Shown here one piece after another: positions 1 to 64,000 of a stretch of 64,000 nt of DNA. Under the pieces are notes generated by a model that ran no database searches, was not told the origin of the DNA, and was given only the letters and a program-made list of their open reading frames with translations. Both the position numbers and the translations under genes were made by a program. The DNA is from Desulfovibrionaceae bacterium (lineage in GTDB: Bacteria; Desulfobacterota; Desulfovibrionia; Desulfovibrionales; Desulfovibrionaceae). The stretch lies in contig JAFTDU010000007.1 of NCBI GenBank assembly GCA_017454005.1, forward strand, positions 19,522 to 83,521, written 5' to 3'. The first letter of the stretch is position 1; the number at the start of each line of letters is the position of its first letter.

Positions 1-1113
1 CAGGTGATCAATGGCATGCTCATCGCGGCTCAATTCGATTTGGTATTCACCAGCAAGTTCAGGGAATTGCCCAATGACAGCGGCAAATTGGCCTGGATAC
101 AGATTGACCCCACGGTAAATAATCATGTCATCGGAGCGGCCTAAGATTTTATCATGCATGGGCATATTGAGGCCACAGGAACAACGTTTTTTCAAGATCC
201 TCGACAAATCATGGGTGCGATAACGGATTAGGGGCACAGCTTCTTTGCGGAGACTTGTTACGACCATTTCCCCAATTTCGCCCTGGGGCACAGGTTTTAA
301 GGTTTGGGGATCTATGATTTCAATGATGAATAAATCGGCCCAATAGTGCAGACCCTCGTGATATTTACAATCAATTGCTGTCCCAGGTCCATACATCTCA
401 GTCATGCCAGCGATGTCATAGCTTGCTTCAAGGCCCAATTTTTCTTCAATGGTTTCGCGCATTTTTTGGCTGCGCGTCTCCGAACCACAGATCATGCTTT
501 TGAGGGCGATTTTATCCCTTAAGCCGCAGCGATCCACTTCTTCTGCTAGAAGGAGAGCCATAGAGGCTGTAGCACCAAAACATGTGGCTTTAAGATCTTG
601 TAAGAGCTGTAAGTGCAGTTCGAGGTTGCCTGGACCTACAGGAATAGTTAGCATGCCAAGCTTTTCGCTGCCTGCTTGAAAGCCAGCTCCTGCCGTCCAT
701 AAGCCATAGCCCACAGCAGCTTGAAGTCGATCTTCATTTGTTAAACCAGCCAATTCAAAACAACGTGCCATCTGGAGCGCAAATGTCTCAGTATCTTTTT
801 GTGTATAGGCTAAGATCTTGCGTTTGCCGGTGGTACCACTGGAGGCATGAATGCGTACCACATCTTTTTGCGGGACACACAGTAGAGGAAAAGGATAACC
901 ACGGCGTAAGTCTTCCACGTCGGTGAATGGGAGTTTTTGTAAATCGTCGAGGCTTTGAATATCATCTGGAGTAAGGCCTACTTGGGCAAAGAGTGCCTGA
1001 TATTGGGGGGAGGCAAAGGCACGCTTAACCGTTTGTTTGAGGCCTTCAAGTTGCATCGCGGCGAGAGTGCTGTCACTGAAATTAGGAATAAAACGATAGA
1101 TATGTTTTGGCAT
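1..1113 (-). CDS. paaK: Phenylacetate-CoA ligase family protein (runs off the window start)
   Basis: Manual minus-strand translation from ATG at 1113: MPKHIYRFIPNF...DDLQKLPFTDVEDLRRGYPFPLLCVPQKDVVRIHASSGTTGKRK, which contains the adenylation P-loop SSGTTG. Missing from the ORF track because its stop lies outside the window. Confidence 0.85.
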   Translation of the reverse strand, partial: MPKHIYRFIPNFSDSTLAAMQLEGLKQTVKRAFASPQYQALFAQVGLTPDDIQSLDDLQKLPFTDVEDLRRGYPFPLLCVPQKDVVRIHASSGTTGKRKILAYTQKDTETFALQMARCFELAGLTNEDRLQAAVGYGLWTAGAGFQAGSEKLGMLTIPVGPGNLELHLQLLQDLKATCFGATASMALLLAEEVDRCGLRDKIALKSMICGSETRSQKMRETIEEKLGLEASYDIAGMTEMYGPGTAIDCKYHEGLHYWADLFIIEIIDPQTLKPVPQGEIGEMVVTSLRKEAVPLIRYRTHDLSRILKKRCSCGLNMPMHDKILGRSDDMIIYRGVNLYPGQFAAVIGQFPELAGEYQIELSRDEHAIDHL

Positions 1114-1548
1114 AGATTTAAAGGCTTAAGTGCAAAACAGTTTGCTTGGCTAAAAGAAGAGTAAAAAATCAATCTTTGAACTTACAACATGACAAAAGCT
1201 TTATATTTGAAGCAAAATATTTATCTATTAATATAGCTTGATAAAATTGAATATATTTTGGTATTTAAGAGAATCTTTTTATGCGCTATGTAGATTTTTG
1301 GGAAGGACAATGTTTGTTCTATTGATATAATGATTTATAATAAAGAATATAATTTAGGACATAAAATTTAGTGTACAATAAATAACGTAGTATATATATG
1401 GAGTCATATGATCTAGATGCAAGTAGGTTAAAAAATATAGATGCGTCTAATAATTTAGGGTCTAAGACAAAAAAATTGTGATTGACAAACAAATATAAAT
1501 TTGTTGAAATTATCTTAAAAATTAGGCAAATATTTTTTAAGGAGCAGT

Positions 1549-2072
1549 ATGCAGGAGTCGAGCGTAGCCTTGCAGGTGTTAGCGTATTTGCGCAAACGCT
1601 ATCCTAAACCTGCGACTAATTTACATTTTAGAACCCCTTGGGAGTTGTTAGTGGCAACAGTGCTCTCGGCGCAATGTACCGATGCAAGGGTTAATCTCAT
1701 AACACCCAAGGTCTTTGCCACCTGGCCAAGCCCAAAAGACATGGCGCAAGCACGCATAGTTGAACTTGAAGCTGCCATCAAGTCCTGTGGCTTTTACCAC
1801 AATAAGGCTAAGAATTTAAAAGCCTGTGCCAAGCGTATTGTGGAAACATTTGCAGGAGAAGTGCCTAAAAATTTGGATGACTTGCTTTCACTCCCAGGTG
1901 TTGCCCGCAAAACGGCCAATTGTGTGCTCTTTGGTGCCTTTGGCATTAATGCCGGCTTAGCTGTTGACACTCATGTGAAGCGTATTAGTTTTAGATTAGG
2001 ACTTACACAATCCAAACAGCCAGAAACTATTGAGCAAGATTTGTTAAAGCTTTTTCCCCAAGAAGAATGGGT
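1549..2072 (+). CDS. nth: Endonuclease III, exon 1
   Basis: ELLVATVLSAQCTD, HhH motif LPGVARKTAN, AVDTHVKR. AAGGAG RBS at about 1539. The frame stops just after W174 and lacks the Fe-S domain. Confidence 0.93.
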
Positions 2073-2112
2073 AGCCTAGCCTAAGCATTAGGCCCTGATT
2101 TAACTTAAGAAT

Positions 2113-2507
2113 ACCCTTCGTAGCAAGTAATTGCTGCGAACTCAACGTTAAATGCTTTGAATCCCTAAAGCCATGCTACCTACACAGTAGATGGAAACAT
2201 CAAGCTGCCAGTGGTGCGAAAGCAGAAAAAACAGCATGGATAGCGCACGGTGAAAAGAAGCCTACACGCAAGAACAATGGGTGTTTAGCAGGGACAGTCC
2301 TAAGATTTTTGGCGCTTGCGCCTAAAGTTATGGAAGACCCCCAACGACTATCTCCTTAAGAGGGAGAGTAAAGCAGGAAGTGAAGGCCTGAAGAAAAATG
2401 TTGCGCCAAAATTATTTGGCTGAAGATATAGTCTGCGCTCATGTGAAAGCATGAGAGGTCTTAAAAGACTGCAGAAAGAGTTGCGTCTTTCTGTGAACAC
2501 ACTAAAG
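2113..2507 (+). ncRNA. Group I ribozyme core A (IA-like, with P7.1/P7.2)
   Basis: P2 2117-2140 with GUAA loop. P3 CAACGUU 2143-2149 / AAUGUUG 2397-2403. P element AAAUGCUUUGAAUCCCUAAAG, Q AAUGGGUGUUUAGCAGGG, R CCCCAACGACUA at about 2339-2350, S GAAGAUAUAGUC 2422-2433. P8 GCCAAA/UUUGGC and P9 hairpins. 3' boundary uncertain. Confidence 0.88.
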
Positions 2508-2544
2508 TAAGCCCAGAAGCTTACTTGAACGGGCTTGTGACAGA

Positions 2545-2958
2545 ACCCTTTACATCTTGTAAGAGGTGTAAATGCAACGTTAAATGCTTTGAATCCCTAA
2601 AGCCTTACACCTAAACAGTAATCTGAAAAGATAAGCTGAAGGCGCGAAAGCAAAAAAAACGTAAGGATGGCATAAGGTGCAAGACAAGCGGATCTCCGTC
2701 CTAAGTGCCATAATAATGGGTGTTTAGCAGGGACAGTCCTAAACTTTTTTTAAGCATGGAAGACCCCCAACGACTATCTCCTTGTGGGAGAGTAAAGCAG
2801 GAAGCCTAGGCCTGAAGAAAAATGTTGCGCCAAAATTATTTGGCTGAAGATATAGTCTGCGCTCATGTGAAAGCATGAGAGGTCGAAAGACTACAGAAAG
2901 AGTTGCGTCTTTCTGTGAACAAGAAGAAAAAGTGCTCTTTTAAGTTGCACTCGTACGG
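2545..2958 (+). ncRNA. Group I ribozyme core B (paralog of core A)
   Basis: P2 2549-2572 with GUAA loop. P3 CAACGUU 2575-2581 / AAUGUUG 2821-2827. R at about 2765-2776, S GAAGAUAUAGUC 2846-2857. Same P8 and P9 helices as core A. 5' boundary uncertain. Confidence 0.88.
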
Positions 2959-3067
2959 AAATGTCAATCATCGCATGGTGTGGTTTGGACGTGAGATATG
3001 TAAGGCTCGTCAACCTTTGTGTCAGGAATGTGAGCTTCAAAAAATATGTCCACAATATGATGTATAA
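2959..3067 (+). CDS. nth: Endonuclease III, exon 2 (4Fe-4S cluster domain)
   Basis: Translates NVNHRMVWFGREICKARQPLCQECELQKICPQYDV*, containing the EndoIII C-X6-C-X2-C-X5-C motif. Confidence 0.93.
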
Positions 3068-3184
3068 TTAGGTACAATGTGTCTTAAATGATTTTGCTGA
3101 AAGTGCTTGCTGATCACGGGTTTAGTTTTACTACACGTTACAGAAAATTTTTTAGATTATAACATGCGCTAAAGGAAGAGCATT

Positions 3185-3874
3185 ATGCAGAATAAAGGTT
3201 TCGCCAATAGCGATAGATATCAGTTTAAGGTTAAGGCCTTGCCAGAAAAAAGCAGCTATTTTGTCTTTGGGCAAGATTCAGCCCAAAATGTCACCTTTGA
3301 TACGGCATCTGTGCAAAAGTTTTCTGCTAATGATTTTGTAAAGCTTGGGTCTGATTTTGAGACTCGGCAAGAGCCAAAGCAGAAAGTGCAAGATGACTGG
3401 CTTGAGTTTGGTTCACCCAATGTTCTGCCCTATTATAAAGCCCTAAATGCCATCTACCCTAATTTTACCATACGTAATTTTGGGCAGTTTTTTGCGACCA
3501 ACGATGGCACTAAAAGTGCTCCTCAAGAGGAAGTTGTTAATAATATCAACTTTACCAAGCAGAAGATGCAAGATAACACAGATACTTATGCTAAGGAACC
3601 TGTGAGCATCTTTGGTGGATCCCATTTAACTTCTTTTAAAGACTTACAGTTTAGCGTCTTAAAAGAGAAGCAGCTGCTTGCAATTAGTGGCCAAGATGAT
3701 CTAAAGCAATCTGTCTTATCATTTAAGAGTGCAGATGCAGGGCAAAGTTCTTACGAACAATTTGCGCATGCCTTCACCCAACAGTGGTTTAGTGCTGATG
3801 TCGATCTCACCAACATTACTCCTAATCTTAATAAAGACGCTGAGGCCACCTTTACCGTTAATACCAAAGACTAG
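3185..3874 (+). CDS. Hypothetical protein (229 aa)
   Basis: Long ORF with AGGAAGAG upstream; no recognisable motif. Confidence 0.6.
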   Translation: MQNKGFANSDRYQFKVKALPEKSSYFVFGQDSAQNVTFDTASVQKFSANDFVKLGSDFETRQEPKQKVQDDWLEFGSPNVLPYYKALNAIYPNFTIRNFGQFFATNDGTKSAPQEEVVNNINFTKQKMQDNTDTYAKEPVSIFGGSHLTSFKDLQFSVLKEKQLLAISGQDDLKQSVLSFKSADAGQSSYEQFAHAFTQQWFSADVDLTNITPNLNKDAEATFTVNTKD

Positions 3875-3888
3875 CTAAGCTCATTTAA

Positions 3889-3999
3889 ATACCGTGGGTC
3901 GCACGGAAATCTAGGCCTGTGGAGACAGCGTACCTCTTCGGCGAAAGTGCTGTTCTTGTTGAGGCAGGAAGCCCCCGCCTCTGGCGGGGGTACATTCAA
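3889..3999 (+). mobile_element. Orphan IS200/IS605 right end / TnpB omegaRNA-like element
   Basis: ACCGTGGGTCGCACGGAAATCTAGGCCTGTGGAGA...GAGGCAGGAAG, then hairpin CCCCCGCC-TCT-GGCGGGGG (3972-3990) and TACATTCAA. This resembles the 3' end of tnpB-type elements. No tnpA or tnpB nearby. Confidence 0.7.
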
Positions 4000-4219
4000 A
4001 AAGGCTAGTCTTGATAATTGTGCTGAAGCTTTTTAGGCTTTTACTCAAAATATTTGCCTCATATGCCAAATATTTTAGCTATATCCTAAATTACCCCGCT
4101 ACTCGACCGCGACCTTAAGAAACTGTAATATATAAGCTGCGGCAAGCACCCTTAAGCAACTAACTTTTTTGGCGATAGAGAAAAAGAAAACTAGCTTTAG
4201 CATCAAGGACTTAGCGACC

Positions 4220-5176
4220 ATGAGTCAAAATCTTTTGCACCAAGATCATAATAATGAACTGAAAATTATTGAGTTTTTGATTGAAGAAGAAATGCCAGAC
4301 GGCTCAATATATACAGGTCATTACGGAATCAATGTCGCTAAGGTGGTGAGTATTATACGGCAACCTGGTATAACCTCTCTGCCTAGTCAGACCGACTCTT
4401 CTGTCCTTGGTACATTTAATTTGCGGGGCAATGTGCTGCCCATCTTGGATTTGGCAGCGTGGATGGGGAAAAAGATGATCCCCAATCCCAATAATAAGGT
4501 CATTGTCACAGAATTTTGTAGTGTGCAATCGGCTTTTCTTGTCTCCAATGTCTCCAATATCCACCAGATCACCTGGGATGCAATTGAAGCGCCGAATAAA
4601 TATGTCGATATTTATTCGAATGCGAGCGTCACAGGTGTCTTACGTATTGGCGAAAAGGTGCTCTTTATTTTAGATATGGAAAAGGTCTTGAGCAGTCTAG
4701 ACCCCAGACTTGACATGAGCACGGCAGAGCTTGATACGAGTAAGGTTGTTGATGCAGAGCAGTTTCATTTATTGGTAGCAGATGACTCAAGTTCTCTTAG
4801 GCATATTATCAAGTCAGCTCTTGAAAAATCTGGCTTCCGCGTCACAACGGCTGTGAGTGGCCGCGATGCTTGGGATTATTTAATGAGTTTAGAGCCTGAG
4901 GCCCAGGCCAAGCATGCCAAGTTGACTGACTTTGTGCAATTACTCATTTCTGACATTGAGATGCCAGAAATGGATGGTCATGCCCTGACACGCAAGATTC
5001 GAGCTTCTGCTTTTACCAAAGATTTACCTGTCATTCTCTTTTCCTCCCTCATTACTGATGCTGTCCGCGAACTTGGCGTCAAGGCAGGAGCAGATCGACA
5101 AGTGTCAAAACCTGACTTGCCTGGTCTCAACAAGATTATTTGTGAATTATTAGATGAAAAATTAAAACGCCACTAG
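4220..5176 (+). CDS. cheV: Chemotaxis protein CheV (CheW + receiver)
   Basis: YGINVAKV...NLRGNVLPILDL CheW domain. C-terminal receiver with LLVADDS, SDIEMPEMDG, SKP. ATG at 4220 preferred over TTG at 4169. Confidence 0.9.
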   Translation: MSQNLLHQDHNNELKIIEFLIEEEMPDGSIYTGHYGINVAKVVSIIRQPGITSLPSQTDSSVLGTFNLRGNVLPILDLAAWMGKKMIPNPNNKVIVTEFCSVQSAFLVSNVSNIHQITWDAIEAPNKYVDIYSNASVTGVLRIGEKVLFILDMEKVLSSLDPRLDMSTAELDTSKVVDAEQFHLLVADDSSSLRHIIKSALEKSGFRVTTAVSGRDAWDYLMSLEPEAQAKHAKLTDFVQLLISDIEMPEMDGHALTRKIRASAFTKDLPVILFSSLITDAVRELGVKAGADRQVSKPDLPGLNKIICELLDEKLKRH

Positions 5177-5187
5177 TCGCATAAGAC

Positions 5188-6225
5188 ATGACTCCCTTGA
5201 CCGAGAAGGTCTTCCTTCCTTGGGCTACATCTAGCCCGCATCCAACTATTATTCCCTTTTTTTTGCCTTTTAGAGGTTGTCCTGGCAAGTGTCTGTTTTG
5301 CGCTCAAGATGTCTTTACGCGTGTATCCATAAATAAAGCTTGGGATTTGCAGAAGGCTTTAGAGGCCTTGAAAACAACTCTTGAAGAGCGGCTACGCTTG
5401 CATCTTGCTCCTTGTGAACTTGCTTTTTATGGGGGCACCTTTACAGCTCTCCCAGAGGCTGAATTTGCCATGTGTCTTGACTTTGCCCACATGGCTGTGT
5501 CTTCTGGGCTCATTTGCGCCTTACGCTGTTCCACGCGTCCAGATTATCTAGCGCCCAGTCGTTTAGAGCTCTTGCAAAAAGCCCACTTTACAACCATTGA
5601 GCTTGGGATCCAAAGTTTTGCCGAAGAAGTTCTTTTAGCCACCAAACGTGGCTATCCTGAAGACATAGCATATTCTGCCTGCATGCATATTAAAGATCTG
5701 GGCTTTACTTTGGGGGTTCAACTTTTGCCTGGGCTACCAAAGGCAACACCACAAACCTTTATTGCTGATGTGCGCACGGCCTTAAGTCTTAAGGCTGAGC
5801 TTTTACGGTTTTATCCCTGTCTAGTTGTGGCCAATACCGGGTTAGCTAGACTGTGGCAGGTAGGTCGCTTTAAGCCTTGGGATGTGCCAACAACCATTGA
5901 TGCTTTGGCAGCAGGCTTAAGGATCGCTTGGGATGCGCAAGTGCCTGTGATTAGGATGGGCTTAGCACCGCAAATGGATGCTTCGGCAATCCTGGCAGGC
6001 CCTTTGTGTGCAGATTTAGGCGCCAGGGTGCAGGCAAAAGCCCTCTTGCAAATAGTGCAGGCTAAGGCTTACCCAAAGAGGCTTAGCAAATTATATGTGC
6101 CAAAGCGCCTGCAAGGTTGTTTTTGGGGCCATAAGGGTGAGATGCGTAAAGATTGGGCTAGTATAGGACTTGGATCACGGAATGTGCATTTTGCTGCTTT
6201 GCCCTATTTAGAACTTGTGTTCTAG
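5188..6225 (+). CDS. Radical SAM protein (Elp3/YhcC-like)
   Basis: CPGKCLFC CxxxCxxC motif, FYGGTFT, STRPD, IELGIQS. Confidence 0.85.
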   Translation: MTPLTEKVFLPWATSSPHPTIIPFFLPFRGCPGKCLFCAQDVFTRVSINKAWDLQKALEALKTTLEERLRLHLAPCELAFYGGTFTALPEAEFAMCLDFAHMAVSSGLICALRCSTRPDYLAPSRLELLQKAHFTTIELGIQSFAEEVLLATKRGYPEDIAYSACMHIKDLGFTLGVQLLPGLPKATPQTFIADVRTALSLKAELLRFYPCLVVANTGLARLWQVGRFKPWDVPTTIDALAAGLRIAWDAQVPVIRMGLAPQMDASAILAGPLCADLGARVQAKALLQIVQAKAYPKRLSKLYVPKRLQGCFWGHKGEMRKDWASIGLGSRNVHFAALPYLELVF

Positions 6226-6240
6226 CGTTTTAGCAAAAAA

Positions 6241-6272
6241 AAAACTGTGGCTTTGAGCAGAGCCACAGTTTT
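6241..6272. terminator. Bidirectional intrinsic terminator
   Basis: AAAACTGTGGCT-N8-AGCCACAGTTTT between convergent genes, with A and T tracts on either side. Confidence 0.8.
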
Positions 6273-6313
6273 CTTTTGCTACGCTTGTGTTAAGGGTCTT
6301 TGTTGGTTAAGTA

Positions 6314-6814
6314 TTAGTGGGGCATATGCATGGGATGATGGGGCCCGTGGAAAGGACGAGGGGGCACATCAACACCAGGAATCGGTTTGGCAGGCTTTTT
6401 AATGCCGCATTCAGTGGCAATCTTTTTGTCAAAAGCCATTTGAAGATCCCGCTTGGCCGCACGCAACTTTAAGATTTCTTGGCAGACGGCCTCAACCCTG
6501 GCAACATCAGGTTGGGCAGCTTTTTTTAAAGCTTGCAAGACATTGACCTTTACAAATAATTGATCACGGAGCGATTGAAATTTGGGCGCAAATTCATCGC
6601 GAATGGCATAATATTTTTGCCGCTGTTCAGCGGTGATATTTTGCTGTGGGGGCATGGGTGGATGATGGAAGCCTGGGCCACAGGGGCCTTGTGGACCACC
6701 ATAATACCCGTCCATCATCCCAGGACAGGGCATGCCAGGTTGGGCAAAGGCTTGGCTAGCCGTAAAAAGGCCTAAGGCCAAAATGGCGATCCACAGAAAT
6801 TTGACTCCTTTCAT
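6314..6814 (-). CDS. Periplasmic Spy/CpxP/ZraP-family protein
   Basis: Signal peptide ending AFA, Gly/Met/Pro/His-rich N-terminus, helical ITAEQRQK...LRDQL...PDVARVEAV core, His-rich tail. Confidence 0.75.
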   Translation of the reverse strand: MKGVKFLWIAILALGLFTASQAFAQPGMPCPGMMDGYYGGPQGPCGPGFHHPPMPPQQNITAEQRQKYYAIRDEFAPKFQSLRDQLFVKVNVLQALKKAAQPDVARVEAVCQEILKLRAAKRDLQMAFDKKIATECGIKKPAKPIPGVDVPPRPFHGPHHPMHMPH

Positions 6815-6952
6815 AAGAACTCCTCTCGGTCTCCTTCAAGAGACATACGAGATACAAAGAATAGTTTTGAGACTTACATGGTGTCTACTTTATAAAAGTC
6901 ACTTGGCGTAAGTCTTAATTATTTAACCCTGGTGTGAACTGTCAGCTTTAGT

Positions 6953-6968
6953 TGCAAGGACTGTGCCA
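6953..6968 (-). promoter_or_regulatory. Sigma54 (-24/-12) promoter for the ZraP-like gene
   Basis: The minus strand reads TGGCAC-AGTCC-TTGCA, a perfect consensus about 140 bp upstream of the start codon. Confidence 0.85.
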
Positions 6969-7254
6969 CATCTTACACCTAGCAGATAGCTTACAATCGT
7001 CCTCAAAGCTGCATAAATTTTAAACAACCTGGCACAAGCTGTGTAATTTTTGAGCATTTAGCAAGGCTTAGAGTTTAAGTAAAAAGCTACACACGTTTTG
7101 CAAGAGCATGTAGTCTCAAGAGTTTAGGTGCTGCATATGTGTGCCAAACCTTTTGCTAGGTACTTGTCTATGTGGATCTGCAGCAAATTAACACAGCGAG
7201 CTTCTAGCTCTTTTTAAGCCACAACCATTTAGCTTAATTTTGGCATTAGGAAAT

Positions 7255-10083
7255 ATGAGTTCTGTTGTACAAGATGCGGATTGGTCACGTTTTTTACAGA
7301 CGATCCAACAATTTCGTGAACCCGCAATGCTGTTGCGGTTAGCCCAAGATGGCGTCTATGAACCGGTCTTTGTTACCGAGCAATTCGCTACCCTCATGGA
7401 GTGTAGCGTTGAAGAAGCCATGAAATTCATGGCCGATAATGGGTATCTCAATAATACCAATCCTGAAGACCGTATTTTTGTACGTCGGATGCTCAGACGG
7501 CACGTGAATGAAGATGGCGGTTCCAATCTCATCGTACGTAAAACCACGACCAAAGGGCATGAGCTCTATTGCGATATACATTATTCTTTTTTTACGAATA
7601 ATGCAGATATCTATGTCTATTGTACATATGCAGATATTACGTTGCTTAAAAAATATGAGCAACGTTTACATAGTGCTTATGCCAATTTAAATGATAATTT
7701 TTATCAGATTTTAGATTCAACCTTAGGCTTGTTTCGTGTCAATTTGAGCAAAGATATCATTGAAGATATGCAGGGGCGGGAACTCTTTAGCACCGACTCT
7801 TCGGTTACGAGCTATTCTTCAGTCTTGCTCAAACGTGCGGAGAGTTGTCTAATTCCCCACGAACGCGAAGAGTTCCTCGAGACCTTTGACCCTGAAGAAT
7901 TACTGGTAGGTTATTTAAAAGGGCGGGCTCAAGCGTCTTTAACCTATTATTCACGTAGGCCTAATGGCAGCTCACGTTATGTCCGTATGACGGCTAATAC
8001 CACGCGTCATCCGATGACAGGTGATATTATTGCCTTTCTGTCTGAAGAAACTGCCAATCAAATTAAGGTTAAAGAGACACTCTTAGATCGCATTTTAGTG
8101 CGGCAATTTGATATGGTTGCCTGGTTGTGTGAGGAGCAATATGGCGTAGTTATTGGGGATGCGGCCTTGATTGAACGTGGCAGTATCTTTCCCATGACGC
8201 GCACAGGCAATTATATTGACTATTTGCAAGCGCAAGTGCAGCCTGTGCTCTATGGATCAAATCAGGAACAAGAGGCGATGTATCAGGCCCTCTTGCCTGA
8301 AACAATTGCCCAAGAATTGCACAAAGCAAGCCCCTATGTTGTCAATATTGCCATCATGCTCAATGCCGAGATTTGGTATAAGCGCTTTTCCTTCTACCTT
8401 GTGGATCCTGAAGCCAATTTCTATGTGGCGCTGAAAAGTGATACTACAGATTTGCAGCGGGAACAGATGCGCGTAAATACCCAATTAAAATTGGCACTCA
8501 GTGAAGCTAAACAAGCCAATGTGGCCAAGACTGCCTTTCTCTCGCGCATGAGTCATGAAATTCGCACGCCAATGAATGCCATTATTGGCTTAGGTACATT
8601 GGCTCTTCATGAGCCTGAATTAACCCCCAGTTTACAGCGTTATTTATCTAAGATTAGTACTAGTGCCAAGTATCTCTTATCATTGATCAATGATATTTTA
8701 GATATGAGCCGCATTGAAAGCGGGCGCATGGATTTAAAGAAAGAAGAATTTTCCTTCAGTAACTTCTTAGATCTTGTCAATACCATGGCCGATGGGCAAT
8801 GTCGGGATCGCGAACTAGAGTATGAATGTATCGTCAATTCGCAATTAGCTGATTTTTACATTGGTGACGATACTAAATTGCGCCAAGTATTGATCAATAT
8901 TTTAGGTAATGCAGTGAAATTTACGAGTCCTGGCGGCCGCGTCTCCTTGACAGTGGAACAGGTGTCTTCTTTTAATGGACAGGCTACCTTGCGCTTTAGC
9001 ATTGCCGATACTGGTATTGGCATGGATAAAGAGTATCTGCCCAAACTCTTTGAACCATTTAGTCAAGAAGATTCAAGCAATACGAGTAAATATGGCGGGT
9101 CAGGTTTAGGCCTTGCCATTACCAAAAATATTATAACCTTGATGAATGGCGACATCACTGTAGACTCAGAAAAAGGCAAAGGGTCGACCTTTACGATCAC
9201 CGTCTCTTTAAAAGAGGTGGATAAGAAGCAATCGGCGCACAGTTTAAATCTCGATCCCAAAGATCTGCGGGTCTTAATTATTGATGATGACCCAGTTGCC
9301 TGTAAGCACACCCATATTGTCTTGGAAGAGATTGGTATTGCCTCTGAAACCTGTCTGTCAGGCCCAGAAGCTTTAAAATTGATCTCTACCCATCATGCCA
9401 GATGTGAGGATTTTAACCTGATCCTTGTTGATTTACGCATGCCAGAGCAGGATGGGATTGTGGTATCTAAAGCCATCAGAGAGATGATGGGCGATGTGGC
9501 AACTATTATTATTACCGCTTATAGCTGGCTCGAAGTGGAACAAGAGGCGCGTGCTGCAGGTGTAGATAGCTTCCTTGCCAAACCTGTCTTTGCAAGTACT
9601 GTGCTGCAAGAGTTCAAGCAGATTCTGCAGCGCAAGCAACAAGAGCATAAAGATGTCATAAAAGAAGCCAAGCTTGAGGGTCGACGAATTTTATTAGCCG
9701 AAGATGTGCAGATTAATGCCGAAATAATGATCCAACTCTTAGACATTTTACAGATTAGCGTCGACCATGTGGAAAATGGGCAATTAGCTGTGGAAAAATT
9801 TAAGTCACAGCCTGTGGGCTATTATGACGCCATTTTGATGGATGTGCGTATGCCTGTTATGGATGGCTTAGCGGCCACCAAAGCCATTCGGGCGCTAGAT
9901 AAAGCTGATTGCCAGCTAATTCCAATTATTTCAATGACGGCCAATGCCTTTGATGAAGATGTGCAATTGTCGATGCAAGCTGGCATGAATGCCCATTTGA
10001 CAAAACCTGTGGAGCCCGAGTTATTGGAGCACACCTTGGCGCAACTCATTGCCAAATATGACTTACAGCGGGGCAATCTTTAG
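7255..10083 (+). CDS. Cytoplasmic hybrid sensor histidine kinase with PAS-like N-terminus and two receiver domains
   Basis: FLSRMSHEIRTPMN H-box, NILGNAVKF, DTGIGM, GGSGLGL, and two receiver domains (VLIIDDD, ILLAEDV). Confidence 0.92.
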   Translation: MSSVVQDADWSRFLQTIQQFREPAMLLRLAQDGVYEPVFVTEQFATLMECSVEEAMKFMADNGYLNNTNPEDRIFVRRMLRRHVNEDGGSNLIVRKTTTKGHELYCDIHYSFFTNNADIYVYCTYADITLLKKYEQRLHSAYANLNDNFYQILDSTLGLFRVNLSKDIIEDMQGRELFSTDSSVTSYSSVLLKRAESCLIPHEREEFLETFDPEELLVGYLKGRAQASLTYYSRRPNGSSRYVRMTANTTRHPMTGDIIAFLSEETANQIKVKETLLDRILVRQFDMVAWLCEEQYGVVIGDAALIERGSIFPMTRTGNYIDYLQAQVQPVLYGSNQEQEAMYQALLPETIAQELHKASPYVVNIAIMLNAEIWYKRFSFYLVDPEANFYVALKSDTTDLQREQMRVNTQLKLALSEAKQANVAKTAFLSRMSHEIRTPMNAIIGLGTLALHEPELTPSLQRYLSKISTSAKYLLSLINDILDMSRIESGRMDLKKEEFSFSNFLDLVNTMADGQCRDRELEYECIVNSQLADFYIGDDTKLRQVLINILGNAVKFTSPGGRVSLTVEQVSSFNGQATLRFSIADTGIGMDKEYLPKLFEPFSQEDSSNTSKYGGSGLGLAITKNIITLMNGDITVDSEKGKGSTFTITVSLKEVDKKQSAHSLNLDPKDLRVLIIDDDPVACKHTHIVLEEIGIASETCLSGPEALKLISTHHARCEDFNLILVDLRMPEQDGIVVSKAIREMMGDVATIIITAYSWLEVEQEARAAGVDSFLAKPVFASTVLQEFKQILQRKQQEHKDVIKEAKLEGRRILLAEDVQINAEIMIQLLDILQISVDHVENGQLAVEKFKSQPVGYYDAILMDVRMPVMDGLAATKAIRALDKADCQLIPIISMTANAFDEDVQLSMQAGMNAHLTKPVEPELLEHTLAQLIAKYDLQRGNL

Positions 10084-10496
10084 GGGCGTCTGCCTTTGCG
10101 GCAACACTGCTCGGTATTTAGGGTGAGAGCTGGAGTGAGTTCTCTTTGCAGATTGTGGGCAAAAGTCTGATATTCTTTGGATAACTCGCGCCGCAAGGTT
10201 TGTAGTTCTAAGCCTAAGGTTGGTAGGGTTTCAGGGGCAGCTGAGCTATGGTAGCGCAAAGCCCTAAGCGCCGCTAATTTTTGGCGGATGCCCTGTTGAA
10301 TATGTTGAATACGTGCTTTGTGCTCACTAATCATTTGGCGCAAGAAGAGCTGCTGTGCTTGCGGTTGACTGGCAATCTGCGCGTCAATTTCGGCCCAGGG
10401 CAGTTCTTGTAAACAGTGGGCGCAAGGCAAGAACTCGGCCGCCTTAAGGGGCTGGGCCAAGAGCAAGATGCTTAAAAGCAGGCAGATTTTCAACAT
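10080..10496 (-). CDS. Small secreted helical protein, possibly a second ZraP/Spy-like protein
   Basis: Signal peptide and coiled-coil-like body. Its stop codon overlaps that of the convergent kinase. Confidence 0.55.
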   Translation of the reverse strand: MLKICLLLSILLLAQPLKAAEFLPCAHCLQELPWAEIDAQIASQPQAQQLFLRQMISEHKARIQHIQQGIRQKLAALRALRYHSSAAPETLPTLGLELQTLRRELSKEYQTFAHNLQRELTPALTLNTEQCCRKGRRP

Positions 10497-10562
10497 GATG
10501 ATTTCAGTGTTATATGATGATTAAAGAAAAAGACTACTTTAGTGCCTCTTAAATTGTTTTAT

Positions 10563-10597
10563 GTCAATCACCCCGACCCACAAGGGGGCGGGGCTTG
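10563..10597. mobile_element. IS200/IS605-family terminal hairpin (orphan end)
   Basis: GTCAATCACCCCGACCCACAAGGGGGCGGGGCTTG matches the GTCAACxACCCC...GGGGCTTG end motif typical of this family. Confidence 0.65.
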
Positions 10598-10802
10598 CAG
10601 TTCATCCACGAAGTACTGACGTCATGGCTTTTGCATGCACTTAAGCGTTCGTCATAGGCATACACACGGTATATGCCTATGGTCGCGCAGTCTTGATATT
10701 GACAAAGCCTTTGTTTCGTAAGGCTATACCAGGCAGAAATATGCTATTTAACTTTACACTTCTTTAAACTGTGTTTGCGTCACCAGATATTACCTTTCAC
10801 GA

Positions 10803-11099
10803 CAAATTCGTGAACATTGTAGTGTTCTGCAGATGCCCATGGTATCAGCATGTTTTAGATGTGAGACGCAGCAAGAGTATATTCAATACTTTCACTGGTT
10901 ATAATAAGTGTTCACGAATTTCGCTGTAAATGTAATAAGCAGTTTATAGTTACGATTTTGTTTGTGGATACAACCACACTTCGGGCACATAGATGTATAT
11001 TATCTTTACTTGCAAATTCGTGAACATTGTAGCTTTCTGCAGATGCCCATGGTATCAGCATGTTTCAGATGTGAGACGCAATACTTTCACTGGTTATAA
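10803..11099. repeat. Two near-identical direct repeats of about 90-100 bp, 210 bp apart
   Basis: CAAATTCGTGAACATTGTAG..TTCTGCAGATGCCCATGGTATCAGCATGTTT.AGATGTGAGACGCA...ATACTTTCACTGGTTATAA at 10803 and 11013. Confidence 0.9.
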
Positions 11100-11459
11100 A
11101 AAATCGAACACCTCTTATAAATGTTCACTAATCAGCGATAAAGTTAATAATTCGTTGGTACTTTGATAACTTGTGAACCTGATTTGGATACCTGCTACGG
11201 TTACGACCTTTCAGACTTAGCGTGGAAAGCTTATCTTCGTTGCAGCTTATATTCTCAATATTTTTCAACAGGAAAAGCGTTACAGTTCTCTCTGTCGGTC
11301 TTGGTGATCATATTACGACAGGTGTCTTAGAAAACGATATATTCAAAATGAAGGTTAAGAGCTGCTTCAACCATGATATTTGTGAAACAATTTAAGCTCA
11401 TGTTAGATCATTAGCTTTTTTGTTAAGCTTAAGCCTTTTTAAGAGATATAAAGCCAAGC

Positions 11460-12875
11460 ATGAATTTTCGTCATTTTGCTCAGGTATCTTCTTCCGGGAA
11501 GCTCTTAGTTCTAAGTGCGCTTCTCATTGTAGCCATTATGATGGCAACATCACTTGCTGCCATTAAACAGGCTGATCAGTCTATGGCTAAATTACTTGGG
11601 GAAAAGGGTGCCTCCCTCATAGCCGTCTGTGAGAGTATTTTACGCTCAGGTATGCGCCATGAGATTGGCATTAGGCTGCAAGTATTGTTGGAAGAGATGA
11701 GTACCAATCCTGATTTGATGTTTGCCTGTGTGACCATGCCTGATGGTTTGATTTTAGCCCACAGTAATGGCGAACGTATTGGCGAAATGCTCAGTGTCAA
11801 TGGCGAGATTGTTGGCGAAGGCCTCTTGCAGGATTTGCATGCAAATCTTGAGGCACAATGGCGGTTTATGAATCTTGAAGACCACGACGTCTTTGTGGTG
11901 TATAAATTATTTACACCGAGTGTCGTAAAAATTAACACGCTGCCAACACCCATCATCTTCTTAGGTATTAATGTCGCCCCCTTTGAAATTACGCGCACCC
12001 AAACCCATATTTATTTTAGTATCTTGTCAGGCATAAGCTTGTTAATGCTCATCGCAAGCTCTGTAGCCTTGTTTTTTGCCCAAAGGGCCAAACAGTCAGA
12101 ACAAAAACAACGTCAAGCTGAAAAGCAGGTGCGAGAACTGGAGATATTAGTGCAGCGGCGCGAAAAATTAGCCGCTGTGGGTAGCCTTGCCGCAGGTGTG
12201 GCCCACGAAATTCGCAATCCCTTAAGTTCTATCAAAGGCTATGCAACTTATTTTGGCGAATTATTTGCCGAAGATAGCGATGAGCGGGCCTGTGCTATGG
12301 TTATGGTGCAAGAGGTAGAACGCTTAAATCGCGTTATCTGCGATTTAATTGGCTTAGCTAAACCCAGCACCTTGCAGTTACAATCTGTAAATCCAAGAGA
12401 GCTCTTGGTGAATCTCGTGCGGCTCTTGCGGCCAGAACTCTTAGCGCAAAAGATTCAGGCCAAAATTTATCAGGGCCCTCCCTTGGAGCCAATTTGGGCC
12501 GATCCAGAAAGGTTGCATCAAGCACTGCTCAATCTGTGTTTAAATGCCATTAAGGCCATGGAGCAGGGCGGGCGACTCTCCTTGGGGGTGCGTAACACAA
12601 GAGATGGCGTAACTTTTGTGGTTTTAGATACAGGTACAGGCATTGCGCCAGAGGTCTTAAGCCATATTTTTGACCCCTATTTTACGACCAGAGGCAATGG
12701 GACAGGCTTAGGGTTAGCCCTTGTGCATAAGATTATTGATGCCCATAAGGGCCAAATCATTGTGCGCTCGCGCCTCTGCTCTAGTGTGCAGCACAAATCT
12801 GGCGGCAGCTTATTTTTAGTGTATGTGCCGCGATCTGGGGGAACACAGGATGCAAGCTCGAATCTTGATAGTTGA
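11460..12875 (+). CDS. zraS: Membrane sensor histidine kinase, ZraS/HydH-like
   Basis: Two TM segments, LAAGVAHEIRNPLSSIKGYA, NLCLNA, DTGTGI, GTGLGL. Confidence 0.8.
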   Translation: MNFRHFAQVSSSGKLLVLSALLIVAIMMATSLAAIKQADQSMAKLLGEKGASLIAVCESILRSGMRHEIGIRLQVLLEEMSTNPDLMFACVTMPDGLILAHSNGERIGEMLSVNGEIVGEGLLQDLHANLEAQWRFMNLEDHDVFVVYKLFTPSVVKINTLPTPIIFLGINVAPFEITRTQTHIYFSILSGISLLMLIASSVALFFAQRAKQSEQKQRQAEKQVRELEILVQRREKLAAVGSLAAGVAHEIRNPLSSIKGYATYFGELFAEDSDERACAMVMVQEVERLNRVICDLIGLAKPSTLQLQSVNPRELLVNLVRLLRPELLAQKIQAKIYQGPPLEPIWADPERLHQALLNLCLNAIKAMEQGGRLSLGVRNTRDGVTFVVLDTGTGIAPEVLSHIFDPYFTTRGNGTGLGLALVHKIIDAHKGQIIVRSRLCSSVQHKSGGSLFLVYVPRSGGTQDASSNLDS

Positions 12876-14205
12876 TGATGATCTTGCGCATCGCAGCATG
12901 TTAAAAACCCTGCTTAAGTCATGGCAGTACCAAACCCTTGAAGCAAGCGATGGGGCTGAAGCCGTAAAACTCGTGAAAACTGAAGGGGTTGATGTGGTCT
13001 TAAGTGATGTGCGCATGGCGAATGTAGATGGCTTAACTGCCTTAGCTAGCATTTTAGAATACAATCCTGCCCTGCCTGTGATCTTAATGACAGCCTATTC
13101 TTCTGTGGAAACAGCTGTCAATGCCTTGCGCAAAGGGGCCTTTGATTATTTGATTAAGCCCTTAGATTTTACGGCCTTAAAAGATACATTAAAGCGGGCC
13201 TATGCCCAAAGCCACTCAACTCTTCTACCCAAAGAATTGCGCAAGCAAGTGACTCAAGCTCGCGAGTCTACTCCCATTTTAGCCCGCAGCCGCGTCATGG
13301 AAGAGCTTTTGGCAACCATAAGCCAAGTGGCACCCACAGAGGCAACAGTCTTAATCTGTGGGGAATCTGGTACTGGGAAAGAGTTGGTCGTTAAAGCCCT
13401 CCATGCCGCAAGTGCGCGAGCAAAAGAGCCTTTAATTGTCTTAAACTGTGCGGCCTTAGCCGAAAATTTGCTTGAGAGTGAACTCTTTGGCCATGAGAAG
13501 GGTGCCTTTACCGGGGCTGATAAACGGCGCGAAGGTAGATTTGTGCAGGCTGATGGCGGCAGTTTATTTCTAGATGAGATTGGGGAGATGCCCTTGGCGT
13601 TGCAAGCAAAACTTTTGCGCGTCTTGCAGGAAGGAGAGGTGCAAAGGGTGGGTGCAGATCAGTCGCTCCATGTGAATGTGCGCGTCTTTGCTGCCACAAA
13701 CCGCAATTTGGAAGAGGAGGTTGCAGCTGGCAGATTCCGCCAAGACCTCTACTTTAGGCTCAATGTCATCCGCTTAGATGTCCCACCTCTACGGGAGCGC
13801 TTGGAGGATATTCCCCTCTTAGCCGGCCATTTTTTGGAACTCTATGCCGAACGCAATAAAAAAAAGGTGCAGGGATTTGCACCTAAAGTTTTAGATCGTT
13901 TGCTGCGCTATAATTGGCCTGGCAATGTTAGAGAGTTGGAAAATTGCGTGGAGCGAGCCGTGATTTTAGCAAAAGGTGAGCGCATTGAAGAAGCTGATTT
14001 GCCAAAGCACATTGGCGCAAAGGAGAGGTCAGATACCTTAAATCCTTCTGAGCTTGCAGGTTTGACGCTGGATGCGGTGGAGCGTTTAGCCATTACCAAA
14101 ACCCTAGAAGCCACCAATGCCAATAAAAGTGAGACCGCAAGGCGCCTTGGCATTACCCGCTCGACCCTACACAGCAAATTAAAAAAATATGCCTTAGAAG
14201 AGTAG
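12850..14205 (+). CDS. zraR: Sigma54-dependent response regulator, ZraR/HydG-like
   Basis: Receiver domain, GESGTGKE, GAFTGA, FLDEIGE, WPGNVREL, Fis-type HTH. Confidence 0.85.
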   Translation: MQARILIVDDDLAHRSMLKTLLKSWQYQTLEASDGAEAVKLVKTEGVDVVLSDVRMANVDGLTALASILEYNPALPVILMTAYSSVETAVNALRKGAFDYLIKPLDFTALKDTLKRAYAQSHSTLLPKELRKQVTQARESTPILARSRVMEELLATISQVAPTEATVLICGESGTGKELVVKALHAASARAKEPLIVLNCAALAENLLESELFGHEKGAFTGADKRREGRFVQADGGSLFLDEIGEMPLALQAKLLRVLQEGEVQRVGADQSLHVNVRVFAATNRNLEEEVAAGRFRQDLYFRLNVIRLDVPPLRERLEDIPLLAGHFLELYAERNKKKVQGFAPKVLDRLLRYNWPGNVRELENCVERAVILAKGERIEEADLPKHIGAKERSDTLNPSELAGLTLDAVERLAITKTLEATNANKSETARRLGITRSTLHSKLKKYALEE

Positions 14206-14209
14206 CTCT

Positions 14210-14812
14210 ATGGACGATAATCTAGCTGCGGTAACAGACAAGCAACTTGAGCGCATCGCTGACTTAATTCACGAAGTGGGGATGTTGCGCAAAACCCCCC
14301 GCACCGGCTGGCCCTTTTTAGGTACAAATAGCGAAAATGTTGCTGAGCATTCTTTACGGGTCAGTATCATTGGCTATATTTTGGCACGTTTAGCGGCAAT
14401 TGAGCCTGCAGAAGTTGTTATGTTATGTCTCTTCCATGATCTGCATGAGGCTAGAACTGGAGATTTTAACTACGTCTACCATCGTTATAATACCCTTGAT
14501 GCGCAAAGAGCTCTTAGTGATGCCTTACAAGGTACAGGCTTAGAAGAGATTCAAGACTATTTTAGCGAGTTTTGTGCAGGCCAAACAAAAGCTGCAAGCC
14601 TTGCCAATGATGCTGATCAATTGGATCTCATTGCCAATTTACAGGTGGAATTACGCAAGGGCAATGACTTTGCAAGGGACTGGCTAGATAGTGCCATCCC
14701 AAGACTGAAAACCCACGAAGGCCGCTTATTAGCCCAAGTGCTTTTGCGTATAGATCCAAATAACTGGTGGTATGGACATATTGAAAAAGAGTTTTGGGTA
14801 CACCATCGCTAA
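14210..14812 (+). CDS. HD-domain hydrolase (YfbR/HDDC2-like)
   Basis: RTGW..ENVAEHS, LFHDLHEARTGD, DADQLD. Confidence 0.85.
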   Translation: MDDNLAAVTDKQLERIADLIHEVGMLRKTPRTGWPFLGTNSENVAEHSLRVSIIGYILARLAAIEPAEVVMLCLFHDLHEARTGDFNYVYHRYNTLDAQRALSDALQGTGLEEIQDYFSEFCAGQTKAASLANDADQLDLIANLQVELRKGNDFARDWLDSAIPRLKTHEGRLLAQVLLRIDPNNWWYGHIEKEFWVHHR

Positions 14813-14873
14813 TAGAGATGTTTTTGCTTAAGTGCATGGCCTTTAAAGTTGCAGGTTCCAGTATTTACTTGTT

Positions 14874-15653
14874 TTATGCTTCGACCAAGGTGCCTAGAGG
14901 TTCCCCTGTGAGTAAATAGCGACTTAAGCTTGCAGGCGCACGACCATCTAAAATGAGTGCCTGTTCTGCCCCTTGTTCAAGGGCGTTAAGGCAGCTATCT
15001 ATTTTGGGAAGCATGCCCCCTTTTATGATGCCCTTGTCACGTAATTCTTGGATTTTAGTGCGATTTAGTTTTTTGATAACCTGACCTTCGCCATCAAGTA
15101 CCCCTGGCACATCAGATATGAGGACAAAGTATTTGGCTTTAAGAGCGCCTGCAATGGCACCAGCTGCGAGATCGGCATTGATATTATAGCACGCAAAGTT
15201 GATTCCATTGGCAAGGGGGGCTATGACCGGGGTAAAGTGGGCTTTAAGGAGCGTCTCGATAATTTGGGTATTTACTTGCGTAATTTTGCCTACCTGCCCG
15301 AGTTTTATGTCAAGAGGTTCACACATTAAGAGCTCAGCATCGCGCCCTGATAGGCCAATAGCCTTAACACCTGCTTGGGCTAATCTAGCCACAACATCTT
15401 TATTGACACTGCCAGCCAAGACCATTTCCACAACTTGCATGGTGGCCGCATCGGTAACCCGCAAGCCATCAATAAATTTACTTTCAATATGTAAATTTTT
15501 GAGCATGCTATTAATCTGAGGGCCTCCTCCATGCACAATGATACAGGGATAATGCTCTTGTGTTAATTTTAAAATGGCCTTGGCAAAGGCTGCCGCTAAA
15601 TCTGCTTGATCCATGGCGTGGCCGCCATATTTGATAACAGCGAGCTGCTCCAT
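14874..15653 (-). CDS. argB: Acetylglutamate kinase
   Basis: VIKYGGHA, VHGGGPQI, GLRVTD, YNINAD, GGMLPK. Confidence 0.95.
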   Translation of the reverse strand: MEQLAVIKYGGHAMDQADLAAAFAKAILKLTQEHYPCIIVHGGGPQINSMLKNLHIESKFIDGLRVTDAATMQVVEMVLAGSVNKDVVARLAQAGVKAIGLSGRDAELLMCEPLDIKLGQVGKITQVNTQIIETLLKAHFTPVIAPLANGINFACYNINADLAAGAIAGALKAKYFVLISDVPGVLDGEGQVIKKLNRTKIQELRDKGIIKGGMLPKIDSCLNALEQGAEQALILDGRAPASLSRYLLTGEPLGTLVEA

Positions 15654-15716
15654 TGTGAACTCCTTCTGATATAAGGTTTTTTCGTCACGTTAACTTTAAG
15701 ATGAGACACTATTTTT

Positions 15717-17114
15717 ATGACTAAAGAGGTGAGAACGCGTTTTGCTCCCAGCCCCACGGGCCATCTCCATTTAGGTGGTGCCCGCACGGCAATTTTTAAT
15801 TGGCTCTTAGCTAGACATTTTAATGGTAAATTTAGCTTAAGAATTGAAGATACCGATACCTTACGCTCTAAACAAGAATATACGGATTCCATTTTACAAA
15901 GCATGCGTTGGCTTGGTCTTGATTGGGATGGGGATTTAATCTACCAAAGTCAACGTACAGACCTCTATAAGGCCTATGTGGAACGCTTGCTTGAGCTTGG
16001 CAAGGCCTATTGGTGTAGCTGCACTGCGGAAGAAGTGGAAGCCATGCGCGTGAAAGCTAGAGCCCTGGGCCAAAAACCCCGTTATGATGGAAGATGCCGT
16101 GATCTTGGTTTAGGGCCTGCACCTGGGAGATGTGTGCGTTTACGCTTGCCTGCAACAGGACGCATTGCCTTTCACGATCTTGTCAAAGGCCCCATTGCCA
16201 TTGATGTGCAAGAATTAGATGATTTTGTGTTGCTTAGGGCTGATGGCATGCCCACCTATAATTTAGCTGTGGTTGTGGATGATCATGAAATGGGCTTAAC
16301 CCATGTTTTACGCGGTGATGATCATCTCTCAAATACCCCAAAGCAAATTTTAATTTATCAGGCGCTTGATTTACCAATACCTGAGTTTGGCCATGTGCCC
16401 ATGATCATGGGCAAAGATAAGCAAAAATTATCTAAGCGCCATGGAGCTAAAGCTGTTATTGAATATGAAAAAGATGGTCTTTTGCCCCAGGCCTTGGTCA
16501 ATTATCTAGCCAGATTAGGCTGGTCACATGGGGATCAAGAGTTATTTACCCTTGAGGAATTGGTAAAATATTTTGATGGTACAAATCTCAATCCCTCCCA
16601 AGCCTGTTTTGATGAGGTGAAACTTAGTTGGTGCAATGCCCAAACCATGCGCGGTCTCCCCTTAGAGACGCTGGCATGTAAAGTACAGCCATTTGTCGCA
16701 AACTTGGGCTTTGACACAAGTCTTGCCCGACTTGAACCTCTGTGCGCCATGTTTCGGGAACGCGCAAGTGACTTATGTGGCCTTGCAGCGAGCTTCAAGC
16801 CCTTGTTAGTTACAAGTAGCGAGCTTGAATATGTGGCTAAAGATACAGCTAAGCACTTTAATGCCCAAGGTAAAGTGTATCTAGAGGCCTTGATGAAAGT
16901 CTTTCAAAAGGTTGAGCCATTTACTTCTCTGCCCTTGAATGAGGCTTTAAATGCTTATGTTGCCGACAATAATTTACGCTTTAAAGATGTGGCGCCGCCC
17001 TTGCGTACAGCCTTAATGGGTTTCATGGGTGGGTCACATTTACAAGATATTATGGCGTATTTAGGCCCAGAAGAAACTCAAAAGCGGCTCCAACGTGCTA
17101 TAGAGATGTGTTAA
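15717..17114 (+). CDS. gltX: Glutamate-tRNA ligase
   Basis: RFAPSPTGHLHLGG, RIEDTD, KLSKR. Confidence 0.97.
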   Translation: MTKEVRTRFAPSPTGHLHLGGARTAIFNWLLARHFNGKFSLRIEDTDTLRSKQEYTDSILQSMRWLGLDWDGDLIYQSQRTDLYKAYVERLLELGKAYWCSCTAEEVEAMRVKARALGQKPRYDGRCRDLGLGPAPGRCVRLRLPATGRIAFHDLVKGPIAIDVQELDDFVLLRADGMPTYNLAVVVDDHEMGLTHVLRGDDHLSNTPKQILIYQALDLPIPEFGHVPMIMGKDKQKLSKRHGAKAVIEYEKDGLLPQALVNYLARLGWSHGDQELFTLEELVKYFDGTNLNPSQACFDEVKLSWCNAQTMRGLPLETLACKVQPFVANLGFDTSLARLEPLCAMFRERASDLCGLAASFKPLLVTSSELEYVAKDTAKHFNAQGKVYLEALMKVFQKVEPFTSLPLNEALNAYVADNNLRFKDVAPPLRTALMGFMGGSHLQDIMAYLGPEETQKRLQRAIEMC

Positions 17115-17123
17115 GCAAACTCT

Positions 17124-17150
17124 CCCGCAGCAACTTGAAGTTGCTGCGGG
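17124..17150. terminator. Hairpin terminator between convergent gltX and fliR
   Basis: CCCGCAGCAACT-TGA-AGTTGCTGCGGG, a perfect 12-bp stem. Confidence 0.75.
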
Positions 17151-17156
17151 TCTTGT

Positions 17157-17942
17157 TTAGAGAGGGCTTAGGCTTCTTAAAAGATTGGTAAAGAGACCGT
17201 CAATGCCAGCTATAAAATGCTGCACATGGTCTGAGATGAGAATTAAGAGAATCCCTAAAAAGAGAAACCCCACGCCAATCTTTAAGGGAAAGCCGAAATC
17301 CATAATGTGCATTTGGGGGGAGGTGCGGGCGACTAACCCCAAGGCGACCTCGATGGCAAATAAGGCGACCATTACAGGTGCTGCAATTTTTAAGGCTAAG
17401 ATAAATAATTGACAGGATAAATATTGGATTTGGTCGAGTAGAGTTTGATTAATTAAGAGATTGCCTGGAGGAACCAGTTTAAAACTTTGCGTAAAAGCTT
17501 GTAGTAAGACGAGATGCCCATCTAAGCAGAGAAAGACTAAGAGACTGACCATCCATAAAAAGAAGGCTGCAGAACCTGTTTGGTTACCAGTGAGCGGATC
17601 TGCAAAGTTAATCATGGTAAAGCCCATTTGAAAGCCTAGGAGCTCACCACCTGCTTGAATTGCCATAAAGGTAAAATTTACTGCAAGGCCAAGTACTAAG
17701 CCGATAAAAAATTCACCTAAGACCATTAAGATGAGTCCTAAAGGGTGCAGGCTAATGCCGGCTGTATTCACGGCAAGGGCTGGCCAGAGAGCTAGGGATA
17801 AAACAATCGTCATAGCTCCTTTGACTTGGATGGGGATATTATTGGTATTAAATATGGGGAGCATAAACAGTACAATACTGATACGCATAAGCATGAGTAA
17901 AAAACTAAAGAGGAGTGCAGAATCAGTATTAAAAATGTTCAT
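17157..17942 (-). CDS. fliR: Flagellar export protein FliR
   Basis: AGGELLGFQMGF, DGHL, ARTSPQMHI..GFPLKI; multiple TM segments. Confidence 0.93.
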   Translation of the reverse strand: MNIFNTDSALLFSFLLMLMRISIVLFMLPIFNTNNIPIQVKGAMTIVLSLALWPALAVNTAGISLHPLGLILMVLGEFFIGLVLGLAVNFTFMAIQAGGELLGFQMGFTMINFADPLTGNQTGSAAFFLWMVSLLVFLCLDGHLVLLQAFTQSFKLVPPGNLLINQTLLDQIQYLSCQLFILALKIAAPVMVALFAIEVALGLVARTSPQMHIMDFGFPLKIGVGFLFLGILLILISDHVQHFIAGIDGLFTNLLRSLSPL

Positions 17943-18659
17943 AAATTTTCCAAGTGCAGCAACGACACACTTTTCTGGGTGTTTAGGCGTTTAATTTTGA
18001 GCGAAAATAGAAAGATATGTATATGAGCAAAGTGACTTATAAAGAGAAATGTGCTTTTTGTTAAGAATGTATTGATGCAAGATTATCGCAAATTCTTATA
18101 GATATTGCAAGATTATCTTGTACTTGTGATTCTATTATCTATGATAACTATATAGTCTTTTATTTTAACGTAACTTAAATATGTATTTTCGAGATAGTCA
18201 TTTTTTTGCCCTTGACAAACATAAATTAAAAAATCAGGCAAATTATTTTGCAAGTTCTATTTAGGTGCACACATATACTTATATAAACGAGCATACTAAA
18301 TTAAGAGATAGGTTATAATAATTTATCTTGATAGTTTTTAGACACACTATTTAAAAAATTTTTTTTGAAATGTTGTATTATATACGCAATACTCTATTTG
18401 TAGTTATTGCAAGATTATGAACCTTAAATTCAACTTTATTTGGTACTACAAAAATTGTATATAAATATGATAATGGTTATCTGCATAGCCCTGAAAGACT
18501 GCAAAGCATATTATGAACAAAACAGAATATTTGTGTTCTATCATGATAATAATTGCATATACGCAACTCAAATATATTTTTCAAGAGTTACCATTATTTA
18601 AAGATTATTGAAATTTTTCTGCTCACTAGATGTTATGTTAACTTCTATGCGTAATTATT

Positions 18660-18974
18660 ATGTCTACAACATTAACTCGTGAGGAATTGCTTGCGGCCCT
18701 AAAAGAGCACATCCCCGCAGCTAGAGAGAATAGTGCTAAATATAAAGATGTGCTCACAACCTTATTGAACTGTATTGGCGAGGGCTTAAAACGGGATGGC
18801 TGTGTCTTAATTAGTGGTTTTGGCAAATTTGAGTGCTATCCCAAGTTGGCTAGGCGCGTGCGCAATCCCAGAACAGGTGAAGCTTTAAATTTGCCGGCCC
18901 ATAATGTGATCGTCTTTCGGGTCTCAGGGAAGTTACGGGAGGCCTTAAATTTGGAGCAAGACGAGATTTGCTAA
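18660..18974 (+). CDS. IHF/HU-family DNA-binding protein (IHF alpha-like)
   Basis: ISGFGKFE, RRVRNPRTGE, VFRVSGKLR. Confidence 0.88.
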   Translation: MSTTLTREELLAALKEHIPAARENSAKYKDVLTTLLNCIGEGLKRDGCVLISGFGKFECYPKLARRVRNPRTGEALNLPAHNVIVFRVSGKLREALNLEQDEIC

Positions 18975-19077
18975 TTTTTTGTAGCACAACTTAGGCGCAT
19001 TGTGGAAGAATCGGCCTAATGAAGCAAGCTGGCTGTATTTCTTTAAAATGTGCCACTAATGCTTAACGGGTTGTCTT

Positions 19078-20562
19078 GTGCTGTTTAATTCCTATGCGTT
19101 TTTATTATGTTTTTTGCCGCTAGTTTTACTTGTGACTAATGTGGCGGCAGCCATGGGCCCCAAGCGCCAAGCCCTATGTGTGCTGGCCGCTTCCCTTGTT
19201 TTTTATGCCTCCTGGGATCTGCAAGCACTAGTGCTGTTAGTGGGGATGGTTGTAATTAACTATGCTTTTGCGACAACCATGGCACGGCTTGAGTTAGGCG
19301 GTAAAGCCCGCAAACGGCTTTTAGCCTTAGCTATTGTCTGTAATCTTTTACCCTTGCTCTGGTTTAAGTACGCGGGCTTCTTAATAGACTCTGTTGGCTT
19401 TTTACTAAGTTACAACTTTGCCTTTAGTCCTCCGCCTCTACCTGCAGGGATCTCCTTCTATACCTTTATTCAAATCGCCTGGCTTGTCAGTGTGGCACAC
19501 GGGGTGAATCAGCCTGCAGGAGTCGGTCAGCATCTTACATTTTCGACCTGTTTCCCCTATATCCTCTCAGGACCCATTGTACGCTATGAGCACATAGGCC
19601 CCCAATTGGCCGCTTTAAGGCAGCCATCGCTCAATATGTTGGCCTTGGGTTTAAGTCTTTTAATTGTAGGTTTAGCTAAAAAGGTTATTTTAGCAGATAG
19701 CCTAGCCCCTTATGCCAATAGTGTGTTCAATGCTGCGGAAAAAGGTTGGCCCTTGACAGGGGCTGAAGCCTGGCTTGGATCCCTCTGTTATTCAATGCAA
19801 CTCTACTTTGATTTTTCAGGCTATACAGACATGGCCATAGGGATCGGCTTAATGTTAGGCTTGAGACTCCCTGAAAACTTTATTTCTCCCTATAAATCTA
19901 CAGGTATTGTTGAGTTTTGGCGCAGATGGCACATTACCTTAGGCTTATGGTTGCGGGATTTTTTATATATCCCCTTAGGTGGCAATCGCAAGGGCAGACT
20001 GTGTCAATATCGTAATTTATTTTTAACGATGCTCATAGGTGGCGCTTGGCATGGTGCTGGGGTGACCTTTATTATTTGGGGCGCTCTCCATGGGCTTATG
20101 CTCTGTATTAACCACTTTTTTAGGGCACAGATTAAAGATACTAAGCTTGCAAAAGTTTTACAGCTTTTACCTTTCCGTATAATTTTTATTATTATTACCT
20201 TCTTTTGTTTGAATCTCTGCTGGGTCGTATTTAGGTGCAATACCTTGCAGGGTGCTCTAAATATGTATACTACCATGTTTAGTGGCAGCTTCTATAGTTT
20301 GCCAATTGCTAATACTCTCCAAGGATTTTTACCACACCATTATTTTAATGATTACTTGGGACTAGGCTTATTGCTCATCTCTTTATTTATAGTCTTTGCA
20401 TTGCCATGTACCCATGAAATCTTTAATCAACGTGAAGATGCGCCCAAATGTTGGTTACAGTTTAGGTTTAGTAAGGCTTGGGCTTGGGCACTTTGTGCAA
20501 GTTTGCTTGTGACGTTGCTTTTGTTGTCACGTGCCTCGACCTTTTTGTATTTTCAGTTTTAG
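19078..20562 (+). CDS. MBOAT O-acyltransferase (AlgI/PatA-like)
   Basis: MLFNS, GISFYTF, GPIVR, YFDFSGYTDMAIG, FWRRWHITL, GAWHGA, FLYFQF. Confidence 0.93.
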   Translation: MLFNSYAFLLCFLPLVLLVTNVAAAMGPKRQALCVLAASLVFYASWDLQALVLLVGMVVINYAFATTMARLELGGKARKRLLALAIVCNLLPLLWFKYAGFLIDSVGFLLSYNFAFSPPPLPAGISFYTFIQIAWLVSVAHGVNQPAGVGQHLTFSTCFPYILSGPIVRYEHIGPQLAALRQPSLNMLALGLSLLIVGLAKKVILADSLAPYANSVFNAAEKGWPLTGAEAWLGSLCYSMQLYFDFSGYTDMAIGIGLMLGLRLPENFISPYKSTGIVEFWRRWHITLGLWLRDFLYIPLGGNRKGRLCQYRNLFLTMLIGGAWHGAGVTFIIWGALHGLMLCINHFFRAQIKDTKLAKVLQLLPFRIIFIIITFFCLNLCWVVFRCNTLQGALNMYTTMFSGSFYSLPIANTLQGFLPHHYFNDYLGLGLLLISLFIVFALPCTHEIFNQREDAPKCWLQFRFSKAWAWALCASLLVTLLLLSRASTFLYFQF

Positions 20563-20570
20563 GAGGGGAC

Positions 20571-21812
20571 ATGGCGTGGATCAAGAAGAGCTGGGCCCAA
20601 AGTCCGCTAGCCTTTCTAAGTTATGGCAGTAAGATCATGGGCATATCGTTACTGGTCTTACTGTTTCTTGTGCTGCCCTATTCGTGGGTTTGGGTGTATT
20701 TATCTGGAGACGTAGGGGTGGAACGCGCAGTTGCCTTACAGGCAGACGGCGAGAATGTGCTCTTTGGCTCAGGTGTGTCACAAGATTTTGTGGACTATAA
20801 GTTGCAACTCTATACACAAGTCAAACCCAAGATCGTTGCCCTTGGTTCCTCACGCGTGATGCAGTTTCGTGGCGCATATTTTACGGCACCTTTCTTAAAT
20901 ATGGGGGGAGTTGCAGGTAATATTCCTGTGTTACGTTCAACCCTTGAGGCTATGCTCAAGGTGCATAAACCAGAAGCAATCATTTTAGGCTTGGATTTTT
21001 GGTGGTTTATGCCCACCTGGAATCCGGATCCCTTTATGGAAGAACCGCCAACAAGTGGCTCCTATGTATATAGCTTAGAAACTTTAAAAAAGCCTTGGGT
21101 ATGGTTGTTGACAGGCAAAATCAGTGGTCGGGATCTCGCAGCACCCTTATTGCAGCTGTTTGGTTTGGGCTTTCGCGCTAATCGCTTGGGAATTATGGCC
21201 CAACAGACAGATGATGGTTTTGCCAAGGATGGTTCGTGGTATTATACAGCCGAGCTTACAGGGCAAAAACGGCCTTTTGATTTTCAATTTGAAGATACCT
21301 TTACGCAGATTGAATATGGCATGAAGGCTTTTTATCATGTGCAGAGTACCATGGCACCTCATGAGACCCATTTAGCTGCTTTAAGTGAAATCTATTGTCG
21401 CTTGCAAGCTTTAGGCATTAAAACTTATGTTTTCTTGCCGCCCTTAGCAGAACGCATCTTTTTGCGGCTGCAAAAGCTGGAAGATAAGTATCCCCATCTC
21501 TTTACTTTGGCACAGGCCTTAAAAGCCCGCGGTATACAGGTGCTTGATTTAAGTGATCCCAGAAAACTTGCCAGTGGCGATTGCGAATTTGTGGATGGGT
21601 TTCACGGAGGTGAGGTCACCTACATGCGCATTTTGCGCCATTTGGCAGATCAATGGGCAAGCCTTGTACAGTATGTGGATATGACGGCCTTAAATAAAGC
21701 CATTCGCGAGTGGAAAGGGCATGCCATGAGTTTTGATACAAATATCACAAGTGTAGGTGAAGTTGACTTTATGGAGTGGGGCTGCCCCAAAAAGCCTGGA
21801 AGAGGGCTGTAA
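20571..21812 (+). CDS. Membrane-anchored MBOAT partner (SGNH/DltD/AlgJ-like)
   Basis: AGGAGG RBS, N-terminal TM, LGSSR and DGFH motifs, directly after the MBOAT gene. Confidence 0.6.
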   Translation: MAWIKKSWAQSPLAFLSYGSKIMGISLLVLLFLVLPYSWVWVYLSGDVGVERAVALQADGENVLFGSGVSQDFVDYKLQLYTQVKPKIVALGSSRVMQFRGAYFTAPFLNMGGVAGNIPVLRSTLEAMLKVHKPEAIILGLDFWWFMPTWNPDPFMEEPPTSGSYVYSLETLKKPWVWLLTGKISGRDLAAPLLQLFGLGFRANRLGIMAQQTDDGFAKDGSWYYTAELTGQKRPFDFQFEDTFTQIEYGMKAFYHVQSTMAPHETHLAALSEIYCRLQALGIKTYVFLPPLAERIFLRLQKLEDKYPHLFTLAQALKARGIQVLDLSDPRKLASGDCEFVDGFHGGEVTYMRILRHLADQWASLVQYVDMTALNKAIREWKGHAMSFDTNITSVGEVDFMEWGCPKKPGRGL

Positions 21813-21900
21813 ATAGAAAGATATAGATGTTGATGTTATGAGTAGTCTTTTAAGTGCCAAGGTTTTGTTATTCTTTAGTTGGAGGCTCAAGTATTCTTAC

Positions 21901-23061
21901 ATGCATCGTTTTGTTGTTTTCTTAAGTTGCATTGTCTTTATGTTGTTTGTGGGAAGTCTCTTTGTGCATGAAGAGACCTTGGCCGCCAAAGTGGTTCAAG
22001 GCAAAAAAGGGCAAGAGAAACAGCCGCCAGCACCTCTAGAAGACAAGCCTAAAGCGTCGCCCATAACACCTGCCGAAGAAGCTGCCAAAGCTTTTACTAA
22101 AGGGGATTACGTTAAGGCACGTGAGATCTGGCAAAAAATGGCTGATAGCGAAGATGCCTATGCCATGAATAATCTTGGCATTATTTATGACAGGGGCTTA
22201 GGGGTACCGGTTGATTTGGGTCGCGCCCTCTTTTGGTTTGGCAAATCTGCCCAAGCTGGCAATCCTCAAGGCATGAGTAATTATGGTTGGATGCTGGATC
22301 AGGGGCGAGGGATTGCACCAAATCCCCAAGAGGCAGCCAGGTGGTATGATAAAAGTGCCCGCATGGGGCAGGCTGAGGCCCAATATAATATTGGACTTAT
22401 GTATGAAAGAGGGCGCGGTGTACCCAAAGATCTAGCAAGTGCTGCAGCCTGGTATAGTCAAGCTGCCAGTCAACAGCAGACCGAGGCCTTAGCAAGGCTA
22501 GGTCATCTCTACCTTGAAGGCTTAGGGGTGCCAAAAGATGCTGCCAAAGCCTGTCTCTTGCTATATGCTGCTACCATGAATGGTAGCCAAGAAGCTATGC
22601 GGGAATTAGAAGCCTTAGCGCCCAAAGATGCATCCTCTAAAGGTATTGCCTTATTTGGGCAGCGTATGGATCAAACCAATCGCCGTACCATGCGGGAAGT
22701 GTTGCAAAAGTCTAATGTTCCAGGGATCAGGGTGCAAGATGACTTTATCTGCGACCTTTATGATGTCAGAAAGGCTGTGCCTGGAGCTGGGCAGATGACT
22801 GTATGTTATGGCAAGGCCCCTGAAGCACCATTAGCTTTTTTAAAAATTGACTATGCTGCACCCAGTAAAGAGTTTGCAAAAAAGCTCCAAGAGATGGTTG
22901 AAGGGCGTTTTGGTCCTGTCAGTGCCAGGGAGAGTGAGGAGTCAAGTCTTTGGAATATGGGTACATGTGTCATTGCGACTCAATATGTGCCTGCAAGTAA
23001 CCAGCTAAGCTTAATGTATATGGTACCCAGGGTCTATCATCAAACCAAAGTTACTCAATAA
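21901..23061 (+). CDS. Sel1-like repeat protein
   Basis: Repeated A.NNLG..Y..G.GV..D...A..W...A units after a signal/TM segment. Confidence 0.88.
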   Translation: MHRFVVFLSCIVFMLFVGSLFVHEETLAAKVVQGKKGQEKQPPAPLEDKPKASPITPAEEAAKAFTKGDYVKAREIWQKMADSEDAYAMNNLGIIYDRGLGVPVDLGRALFWFGKSAQAGNPQGMSNYGWMLDQGRGIAPNPQEAARWYDKSARMGQAEAQYNIGLMYERGRGVPKDLASAAAWYSQAASQQQTEALARLGHLYLEGLGVPKDAAKACLLLYAATMNGSQEAMRELEALAPKDASSKGIALFGQRMDQTNRRTMREVLQKSNVPGIRVQDDFICDLYDVRKAVPGAGQMTVCYGKAPEAPLAFLKIDYAAPSKEFAKKLQEMVEGRFGPVSARESEESSLWNMGTCVIATQYVPASNQLSLMYMVPRVYHQTKVTQ

Positions 23062-23064
23062 GAG

Positions 23065-24387
23065 ATGATGCCGTATAAACTTCCACCACTTTGGAGTGAT
23101 TTGCATGACCTGGGCCGCAGAGGTGTTGGCTGGTTATTGATAGATGCCCTTCTCACAGGTCTCTTAGCAGGGCTTGTGATTGGCATCTTTCGTTTGCTCT
23201 ACACATATATTTGTGCAGCCTTAATAGATTTACGGCTGACTTATAGTGACTGGACACTTGAGACAAGTATTATTTTAAGCGTCTTTTTAACTTGCTGTGC
23301 TTTTTTCAGTTTTAGCTTGTTACGCTTGGAGCCCTTAATTAGTGGGAGTGGTATCCCGCAAGTTGAGCTCATGCTGCAGGGGAAGATCCCTTTAATGAGC
23401 TTTGGGCGCGTCTTAGTGTGTAAATTTTGGGGGACACTGATATCTTTAATTTCTGGCCTCTCCTTGGGGCGTGAGGGCCCATGTATTATGATGGGTGCAT
23501 CTCTTGGTCTTGGAGTTGGCAAGACCTTGCACAAAGAAAGCCAAGGAGGTTGGGCTAGATTTTTAATTGGCGGAAGTGTGGCAGGAATGACTGCAGCCTT
23601 TGGTGCACCCCTTGCAGGCCTTTTTTTTGCCTTTGAAGAGATGCGCTGTGTGATCACAGGAGCCATGTTATTCTTTTGTCTTGTGGCAGCAACTGCTGCT
23701 TATATTATGGTGCATTATATTCTTGGGATAGGTCTTGTCTTTCCCTTGAGTGCCCTTGACCCCTTAGAGTTAGATGAGCTCTTTATCGTTCCCTTGATAG
23801 GGCTTGCAGCGGGTCTCCTAAGCATTCTTTATAACAAGATCCTTTATGGCTTAACAGTCTTTGAGGATCATTTGCGTCTCCCACAAAGCATCCGTGTCTT
23901 TTTGCCTTTTGTTTTAACTTTCTTCTTATTTTGGCTCTACCCATTCGTATTAACAACCTTTGGCGTACAAGTGTTGGCTCTTGAAGGATGTAAACTGACT
24001 CTTATTGGCCTTGGGCTTCTTTTATGTTTTAAAATTTGTTTTTCAGGCTTAAGTTTTGCATCAGGGGTTTCGGGTGGCTTATTGATGCCTATGCTTTGCG
24101 CAGGTGCCATATTTGGAGCCCTTGTGGTTAAAGGGTGCCTTATCTTGAATCTGATCGGTCTGCATCAAGAGGGAGTCATCTTAGCCTTAGGCATGGTTGG
24201 CTTATTTGCAGGTACAGTTAGAGCCCCTTTGACTGGGAGCTTTTTAGTGTGGGAGATGACAGGTTTTGGGCCGAATATTTTCTGTTTACTTTTATGTGCG
24301 CTTTGTGCCTGCTTGATCTGTAATTTCTTTAAGGTTGCGCCGATCTATGAGAGTTTAAAGGAGCGGCTTTTACAAAAGTCCGCCTAG
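23065..24387 (+). CDS. ClC-family H+/Cl- antiporter
   Basis: GSGIPQ, GREGP, GGLLMP and PIYE signatures. Confidence 0.92.
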   Translation: MMPYKLPPLWSDLHDLGRRGVGWLLIDALLTGLLAGLVIGIFRLLYTYICAALIDLRLTYSDWTLETSIILSVFLTCCAFFSFSLLRLEPLISGSGIPQVELMLQGKIPLMSFGRVLVCKFWGTLISLISGLSLGREGPCIMMGASLGLGVGKTLHKESQGGWARFLIGGSVAGMTAAFGAPLAGLFFAFEEMRCVITGAMLFFCLVAATAAYIMVHYILGIGLVFPLSALDPLELDELFIVPLIGLAAGLLSILYNKILYGLTVFEDHLRLPQSIRVFLPFVLTFFLFWLYPFVLTTFGVQVLALEGCKLTLIGLGLLLCFKICFSGLSFASGVSGGLLMPMLCAGAIFGALVVKGCLILNLIGLHQEGVILALGMVGLFAGTVRAPLTGSFLVWEMTGFGPNIFCLLLCALCACLICNFFKVAPIYESLKERLLQKSA

Positions 24388-24708
24388 CTTGCGTTGTTGC
24401 GTTGTTGCGGTTGGCATTTTTTGTGGCCAGGCACGCATGCAGCGCTATCAAAGGCAAGACTTAAATCATGAGAGTACGAGAGTTAAATTATGCAGGTAAT
24501 CTCATAAAACTCTTAGAAAAACTATAGAGATTTAAGGAAAGATAATTATATTATTTTCTCTAGAAGAAATCAGAGATTTTTAATTATGTTATGATAGACT
24601 TGAAAATTTCTTAAAAAGCACTTTTTCGTTCACCAAGCATATATTTTTTATCTTATTTATGAAGGAGGGGCGGCTCACGACCCATTTGGGGTGTGCCGTA
24701 AACTTTTT

Positions 24709-25974
24709 ATGACACGCAAGGATCGTACTGAGGGCATCTATAGTCGGCGTGAGGTCTTAGATGACGGAGAACGCAGGCAATATTGCTTAATCCAACTCAA
24801 AGATCTGCTTACTTATGCCTACCGTTATTCCGAAGATGTCAAGAAACGTTTTGATCGGGCACAATTTAATGTGGACAAATTTAAAAGTTTGTCTGACATT
24901 AAGCATATCCCGATTTTAAAAAAGAAAGAACTCATCTTCTTACAATCCATGGGACCGCGTTTGGGGGGCTTGTTAACCCGCGATATCGGCGAATTACGGC
25001 GCATTTTTCTCTCCCCAGGTCCTATTTTTGATCCTGAAGACCGTACGGAAGATTATTGGGGCTATACCGAGGCTTTTTATTCTGTAGGTTTTCGCCCAGG
25101 CGATTGTGTGCAAAATACCTTCAACTATCAATTAGGGCCTGCAGGCTTCATGTTTGAAGAACCTTTGCGCAATCTGGGCTGTGCTGTCATACCTTCTGGT
25201 CCAACCGATGCCGCGACCCAACTTGATATTTTGCAGAAGTTGCGTGTGTCAGGTTATGTGGGAACACCAAGTTTCTTGATGCACTTAGCAAGGAAAGCTG
25301 AAGAAAAAGGCATTAATTTACGCAAAGAATTATTTTTAGAAGTTGCCTTTGTGACAAGTGAGCGATTATCAGAAAAGATGCGTTCCCAGCTTGAAAAGAA
25401 ATTTGATATTATTTTACGTCAAGGCTATGGGACAGCAGATGTGGGCTGCATTGGTTATGAATGTTTTCATAAGTGTGGTTTACATATTGCAAACCGCTGT
25501 TTGGTAGAAATTTGTCATCCAGATACGGGGATCCCATTAAAAGATGGGGAAGTTGGCGAAATTGTTGTCACAGCGTTCAATAAAACCTATCCCTTAATTC
25601 GTTTAGCCACAGGGGATTTGTCCTACATTGACCGCAGTCCTTGTGCTTGTGGGCGCACAAGTCCGCGGCTTGGTAGCATTGTTGGACGCGTAGATACCAC
25701 AGCCCGTATTATGGGCATGTTTGTCTATCCCCATCAGGTGGAACAGGTCATGAGCCGCTTTGAAGAAATCAAACGCTGGCAGATTGAAGTGACCAATCCT
25801 GACGGCATTGATGAAATGACGCTCTACATTGAAGCCACAGATTTTAAGCGCCAAGATGAGTTGCTTCATCAATTTAGAGAAAAGATTAAATTACGGCCGA
25901 CCTTATATATTAAGACGCCAGGAAGTCTTCCTGCGCAAATTCAACCCATTAGTGATAAAAGAAAATGGGATTAA
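24709..25974 (+). CDS. Phenylacetate-CoA ligase family protein (divergent paralog)
   Basis: GTPSFL, QGYGTADVG, GEVGEIVVT, YPLIRLATGD, CACGRT. The P-loop is replaced by SPGPIFD. Confidence 0.8.
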   Translation: MTRKDRTEGIYSRREVLDDGERRQYCLIQLKDLLTYAYRYSEDVKKRFDRAQFNVDKFKSLSDIKHIPILKKKELIFLQSMGPRLGGLLTRDIGELRRIFLSPGPIFDPEDRTEDYWGYTEAFYSVGFRPGDCVQNTFNYQLGPAGFMFEEPLRNLGCAVIPSGPTDAATQLDILQKLRVSGYVGTPSFLMHLARKAEEKGINLRKELFLEVAFVTSERLSEKMRSQLEKKFDIILRQGYGTADVGCIGYECFHKCGLHIANRCLVEICHPDTGIPLKDGEVGEIVVTAFNKTYPLIRLATGDLSYIDRSPCACGRTSPRLGSIVGRVDTTARIMGMFVYPHQVEQVMSRFEEIKRWQIEVTNPDGIDEMTLYIEATDFKRQDELLHQFREKIKLRPTLYIKTPGSLPAQIQPISDKRKWD

Positions 25975-25989
25975 TTTGAGGGGGGTTAA

Positions 25990-26379
25990 ATGCAGGCAGT
26001 AGCAGAGTGGGAGAGCTTTTTAGCGTGGCTCATTTCCCGTCACAAAGAGATTAAGATGGCTGAGGACAAGGCCAAAGAGATGCTAGAATCAAATGATCCT
26101 GTAGGTTATAGGGCGCATTTGCAAAAGAAAGCAGAACTTGTGGCAGATCTTTTAAAAGATAGTAAACCTTATGTTGTTGCCTTAGAACCTGATCTTAAGG
26201 ATAAGGTTACAGGCATCTTAAAACCTTTTGCCATGAGTGCTGCCTATGGCTTATCCCTAGGTTCCCCCTTTTATTGGTCAGCGCTGTTGTACCGTGATGA
26301 TCATGGCAAGGACGAACCTGATAATTTGCAGTGTGTGATTACGAAGATGCAAGATGAGGGCCCTGATTTTGTTGTTTAA
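25990..26379 (+). CDS. Conserved hypothetical protein
   Basis: GAGGGGG RBS, operonic position. Confidence 0.7.
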   Translation: MQAVAEWESFLAWLISRHKEIKMAEDKAKEMLESNDPVGYRAHLQKKAELVADLLKDSKPYVVALEPDLKDKVTGILKPFAMSAAYGLSLGSPFYWSALLYRDDHGKDEPDNLQCVITKMQDEGPDFVV

Positions 26380-26388
26380 AGTTTAAAG

Positions 26389-26697
26389 ATGAAAGATTTA
26401 GAGGATATGATGCAAAAAGTATGGTTAGTGCTTGTGTGTCTTGTGGGACTTGGTTTTAGTACAAGTGCCGGGGCTGCAGAAGATCGCTTTGCCAGTGCTG
26501 ATCTTAATCATGATAGTTTGATGAACAAGGAAGAGTTTCAAAAAGCCTTTCCTGAGATTACAGCTGAAGCCTTTCAAATGATTGATACCAACAAGGATCA
26601 AGTTATTGATCGCACAGAATGGCAGAATTTTCGGGGCGGGCACCAAGGGATGATGCAAGAAAACAAGCGCCCTTTAATTGAAGCACCTGCAAAATAG
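26389..26697 (+). CDS. Secreted EF-hand protein
   Basis: Signal peptide; DLNHDSLMNKEE and DTNKDQVIDRTE loops. Confidence 0.8.
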   Translation: MKDLEDMMQKVWLVLVCLVGLGFSTSAGAAEDRFASADLNHDSLMNKEEFQKAFPEITAEAFQMIDTNKDQVIDRTEWQNFRGGHQGMMQENKRPLIEAPAK

Positions 26698-26736
26698 GGC
26701 TTGGCAAAGTAATTTAAGATTAAGCAGAGGCAAGAT

Positions 26737-28530
26737 GTGGCAGAGAGCTTTGTGGTAGATGCAAAAAAAGCTGCCCTAAAGCAGCCTAAATTTTTGCCCA
26801 TGAGCCGGCTAGAAATGGATGAATTGGGGTGGGATGAGCTTGATGTGTTATTACTCTCAGGCGATGCCTATGTGGATCATCCATCTTTTGCATGTGCCTT
26901 GTTAGGACGTCTCTTGATAAGTCATGGGTGGCGCACAGGAATCCTTGCGCAACCTAATTGGCAAGACAAAAGAGCAGTGACGCTCTTAGGCAGACCTAAG
27001 CTTTTTTGTGGCATTGCGCCAGGCGCTGTTGACTCCATGCTTGCAAACTACACAGCCATGCGGCAAAAGCGCAAAACTGATGCCTATGCGCCAGGAGGGA
27101 AGATGGGCTTTAGGCCCAATAGGTGCAGCATAGTCTATGCAAATCTTTGCCAGCATGCGTTTCCAGGCTTGCCTGTGATTTTGGGGGGAATTGAAGCCTC
27201 AACGAGGCGCCTCACCCATTATGATTTTTGGACAGATAGCCTACGTAGGCCTCTTCTTTTTGATGCCAAGGCAAGCCTACTAGTCTATGGCATGGGAGAG
27301 CTGGCCATTCTTGAAATTGCGAGCCGCCTAAAAAATAATGAAAGTCTCTTAGGTATCTGGGGAACCGCCTGGATTTCGCGTCTAAAAGACGGGGAGCCTA
27401 TCGATGTTCCAGAAGACTATGTGCATAGTGATGCTATAGTCTTGCCGAGTCATGCCTTATTAATGCAGGATAAAGAGGCACTGCTCAACCAAGCACTTTT
27501 GCAGGAAGAGTTACTGCAACGTGGCAATAAGTATGCCTATGAGCAAGTTGATTCGAGAGCACTCATGATGGCGCCGCCGGCAAGAAGGCTCACAACAGCA
27601 GAGCTAGATTTTCTCTATGAGCTGCCCTTTGCGCGCAAGCAACACCCAAGCTATAAGGCGCAAATAGCTGCCGCAACCATGATTGAGACGAGTATGACAA
27701 GCCACAGGGGTTGTGGGGGCGGGTGCTCTTTTTGCTCCATAGCGCTGCATCAGGGGCGGAGAATTGCCTCAAGATCCAAAGAGAGTCTTGTGCGCGAGGC
27801 CAAAATCTTAGCCAAAGAACATGGGGCCAAGAGGCGGGGCAGGGGCGTTGCCATTTCCGATGTGGGTGGGCCCACAGCTAATATGTGGCAGGCTAGCTGC
27901 ACACATCCTAAAAAAGACAATGCCTCTTGGTATTGCAAGCGGGTTAGTTGTTGTTATCCTGCAATCTGTCCTTTTTTTCATGTGCCGCATGCAAAGCATA
28001 TTGAGTTACTAAGAGCGATTAAAAAGCTAGAAGGGGTTAAACAGGTGCGTGTTGCCAGTGGGGTGCGGGCTGATTTAGCCTTGCAAGATAAATCATGTCT
28101 TGAGGCTTATATCGCCGAATTTACAGGCGGGCAGCTCAAACTTGCCCCAGAGCATTGCGTGCCACATGTCTTAGAGCTTATGCGCAAACCACCCTTGGCT
28201 ATTTTTGAAGAGTTTTTGACTGTGTTTAAGCTTCAAAATAAGCTATTGCACCGCAAACAGTATGTTGTGCCCTATCTCTTAAGTGCCTTTCCAGGTTGTA
28301 CAGATGCTGATATGCAAGAGTTGTCTTCCTGGCTCTCTCAACGCAATTGGACACCTAAGCAAACCCAGTGCTTTATTCCAACCCCTGGCACAGTGGCAAC
28401 TGCCATGTATTATTGTGCGAAAAATGCGCAAGGGACAGCTATCTATGTGGCGCACAGTGATGCCGAACGCCTGCGGCAGCATGAATTATTAGTGCGCCCC
28501 CAAAAAAAAGCCAAGAATAAGCCAAAATAG
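26737..28530 (+). CDS. ygiQ: YgiQ-family radical SAM protein
   Basis: GDAYVDHPSF, GGIEAS.RR..HYDFW, RGCGGGCSFC, SDVGGPTANM, FIPTPGT. Confidence 0.92.
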   Translation: MAESFVVDAKKAALKQPKFLPMSRLEMDELGWDELDVLLLSGDAYVDHPSFACALLGRLLISHGWRTGILAQPNWQDKRAVTLLGRPKLFCGIAPGAVDSMLANYTAMRQKRKTDAYAPGGKMGFRPNRCSIVYANLCQHAFPGLPVILGGIEASTRRLTHYDFWTDSLRRPLLFDAKASLLVYGMGELAILEIASRLKNNESLLGIWGTAWISRLKDGEPIDVPEDYVHSDAIVLPSHALLMQDKEALLNQALLQEELLQRGNKYAYEQVDSRALMMAPPARRLTTAELDFLYELPFARKQHPSYKAQIAAATMIETSMTSHRGCGGGCSFCSIALHQGRRIASRSKESLVREAKILAKEHGAKRRGRGVAISDVGGPTANMWQASCTHPKKDNASWYCKRVSCCYPAICPFFHVPHAKHIELLRAIKKLEGVKQVRVASGVRADLALQDKSCLEAYIAEFTGGQLKLAPEHCVPHVLELMRKPPLAIFEEFLTVFKLQNKLLHRKQYVVPYLLSAFPGCTDADMQELSSWLSQRNWTPKQTQCFIPTPGTVATAMYYCAKNAQGTAIYVAHSDAERLRQHELLVRPQKKAKNKPK

Positions 28531-28609
28531 GCAGAAGTCATAATTGACATTCCCAAGTAATATTTAAGATAAGCGTAATCTGCACATTTTTTTCTTTGCG
28601 AGGGCCTGC

Positions 28610-28831
28610 ATGGCGCACATTTTGGATCGGCTGCAGAGGGTAGAAGAAAACCAATATTTTCAAGAACAATTGGTTGAAGAGTTAAATGCTTTGGTTGTAA
28701 GCCAACAAGCTGAAATTGCAAGTTTAAAACGGGACTTAGATGGCGCTCTGCAAAAGCTACAAGATATTGTGCAGCTGATCGATCTGCATTTTGCAAATAC
28801 GAAGCCGCCCCATTATGCAGAAAAGATCTGA
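28610..28831 (+). CDS. slyX: SlyX family protein
   Basis: FQEQLVEELN coiled coil and C-terminal KPPHY. Confidence 0.88.
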   Translation: MAHILDRLQRVEENQYFQEQLVEELNALVVSQQAEIASLKRDLDGALQKLQDIVQLIDLHFANTKPPHYAEKI

Positions 28832-28902
28832 CATTACAATCTAACATTAAGATCAAACAAGAGCTTTTTTTCTTGCAAGAGAGGGCTTCTTGGGTGTTTA
28901 TT

Positions 28903-29646
28903 ATGTCGAAAAAATATACCTATGCCCAAGAGCAGTGTATTCGCAGTGCAGGAAAGGTTATGCAAAAGACTAATATGCTCTGGCCAGGTGCCAGGGTTGG
29001 TGTTGCTTGCTCAGGCGGCGTAGATAGCTTTGTGTTGCTCAAGGTGCTAAAAATTCGGCAAGGCATAGTGCCGTTTCCATTTGAGCTCATGGTCTTGCAT
29101 CTAAATCCAGGCTTTGAACCAGAGAGTCATACGCCACTCTTTAAGTGGGTGAGCAAAGAGGGTTTAGCTAGCCATTTTGAACTTACAGATTACGGTTTAG
29201 TTGCGCATTCTAATATGAATCGCAGCAAATCGCCTTGTTTTAGGTGCGCGTGGCTAAGACGCAAACACCTCTTTAATCTTTGCCAAAGTTATCATTTGAC
29301 CCATTTGGCTTTGGGGCATAATGCTGATGATTTGCTGGCAACCTTTTTTTTAAATCTGTGCAATAATGGACGTGTGCAAGGGATGCAAATGCATGAGATG
29401 TTTTTTGGGGGAAGTTTGCGCTTAATCCGTCCCTTGTTGCTTTTAGAAAAAAAGACAATAGCAACTGCTGCGAAACAGTGGCAGCTGCCAATAATATCCA
29501 ATGCCTGTCCGTCAGCTGCAACGACCATGCGGCGAGCTATGGAGGCCAAACTTGGAATTTTAACAGGTGAGGCCAAGCAAGCCCGGGCTTCCATGTATCA
29601 TGCCTTGACGCGCTGGCAACTAGAGCTTGAGACACCTAAATCTTAA
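28903..29646 (+). CDS. ttcA: PP-loop tRNA thiolase, TtcA-like
   Basis: SGGVDS PP-loop, PCFRC, LGHNADD, LIRPL. Confidence 0.75.
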   Translation: MSKKYTYAQEQCIRSAGKVMQKTNMLWPGARVGVACSGGVDSFVLLKVLKIRQGIVPFPFELMVLHLNPGFEPESHTPLFKWVSKEGLASHFELTDYGLVAHSNMNRSKSPCFRCAWLRRKHLFNLCQSYHLTHLALGHNADDLLATFFLNLCNNGRVQGMQMHEMFFGGSLRLIRPLLLLEKKTIATAAKQWQLPIISNACPSAATTMRRAMEAKLGILTGEAKQARASMYHALTRWQLELETPKS

Positions 29647-29722
29647 AATATAGATTCTTTTTGCTAATCAGGGGCCTAAAGAAACTTTGGCCCGTTTATT
29701 TACCAGGGGAGGCTGTGATTTT

Positions 29723-30853
29723 ATGAGCACCCAAGAAGTGGCGACCTTTGAAGGTTTGCCTGTGCCTAAAGCCAAAGTAGAGCAGGCCCAAGCGGAAATT
29801 GATTTTAACAATCCGACGCTGACCTTGAGTTATGGCGCCAAGACCATGGATGAAATTTCCAAATTTACGGATTCCTTGCTTGGGAGCGTCATGGTCAAGG
29901 ATTCTGGCCCGGTGGGGCAAGGCCTCTCAGATCTCATGTTGCGTTTAAAAGATGTTGATCTTGATCAGATTTCAAACTCTAATAAAGGCTTTTGGGAATC
30001 ACTACCTGTCATTGGGCGCTTATTTAATTCTCTAGAAAAGACTATGGCCCAGTTTAATACGGTGCTTGAGCAGGTTGAGGGGATTACTAAGAAATTAGAA
30101 GATGCCATGTATGGTTTATTGAAGGATATTAAGGTCTTAGATCAACTTTATAATCATAATAAGAATTTCTATGAAGAATTAACAGCCTATATTGAGGCTG
30201 GTGAAGATAAACTTAATGATGCACGCAACACTGAATTACCACGCCTTGAAGCGATTGCCAAAGAGACCAATGATAATTTAGCTGCCCAAAATGTGCGAGA
30301 TTTTGCTGACAAATTAAACCGTTTTGAACGTAGACTGCATGATTTAAAACTCTCTAGAACCATTACTTTACAAACTGCGCCGCAAATTCGCATGATCCAA
30401 AGTAATGATCAAAATTTAGCGGAGAAAATTCAGACAAGTATCTTGGCAACCATTCCCATTTGGAAGAATCAGATGGTGTTGGCATTGTCGATACATGGGC
30501 AGCGGCAGGCCGCGCATTTGCAAAAGGAAGTCGCGGATACAACCAATGAGATGTTGCGCAAAAATGCAGCCATGTTGCAGAGTTCAACGGTTGAAACTGC
30601 TAGAGAGGTTGAGCGCTCTATAGTTGATCTTGAGACTTTAAAAGATGTGCAGCAGCGCTTAATTTCAACCATTGAAGAGACCATGCACATTGTGCAACAA
30701 GGCAGACAGCAAAGGCATAATGCGGAGAAAGAGCTGCAACATATGGAAGCTGACCTAAGAGATAAATTGACCGCCTTGGCTAAACAAAAGGTGCAGGATG
30801 AAATCACAAGTGCCCATGGTTTAGGTCAGGCACTCTCAAGGAGACAAGATTAG
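29723..30853 (+). CDS. telA: Toxic anion (tellurite) resistance protein, TelA/YaaN family
   Basis: RFERRLHDL, QTAPQIRMIQ, TIPIWKNQ; GGGGAGG RBS. Confidence 0.9.
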   Translation: MSTQEVATFEGLPVPKAKVEQAQAEIDFNNPTLTLSYGAKTMDEISKFTDSLLGSVMVKDSGPVGQGLSDLMLRLKDVDLDQISNSNKGFWESLPVIGRLFNSLEKTMAQFNTVLEQVEGITKKLEDAMYGLLKDIKVLDQLYNHNKNFYEELTAYIEAGEDKLNDARNTELPRLEAIAKETNDNLAAQNVRDFADKLNRFERRLHDLKLSRTITLQTAPQIRMIQSNDQNLAEKIQTSILATIPIWKNQMVLALSIHGQRQAAHLQKEVADTTNEMLRKNAAMLQSSTVETAREVERSIVDLETLKDVQQRLISTIEETMHIVQQGRQQRHNAEKELQHMEADLRDKLTALAKQKVQDEITSAHGLGQALSRRQD

Positions 30854-30963
30854 CCTTTCTTTTCATGGCTGCAGGCGTTTTTTGGTTGCTATCTCAAAGT
30901 ATTTTGAGTTTAGCTAGACATTGATTCAAAAGAATCAAACGATCATTTTTGGGAATTTATCTT

Positions 30964-32238
30964 ATGCCTCCTGCCAATGCACAACCAACGCAACTTTCAG
31001 AGAAAAAATTTAATTTACTGCAACGTATCCTTGTCCATATTTTAGGCATCTCAATTGCAGTAGCCTTAAATAGTAATAATTCGCTGGAAAGCTTTCTTGC
31101 TTATTTAGGCACAATCTGTTTGTTGCCACGTGGAAACTGGTATCAAGTTCCGTGGTTAATTAATTTAGGCGCAGGCGTAATCCAAGCTGTGCTATCTTTT
31201 GTCTTAGGGGTTGGTATTGCAATTGCCTTATTTTTAGGTGGCTGCCAATCCTGGTTGCAGCGCATTTTTAAACAAGGTTTTCAGCTTGGTTGGGATTGGC
31301 TTATAGCGCCCTTTGCCTTAGTTGGCATAGACTTTTTAGTCGATAATGCCGCTGGGAAAGTATCGTTATATGTGCTTGGTATAATTTTTGGGCTGCTGTT
31401 ACTTGTGACTCTTGCCTGCCACTATATTTATAATAAGCTGCATGCTGAGGCACAGCATGCTGAACAATTAAAAACTGATCTGGCAAGAATGCAGAAGGCT
31501 GTGCTTGATCCTGATTTTCCCAAAGAACTTTCTAAGGAAACGCAGCAGTTTACAGAACAGATTGTTTTTTTGCAGGGTAATGTTCAGGGACGAGTGCGGG
31601 AAGCCTTTGCAATAATAGAGCGCATTCATACTACAGTTGAGGCCCTCTTGCGCTATTTAGCCGCCAGTAAGCCAAGTCAAGCTAGTGGTTGGGCCCAAGG
31701 GTTACTGCGTTCAACCAATTGGCGACGCCAAGGGCAGACAGGTGCGAATGAGGTGCAGGCCATCTTGCAAGAAACTATTGTGTATTTGCGTGGGGAACTT
31801 AGGAAATATCGCAGCGTTTCCAAAGATGAAGAGCTGTGGGAAGAAAAGTTTCATCGCTTTGAACTTTTGGCCACAGAACTCACGCAAAAAGCACAATCTG
31901 TGCCTGCAAATTTAGCTACGCCGTCTTTAGAAATAGCTAAGACTACGCTAGAGATTGTGAAAAATATGCGTGAGGATCCGCAAGATAGGAGTCCTGGAGA
32001 GCGTTTCTTAGATCGTTATTTAGTGAGTGTGCATAAAATAATTGATGAATATGTGCGATTATCTCAAGGACCCAAGCAAGCAGAATTAGAAGAAGCCTTT
32101 GCCCGCAGTGTTGATGTTATTGAGCGCATGAATAAGCTTTTTCACGATGAGTTAGTCAATTTGTTACAGAATGATACTATTAATTTTAATGCTGAAGTTG
32201 AAGCGATTGATGCAATGTTGAAGATGAAAGGACACTAA
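30964..32238 (+). CDS. Membrane protein with C-terminal XpaC-like domain
   Basis: N-terminal TM bundle. C-terminal DPQD...ERFLDRYL...IIDEY...NLLQND motif. Adjacent to telA. Confidence 0.75.
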   Translation: MPPANAQPTQLSEKKFNLLQRILVHILGISIAVALNSNNSLESFLAYLGTICLLPRGNWYQVPWLINLGAGVIQAVLSFVLGVGIAIALFLGGCQSWLQRIFKQGFQLGWDWLIAPFALVGIDFLVDNAAGKVSLYVLGIIFGLLLLVTLACHYIYNKLHAEAQHAEQLKTDLARMQKAVLDPDFPKELSKETQQFTEQIVFLQGNVQGRVREAFAIIERIHTTVEALLRYLAASKPSQASGWAQGLLRSTNWRRQGQTGANEVQAILQETIVYLRGELRKYRSVSKDEELWEEKFHRFELLATELTQKAQSVPANLATPSLEIAKTTLEIVKNMREDPQDRSPGERFLDRYLVSVHKIIDEYVRLSQGPKQAELEEAFARSVDVIERMNKLFHDELVNLLQNDTINFNAEVEAIDAMLKMKGH

Positions 32239-32909
32239 ATTTAGATTGCATTTCTTAAACTAAGATAAATTTTTTACGAGTGATTGCAATAGAACATAAC
32301 TAATAAGAGTAGTATATACGCAACATACGACTACAGGCAGATAAAAAGATCATCATGAACGATGTTATTTTAAAGTTTTATGAAAATTAAATTATTTGAT
32401 TGTGTTAGAATGGTAAATAAGTTTGCCATTTGAATTTATTTGATGTTTAATAAAAAAATATTTTATAGATAAAAAATATATTCAATACACTGCAGATAGG
32501 GGAACCGAAGGGCATTACACAATATGACAAGTATGTGCGGTTCCCCACTCTTTCCTACCACATATCCTCACTTTTTATTCCCGCCTAAAACTTTCAAGCC
32601 GATCCCTATAAATTTTTTTATACAGATATAAATTTGACACAGTTGTAAGACAAATAATAAAAGTTTTGCCTAATATTTTTATTGGATCAATAATACAAGC
32701 GTGTGCCTGACTTAAAAGGAATACTTGTTTTTAGAGCTGACTTAACTAGCAAGAAATAAAGACTAGAAGTTTGATACTTGAGTTATTTTTAGCAAAGAAA
32801 GTATTGAATCAGAACTCTTCAAAATTTGTTAGATGGTTTGGTTTAATTTTTATGGTGTGCGTGTAATTTAATATTTCATTATATTATAATGATAATTCGC
32901 TAGAATGTT

Positions 32910-33320
32910 TTACACATTAGAAGTCTTAAACATTTGAATAACTTCACCTTTTCTTTGAGTTGTAGATATACCATCAGTTCTGGGAAAATAAATGACTTTG
33001 CAATAATCTTTTAAAAAATCGAATTTATTATTCCAATCACTACCCATACAAAAAATATCTACATGATATAATTGTATATCAGAGATCTTTTGTTCCCAAT
33101 TGTTTTCTGGAATCACCAAATCAACATATCGTAGGCTTTCTAAAATAGTTTTTCTCTCTTGAAAATTTTGTACACAAACTTTATTTTTCATGTTTTTATT
33201 AAATTCGTCTGTTGAAAGAGCGACAATCAAATAGTCGCCTAATGCTTTAGCTCTCTTTAATAAATTTATATGCCCGTAATGTAATAAATCATATGTTCCA
33301 TATGTTATGACTCGTACCAT
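32910..33320 (-). CDS. tagD: Glycerol-3-phosphate cytidylyltransferase
   Basis: VITYGTYDLLHYGH, ALSTDEFN, MGSDW, RTDGISTT. Confidence 0.93.
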   Translation of the reverse strand: MVRVITYGTYDLLHYGHINLLKRAKALGDYLIVALSTDEFNKNMKNKVCVQNFQERKTILESLRYVDLVIPENNWEQKISDIQLYHVDIFCMGSDWNNKFDFLKDYCKVIYFPRTDGISTTQRKGEVIQMFKTSNV

Positions 33321-33744
33321 AAAGCATCTCGAATAATTTAAGAGATTAATGAACAATATAAAATTGATGACTTGTATTACAAATAGCGATTTGGCAAACT
33401 AAAGCACTATGTAATGTTAAAAAAATGACATATTCTTATATTAGCCTTATTAAAAATAATATAAACATAATACATTTTATTTTTGCCTAATATAAAAAAT
33501 AACTAATTAAACACACTTTAATATAGTTTATGTTATGTTCCTTCAATTTATGATTCATTTATGATATATAGAATATTGCTTAGAAATAGGTGAATAACAT
33601 TGTATACAATTTAGTAATAAAATTTAATTAATTATTATTTGTCATAATTAAAACAATAATCTTCTATTATTATAATTATATAGAGCAATCTTTACAACAG
33701 CACTGTTTACACGCTAAAAGATAGTGTTATATTTTGATAATTAA

Positions 33745-34728
33745 CTAATGATCATGATTTTGTTCTGAGAAATTAATGTCATGAATATGAATTATTCCAT
33801 AGTTATTGTTTCCAAGATCAATGAAAAGTGATGTAATTTTTTTATTATTCATAATCTTAAAAGCATCCTGTAATGACGAATTTTGATCAATTATTATTGG
33901 ATTAGCAGTCATAATATCTTTTGCTCGCTTTGTTAAAAGATTGTCACACATTGATCTTCTTAAATCGCCATCCGTTATGATTCCAATCAATTTACCGTTA
34001 TCAGTTATACCTGTACATCCTAACATTTTATCGCTTATTTCAATAATTACTTTGCTCATTAAATCATTTAAATCGCAGAGCGGAACTTCATTGTTTTGAT
34101 GCATCATGTCTTGCACTTTCAGTAATTTTTGGCCTAGATTTCCTCCAGGATGAAATGATTTAAAATCTTCGGGAGTAAAACCTCGAGCTTGCATAAGAGC
34201 CATTGCGATTGCATCTCCTAAGGCTAAACTCATTGTTGTTGAAGTGGTTGGCGCGCAATCTAATGGACAAGCTTCATGTATAGAAGGAAGTATTAATGAT
34301 AGATCAGAAATCTTTGCTAAAGGACTATGTTGGTCACTAGTAATAGCAATTAACGGTAAAGAATGGATCTTTGCAAAAGTTAAAATATCACTTAGCTCAT
34401 GAGTATTGCCAGAATTAGAGATCGCAACTATCGCATCTCTAACAGTGACCATTCCAAGATCTCCATGTGAAGCTTCAGATGGATGGATGAAATAGGCTGG
34501 AGTACCTGTGCTTGCAAGTGTCGCTGCTATTTTTCGAGCAATGTGACCACTCTTGCCCATTCCTGTTACACCGACCCTGCCTTGAATTTTTAACAAAATG
34601 TCAATACATTTTGAAAATGAGTCGTTTAACGAATTACTTAATTTCAGTAATGCATTACCTTCAATAGTGATTGTCTTTTTCCCAATATCTAAAGCCTGTG
34701 TAGCATCAAATGCATAAAATTTATACAT
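33745..34728 (-). CDS. kdsD: Arabinose-5-phosphate isomerase KdsD/KpsF (SIS + CBS)
   Basis: GMGKSGHIA, ASTGTP, EASHGDLG, APTTST, HPGG and a CBS pair. Confidence 0.93.
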   Translation of the reverse strand: MYKFYAFDATQALDIGKKTITIEGNALLKLSNSLNDSFSKCIDILLKIQGRVGVTGMGKSGHIARKIAATLASTGTPAYFIHPSEASHGDLGMVTVRDAIVAISNSGNTHELSDILTFAKIHSLPLIAITSDQHSPLAKISDLSLILPSIHEACPLDCAPTTSTTMSLALGDAIAMALMQARGFTPEDFKSFHPGGNLGQKLLKVQDMMHQNNEVPLCDLNDLMSKVIIEISDKMLGCTGITDNGKLIGIITDGDLRRSMCDNLLTKRAKDIMTANPIIIDQNSSLQDAFKIMNNKKITSLFIDLGNNNYGIIHIHDINFSEQNHDH

Positions 34729-34880
34729 AAAAACATTCTATCCTTATATTCTATAATATATATTATTTACAGAAGTAATAAAAATATAAATTCATTTAGA
34801 ATGTTGAAATAGTATATATTAAAATACATCATTTTATTTTGAAAAATGTAATTACAAACATCTACATTAAATACGAATAT

Positions 34881-34910
34881 ATCATTTCTTTTTAGAGAAA
34901 AAGAAATGAT
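34881..34910. repeat. Perfect 13-bp inverted repeat upstream of kdsD
   Basis: ATCATTTCTTTTT-AGAG-AAAAAGAAATGAT. Confidence 0.6.
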
Positions 34911-35919
34911 TAAGACACAATCATAACCATAAAATATTTGCAGAGAATAATTTAATATAAAATTTCAAACATACTATTAGTTTAACCATACATCAATAAA
35001 CATTGTATCAATACCATTAATTTATTTATTATCTAAATGTAGCAAGTTCCAATAATTCTAAATTACTTATTTCTACCATATATTTATATAGCTTGTAATA
35101 TTTTATATGTGACCACTACATTAAAACTTAAACTTGAGGTTAATAATTTTTAATTATTAAACACTAAGTCTTGTTATAAATACATTCATTGAAATGTAAA
35201 ACTCACAGAATAACATATGTAAATCATGTATGTAAATGTGATAGTACTTTTATTAGTCAGATTAGTTAGTGATGCTATGTTAGTTACTGTAGTATGTTTA
35301 ATTTGTTTTTATTTAAGTGTACAAAGATATTTACTATTGATTGAGTATGCTTTGAAAAAAGTATGTAGTCAATACATTGATGCGATATAACGCTTTTTAT
35401 ACCCAACAGTATCAAAGAATGTGCTGCAACATGATTGTCAATCTGACACACAGATTAAGTTTAGAAGTATTTAAAATTGTACAAGTCGATATGATTTGAT
35501 GTGCTATAGTTAACGCAAATTATATAATCTGCTTGCAGAGTATAAATGGCGTGCCGTCACCCTAAATATGGCAACTTTAAAAATATTAAACAACTTAATA
35601 ATGTTGCATGCAGCACATATTAGAATGAAAGCACCCATTTATTGTGACCTAGAGGTTTATATGTTTACTGAACCATCTAATAGAGATACAATACTATTTA
35701 TTGATAGCATAATTATAGTAATTTTTGAGCAGAATTCATATGCACATCAGTCAATTATGATACAAATGCAACGAGCTGTAAAAGGAAATATGATTCAATA
35801 AAGTTCAGATCATGAATTTATTTAATCAGAATAATAATGTTATAACAATATCAATATTCTGATATATTTTTTACTATAGTATTATGCTAAACAGATCTGT
35901 ATATATAAATATCATAATA

Positions 35920-37929
35920 TTATTTTAACCATTGACTAATTTTTTGTTTTATTATACATATATCGTTTGAATCAATTGTATAACATTTTTTATAAAAATA
36001 TAAAAGTTTTAAGATTTTTAATTCATCTACATAAAAATCTTCCTGCAATGTATTTTTTATATCATCCTCATTTTTTAATAATTTAGAAACTGCATAATTA
36101 TAATCTGATAGGCCTGTAACATAAACTGATTTTTTATGCATAAGAGCTTCAAAACCGACGCCAGAATTAGCAGTAAATACTGCATCACAATTTTTTAAAA
36201 TAGAATGTACAGAACAGTCAGTTAAAATAACATTTTCTAAATCTTTTATTTTCATTAATTCATTAAATATTTCTAAGCTATTACAGTAAGGATGACGTTT
36301 TACTACAAGCTTATAAGACTTTGGTAAATATTTTAATAAATTACGTAATAAATCTAAACAAGAAATATAAGCAATATTAGATACAATATCAGTTCTTACT
36401 TGCATTGGAATAAAAATGTATCTTGAAGAGCAATGAAAATCATCTGTATTTTGATCATATTTAGAAATATTTTTTTCTACATAATCTGAGTATAATTCAT
36501 TATAATTTGATTTTAATTCTTTTATATCTACATTTTTACAAAAATCGTCAATTAAATTATGAGTTAATGCTAAAGATGAAAATCCAGCGAAACCTTTATG
36601 ATCAATTGAGCAACGTGCATTAAGAACAGATTCTTGAATATGTAGCCACTTTAAATTACTTTTATCTGAATGCGTATGATATGAAATTCCAAATTCGCCT
36701 ATGATATTGTTAGCGAATCTCCAATTATATTGATGCAATGGTATTAACACTACATCTTCCCTAGCATGGAGTATGTCGTAAAGATTTCTGTAAAATTCTC
36801 TAACGGTATTGTATGTAGGTTTTTCATCTTCAGAAGTACTAAAGAAAATAGACGGTATATAAAACTCTATTAATTTTTTATTTGAATATTTTATTTTTTC
36901 GAAAGGAATGATCTCATTGGTATTAGTGATACATAACGGATCTATACATTCTTCGTTTTTTGATGCTATATGTACGATATCAAGTATGTTTTTTAAGTTA
37001 CCGGCAATAATATTATAATAATGTATATAAGTAGCTTTATTTTTAAAATTATGAGATTCAAGAAAATGTTTTAGTACGTCTAATTTTCTAATTTTAAGTA
37101 AGTTTATTAAAAATGATTTAATGTTTTTTGAGTTATAGTTATAATTTTCTATATAATTTTCAATATTATTTTTTATTTCAGCAAAACGTAGATCAATTTC
37201 TCTAGTAAAAAGAACTGAAACTCTTAAAAGCATTGAAAAATATTTAAAATTCACATCACCCTGTAGTTGGAGTATATTAAGAAAAGTCTCATTTGCTTCT
37301 TCTAACATGTTATGTTCAAGTTCAAAAGCAAGTTTTTTATAATATAAATATCCTTTAGTATAATTGCATGCTATTGATAAAAAAATATGAGCTTCTTTAA
37401 TTTTTTCGTCATTTGCATATATTTCCGCAAGTCTTAATAAGTATGTTTCATTATCTGAATAAATCTGTTGCAGTATAATGTATATGTTTCTTCTTAAATT
37501 AAGATCAGAAATTTGTTCGATTTTAGGAAGCATTTTTTTAAAATTAAAAGATGTAATGTTATCCTTAGTAATATTTATTGTAAAATAATTGAAATCACAT
37601 TTTATAAGATATCTAAATAATCTATAAAATAGAACAGCTTTATCTTGGTGCTTAGAAACGGTATCTTTTTTTTTCGATTGATATACTATTTTTTCACTTA
37701 GTTCTTCTTTTAATTTAAATCCATAAAAATTTTGGGGATATAACGCACAAGCTTTATCAGCTAAACTATTCAGTTCTTTAAAATATTTATTGTTTAAATT
37801 ATTTCGTTTGTAAGCGTTTGCCAATAATTTAATTTTTTTTAAAGATGGTTTTTTTTGAAGAATCTTGGACGCTAAAGAAAAACAGTTGAAATAACATAAC
37901 AATATATAAAATAAATTGATTACAAACAT
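35920..37929 (-). CDS. Capsule biosynthesis protein with C-terminal KpsC/KpsS-like domain
   Basis: FIPMQV.TD, VVKRHP, VFTANSGVGFEAL motifs; helical TPR-like N-terminus. Confidence 0.7.
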   Translation of the reverse strand: MFVINLFYILLCYFNCFSLASKILQKKPSLKKIKLLANAYKRNNLNNKYFKELNSLADKACALYPQNFYGFKLKEELSEKIVYQSKKKDTVSKHQDKAVLFYRLFRYLIKCDFNYFTINITKDNITSFNFKKMLPKIEQISDLNLRRNIYIILQQIYSDNETYLLRLAEIYANDEKIKEAHIFLSIACNYTKGYLYYKKLAFELEHNMLEEANETFLNILQLQGDVNFKYFSMLLRVSVLFTREIDLRFAEIKNNIENYIENYNYNSKNIKSFLINLLKIRKLDVLKHFLESHNFKNKATYIHYYNIIAGNLKNILDIVHIASKNEECIDPLCITNTNEIIPFEKIKYSNKKLIEFYIPSIFFSTSEDEKPTYNTVREFYRNLYDILHAREDVVLIPLHQYNWRFANNIIGEFGISYHTHSDKSNLKWLHIQESVLNARCSIDHKGFAGFSSLALTHNLIDDFCKNVDIKELKSNYNELYSDYVEKNISKYDQNTDDFHCSSRYIFIPMQVRTDIVSNIAYISCLDLLRNLLKYLPKSYKLVVKRHPYCNSLEIFNELMKIKDLENVILTDCSVHSILKNCDAVFTANSGVGFEALMHKKSVYVTGLSDYNYAVSKLLKNEDDIKNTLQEDFYVDELKILKLLYFYKKCYTIDSNDICIIKQKISQWLK

Positions 37930-37936
37930 AACTATC

Positions 37937-39037
37937 TCACATAAAAAATTTATATTGAACTTTTTTCACAATATCACGAAGATATTTTTGTACTGATGTT
38001 AATTGGAATTTACCATTTACAGTATCTAAAATAGCTTGAGCGGCAATTTTAGAATTATTACTGTTACATTTTTTAAATAATTCATTAATCAATTGAACAT
38101 TTAATTTGTCTTTTGCCACCTGGAACAACGATTTAATATTAGAGCAAGTTAATAAATTAGGTGCACCTATGGACGGTCCCAAAATACTGCGTTTGTTTAT
38201 TTCTATGCTATCCTTATCAAGTTTTGGGCTATTAAAAATATCTTTTAAGTCTAGCAAAATAATTGGTATCTTGCAGTATAACGCATCAAATATGGCACCA
38301 CTATAATCTGAAATCATGAGATCAGTTACTGTTAATAAAGAATATATATCATCATTTGCGCCAAAAATTTTTATATTTTTCTTATTTTTTATTTCTTTGC
38401 ATTTATTTTCGATTATGTCGGAATTATGATGTATTTTTAGCATTAGATTAAAGTCATCGGAAAGTTTTATAATATTGTCTAAATATAAATCTATGCTAGA
38501 GATTTCTCCCCATGTTGGAGCATATAAAATTGTTTTTTTATTAGGATCTAAATATTGACTTAATTGTTTTTTATTATCGGCTTGAAATATTGCACTCTCC
38601 CAATTATCGTGCTCAGGATTTCCTGATTCTACAACTGGAGAAAAATATTGAAGCTTTTGTGTAGCATAAGGGCCATAAGAAAGATTTAAGTCGGCTAATG
38701 AACGCCAGGCTCCATAATTATGAGGTTCTTTAGCATATCCATATTGTAAAAAAACAATTTTAGAATTAGAAATTTGTTGTATACCAGGAAAAACAGTTTG
38801 AGCAACAATTACGTCAAATTTATTATCTAAAAATTTTGTCAAACCTTTCTTCACAACAATTGTTGGGTTATTATAATCTTCAAAAAAAGTGGTGGGGAAA
38901 GTAGGCAAATTTCCATTTTGTCTGTCTTCAATAATTCTAAATGCACCAGGAAAGAGGTTTATAATATTATTAAAATGTCTGAATTGAAATGGATTCCAAC
39001 CAATAAAAGCGATCCTTATATCACTGTATGTTTTCAT
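37937..39037 (-). CDS. CDP-glycerol glycerophosphotransferase (TagB/TagF family)
   Basis: ILYAPTW, LKIHH, MISDYSGAIFD. Confidence 0.85.
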   Translation of the reverse strand: MKTYSDIRIAFIGWNPFQFRHFNNIINLFPGAFRIIEDRQNGNLPTFPTTFFEDYNNPTIVVKKGLTKFLDNKFDVIVAQTVFPGIQQISNSKIVFLQYGYAKEPHNYGAWRSLADLNLSYGPYATQKLQYFSPVVESGNPEHDNWESAIFQADNKKQLSQYLDPNKKTILYAPTWGEISSIDLYLDNIIKLSDDFNLMLKIHHNSDIIENKCKEIKNKKNIKIFGANDDIYSLLTVTDLMISDYSGAIFDALYCKIPIILLDLKDIFNSPKLDKDSIEINKRSILGPSIGAPNLLTCSNIKSLFQVAKDKLNVQLINELFKKCNSNNSKIAAQAILDTVNGKFQLTSVQKYLRDIVKKVQYKFFM

Positions 39038-40412
39038 ACAAAGTCCATAAAAATCATAAGTATTAATAGAAAAGAAAAATAGTAAGACTTTTTAAGTAAA
39101 TTAGACATTGCCAGTAAACAAAAACAACAAGTCCGTTATGGCTGTTGACAGAATATATTAAAGCTTACAGGAGATCAAGATATACTTGATGGTGAATTGT
39201 TAACTAAAAATCAACATTGGTCGATGTAATAATGACTTAGATAATATGCTATAACATAATGATATTGTAAGATATATTATTATAAGTATTTGTATAGATG
39301 TACTCTACATGTATATCGTTTGCAGTGAATAAAAGTTATTATAAGCTGATTATTAGAGCAAGTGATAGGATATATAATATATATCAAACCTCCGCGAAAT
39401 ATATTATGAAAGTATTGTATTAGTTTATCTTATGTTTTATATGTGATGGTCGAGATTTATATTGAATAAGGAGGCAATATATAAACGGGTTTGCCTATTT
39501 TGATTATACACACAACAAGCTACTTTAGATTTCATCTATTGTGAGTGCAATCTAAAACGAAGTATTCTTAGATAAGCAGCTGTTTAAAAATTCTTTTGGG
39601 CGCATTTGAGCATACTAACATAACTTTAGCATTAGCTTAAAATAAGCATTATACGGTATTCTCGACATTTAGTAGTCGAGTGATCTATGGGCAAATAAAG
39701 TTTATTGATGACGGTTAGACTTTTATAACATTAGTTAAATGTACTAGAACATGAGGATGTAATAGTTTTTTGTGTGATTCATATAATAAGGAGCTAAATA
39801 TATTACTATTTTATTAATATATTTTCTATTTTGCGATTACAAAAATAAAGTACTATGTATGAAATGGTATTACGAAACGCATTGTCTTTAGTGAAACACG
39901 ATTTTTGGAATATGGAATGCGTGATTCTTTGTTTAATCATGTGCATTGAACTAGATAAATCTACTCAGTAACACAAAATATGATTTATGATTAAATTCTA
40001 TTATTGAATTCTGTTATTTACAATATCATATATCATATATCATATATTTATATAACTCATGTATTAATAATAAAAAGATAATAAGATGATAATAAAAAAT
40101 ATAACTGCTTGATGTATGATCTAGTATAATTAATTTTAGAATTATGCAAAAACCTTGATTTAATTTACAAATTAATTTTATTATTTTTTATTTAGCATTT
40201 TATTAAATGCATATGATGACAATTTATTAGTACAATGTAATAATGTTATAAAATACAGTGAATGTTTCTTCTCATTCTATATAGATAACATCAATAAGTT
40301 AATTATATAATATTTTATATTTCATAATAGACATATTATTATAATGAAGTAAAAATACTTGAAATGTTTGAATAACTTTTTCTTCGCTGTATAAAGTTGC
40401 AAATTAAATTAT

Positions 40413-41093
40413 TTAAATATCTTTTGTAATAGACCAAAATTTAGATTTATTTATACATTTTGCATTAGGTTTATAATATGGTTTGTCCCAATTTAGTAAA
40501 GCAGGTTCCCAAGCTATATTTTTTTTTATAATTTTAGCAGGAACTCCAGCTGCTATACAATTATTAGGTATGCACCCTGACACAAAAGAACCGTAACCTA
40601 TTATTGATCCTGATTTAATTATACTACCTTTTGTAATATATACATTTTCACAAAACCAGACGTGATCCTCTATTATAATATCTCGTGAAATATTTAGTCT
40701 TTCTTCAGTTAAGACATCAAATATAGGATGATGATCATGGGTTTTTATGTTGATCCCTGTTGCAAACATGCAATCTTCGCCTATATATATACTGCATCCT
40801 TCAGCGGCAAATAATTTTGCACTTCCGCAAGCTAAGTTATCTTTAATTGTAATTTTACAATCTTCACCTGTTTGAATGTTTAATTTTCCTTTTATTACTT
40901 TTCCTATATTGATTAGTGCGTTGTTGCACAGACAATGTATTTTTAGTTGTGAAACAGTGATTTCACCATTAATATTTATAATGTTGTTTGTAGCGCCGTT
41001 GTGAAATTCTATGTCACATTTAAATGGTGACCCATCGTAGTTAATTTTATTGAGATGATCATCTTCATAATTTGATGCTATTTCTATTTTCAT
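40413..41093 (-). CDS. Hexapeptide-repeat O-acetyltransferase
   Basis: IGEDCMFA, THDHHPI, IEDHVW, IAAGVPAKIIK. Confidence 0.88.
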   Translation of the reverse strand: MKIEIASNYEDDHLNKINYDGSPFKCDIEFHNGATNNIININGEITVSQLKIHCLCNNALINIGKVIKGKLNIQTGEDCKITIKDNLACGSAKLFAAEGCSIYIGEDCMFATGINIKTHDHHPIFDVLTEERLNISRDIIIEDHVWFCENVYITKGSIIKSGSIIGYGSFVSGCIPNNCIAAGVPAKIIKKNIAWEPALLNWDKPYYKPNAKCINKSKFWSITKDI

Positions 41094-41877
41094 ATAACAT
41101 CCTTAATTCTGGTAAGTAATTTAGATACTATATGCTATAAATTTATTATTGTAAAAACTTACAATACTATATTCTTCAAGATAAATATGTAATAATGTTT
41201 TTAAATTACAACAAGTAAGAATACATATGAATTATTGTATAATTAAATTAGTTATTGCTTAACTTATATTAAAAGAACTGATGTGCATTGAAAATACCAC
41301 AAATGTCTATAACGCAATACAGGTTCGTATATAGAACTTTGATTCATATGTTTTTATAACTTTTACAGGGGGGAAATGCATGACAAGAAAAGAAAATCAC
41401 TGTTTATTCAAATAAATATAGTAATAAGTTATATAGTATATAAAATATTATACTCTTCATGTTGTATGAGTTTTATGTGTAACATACAGTTACAGATAAC
41501 TATAGACATATGATTACAAATTTGTTCTTGCAAAATTAATCACAAGCTTTTGAAAATTTCAGAGCAATTTCTAAACAGATGCAAGTTCCGTTTGAGTAAA
41601 CTTTCAACTAGCCTCATTATTTTGCAGAAGACACTATCATCTAGCTAAAACGCTGAGGATATAGTAAGATTAAGGCTTATTGTTCAACACGAATTAAACA
41701 AAGAAATAGTAACATTACATTAATAACTATTACTTTCACTAAAATTATTTTTTATTTTTAGATATTTTACTTATACGTTGTAAAGTAATGAGTCAAAATA
41801 CGGTGAATTGTTACATTATCTAATTAGATTAATGTATTTATATGTGTATATTAAGCATAATAAATAAATCGAGAAAA

Positions 41878-42879
41878 TTAATAGAGATATGAAAAAGTTG
41901 GCAGATTAGTTAGTTGATCAATGTTTTTTAGTGAATCAAAGAATGAGAAAAAATTACTTTTTACCATTGAAGTTAAAAACTCTTCAACCCATTTTTGTTT
42001 TTTGGGTTTAGTAACTAATTTTTTTTCTAATGGTACTTGTGTAACTTCTGAGAGCCATGCATGTGCTTCTTCTTGTGTGCCAATTGCATCTATCAGGCCC
42101 AATTGCAGTGCTTCACGACCTGTAAAAATTCGTCCTGTGGCAAGTTTAGCAACTGCATCGACTTTCATTTTACGCCCTTCAGCAACAATTTCGACAAATT
42201 GAGTATGAATATCTTGTAAAATGCTTTGAAAATAATCTTTTTCTTCTTGCGTTAAAGGTTGTAAATAGGAGCCAGCTGCTTTGTAGCGCCCTGTAACGAG
42301 GGTTTCTTGATCAATTCCCAGTTTATCAAAGAGACCTTTTACTTTTGGAAGATCCATTCTAACGCCTATGGAGCCAGTGATTGTCGAAGCTTGAGCATAG
42401 AGACGTTCGCCGGCCATACTAACCATAAAGCCACCTGAGGCAGCAACTTGGCCCATGCTAACGGCGATTTTTTTATTTTTGCTAATCCTTTTGAGTGCTT
42501 CATAGATTTCTTGGGAGGCTGCTGCACCACCACCAGGGGAATCTACACGCACAAGCACACCCTTGATGTCCTTGCAATACTCAATTTGGCGTATCCATTC
42601 TAACGTCTCTTTGGGATCTAATATTGCGCCGCGTATACTAATGAGCGCTAAGCTAGGTTCAGAGCAGGTGAGAGTTTTAGAGTCTTCATTGGGATGCAAA
42701 AATGATCCTATAAGCAGTACTGCAAGGAGTATAATGGCTCCCCAAAAAAGAAAAGGGTGACGTTTACGCCAGGGTTGCTTGCTCAAGGATTTAAAAAGTT
42801 GTTCCCAAACACTTGCAGGAATATGACTTAATGGGCAAGAAGTATCTTTGTGTGATGAATTGTCTTGCAGTTGCGACAT
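41878..42879 (-). CDS. sppA: Signal peptide peptidase SppA (36K type)
   Basis: RVDSPGG, AASGG, TITGSIGV, GRYK, TGRIFTG. Confidence 0.93.
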   Translation of the reverse strand: MSQLQDNSSHKDTSCPLSHIPASVWEQLFKSLSKQPWRKRHPFLFWGAIILLAVLLIGSFLHPNEDSKTLTCSEPSLALISIRGAILDPKETLEWIRQIEYCKDIKGVLVRVDSPGGGAAASQEIYEALKRISKNKKIAVSMGQVAASGGFMVSMAGERLYAQASTITGSIGVRMDLPKVKGLFDKLGIDQETLVTGRYKAAGSYLQPLTQEEKDYFQSILQDIHTQFVEIVAEGRKMKVDAVAKLATGRIFTGREALQLGLIDAIGTQEEAHAWLSEVTQVPLEKKLVTKPKKQKWVEEFLTSMVKSNFFSFFDSLKNIDQLTNLPTFSYLY

Positions 42880-43003
42880 TGACTGGTTCCCAAAGATTGG
42901 TGTTAATCTATTAAAGAATATGCACTATACTTGCATAAAGAAAATATATATTGGAAACAAAATGAAGAATTTCTGATAATATATTTGATTTGGATATAGA
43001 TTG

Positions 43004-43054
43004 AAGTCAAGAGATCAAAGATAATAATATAGTGCATTCATGATCTCTTGACTT
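43004..43054 (-). terminator. 14-bp inverted repeat just downstream of the oxidoreductase gene
   Basis: AAGTCAAGAGATCA ... TGATCTCTTGACTT. Confidence 0.55.
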
Positions 43055-43059
43055 AAATT

Positions 43060-44793
43060 TTATTGGAGTTTTGTTTCAAGTCCCATTTGCTTAATGGCTT
43101 GCATGCCACCTAAAGCATTGACAACATTAGTTACGCCATGTTTAGCTAACATTAAGAGACTATCATAAGATCGCAATCCAGTGTTGCAGAGGATGGCAAT
43201 TTGGCGATCAGTTGGCACTTCCCTGAAACGATCAGGCAGTTCTTCCAAGGGGAGCATGTGCCATTCTGAATATTTGTCTGCAAGCGCTTTGCCTGCGCCT
43301 TTGGGACGCGCATCAATAAAGAAAATTTGATTAGTCGCGCGTTCTTGCCATAGCTGCACGAATTCTTGGGCTGAAATTGCTTGAAAACGACCCGCTAAGA
43401 CATTATCTGCTACATTTCCGGCCACATTGACTACGTCCATAGCTGCGGCAAATGGTGGAGCATAGCCAACTTCCAGGTTTGAAATCTCTAGTACTGTGGG
43501 TTTAGCGTATTGTAACACGCCTGCGACAGCATCGACGCGAGCTTTAAGGCCTTGAGCGTTTTGACTAGCTCCTTGCATCCCCAAGACCCTGCGTGTACCT
43601 TTTTCGACCACAATTTCTAGAGCCATCATTTCTTTTTCAGGATAAAAATGGGCTCGATCCAATTGTTCTACGCACACGCTAATGGCGTCAAAACCAGCAT
43701 TGCGAGCATGGTCAATGGTGAGTCCTGTAGCAGCAATTGCTAAATCAAACAATTTAATGCACCAGGTGCCCACAAAACCAGGAAAGGTATCCTGACCGCC
43801 AGCTAAATTGGTGCCAATGATGCGCCCTTGGCGATTACTTAAGCTCCCTAGAGGTAAGTAGCCTGGTTTGCCTGTAATAATGTTACGCATGGCTGCGCAA
43901 TCGCCACCAGCATAAATATCAGGATCACTGCTGCGGAGGTATTCATCCACCATTATGGCGCCCCTGGGCCCCATTTCGAGGCCACAGGCTTGGGCGAGCT
44001 CCCCATTGGGAATAAATCCTGCCGCCATGATTACTAGTTGGGCTTTAAGCGTTTGTTTATCGGTCACAACTCCAGCAACTTTGCCGTCTTGACCTATGAT
44101 TTGCAAGGTTTTTTCACCTGTGCAAACTTGAACATTGTGTTGCCGTAAATCGTGCGCGGCCATAAGTCCTAAATTACTTGGTAAGACCTGCCCCATGAGA
44201 TAGTTGCCCATTTCAACTACGCTTACATGGACATCCCACATGTCAGCTAGAGCCACTGCAGCTTCTAGGCCAATAAATCCACCACCAATGATCACAGCGT
44301 CTGTGACATGTCCTTGTTCGCAATTTTGGCGAATTGCTTGTGCATCTTCCAAGTGGGTCAGGGTGAAGACATTTTGTAGGTCAGCGCCAGGGATGGGGAG
44401 AATGCGCGGCCTAGCTCCTGTAGCTAGGACCAATTTGTCATAGGGCAGATCGCTTTCTTGCCCTGTGCCAAGATCCCTTACCCGTACTGTTTTAGCTTTG
44501 CGATCTATGGCAAGGGCCCTGGTGTTATTGCGAACTTGGAACCCCTTCATGCGAGCAAAGAAATCTGGATCGCGTACGACTTGGTAGTTTGTGGAGCGTA
44601 AGGCATCTAAGGCTTGAATTTCACCTGAAACATAATAGGGTAAGCCGCAGCCCCCATAAGAGATAAAGTTATTTTCATCAATAAGAGTGAGATCTGTGTC
44701 AGGATTTAATCGCAGACAGCGACAGCTGGCCTTAGGTCCTAGGGCAACACCGCCAATCACAACCACTTTTTGCTGCATAAACGTTACCTCCAT
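43060..44793 (-). CDS. FAD-dependent CoA-disulfide/persulfide reductase with C-terminal rhodanese domain
   Basis: SYGGCGLPY active Cys, IGGGFIGLE, IYAGGD, YAPPF, and rhodanese ILCNTGLRS. Confidence 0.87.
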   Translation of the reverse strand: MEVTFMQQKVVVIGGVALGPKASCRCLRLNPDTDLTLIDENNFISYGGCGLPYYVSGEIQALDALRSTNYQVVRDPDFFARMKGFQVRNNTRALAIDRKAKTVRVRDLGTGQESDLPYDKLVLATGARPRILPIPGADLQNVFTLTHLEDAQAIRQNCEQGHVTDAVIIGGGFIGLEAAVALADMWDVHVSVVEMGNYLMGQVLPSNLGLMAAHDLRQHNVQVCTGEKTLQIIGQDGKVAGVVTDKQTLKAQLVIMAAGFIPNGELAQACGLEMGPRGAIMVDEYLRSSDPDIYAGGDCAAMRNIITGKPGYLPLGSLSNRQGRIIGTNLAGGQDTFPGFVGTWCIKLFDLAIAATGLTIDHARNAGFDAISVCVEQLDRAHFYPEKEMMALEIVVEKGTRRVLGMQGASQNAQGLKARVDAVAGVLQYAKPTVLEISNLEVGYAPPFAAAMDVVNVAGNVADNVLAGRFQAISAQEFVQLWQERATNQIFFIDARPKGAGKALADKYSEWHMLPLEELPDRFREVPTDRQIAILCNTGLRSYDSLLMLAKHGVTNVVNALGGMQAIKQMGLETKLQ

Positions 44794-45794
44794 CTAAAAT
44801 TTGCGCTTCAAGTTATCAAAATATCAATTTATTTCAATATAGAAATCTGGCACAGTGGGTCTTAACTTAAAAGTTCAGGCCCGATTGCGACAGCTATTGA
44901 CTTTTTGCTTTTTGCTGGCATCTGCTTTAAGATGATAAGCTAAACTGTGTCTTTTGCTGCTTAAGCTCAAAGCGTTTTTTTAGTGCTGGCTAAGGGTCTT
45001 GCGTCACATTCAAGGAGAAAAGCTGTACGCTTTAGAAGTCTGTTTCTAACCTAAAATACGGCTGTTTAGTCTGCTGAATTAGCTTCTGCCTTTCCAGTAG
45101 ACAAAGTGATTTCTTGAAGTGCTCAGTTGGTCACTATATCAGTGGCTCACTGTATTTATTAATGAGCTTGGGTAGAATTGGATATATGAAAATTGTTAAA
45201 TATTCATATTTTAGCACAGTAAACAAAAGCAATAATTTTTATAGAATATTTTTAAAAACAGAATTCTTAAAGACAATGACGCGGAATAGATTCTTATTTT
45301 AGAGTATTCCAAAAAATATTTAGAGAAAACTTTTTTGTTCACTATAATAGCAATTATTAAAAAATAATTAGAATACATATAACAACTTAATAAAAATGCA
45401 GTACAGCGTACGCTAACCAGGTAGAAACTTTTGCATTTCACTATAACAAAAAATATTAACGGTATTTTGTACATACATACTCATCATCTTTGCTTCAACA
45501 TTATACTATATTTCATGTAAGAGATATGTTATCTAAGATAAATATTGTGTCATAATATATGTTAATAAATCAGCTATAATCTGTTTTAGACAATAGGTAA
45601 AAGTATAGTAATTATTTTGTACGATGTTATCGATATTAAAATTATACAGTCTTATTTATAATGTTTGCTTGCAAGACAAATAGTATTATTGCAAAATATT
45701 ATTTGTATTAACTAAATAACGTAGTTATTTGTGTTCAATATTGTTACTTTTAAACAAACCCTAAAATTTTGTTGTGGGTAAATTGGAAACAACA

Positions 45795-46148
45795 ATGCGC
45801 TCAATCTTCATCTTAGTTTTGTTATTAATTTGTATTTCAGCATGTACTGCGAAACATAAAGTCGCTGATTTGCCTAGTACAACTAACGAATATAATCCTT
45901 ACCAAGCTGCAGATGCGCAATTAGCTAAGTTTATTGGCACTTCTCTTGAAGGTGCCACGCAAACTTTTTCTGGCACGCGTTATGGAACAGGTACAGTAAC
46001 TGTTGGACGGAGTTATCATTCAGCATTGAACATTGAGTGTCGTGAAGCTTATATTCAAGGCTCGTTTAGATCTCGTGTCGCTGCGTGCAAAGATGCTCAA
46101 CAAGGTTGGATTCTAGCCCCAGAAATTTTAGGGGAGGGTGCCCTTTAG
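45795..46148 (+). CDS. Small lipoprotein (17-kDa surface-antigen-like) at the head of the kps operon
   Basis: Lipobox ISAC; YHSALNIECRE...AACK..GW motif. Confidence 0.7.
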   Translation: MRSIFILVLLLICISACTAKHKVADLPSTTNEYNPYQAADAQLAKFIGTSLEGATQTFSGTRYGTGTVTVGRSYHSALNIECREAYIQGSFRSRVAACKDAQQGWILAPEILGEGAL

Positions 46149-46150
46149 AA

Positions 46151-47914
46151 ATGACTTCTCAGGAAAAAGCAGAACTTGGGAGCGCAGCTGAAGCAGAGAC
46201 ACATGGTCAAGATGCTCAAAAGTTAAGCAACATACAAGATAAAGTTGAAACAGAGCAGGTAGACAATAAGAGTTGTGGGGCAACCTTGTTAAGTGAATTT
46301 GCCGCACCAGATGCGTCTAAGCAGGCTCCGCTAGAGGTCGGAAGCATTGCACGAGCAAGTACGAGCGAAGAGATTCCAAAAAAAGAAAAACAGGTTGCTG
46401 CAGCCAAAACGCAAGAAGCTTTAACTTTGCAAAAGGATTCTGCTGCTATTGAAACAGCAAAGTTAAAAGCGTCACAGCAATCTATAGAAGCTAAAGCAGA
46501 GCAAGCTAAGCCAAAGCCAAAACCAAAAGCAGCAGCTAAACCAGCGACTAAGCCTGTTGCTAAAGCTACAGCTACGGCTAAAGCTTCAGCTACAACTAAG
46601 CCCCCAGCGAAGCCTGTTGCCAAAAAACTGCCTGCCGCTGGAAATGGCGGTGAGCCGCCGAGACGTCCCCCAGCGCCCATAGAAACGTTATACTTACCAG
46701 AACCAAAGCGTGGTAATACAACTATTGTCATGCCAAGCCATGACTCGACCGAGATCTCCTTGGCCTCAATTGCAATTAGGATTCGAGAGGATGGGTGGCA
46801 CGGAGTCTATCAAGGTTTGTGGGGCAAAAGTTTAGCTAGGCGTCTCATTATGGCAACGGTAGTTTTGCCGACTATTGTGATTTTTCTATATCTCTTGTTT
46901 TTTGCATCACCCGCATATATATCAGAGGCTAAATTTGCAGTGCGCGGGCAATCGACAGCCACGGGCCTTGAAGGTTTTAGCTCTTTATTTAATCTCTCGT
47001 CAACTTCGCAAAATGACTCTTATATAGTACTTAGCTATATCATGTCGTATGATATGTTTTTAAAGCTTGATAAAGCTTTGCATTTAAAAGAGCATTATTC
47101 TGATAAAAAATATGATTGGTGGTTTAGATTATGGCAAAATCCAACCCAAGACGATATTATAACGTTTTGGGAATGGGCATGTGAAGTAAAATATGATCCT
47201 GATACAAGTATTCTTGTTGTACAAGTCAAAGCCTTTGAGCCAGATAAAGCGTTAGCTATTTGTCAAGAAATATTAAAGAATAGCGAAGAGCTTGTGAATA
47301 ACATGAATATTCGTTCAAGAAAAGATGCTATCGCTAAAGCACAGCAAGAGGTTGAACGATCTGAAGAGAGAATTCGTAAAGCACGGCGTGATTTACAAGC
47401 GTATCGAGAAAAAACAGTGATTTTAGATCCTGGAGCCGTTGCTACAGGATTATATAGTGTGGTCAATAAGTTAGAAGATTCTGTGACACAAACTGCTGCT
47501 GAGCTTTCTGAAGCTATGACCTATATGAATAAAGATAGTCCCAGAGTAAAGCAGCTTGAAAACCGTTTAACAGTTCTGCAAAATCAATTGGCGCAAGAGA
47601 AAAAACGTTTAGCTGGTAAAGTCAAAGGTAATGAGTCTTTAAGTGCCCTGTTAAGTGAATTTCAAAATCTATCTCTTGAAGAAGAATTTGCGCAAAAACA
47701 ATTGACAAGTGCGATGACCTCCCTTGAGGCTGCCCGCGTGCAAGCCGATGCGCAATCGCAATATATTGAAGCCTTTGAGCGCCCTGTGCTGGCTGATCAA
47801 TCACTCTATCCCAGGCCAGCTTTATTTGCGTTGTTGTATATGGTTACATCCTTACTTATTTTAGGCCTCGTGTCGTTGATTGTTGCCGCCATACGTGAGC
47901 ATGCAGGAGGTTAA
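46151..47914 (+). CDS. kpsE: Capsule export co-polymerase KpsE/WcbD-like, with long Ala/Lys/Pro-rich N-terminal extension
   Basis: TM-ASPAYISEAKFAVR, VKAFEP, coiled coil, SLYPRP-TM-AIREH. Confidence 0.85.
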   Translation: MTSQEKAELGSAAEAETHGQDAQKLSNIQDKVETEQVDNKSCGATLLSEFAAPDASKQAPLEVGSIARASTSEEIPKKEKQVAAAKTQEALTLQKDSAAIETAKLKASQQSIEAKAEQAKPKPKPKAAAKPATKPVAKATATAKASATTKPPAKPVAKKLPAAGNGGEPPRRPPAPIETLYLPEPKRGNTTIVMPSHDSTEISLASIAIRIREDGWHGVYQGLWGKSLARRLIMATVVLPTIVIFLYLLFFASPAYISEAKFAVRGQSTATGLEGFSSLFNLSSTSQNDSYIVLSYIMSYDMFLKLDKALHLKEHYSDKKYDWWFRLWQNPTQDDIITFWEWACEVKYDPDTSILVVQVKAFEPDKALAICQEILKNSEELVNNMNIRSRKDAIAKAQQEVERSEERIRKARRDLQAYREKTVILDPGAVATGLYSVVNKLEDSVTQTAAELSEAMTYMNKDSPRVKQLENRLTVLQNQLAQEKKRLAGKVKGNESLSALLSEFQNLSLEEEFAQKQLTSAMTSLEAARVQADAQSQYIEAFERPVLADQSLYPRPALFALLYMVTSLLILGLVSLIVAAIREHAGG

Positions 47915-47916
47915 GC

Positions 47917-49776
47917 ATGGGAAGAGTTCTGCATATATTTTTGCTTGTGGCCTTGTGTTGCTTTCTGCAACCTACTCAAGTCCAAGCTGTGAGCACAGCA
48001 ACACGTCAAGCTCTGCTTGGTGCGATGGGGTCAGGCCTGCAAGAACAACAACAGCAAGAGCGCATGGCCCAAGAAACGCGTGGTGTTAAGGCAAGGCAAA
48101 GAGTAGATCAAGATGCTGTATATCCTGAAAAAGTGCAGCCAAGACCTATGACACGCAGTGATATTCGGATGCAAACTGACCGGCAAAACATGCGCAGCCA
48201 AATGCAGCGTAAACAGCCATCATCAATTGCAGCTCCGCCAGCTTATGCCCAAACTCCTTATTCTCCAGATTTAGTTGAAGGCTTAAAGCCCTATGGTGCC
48301 GATCTCTTTTTGGGTAATTTTGCAGGTACTTGGCAGAGTGGTATCCAAGCACAGTACACCGTGCAACCAGGTGATCGCATTATGGTGCGGTTGTGGGGGG
48401 CTGTGACCTTTGATGGGGTAGTTGTAGTTGACCAGCAAGGCAATATCTTTATTCCTGAGGTTGGGCCCATTAATGTAGAAGGCGTGTCAAACGCAGCCCT
48501 GCAAAGTGAGGTCACAAGTCAAATCAATGAGGTATTCACGCAAAACGTTGAAGCCTATGTGGATCTGCTCTCTACCCAACCTGTGGCTGTCTTTGTGACA
48601 GGCAATGTGATCCGTCCTGGTCACTATGCGGGTGGCCCCGATGATTCTGTGTTGTATTTTCTGGATCGGGCCGGTGGTATTGCGCCTGATTCCGGCAGCT
48701 ATCGTCAGATTACAGTGAAACGTGGTCGCCGTGTCTTAGCAAATATTGATCTCTATGATTTTTTGGTTCAAGGTAATCTTCCTGACGTCAAGCTACAGAA
48801 TGGGGATGTAATCTTAGTGGGTAAGCGGGGTGCCGGTGTCGCCGCCTTAGGGTTAATTCGCCAACAAGCTCGTTTTGAGTTTGGGGGGAATAAAAGCAAC
48901 AAAGGCGCGGCCTTAATGAAAATGGCGCAACCGCAGCCTGGGGCAACACACGTAAGTATCACCGGTACAAGACATCGCCAAAGTTTCAATACCTATATGA
49001 CTCTAGAAGAGTTTGCAGGCTTTCAACTCCTAGATGAGGATATAGTGGAGTTTCACGCCGATCGTCCAGGTTCGACCATTATGGTGGGGGCAGAAGGCGC
49101 CATTATGGGAACTAGTCGCTTTGCCGTGCGTAAAGGCTGTTCCCTTAAGCAATTGCTTTATTATGTGGGGGTAGAACGCAATACTGCATCTTGTGAGGCG
49201 CTCTATCTCAAACGGCGGAGTGTGGCTGCGCAACAAAAAAGGGCCATCACGGAGGCCTTGAATAATTTAGAAAAAAGCGTTTTGACAGCACGTTCCCAAT
49301 CGGTTGATGAAGCTAAAATTCGCGTCGAAGAAGCGGCTTTGGTGCAAGATTTTGTCAAACGGGCCTCGCAGATTCAACCAGATGGGGTTGTGGTCGTCTC
49401 TCATAAAGGCGAATTGAAGGATCCCATCTTGGAGGATGGTGATATTATCTATATCCCCCATAAATCTGATGTGGTGCAGATTGTGGGTGAAGTAGCTATC
49501 CCCAAAGCTGTGGTTTTTGATGCTAAGATGAAGTTAGATGATTATGTGCAGAGTGCCGGAGGCTTCACCGATCGGGCGAATAAGAACACGGTACTTGTGA
49601 TGAAACCCAATGGCGAAATCGGCAAGGTGGCGCAGCTTGGAATCTCGCCTGGCGATCAGATTATGGTTATGCCCATGTATGATTCAAAAACGGTGCAGTC
49701 AATTAAAGATATTGTGCAAATTATCTATCAACTTGCCGTGTCAGCTGGGGTCGTCTTAATCCCCCTTTGGACTTAA
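47917..49776 (+). CDS. kpsD: Capsule export protein KpsD/Wza-like with SLBB domains
   Basis: PYGADLF, YTVQPGD.I.VRLWG, VDQQGNIFIPEVGP, repeated SLBB motifs. Confidence 0.85.
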   Translation: MGRVLHIFLLVALCCFLQPTQVQAVSTATRQALLGAMGSGLQEQQQQERMAQETRGVKARQRVDQDAVYPEKVQPRPMTRSDIRMQTDRQNMRSQMQRKQPSSIAAPPAYAQTPYSPDLVEGLKPYGADLFLGNFAGTWQSGIQAQYTVQPGDRIMVRLWGAVTFDGVVVVDQQGNIFIPEVGPINVEGVSNAALQSEVTSQINEVFTQNVEAYVDLLSTQPVAVFVTGNVIRPGHYAGGPDDSVLYFLDRAGGIAPDSGSYRQITVKRGRRVLANIDLYDFLVQGNLPDVKLQNGDVILVGKRGAGVAALGLIRQQARFEFGGNKSNKGAALMKMAQPQPGATHVSITGTRHRQSFNTYMTLEEFAGFQLLDEDIVEFHADRPGSTIMVGAEGAIMGTSRFAVRKGCSLKQLLYYVGVERNTASCEALYLKRRSVAAQQKRAITEALNNLEKSVLTARSQSVDEAKIRVEEAALVQDFVKRASQIQPDGVVVVSHKGELKDPILEDGDIIYIPHKSDVVQIVGEVAIPKAVVFDAKMKLDDYVQSAGGFTDRANKNTVLVMKPNGEIGKVAQLGISPGDQIMVMPMYDSKTVQSIKDIVQIIYQLAVSAGVVLIPLWT

Positions 49777-49779
49777 ACC

Positions 49780-51975
49780 ATGGGCCGGTTAACGCGTTAC
49801 TACTTGCGCCATGCTGTTGCGAAATTGCGTAGCACTGTGAGCTTTAAGCCTCCAGAGTGGCTTAAGGCTAGCTTTATGGGATTAGACACACCCTGCTACG
49901 TCTCTTTTTCTAAAAAACTTAGCAAAATCCCCTATTTGCCAGGCTTTTTAGGGCATCCTGTAATGTATGTGCCAAGGTTCGCCAAGGCGCTCCTTGCTAA
50001 AATCTACCCAAAGGTTTTAGGTGTGCTTGTTTGGGGAGTTAAAGAAGAGACGCAAGTTACCCTCACTAAAGATACCTTCACTTCTTTAGGATTACTGCAC
50101 ACCTATATCATTAAACGTGGGGCGCAATCTGCAAGTCGCATGGGATGCGCAATTGCTTGCAAGTTCAATCTACCTTTAATACGGCTTGAAGATGGTTTTT
50201 TACGTTCTCTCGATTTAGGTGTCTTGGGGGCGCCACCTCTATCTATAGTTGTCGATACAACTGGCATGTATTATGACGCAAGACACCCCTCAGATCTTGA
50301 AAATATCCTAAATAGTGCTGAAGATTTTACAGAGCAAGCTGCAAGATGTTCTAAGTATTGTGCCGATCTTAAAAAATATAATCTAAGTAAGTATAACCAG
50401 GCAAAGGACTTTGATGCTCAATCTCTGCCTCACGATAATATATCCCGTATATTGATTATTGATCAAACCTTGGGTGATGTCAGTATAACCCTTGGTGGCG
50501 CTTCTTCACACACCTTTCAAGAGATGTTGACACATGTTTTGGCAAAGCATGCTCATGATCATATATACCTTAAAATCCATCCAGATGTGATATCTGGCCG
50601 TAAGCAAGGGCATTTTGATCTAAAGAAACTGCCAAAAGAGATTACAATTATAGCAGAAGATGTAGCACCATTATCCCTCTTGGAGCAGATGGATGAGGTC
50701 TATACTGTTTCAAGTCAAATGGGCTTTGAAGCCTTACTTTTAGGTAAAAAAGTTCACTGCTTTGGCTTACCATTTTACGCAGGTTGGGGTGTCACAGAGG
50801 ATCAATTGACGTGCCCAAGACGCAATCGCAAGCGGAATGTTTTAGATATTTTTTATGCTGCCTATATTCTTTATGCTAGGTATATCCAACCAACTACTGG
50901 CACGGCGTGCGCAATTGATCAAGTTATTAACCTCTTGCATGTGCAACGTAGCATAAATAACGCTAATCGTGGCTATCATGCTTGCTTTGGCTTTAAACGC
51001 TGGAAACAGGCGCATATTAAGGCGTTTTTAGCTTCATCTAGTGGTGAGTCACACTGTTTTAAAACTATTAATGAAGCCTGTGCGCAGGCAAAAGCTCATA
51101 ACGGGCAAGTAGTTGTGTGGTCTACACAGGTTAAACCAAAAGTTTTACAGGCTGTGCAGGCATTCCAAGTGCCCTTAGTGCGGGTTGAAGATGGTTTTTT
51201 GCGCTCTGTGGGCTTGGGGTCGAATTTTTTCCGTCCAGGCTCTCTTGTTATTGATGATCTAGGCATCTATTTTGACCCAAGTGCACCAAGCAGATTAGAA
51301 TCTATTTTAAATGCCGAAAGAACAGATGAAGAACTAGCCCAAGCACGCACGCTAATCAAGCTTCTTGTGGATTTGGGGATTAGTAAATATAACGTTAGGG
51401 GTAAGCGAGAACTCCCAAATCTTCCCACAGATCGGACTGTTATTTTAGTGCCAGGTCAAGTGGAAGATGATGCCTCTGTGCGCTTAGGTGGCCAAGGCAT
51501 TTATAGTAACTTGGGACTCTTAAAAACTGTACGCGCAGCTCATCCCAATAGTTATCTCATCTACAAAGAGCATCCAGATGTTGTGAGTGGCAATCGCATT
51601 GGGAAGGTACAAGAATCTGATTTAAAACAGATTGCCGATCTTGTCTTGCGTACAACCCCCATTGAAGATGTCTTACAAGTCGTAGATGAGGTGCATACCT
51701 TAACCTCCCTAACAGGCTTTGAAGCCTTGCTTAGGGGGCGCAAAGTTTACACCTATGGCGGCCCCTTTTATGCGGGTTTTGGTTTAACAATTGATCGGCT
51801 AAAATTTCCAAGGCGCAAACCTCTTGCCTCTTTAGAACATTTAGTCGCCGGCACCTTGCTCATCTATCCCCGCTACTATGATTGGGTAAACGGGCAGATT
51901 ACTGACTGTTTTAGTTTCTTAGAGTGGCTTGTCAAAGCCAAAACCAATGCTTATACAGCTAAAGACATACTTTAG
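49780..51975 (+). CDS. kpsC: Capsule Kdo-linker transferase KpsC/WcbA/LipA
   Basis: Two tandem domains, each with EDGFLRS, SKYN, K.HPD and S..GFEALL. Confidence 0.92.
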   Translation: MGRLTRYYLRHAVAKLRSTVSFKPPEWLKASFMGLDTPCYVSFSKKLSKIPYLPGFLGHPVMYVPRFAKALLAKIYPKVLGVLVWGVKEETQVTLTKDTFTSLGLLHTYIIKRGAQSASRMGCAIACKFNLPLIRLEDGFLRSLDLGVLGAPPLSIVVDTTGMYYDARHPSDLENILNSAEDFTEQAARCSKYCADLKKYNLSKYNQAKDFDAQSLPHDNISRILIIDQTLGDVSITLGGASSHTFQEMLTHVLAKHAHDHIYLKIHPDVISGRKQGHFDLKKLPKEITIIAEDVAPLSLLEQMDEVYTVSSQMGFEALLLGKKVHCFGLPFYAGWGVTEDQLTCPRRNRKRNVLDIFYAAYILYARYIQPTTGTACAIDQVINLLHVQRSINNANRGYHACFGFKRWKQAHIKAFLASSSGESHCFKTINEACAQAKAHNGQVVVWSTQVKPKVLQAVQAFQVPLVRVEDGFLRSVGLGSNFFRPGSLVIDDLGIYFDPSAPSRLESILNAERTDEELAQARTLIKLLVDLGISKYNVRGKRELPNLPTDRTVILVPGQVEDDASVRLGGQGIYSNLGLLKTVRAAHPNSYLIYKEHPDVVSGNRIGKVQESDLKQIADLVLRTTPIEDVLQVVDEVHTLTSLTGFEALLRGRKVYTYGGPFYAGFGLTIDRLKFPRRKPLASLEHLVAGTLLIYPRYYDWVNGQITDCFSFLEWLVKAKTNAYTAKDIL

Positions 51976-52450
51976 TCATTATTGAACTGCAAAATTCGAC
52001 ATTTTTAGGTCTAATCTTACGAACAGCATGCTTTGACTATCAATAATTTCAGAAAATATTATTTGCGAATATAGCACACAATTTAGATCATGGATTGATT
52101 GTAATAATGATTTGCATGGTCAAAAAGATTTTCTTCATGATTATAAGTGACTTAAAGTTATTTTTTTATGTCTTAGAAAATTTGATTCAAAATGTAATTG
52201 CATAAGTAATATATTCTGTTTGTCAGAAAGATTTACAAGGGATGGAGATTGTTAGAATCTCTCTGAACTATATTTAGGACGTGGAAGACGTACAAAATTT
52301 TTCCGCGATACACTCAACAAGAATGTTTCTGGGAAACGTGTCATCAATAGAACAAACTTGACAAACAAGATTTGTTCTAAACACTAAAAAGGAGAAGCGT
52401 TCCTCCTCAACCTGTAAATTTAGGTTGTGGCTACCGCGCTAAAATTTTTT

Positions 52451-55400
52451 ATGAATGCCTGCATTACGCTGCCCATTGCCATCATCGGAGTCGGGTTACG
52501 GCTTCCAGGAGGTGTGAATGACCTCGACTCCTTATGGTCCGTGCTTCAAGGAGGGCGTGACTGTATCGTGCCTATTCCCTCAGAGCGTTTTAACGCAGCA
52601 CGTTTTTACCATCCTGAGCGGACGCATCCAGGCACTAGTGTCTGTATGCAGGCAGGTTTATTAGATGATATATATGCTTTTGATGCGGAATTTTTTGGCA
52701 TTTCGCCCAAAGAAGCCGCTGCCATGGATCCGCAACAACGTCTGCTCTTGCAGTTAACATGGGAGGCCTTTGAAGATGCGGGTCTTGTCCCATCCAGTTA
52801 TGCTAACTCAGATACAGCAGTCTTTGTAGGTGCTGCAAGTCCAGATAGTGGTACTATCCATGCAGATGATCTATGTGCTACCAGTCCCTATAGCATGACA
52901 GGTACTAATCTCAGTATCATCGCTAATCGCATATCATACATATATAATTTCCACGGCCCAAGCTATACTCTAGATACAGCCTGTTCTTCTGCCATGTATG
53001 CCTTATATGCAGCATGTCAGGCCTTAGCCCACGGTGAAACAAGCCTTGCCATTGCTGCTGGTGTAAATGTCTTATTAGCACCGTATGCTTTTGTGGGCTT
53101 TTCCCAAGCCTATATGCTCTCCCCAGAAGGCCGCTGCAAGGTTTTTGATGCGACAGGTGATGGCTATGTTAGATCTGAAGGCGGTGGCGTTCTATTGCTT
53201 GAGCCTTTACAGGAAGCGGTAGTCAAGGGGCATCCTATCCATGCTGTTATTCGCGGGATAGGTTGCAATAGTGATGGGCGCACGCAAGGCATTGCTTTGC
53301 CCAGTCAAGAGGCCCAAGCAGCCTTACTCAAGATGGTCTATACTGAGAGTCACTGCGATCCCAATACCTTAAGCTATCTAGAGGCCCATGGTACAGGAAC
53401 TATTGTGGGTGACCCCATTGAGGCGCGTGCCATAGGGGAGGTCTTAGGTCAAAAACGTGAGCGCCCCTTAACTATTGGATCTGTTAAATGCAACTTAGGA
53501 CACTTGGAAACAGCCTCAGCCATGGCTGGCATCATGAAAGCCTTGGCCATGCTGCGTACACGCCAAATCCCAAGACAGATTAATTTGAGCAAGCTAAATC
53601 CGGCTATAGATTTTCATGCTCTAAATCTAAGTGTACCCTTAGAGCTTACAAATCTTCCCAAAGGAACAGACTCAACCTATAGAATTGGGGTCAATTCCTT
53701 TGGTTTTGGTGGTGCCAACGGGCATGTACTCTTAGAAAGTGTGGAAGAGCCCGCAAGTCCTGCTCTTTCAGACGTTACATCTCTTCCTCCCTTATGCTTA
53801 CAGGCCCGTAGTAGCAAAAGTTTAGAAGACTTTGCAAAAAGCATATATAACCTTGTGCATGCTGATCCAAAAGCCTATGTGGCAATTGCTAGTAGATTAG
53901 CTCATAAGTATGAGGCTATGCCCAATCGTGTGGTCATAGAAGAAAAAGATCAGACGCATCTTAATGATTTAGCAGACCCCAATGTCAACTTAAAACAAGC
54001 CCAAGCCCAAATTCCCCTAACACCAAGGCCAAAGTGTGCCTTTGTGTTCACAGGTAATGGCTGTCACTGGGTTGGCATGGCGAAAGATCTTTTAGCACTA
54101 CCTACTTTTAAGATGGCTGTAGCCAAGGTCGCCGAGATTTTTCAAAGCTATGCTAATCAGGATCTTTTAACATTATTAGAGACGGCCAACGAGGCAGATT
54201 TAGATCGCACTGAGTTAACCCAACCCCTCATTTTTATGATTCAAGTAGGGCTTTGTGCACTCTTGAAAGAACAGGGAGTTACGGCTGATGTGGTCTTAGG
54301 GCACAGTGTAGGTGAGGTCTGTGCCGCTTATTATGCTGGACTTTTATCTATAGAAGATGCAGTTAAAGTCGTCTATTACAGAAGCCTCTATCAAGGTAAG
54401 ACCAAAGGCTTAGGCCAAATGGCTGCAGCGAAACTTGAGGTTGAAGAGGCCTTAAGTCTTGCGCAAGATGTTGGTTTTGGCGAGGTTGAGATTGCAGGTA
54501 TTAATGCGCCTGGCTCCCTCACCTTATCTGGTTCAGCAAGGGGCTTGGCCGAGATTGGAAGCATTTTACGTAAACGCCATAGTGTGTTTAAGCTCTTGCC
54601 CCTAGATTATGCCTTTCACAGTAAATTTATGCAGCCAATAGAGGCAGAGTTAAAAGAAGCTTTAGCTGGCTTAAAGACGCATACTCCTAACTGTCTCTTT
54701 CTCTCAAGTGTGGCTGAGTGTGCTAGCTCTGGCCTCGTACAGGCTCAAGATACCCCCATTCCTGTAACTCATTGTGATGCTGAATACTGGTGGCAAAATA
54801 TTCGTAGACCTGTGCATTTTGCACGGGCGGTTAAAGCGGCTCTCTTGCAAGGTGTGCGCTGCTTTTTAGAAATTGGGCCCCATGCCATTTTGCAGCAGTA
54901 TCTGCGCCAGATCTGTAAATCTCTTGGCATTACAGCCTATATAGGTGCCACCATGCAGCGCCAAGTAGCCAATGGCACTCTTTTGCCTAAGGTTTGGCAG
55001 CAATTATGGGTGCATGGCTGGCCAGTAGATTTAAAGTGTCATGTGCCCATGCCAAGCCAGCATGTAGATTTGCCCCACTATGCCTGGCAAAATATGCACC
55101 ATGAACTTTGCCAGACGCCTGAAGCATTGGGCCTTTTGCACGGGGAAACCTTGCATCCTCTCCTTGGCACAAGGCGGGCCATAGGGGTCTTTGAGCAGGA
55201 TATAGATCTGCTTAAATACCCATGGATTAGTGATCACAGGGTCGGGGAAGCCTGTTTTTATCCTGCAGCCTGCTTCCTTGAGATGTACTTTGCAGCAGCT
55301 GCTACAAAGTATGGCCTTGAGAAGCCCCTAGAGTTACAAAATGCTGCCATATTGCGGCCTGTTATCTTTGATGCCACACAAAGTATCAAATTACAGACGA

Positions 55401-58400
55401 CCTTAGAAAGCTTAGATGGCGAGGTGAGAATCTATAGTCGACCCCTTATGCAGGATAGCGACTGGGTCATGCATACCCATGGCAGAGTCTTACAAAGTGC
55501 AGCCAAAGCGCCGCAACATTGTCATATTCTTGCAGATCCGAGAGAATTTGGGCACGAGATAGATGTTGCAGACTTTTATGCCTTAACTAGACGTGCCAAC
55601 ATGCACTATGGGCCTTATTTTCAGCCCATTGAGCGTTTATGGGTGAATGATGCTGGCTCCCAAGCTTTTGCCAAGTTTGTAGAGCCTCGAGAATTTGAAG
55701 CAGATATGTTGATTCCGCCAGCAATCCTTGATGGTGGTTTACAGCTTTTATTTGCTCTAATAGAACCATATGTTGCGCTTGTGCCAGCCCCAAGACTTCC
55801 CTATTGGTTTGATCGTTGTGTGCTTTATCAACCTGGCCGCCCTGCCTATGTCTTCTTTGAATTACATTCTGCCAATGTCCGCAATATTGTCTGTACAGTG
55901 ACATTATATGCTAAAGATGGCGCACCTCTTTTAAAATTAAGTTCTGGCCGGGCACGTACGGTTGCACGATTAGGCGATACCACTAAAACAAAATGTTATA
56001 CGACAAGTTATCTACCAAAAAGTTTGGGTATATCGGGCTTAGACCCTGATCTTGCAACAAATCTTGAATCTGCGTTGCAAGCAAAAGGAGCTACTCAGGA
56101 TACAACGAGTCTCATTGATGCAGAATACTTGCAGGAAGCCTATGTGCAGGCACTTGTTTCTGAAATACACCCACGAAACCTTCCAGCCCCTCTGCAAACC
56201 TATGTTGATAATATACGCACGCATGTAGATTCTCTTCCAGAATCCCAAGCTATTTGGCAGACCTTGTGGCATGATTATCCAGATTTATCGCATGCAAATC
56301 TCTTGCTCTTAGCCTTAAAATTGAGTTTAGAAGCGGGGCAAAATATTAGTAAAGTTGCCTTGCAAAACTATCATGAAAAGCTTGTGAGCAATGCTCTGCC
56401 TTTTCTTGAGATAATTTTGCAAAATGTGAAAAGGCTACAAGCACAAGATACGACCTTTAAAGTGGTCGTGCAGGGATTTACTCAAGTTACCTTGCCAAGC
56501 TTAACCCCAATCCTTGCCCATGAAGAGCTCTTAGTTACAGCTAAAACTCATGCTGAAACACAACTCTTAGCAAGTCCTAAGGCGTGGGAGCCTACTACTG
56601 CGCTCTTTAGTTCCGCTCTTTGGGATGTGGAAAAAGAACCTGCTCCCAATGGTCAACACCATGTGCTAGTTTTCTGTCATGCCTTGCATAGCGCAAAAAA
56701 TCTAAAAACTGCTTTAACTAATATTCGCGAGAGTCTTTTGCCTAATGGCTTCTGTGTGTTGATGGAAGAGAAGCCAAGTCTTTTTGGGGATCTCTGTCAT
56801 GGCTTTGATGCTAGTTGGTGGGAGAATTCACCAAATGCTGCAAACCCCACAGGGCAACTTTTAAGTTCTGAGAAGTGGCGCGAGCTCTTGTTGCAAGCAG
56901 GTTTTAGCAGCGTTTTTGCTATCGGTGCTGGACGCGAATTTGTTCTTTTGGCTTTTGCTCCAGGGCATACTCTTGCAAGAGATGCAGCAAAATATCTTTT
57001 TGTGCCCACAGGCTATGAGACGCAAAAGCTTGGGCAAGACTTAAAAGAGCTTCTAACTCTTGATCTAGGCGAATCTTCTGTTACTAAAGAAGATTTTGCA
57101 AAGGTTTGGGCGCAAGCAGAGCCAGAAGTGATAGTAGCCTTAGACCCAGATCTTTGTGACTCCAAAGCTAATATTTTACTAAACCTAGCCCAAAGTTTTG
57201 CAAAAAGTGGCCTAAAAAAGGCTCATGTGTGGCTCTTAACTTTTGGCGCTTGTGTTTTGAATTGTGATCAAGAGGCAGATCCTTATGCTGCAGCCGCCTG
57301 GGGCTTAGCAAGAGTCATCATGAATGAGCAGCCAAACTTGCAATTAACCCTTATTGATCTACCTAAAGCATGGCAGGGTACTGTTAAAAACCTTGCGCAA
57401 GAAGTGCAAGAAAATACTTCTGAGTGTGAGCTTATTTTAAGAGATACCAGACGCTATATTTTGCGCAGCCATGAGGTTGTAAATACTGTTGCTAAAGCAG
57501 AAGATGCAAATGTATGTCTAGAGATTCTTGATCCAGGTCACCTGGAAACCTTGACTTTTGTGCCCTGTGCAAGAGGTGTTTTAAGTCCAGGTGACGTTGA
57601 AGTTGAAATGGAGGCTGTGGGCTTAAATTTCCGTGATGTGATGTGGGCCATGAATCTCTTGCCAGAAGAGGCTCTCGAACAAGGCTTTTCAGGGCCTGGC
57701 CTTGGTATTGAGGGTGCAGGACGCATTAGCCGCGTAAGTAGTAATACATGTGACTTAGAAGTAGGTCAGCCTGTACTCTGTTTTGGGCCCAAGTGTTTTC
57801 AGCGTTATGTGCGTACAACACGTGAAGCCTGTGCCATCTTACCCCAAGGCCTTAACTTTGTGCAGGCAGCAACCTTACCTGTGACCTTTTTTACGGCCTA
57901 CTATGCCTTACACTACTTGGCAGACTTGCAGGTTGGTGAGCGGGTCTTAATCCATGGCGCATGTGGTGGGGTAGGTCTTGCTGCCCTACAAATTGCAAAG
58001 ACTCTTGGGGCTGAAATCTATGCAACAGCTGGCACACCTCTTAAACGTGCCCTTTTAAAAGAGCTTGGCATCCCCCACATCTTTGATTCACGCTCCTTAA
58101 GTTTTAAAGATGAGATCTTGGAGGAAACTTGCGGAGTTGGCGTTGACTGTGTCTTAAACTCCTTGGCAGGTGAAGCCTTGCGGGCCAGTTTACAGCTCTT
58201 GCGGCCCTTTGGCAGGTTTTTAGAGCTTGGCAAAAGCGACTTTTATGCGGATGCACCCTTACGCTTAAAGCCCTTTAGCAAAAATGTGACCTATTATGGC
58301 ATAGATGTGGATCAGCTCATGTTGTGTCGACCAAGCTTAGGGCAACGGTTATTGACTGAGCTCATGCAGAAGTTTGCAGATGGGATCTATAAACCTCTCC

Positions 58401-58495
58401 CGGCCACGGTCTTTCCAGCGACTGCCATTGAAAGTGCATTTCGCTTGATGCAAAAGTCACAACATGTGGGCAAAATTGTGGTAACCTTGGCGTGA
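52451..58495 (+). CDS. Type I PKS, WcbR/RkpA-like, N-terminal part (KS-AT-DH-degenerate MT-ER)
   Basis: KS: DTACSS, HGTGT, NLGHLE. AT: GHSVG, YAFHS. DH: HPLLG, HRVGEACFYP. ER: LIHGACGGVG...GKIVV. Confidence 0.92.
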   Translation: MNACITLPIAIIGVGLRLPGGVNDLDSLWSVLQGGRDCIVPIPSERFNAARFYHPERTHPGTSVCMQAGLLDDIYAFDAEFFGISPKEAAAMDPQQRLLLQLTWEAFEDAGLVPSSYANSDTAVFVGAASPDSGTIHADDLCATSPYSMTGTNLSIIANRISYIYNFHGPSYTLDTACSSAMYALYAACQALAHGETSLAIAAGVNVLLAPYAFVGFSQAYMLSPEGRCKVFDATGDGYVRSEGGGVLLLEPLQEAVVKGHPIHAVIRGIGCNSDGRTQGIALPSQEAQAALLKMVYTESHCDPNTLSYLEAHGTGTIVGDPIEARAIGEVLGQKRERPLTIGSVKCNLGHLETASAMAGIMKALAMLRTRQIPRQINLSKLNPAIDFHALNLSVPLELTNLPKGTDSTYRIGVNSFGFGGANGHVLLESVEEPASPALSDVTSLPPLCLQARSSKSLEDFAKSIYNLVHADPKAYVAIASRLAHKYEAMPNRVVIEEKDQTHLNDLADPNVNLKQAQAQIPLTPRPKCAFVFTGNGCHWVGMAKDLLALPTFKMAVAKVAEIFQSYANQDLLTLLETANEADLDRTELTQPLIFMIQVGLCALLKEQGVTADVVLGHSVGEVCAAYYAGLLSIEDAVKVVYYRSLYQGKTKGLGQMAAAKLEVEEALSLAQDVGFGEVEIAGINAPGSLTLSGSARGLAEIGSILRKRHSVFKLLPLDYAFHSKFMQPIEAELKEALAGLKTHTPNCLFLSSVAECASSGLVQAQDTPIPVTHCDAEYWWQNIRRPVHFARAVKAALLQGVRCFLEIGPHAILQQYLRQICKSLGITAYIGATMQRQVANGTLLPKVWQQLWVHGWPVDLKCHVPMPSQHVDLPHYAWQNMHHELCQTPEALGLLHGETLHPLLGTRRAIGVFEQDIDLLKYPWISDHRVGEACFYPAACFLEMYFAAAATKYGLEKPLELQNAAILRPVIFDATQSIKLQTTLESLDGEVRIYSRPLMQDSDWVMHTHGRVLQSAAKAPQHCHILADPREFGHEIDVADFYALTRRANMHYGPYFQPIERLWVNDAGSQAFAKFVEPREFEADMLIPPAILDGGLQLLFALIEPYVALVPAPRLPYWFDRCVLYQPGRPAYVFFELHSANVRNIVCTVTLYAKDGAPLLKLSSGRARTVARLGDTTKTKCYTTSYLPKSLGISGLDPDLATNLESALQAKGATQDTTSLIDAEYLQEAYVQALVSEIHPRNLPAPLQTYVDNIRTHVDSLPESQAIWQTLWHDYPDLSHANLLLLALKLSLEAGQNISKVALQNYHEKLVSNALPFLEIILQNVKRLQAQDTTFKVVVQGFTQVTLPSLTPILAHEELLVTAKTHAETQLLASPKAWEPTTALFSSALWDVEKEPAPNGQHHVLVFCHALHSAKNLKTALTNIRESLLPNGFCVLMEEKPSLFGDLCHGFDASWWENSPNAANPTGQLLSSEKWRELLLQAGFSSVFAIGAGREFVLLAFAPGHTLARDAAKYLFVPTGYETQKLGQDLKELLTLDLGESSVTKEDFAKVWAQAEPEVIVALDPDLCDSKANILLNLAQSFAKSGLKKAHVWLLTFGACVLNCDQEADPYAAAAWGLARVIMNEQPNLQLTLIDLPKAWQGTVKNLAQEVQENTSECELILRDTRRYILRSHEVVNTVAKAEDANVCLEILDPGHLETLTFVPCARGVLSPGDVEVEMEAVGLNFRDVMWAMNLLPEEALEQGFSGPGLGIEGAGRISRVSSNTCDLEVGQPVLCFGPKCFQRYVRTTREACAILPQGLNFVQAATLPVTFFTAYYALHYLADLQVGERVLIHGACGGVGLAALQIAKTLGAEIYATAGTPLKRALLKELGIPHIFDSRSLSFKDEILEETCGVGVDCVLNSLAGEALRASLQLLRPFGRFLELGKSDFYADAPLRLKPFSKNVTYYGIDVDQLMLCRPSLGQRLLTELMQKFADGIYKPLPATVFPATAIESAFRLMQKSQHVGKIVVTLA

Positions 58496-59661
58496 AGATG
58501 TGCGAGGAACAGACATTGAATGTAGTCCAAGAGGCAACCTATCTCATTTCAGGCGGCCTGAGCGGCTTTGGTTTGGCGACAGCCGAGGCTTTGGTTAAAC
58601 TTGGCTGCCGCCATTTAATCTTGGTCAGTCGACGTGGCGAAACCCCAGATAACAAGGCTAGTCTAACCCTTTTGCGTGAGACAGGGGTCGAAGTTAAGGC
58701 TTTGGCATGTGATATTAGTGATGCTTCGACCTTTATCCCAAAGGCCCAAGACCTCTTGGCCACAATGCCGCCCTTAAAAGGCATTATCCATGCGGCAGCC
58801 TGTCTTAAGGATGTCTTAATCACAAACATGCAAGAGCGAGATCTCAAAGTCTCCATGGCACCCAAAATTGGTGGCGCCATGATCTTGGATCAATTTTCAA
58901 GAGATTATGCCTTGGATTTTTTCATTGTCTATTCCTCGGTGACCACGCTTTTGGGTAACCCAGGTCAAGGCAATTATGTGGCAAGTAACCTCGCCATGGA
59001 AAATTTGGTAGCTAGACGCCGCAATCAGGGCTTACCAGGTCTTGCCTTGGGCTTTGGGGCCATTTTAGATCATGGCATGTTGACCAGGGATCCTAAGACC
59101 TTAAAAAGTCTTCAAGAGCGTACAGGGCTTGTGCCCTATACGGCAGAAGAGGCCTTGAATTTGGCCTTTAGTCTTGAGGATCCCCCAGCTTATGTGGCTT
59201 TATTTGCCGCTGATTTTAAAAAATTGGCGAGGTTACCCATAGCGCGTCAACCCAGATTTAGTCCCCTCATTTTAGCCCAAGATTTGCAACGTGAGGCCCA
59301 AGGCAGCTTTAAAATGCGCTTAGAAAAAGCCGCACCAGAAGATAGGGGCAACTTAATTTTAGAGGAACTCAAAGTGGTGCTTGCTAGGATCTTGCACACA
59401 AGCTTTGAGCAGATTCAGGTGCATCAACCCCTGCAAGCCATGGGTCTCGATTCTTTGATGGGGGTAGAGTTATCACTAGCTCTTGAAGACATGTTTTCTG
59501 GCAACATTGCAGGTGGCTTTAATGCCCAAATGACTTTGGCAGAATTAAGTGTGCGTCTGGAACAGGCCTTAGAGCAGCAGAGTGGGCAGACAGATATGCT
59601 TGATGAACTTGGGCGCAAACATGGGGTTACTGTTGCCCCGCTCTTAAAGGAGCAAGCATGA
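58492..59661 (+). CDS. PKS C-terminal part (KR-ACP)
   Basis: TYLISGGLSGFG, GNPGQGNYVASN, ACP motif GLDSLMGVEL. Confidence 0.9.
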   Translation: MKMCEEQTLNVVQEATYLISGGLSGFGLATAEALVKLGCRHLILVSRRGETPDNKASLTLLRETGVEVKALACDISDASTFIPKAQDLLATMPPLKGIIHAAACLKDVLITNMQERDLKVSMAPKIGGAMILDQFSRDYALDFFIVYSSVTTLLGNPGQGNYVASNLAMENLVARRRNQGLPGLALGFGAILDHGMLTRDPKTLKSLQERTGLVPYTAEEALNLAFSLEDPPAYVALFAADFKKLARLPIARQPRFSPLILAQDLQREAQGSFKMRLEKAAPEDRGNLILEELKVVLARILHTSFEQIQVHQPLQAMGLDSLMGVELSLALEDMFSGNIAGGFNAQMTLAELSVRLEQALEQQSGQTDMLDELGRKHGVTVAPLLKEQA

Positions 59662-61007
59662 GTCAGGAACAAAACTTTGGTTTGTCAGAAAAAGCCAAAG
59701 CCAATTTGCTTGCCAAAATGCGCGGACAAGCAGCACCAAAGATTAAGCATGAACGCTCTTTAGAAGAACAAATTTCCCCTGATCTTTTGCGTTTTGACAC
59801 CTTACCCTGCTACACCCAATTAAAAGTTCAACAGGCAGTTGCTGCCAAACTTGGCTTTCCAGATCCCTATTACGCCTGTCATAGTGGGCTCTCACAGGCT
59901 CATGCGACAATTTTAGGCAAAACCTATCTGAATTTTTCCTGCTATGACTATTTGGGGCTTAATGGTGATCCACGTCTTCTTGAAGCAGTTAGTAACGCCG
60001 CTAAAACCTATGGCATTTCAGCCTCAGCTAGCCGCCTAACTGCAGGGGAACGCCCGCCACACCATGCGCTTGAAGCAGGTCTTGCTGAGATCTATGGGAC
60101 GGAAGATTGTCTTGTCTTTGTGAGTGGCCATGCTACCAATGTGTCAACCATAGAGTGCCTTTTTGGGCCCCAAGATGTCATCTTTTATGATGCCCTAAGT
60201 CACAATTCTTTAATTTTGGGGGCCCAAGCTGCAGGCAGTGCCAGATTTTGTTATCCCTCAAATGATACAAAAGCCTTACGCAATCTCTTAATTGAGCATC
60301 GCAAGCAGTTTAAACGGGCCTTGATTGTGACCGAAGGTCTCTTTGGCATGGATGGCTGTGTCTGTGATTTGCCAGAGCTCCTGGCCCTAAAGCAGGAGTT
60401 TGGCTGCTTTTTGATGGTTGATGAAGCCCACTCCCTAGGTGTTCTTGGCGAACATGGCTTTGGGGTTAGTGAGTACTTTAAGATTAAGCCAAGCCAAGTT
60501 GACATTTGGATGGGTACTCTGTCGAAAACTTTCTGTGGCTGTGGGGGCTTTATTGCTGGTTCCCATGTGCTCATTGAAATTTTAAAGTATTTTGCCCCTG
60601 GCTTTGTCTATAGTGTAGGCCTACCGCCTCTTTTGGCTGCTGCTTCTTGCAAGGCTTTGGAGATCATGCAAGAAGAACCTTGGCGGGTTGCTAAACTGCA
60701 AGCAAATAGTCGCTACATGTTAGAAGAAGCGCATAAATTAGGACTTGATACAGGCAAGGCACAAGGCTCTGCTGTTATTCCTGTACATGTAGGCGATTCT
60801 TTAAGCTGTGTCATCTTAGCCCACATGTTGCGCGAAGCGCAGATTCTGGTTCTGCCCATCATCTACCCAGGTGTGGAAGAGGGTAAGGCCCGCTTGCGCT
60901 TTTTTGTGTCAGCAACCCACACTGAAGAACAAATCTCCCTGGCACTTAATAAGACGCAGCAGTTGTTGCCCAAGGCACGTGCGCGTGCTGCAGACTTTTC
61001 TGGATAA
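59658..61007 (+). CDS. PLP-dependent alpha-oxoamine synthase, WcbT/RkpG-like
   Basis: NFSCYDYLGL, FVSGHATN, SHNS, DEAHS, GTLSK; ATGA overlap with the KR-ACP gene. Confidence 0.9.
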   Translation: MSQEQNFGLSEKAKANLLAKMRGQAAPKIKHERSLEEQISPDLLRFDTLPCYTQLKVQQAVAAKLGFPDPYYACHSGLSQAHATILGKTYLNFSCYDYLGLNGDPRLLEAVSNAAKTYGISASASRLTAGERPPHHALEAGLAEIYGTEDCLVFVSGHATNVSTIECLFGPQDVIFYDALSHNSLILGAQAAGSARFCYPSNDTKALRNLLIEHRKQFKRALIVTEGLFGMDGCVCDLPELLALKQEFGCFLMVDEAHSLGVLGEHGFGVSEYFKIKPSQVDIWMGTLSKTFCGCGGFIAGSHVLIEILKYFAPGFVYSVGLPPLLAAASCKALEIMQEEPWRVAKLQANSRYMLEEAHKLGLDTGKAQGSAVIPVHVGDSLSCVILAHMLREAQILVLPIIYPGVEEGKARLRFFVSATHTEEQISLALNKTQQLLPKARARAADFSG

Positions 61008-61013
61008 AGAATT

Positions 61014-62237
61014 TTGAGAAATTTTCTATTTTTGCAAGGCCCATTAAGTTTTTTCTTCTACCGCTTAGGTCAAGCCTTGCAGGCGCAAGGGGTGGGTGTC
61101 TATCGCATTAATTTTTGCGGCGGAGACTGCGTATTTTGGCCAGGTAAAGCCTCGTTTTGGCAGGGGCCTTCGTGGCAGTGGCCGCAATATATTGGCCAAT
61201 TTTTAAAAGATAAAAATATTACTGATGTTGTGCTGTTGGGTGATTGGCGCCCCTTACACCATGAGGCAGTGCTCCTAGCGCAAGCCCGTGGCAGCAAGGT
61301 CTGGGTCTATGAAGAGGGGTACTTGCGTCCTGGGTTTCTGACGTTAGAAGAAGGTGGAGTCAATGCCACATCAAGGCTCCCCAAAAACCCCATAGATGTC
61401 GCAGCAAGAGCTTGCGAGCTGCAAGATGGTGATAGGAAAGGCTCTAAGGCCCCTAATCCCATGTATTTTCGCGTCCTCTGTACAGCCTGGCACCATGTGG
61501 GCAATTTCTGTTTGTGGCCCCTCTTTTTTCGCTATAAGACCCATAGACCCTACTGTATTGGCCGCGAACTCTTAGGTCATCTGCCGCGCTTTATCTCGCA
61601 CATTGCCCGCCGCAAAGAGAGTATCAATGTCTTACGCTGGGTCTTAAAGCAAAATGCCCCCTTCTATTTTTTTCCCTTGCAGCTGGATTCAGATTCGCAA
61701 ATTCGCCGCTACTCGCCCTTTACAGGCGTCCTTGATGCCCTTGCTACTGCCATTATAAGTTTTGCAGCCTTCGCGCCGCCAAATAGTTATCTCTTAATCA
61801 AAAATCATCCCTTAGATAATGGGCTCATTAACTATCGGCGCTATATTCGTGCGCTGGGCCAGGCTACAGGGTGTGTGGAGAGATTACGTTTTGTGGAAGG
61901 GGTTAACAACACATCCATTATTGATCTCTGTCAGGCCGTAGTCTTATGCAATAGTACCTTGGGGCTTACAGCCTTACAACGGGGTAGAGCCGTCTACTGT
62001 ATGGGTGAGGCCATCTATGCCATGCCAGGCTTAGCTGTGTCTGAGAAAGAAATGCCACTCAAAGATTTTTGGCGGGAACCTAGGAGCCCCAATCAAGAGC
62101 TTGTGCAGCAGTTTTGTAAGGTCTTACGCCATGATGCTTTGGTGCCAGGTAACTTTTATAACCGTCTAGGTATATCTGATGCGATTGTAGCATCTATGGA
62201 ACGCATGGGGATTAAGAGCGGGTCTAGCCCAAAATAG
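61014..62237 (+). CDS. kpsS: Capsule Kdo transferase KpsS/WcbO/LipB
   Basis: FLFLQGP, EEGYLRP, PLQLDSDSQI, IKNHPLD, NSTLG. Confidence 0.92.
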   Translation: MRNFLFLQGPLSFFFYRLGQALQAQGVGVYRINFCGGDCVFWPGKASFWQGPSWQWPQYIGQFLKDKNITDVVLLGDWRPLHHEAVLLAQARGSKVWVYEEGYLRPGFLTLEEGGVNATSRLPKNPIDVAARACELQDGDRKGSKAPNPMYFRVLCTAWHHVGNFCLWPLFFRYKTHRPYCIGRELLGHLPRFISHIARRKESINVLRWVLKQNAPFYFFPLQLDSDSQIRRYSPFTGVLDALATAIISFAAFAPPNSYLLIKNHPLDNGLINYRRYIRALGQATGCVERLRFVEGVNNTSIIDLCQAVVLCNSTLGLTALQRGRAVYCMGEAIYAMPGLAVSEKEMPLKDFWREPRSPNQELVQQFCKVLRHDALVPGNFYNRLGISDAIVASMERMGIKSGSSPK

Positions 62238-62288
62238 TATGTTTCTAGCCTGATCTAGCTCTTTTTAAGGATTTGCTTGGGAGTGAAG

Positions 62289-62891
62289 ATGTCTGAAGAA
62301 TTCACTTTTAGACAGGGAGAGGCGCAGGATGCGCCTTTTTTGTCTAAATGTATAACGCAGGTCTCAGGAGGGGTGGTTGAAGCACTCTTGGGAGAGCTTT
62401 TACCAAATATTGCGGCTCAAGATCTGCTCTTAACCGTTGTGCAAGATGCTTCTTCCCATTATAGCTACCAAAATTGCATTCTAGCCTGCATGGGACCTAC
62501 CCCCAAGGGCTTACTCTTTGCCTACCCAGCAGAAGCACAGGTCATCCCGCCCCTTTTAAGTGCTATGGTGCCCAAGGCACGCATAACACCCTTTGTAGAT
62601 ATCTTAACAGCCGCAGTTCCAGAAAGTCTCTATATTAATACATTGTGGGTGGCTGAAGAATTGCGCGGGCATGGTTTGGCCAAAGCTTTACTTAATTTTG
62701 CCAAATCTTGGGCGCAATCCCTTAATCTTACATCCCTAAGTCTCTTTGTGCTGCAAGAAAATGTTAGGGCGAAAGCATTTTATCTACGTGAAGGCTTTAA
62801 AAAAGTGCGCAGCGTGCAAGTGCCAGAGGTTATTTTTGCCCAACATGGGGGGGGTGAACTTTTAAGAGCCGAGCTGAATCCATGTGGGTAA
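62289..62891 (+). CDS. GNAT acetyltransferase
   Basis: LYINTLWV...RGHGLAKALL, N.RA.AFY.REGF. Confidence 0.88.
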   Translation: MSEEFTFRQGEAQDAPFLSKCITQVSGGVVEALLGELLPNIAAQDLLLTVVQDASSHYSYQNCILACMGPTPKGLLFAYPAEAQVIPPLLSAMVPKARITPFVDILTAAVPESLYINTLWVAEELRGHGLAKALLNFAKSWAQSLNLTSLSLFVLQENVRAKAFYLREGFKKVRSVQVPEVIFAQHGGGELLRAELNPCG

Positions 62892-64000
62892 CCTTTTTTT
62901 GTCTGCTCATAAGTATAATTTATGTGATACTCTTGCAGAGGCTTGCTTCAGGTCACCCCATTATTAAAAAGCTTTGGCCTGATGTGGTTGCGGGTTATGT
63001 GGGGGCCTTTTTTTTTGCAAGTTTTGCCTTGCTTTCGGCAAGACCCTATGTTGCGCTGCTTTTGACCATTATGAGTGTGGGTATATTGTTTTTGACAAAC
63101 CATGCAAAACGCTTAGCCTTGCGCAATGAACCCTTACTCTTTGCAGATATAAATCTTGCCTGGCAAGTGGCGCATTTCCCCTGGCTCTATCTACCCTTTC
63201 TGCCCTATAAAACGGTTTTGTGGGTCTTAGGCATCTGTGCGCCCCTCTTTATCTGGCTAATCCTTGCAACTCATGCAACTTACTCGTTGTGGCTTATCTT
63301 GCTCCTGTGTCCTTTTTTTGCGGTACTCTTAGCCTTAAAAATGCCTAGGCTTGCTCTAATTATACGTAAGATCTTAGCCCATTTTCCTTTAGAGTTTAGT
63401 GCCAAAGATACTGTGACCTATGGGCCCCTTGGTGCTGCCATTTTGCATGGGCTCTGGCATACTTTTGAGCGCGGTAAAAGCTTAGGCATAAAGGCCTCAA
63501 CTTCCACTCCTTATGCTCCCGTAAGCTATAGCGAGACTATCTTTCAGGATATTAGAACACGTGTAACAAAAAAAAGCTTGCAAGATTTGCCCCATGTGCT
63601 CTTAATCCAAGAAGAATCTTTTTGTGATCCAAGAAGCTATGCAGAAGGTATCCCAAAGGATTTTTTAAGTAACTTTGATAGTTTAAAAGCTGCTTGTCTT
63701 GGGCTAAATTTAGGGGTTAGGGCCTATGGTGCCTATACCATGCGCACCGAATATGAGGTCTTAACAGGCATTGAAGCTACTTATTTAGGTACAGATGCCT
63801 TTCACCCCTATTGGAGTGCCGCAAAGATCACTTCCTGGTCCCTTGCCCACTATTTGGCAAGTCTTGGCTATATGACAGTCTGTGTGCATCCCTTTGCACG
63901 AAGCTTTTTTTACCGGGATAAGGCATTGCCCCGCTTGGGCTTTGAGCGGTTTATTTCCTTGGAAAATTTCCCTAATCCCCGCACCTTTGGGCCCTATATT
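62882..64000 (+). CDS. WcbQ/RkpI-like LTA-synthase/sulfatase-family membrane protein (runs off the window end)
   Basis: Manual translation from ATG 62882: TM segments, NHAKRLALRNEPLLFAD, LLIQEESFCDP, GAYTMRTEYEVLTG, VHPF..FF.RD. Confidence 0.85.
   Translation, partial: MWVTFFCLLISIIYVILLQRLASGHPIIKKLWPDVVAGYVGAFFFASFALLSARPYVALLLTIMSVGILFLTNHAKRLALRNEPLLFADINLAWQVAHFPWLYLPFLPYKTVLWVLGICAPLFIWLILATHATYSLWLILLLCPFFAVLLALKMPRLALIIRKILAHFPLEFSAKDTVTYGPLGAAILHGLWHTFERGKSLGIKASTSTPYAPVSYSETIFQDIRTRVTKKSLQDLPHVLLIQEESFCDPRSYAEGIPKDFLSNFDSLKAACLGLNLGVRAYGAYTMRTEYEVLTGIEATYLGTDAFHPYWSAAKITSWSLAHYLASLGYMTVCVHPFARSFFYRDKALPRLGFERFISLENFPNPRTFGPYI

Follow-up and report, generated by a model that had tools for sequence, protein, structure and literature searches.

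The nth gene in the window (the whole stretch of DNA analysed, 64,000 nucleotides from a gut bacterium) is probably interrupted by two independent, ORF-less introns derived from IStrons that lie one base apart, with a single G predicted to serve as an exon and to restore the reading frame. The interrupted gene, a DNA-repair gene coding for endonuclease III, was identified by profile search (TIGR01083, 212.6 bits) and also matched PF00730. The reading frame that starts at position 1549 reaches ...PQEEW and a stop codon located just within the insert, and the 4Fe-4S motif is found after position 2958. A preliminary description had bounded the element at positions 2113 and 2958, of which the end is right and the start is not, the true start being at 2072. 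The organization of the locus is given in Table 1.

Table 1. Organization of the interrupted nth locus; positions are those of the window.
Feature	Position	Strand	Remarks
nth exon 1	1549..2071	+	Ends ...GAA TGG G; target TGGG at 2068-2071; TIGR01083, PF00730
Intron A, 461 nt, ORF-less, IStron-derived, group IA2-like	2072..2532	+	RF00028 match; ends AACGG
Intron A, left end	2072-2112	+	
Intron A, guide ACCC	2113-2116	+	
Intron A, core	to 2498	+	
Intron A, tail		+	34 nt, with hairpin
Near-identical 3' part of core A	2385..2500	+	111/116 identical to core B 2809-2921; putative gene conversion
Predicted one-base exon G	2533..2533	+	Middle base of Gly codon GGA; predicted from sequence
Intron B, 425 nt, ORF-less	2534..2958	+	RF00028 match, P9.0; ends TACGG
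Intron B, left end	2534-2544	+	11 nt
Intron B, guide ACCC	2545-2548	+	
Intron B, core	to 2920	+	
Intron B, tail		+	38 nt
nth exon 3	2959..3067	+	4Fe-4S cysteine motif, to stop codon; PF10576 match

The Rfam covariance model RF00028 matched the insert twice, at positions 2072-2455 in core A (41.7 bits, E 6.2e-9) and 2546-2879 in core B (35.9 bits, E 3.4e-7). The matches do not overlap, as the preliminary description had expected, though both are under the gathering score of 50, and because of this a scan of the window at that score listed nothing. The two cores appear as direct repeats with a spacing of 422-439 nt and have fold z-scores versus shuffles of -3.3 and -2.5. P3, P4, P7, P8 and P9 are identical in both copies, and sequence differences that preserve pairing are seen in P2, in the P5 extension, and in its GAAA hairpin. 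All the helices quoted before were present and paired, and the earlier claims of two complete group I cores and of helices conserved by compensatory change held up. Over 75 pairs of a structure defined by hand from copy B, in which two helices are poorly aligned and kinship among cores is ignored, 1492 of 1556 cells (95.9%) were paired in the 21 full cores of the genome, as compared with a mean of 88.7% and a maximum of 89.8% in the letter-shuffle control; 23 of the 75 pairs had changes on both sides. Both A and B have group IA2-like features, namely P3-P9, the P7 G-binding helix, P7.1/P7.2, and P9.0-P9.2, a label that follows the features listed in the available part of a survey of IStrons (PMC4227781) and not a subgroup model. 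Pairing analysis of intron A identified P1 (GGGUA/UACCC), P9.0 (CG/CG), and the tail fold, and at the right ends of A and B, the part that in group B IStrons includes a long AU-rich inverted-repeat stem and omega-RNA, it showed short tail hairpins only. In both introns the terminal G is accompanied by P9.0, with CG in J7/9, and the 5' exons end in G, the following base facing the A of ACCC. For group B IStrons, splicing after G has been described as an exception (PMC4227781, in the part available).

A search with nhmmer of the genome that includes the window (G000, 1.97 Mb, 68% complete) revealed 34 matches, and once three split matches had been merged 31 cores or fragments remained; two of the fragments lie at contig ends and are possibly halves of one element. 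When flanks were compared using 2.4 of the 2.81 Mb of the complete relative G007, the same reference protein was found on both sides, in sense and contiguous, for 20 of the 31, and the remaining 11 are mostly located at contig ends or have no reference match. The interrupted genes include what we take to be topA, polA, truB, HU, panC, rpsF, and an [FeFe]-hydrogenase gene. Identity among the 21 full-length cores ranges from 60 to 90% with a median of 73.5%, in an alignment from which 10 sequences, either fragments or copies carrying long inserts, were omitted. The core is interrupted by long insertions at G000 C75:4764-5382 (-), C68:25263-25816 (+), and C80:7685-8141 (+), and the C75 intron is 2614 nt long with a 1.8-kb tail. 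The core, put forward before as the best candidate for a new system, is one of about 30 IS607-type IStron intron copies, and such a number of diverged copies in a 68% complete genome makes the family arguably a larger finding than the nth locus.

To define the splice sites of the family, 16 junctions were scored against the reference protein with 311-1473 in-frame candidates each. The junction in which the intron starts after GGG and ends with NGG shared the top score in 13 of the 16; it was second, and gap-free, in C34, ranked 17th in C68, which interrupts a poorly conserved gene, and failed in C23, where the best junction ends CGA. The 5' side reads TGGG at 15 junctions and AGGG at one, the introns end with CGG (9), TGG (5), AGG (1) or CGA (1), and the junctions are scarless. 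J7/9 covaries with the intron end, as CA goes with TGG in 3/3 and CG with CGG in 9/12, which supports P9.0 and a terminal G that is the last G of the intron. The core starts with ACCC, for which the GGG of every target is a possible pairing partner. The C23 copy (G000:C23:2127-2546 (-)), located in a polA-like gene, has an unchanged P7 and represents either a terminal-A intron or a case in which both sites have moved by one base. Two other genes harbor two copies each: a truB-like gene (G000:C18:5440-6417 (-)), in which they surround a 19-nt exon and the joined reading restores a conserved G-x-T-T-D-T-W-D stretch, and a gene that is presumably endonuclease-I-like (G000:C85:509-1801 (+)), in which they are separated by about 420 nt of exon.

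Application of this rule alone to nth, joining position 2071 directly to the sequence after 2958, results in a frameshift. The addition of G2533 renders W-G-N-V-N-H and a 210-amino acid protein. Since a Gly is found at the junction in 29/29 relatives, all of which read Trp-Gly, the direct join lacks one G. The linker between the cores includes only one run of GG, CGG followed by G within GAACGG/G/CTTGTG, and consists of a family-type right end, one G, and then the 11-nt left end that precedes ACCC; the 34-nt tail of A and this left end fall within the ranges of the family (9-1808 and 10-188 nt, respectively). When 1275 linker segments were tried as exon, G2533 shared the highest score with ten more single G's and was the sole choice that conformed to the rule. 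The non-core intron sequence of the other copies, 6151 nt in total, includes CGGG 0 times and GGG 9 times, a rarity from which about 0.07 GGG would be expected in the nth linker. Reading both splice sites one base earlier makes position 2532 the exon and leaves the product unchanged. The preliminary description had proposed one intron and had seen no room for a micro-exon; the junction rule of the other copies yields instead two introns around G2533, and homology under this rule demands precisely the extra G that is present there.

The target context of B is CGGG (GGGG after removal of A), unlike the TGGG of the family, still ending in GG, and the P1 of B is absent from the minimum-energy fold of the linker. 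The left end of B is complementary to exon 3 in register over five Watson-Crick pairs, which could form P10 (chance 0.004 for the register). A family-wide test for P10 gave nothing significant at five registers (permutation p 0.25 in register), and as P10 is not general in the family we give the pairing of B little weight. As a mechanism, the guide ACCC of each intron would pair with the preceding GGG to form P1 and the CG of J7/9 would pair with the CG before the last G to form P9.0; each intron would then splice itself out, and either order would result in the same mRNA. Joining of the 5' site of A to the 3' site of B would cause a frameshift with loss of the 4Fe-4S domain. The 3' parts common to A and B make such exon skipping a likely side reaction, and skipping has been documented for phage group I introns (PMC11878797, part of the text available).

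A composite splicing unit, in which one core removes positions 2072-2957 or 2073-2958 and the other is a passenger or a helper, is improbable. Removal of 2072-2957 in one step, with the 3' site one base early, restores W-G-N and scores equal to the one-base-exon model in protein homology, and removal of 2073-2958, with the 5' site after U, is in frame with a Val, a residue that would replace the Gly kept in 29/29 relatives. The shared 3' parts would allow core A to pair with the tail of B, the fungal cox3-640 tandem appears to be spliced as a single unit (PMC12308204), and phage group I introns are known to skip exons (PMC11878797), as far as the available parts of these papers go. The splice registers required would, however, frameshift the single-copy loci and clash with the P9.0 covariation, and both the presence of CGG followed by G in the linker and the full preservation of two cores would be left unexplained.

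It is very improbable that the two-intron anatomy is right while splicing works poorly or leaves out the G in most cases, nth being a pseudogene in effect and the cores being retained through recent origin or conversion. The gene is not known to be generally essential, and mis-pairing is possible as A and B share their 3' parts. Among seven of 10 sequencing runs, X1-X6 and X8, of which X3 and X5 gave almost nothing, no joint removing A, B or both was found; the RNA runs X6 and X8, in which the junction exons are uncovered, gave no exon-exon joint and hence no spliced RNA. Against such decay, the frame of exon 3 and its 4Fe-4S motif are intact, and so are all the core helices of A and B despite 15-24% divergence from their nearest copies. 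That the locus is an assembly chimera of two family members from a repeat-rich metagenome bin is scarcely credible: the MAG has about 30 related repeats and the linker (2468-2539) is uncovered by any independent contig, including those of the best-matching DNA run, which is possibly the source sample, but X1 contigs confirm both outer joints with no differences, that between exon 1 and A over positions 1400-2168 and that between B and exon 3 over 2855-3200, the sequence of the linker is unique and combines a tail with a left end, one on each side, and a single-core version with the two outer ends of nth would be frameshifted.

The two introns belong to different subfamilies. Diagnostic letters upstream of P8 place A in the C49/C56/C75 subfamily and B in the C47/C85/C107 subfamily. 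This suggests two insertions and agrees with the earlier claim that the pair is neither a recent duplication nor an assembly stutter. The co-variation between A and B is not special to the pair, as their differences are subfamily differences common to other copies. From P7.2 on, A and B are nearly identical (Table 1), the best match among 19 other cores being about 82%; A has B-type letters in P8, the two copies share three private bases, and each of them differs by 15-24% from its nearest other copy. We infer two insertions followed by local conversion, or homogenisation, of the 3' parts. One element would have inserted after TGGG and another, of a different subfamily, at the neighbouring GG one base off, in an order that the sequence does not decide, and both would later have lost tnpA and tnpB and exchanged 3' parts. 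On sequence grounds we rejected a duplication of A in tandem by way of the shared GGG, as it would leave one G extra and the ends and 5' half of B are those of the other subfamily.

Judging by its sequence, the core family has the signature of the group B (IS607) IStrons in insertion site, end, and splice position. In the available part of the survey, these elements insert after AGGG, TGGG or GAGG, end with CGG, and splice after G, and their IS portion follows GAACAA/GAACAC (PMC4227781). The IStron target has also been given as TGGG, with GG strictly required by the Clostridium botulinum transposase (bioRxiv 2023.11.20.567912), and alternative 3' sites as mostly ending in CGG (PMC13521648), both sources being available in part. 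A (TGGG) and 16/16 other junctions (TGGG or AGGG) have group B insertion sites, and that of B ends in GG but is off consensus; both A and B end with CGG, without target-site duplication. IS607 TnpA and TnpB are absent after P9.2 from both window copies, which are therefore ORF-less derivatives and not complete IStrons. A near-complete IStron with frameshifted tnpA and tnpB (G000:C13:12390-14836 (-), L044) has a right end common to C11 and C18. Its frameshifted TnpB matches PF07282, PF01385, and PF12323, and its remnants resemble TnpA frames found in related elements (E 4e-8 and 1e-9), one of which scores as an IS607 transposase (NF033518, 217 bits). A whole 389-amino acid TnpB frame with an IStron right end is found at G000:C11:438-1810 (+) (L042), with no intron core upstream on that contig. 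Neither the resolvase profile PF00239 nor the IS607 transposase profile NF033518 had a match in the 68% complete genome, and no intact IS607 transposase was found there. Separately, a short intergenic stretch at window positions 3894-3979 resembles by eye the DNA downstream of an unrelated TnpB fragment (G000:C110:~370-500), and may be what remains of an IS200/IS605 right end.

The names of the best nth homologues are Desulfovibrio, Mailhella, and Desulfovibrionaceae. Of 110 other genomes belonging to the genus, 2 gave a match to the core. G087 and G089 have the core (on 8 contigs of the latter), and in both nth is uninterrupted over the matched region. A BLAST search of 400 family genomes, with two candidates scored in each, gave one borderline 24-nt match only, and a 32-base core pattern, which also misses the core-carrying G089 and G087, was found in 0/400. 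In GTDB genomes this pattern identified 32 stretches, mostly from Lysinibacillus and also from Proteocatella, Mitsuokella, Acetobacterium, and others, and many of the related elements in other genera include TnpB and some TnpA. The preliminary description had suggested looking for single and double cores elsewhere, and none of the 32 stretches showed two full cores. A Desulfovibrionaceae Nth protein, P0002 (MBQ7585825.1), ends at FPQDEWVM, the same place as the nth of the window, so the same site may have been invaded in another lineage; a degenerate pattern for this junction matched 0/401 genomes, and a search with nth exon 1 of 2 of the 64 parts of a metagenome set gave no allele above 63% identity. 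Runs X6 and X8 include mostly diverged cores of other organisms or loci. Over window positions 2132-2924 the RNA run X6 has many diverged core variants at high depth, and the intron family seems therefore to be common in some gut communities.

Two group I-like ribozymes within one interruption are known from the GIR1/GIR2 twin-ribozyme introns of Didymium and Naegleria, in which one of the two ribozymes lies inside the other and caps RNA. Unlike these, the nth cores are in series, both are of the full splicing type, and each has its own ends; a twin-ribozyme intron or nested twintron was rejected for this arrangement and because a base is required between the family-type ends. As in group B IStrons such as BcISt1, LsISt1, SrISt1, and CboIStron, the introns have an IA2-like core with P7.1, P7.2, and P9.0-P9.2, GAACAA/GAACAC after P9.2, insertion after TGGG/AGGG, a CGG end, no target duplication, and ORF-less copies (PMC4227781; bioRxiv 2023.11.20.567912; available in part), and the same core motif is found in Lysinibacillus, Mitsuokella, and Acetobacterium elements. 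The 2014 survey, in its available part, limits IStrons to Firmicutes and Fusobacteria, with usually 1-6 (up to 24) copies at over 93% identity (PMC4227781). Here, unlike in the surveyed elements, the host appears from the names of the best nth homologues to be a member of the Desulfovibrionaceae and so to fall outside both of those phyla, about 30 copies are 60-90% identical, and two copies lie one base apart. Among bacteria, a group IA2 intron with a MITE has been described in Thiomargarita dsrA (PMC4853749, in part).

The closest parallel, as far as the accessible text describes it, is the placozoan mitochondrial cox1, where RNA intermediates showed that one nucleotide lies between two group I introns (PMC5436844). 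There too a single base is needed for the frame and for a conserved codon, and the explanation given is a second insertion one base away from the first; that case concerns group IB introns of an animal mitochondrion, whereas nth would have transposon-derived introns in a bacterial chromosome. In fungal mitochondria there are group I modules in tandem as well as group II introns separated by a one-base exon (PMC12308204; PMC7813641; available in part): Ophiostoma cox3-640 has two IA1 modules, complete and adjoining at one site as in nth, that apparently form one splicing unit without an exon, and rnl-576/577 has two group II introns around one A in an rRNA gene (PMC12308204). Phage Twort orf142 and the SIOphi polymerase gene have, like nth, neighbouring related group I introns with a skippable exon between them, and differ in being phage genes with longer exons and no IStrons (PMC11878797, in part). 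The components were therefore known already, namely IStrons, fungal mitochondrial tandem introns, and the placozoan one-base exon. In the largely open-access literature covered, neither a bacterial gene with a one-base exon nor an IStron from Desulfovibrio was found; the supplements of the IStron surveys may list such hosts or adjacent copies. Searches on bacterial housekeeping-gene introns found no paper, those on single-nucleotide exons with group I introns gave two organellar papers, and no title among the matches listed for IStrons since 2015 dealt with a case like nth.

If confirmed, the nth exon would be the shortest possible, in a bacterial mRNA processed solely by RNA catalysis. A far-reaching extension, that this is a controlled one-base exon, the first in a bacterial chromosomal gene, is unlikely. 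Under this reading the linker can adopt two alternative folds, a AAGUAAGC/GCUUACUU hairpin or AAGCCC/GGGCUU, of which the latter would bury the exon together with both inner splice sites; the order of splicing would then determine whether full Nth or a frameshifted form is made, and an old IStron invasion would have permanently split the housekeeping genes of the lineage. If confirmed, the nth pair would also be a compact system for testing how group I ribozymes next to each other avoid exon skipping and choose 5' splice sites ending in G, and the approximately 30 diverged copies, most of them in conserved genes, represent a natural covariation set for the splice-site rules of IStrons. Standard annotation would label such intron-split genes as truncated. 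The family shows that introns carried by transposons have become fixed in core genes after loss of the transposase.
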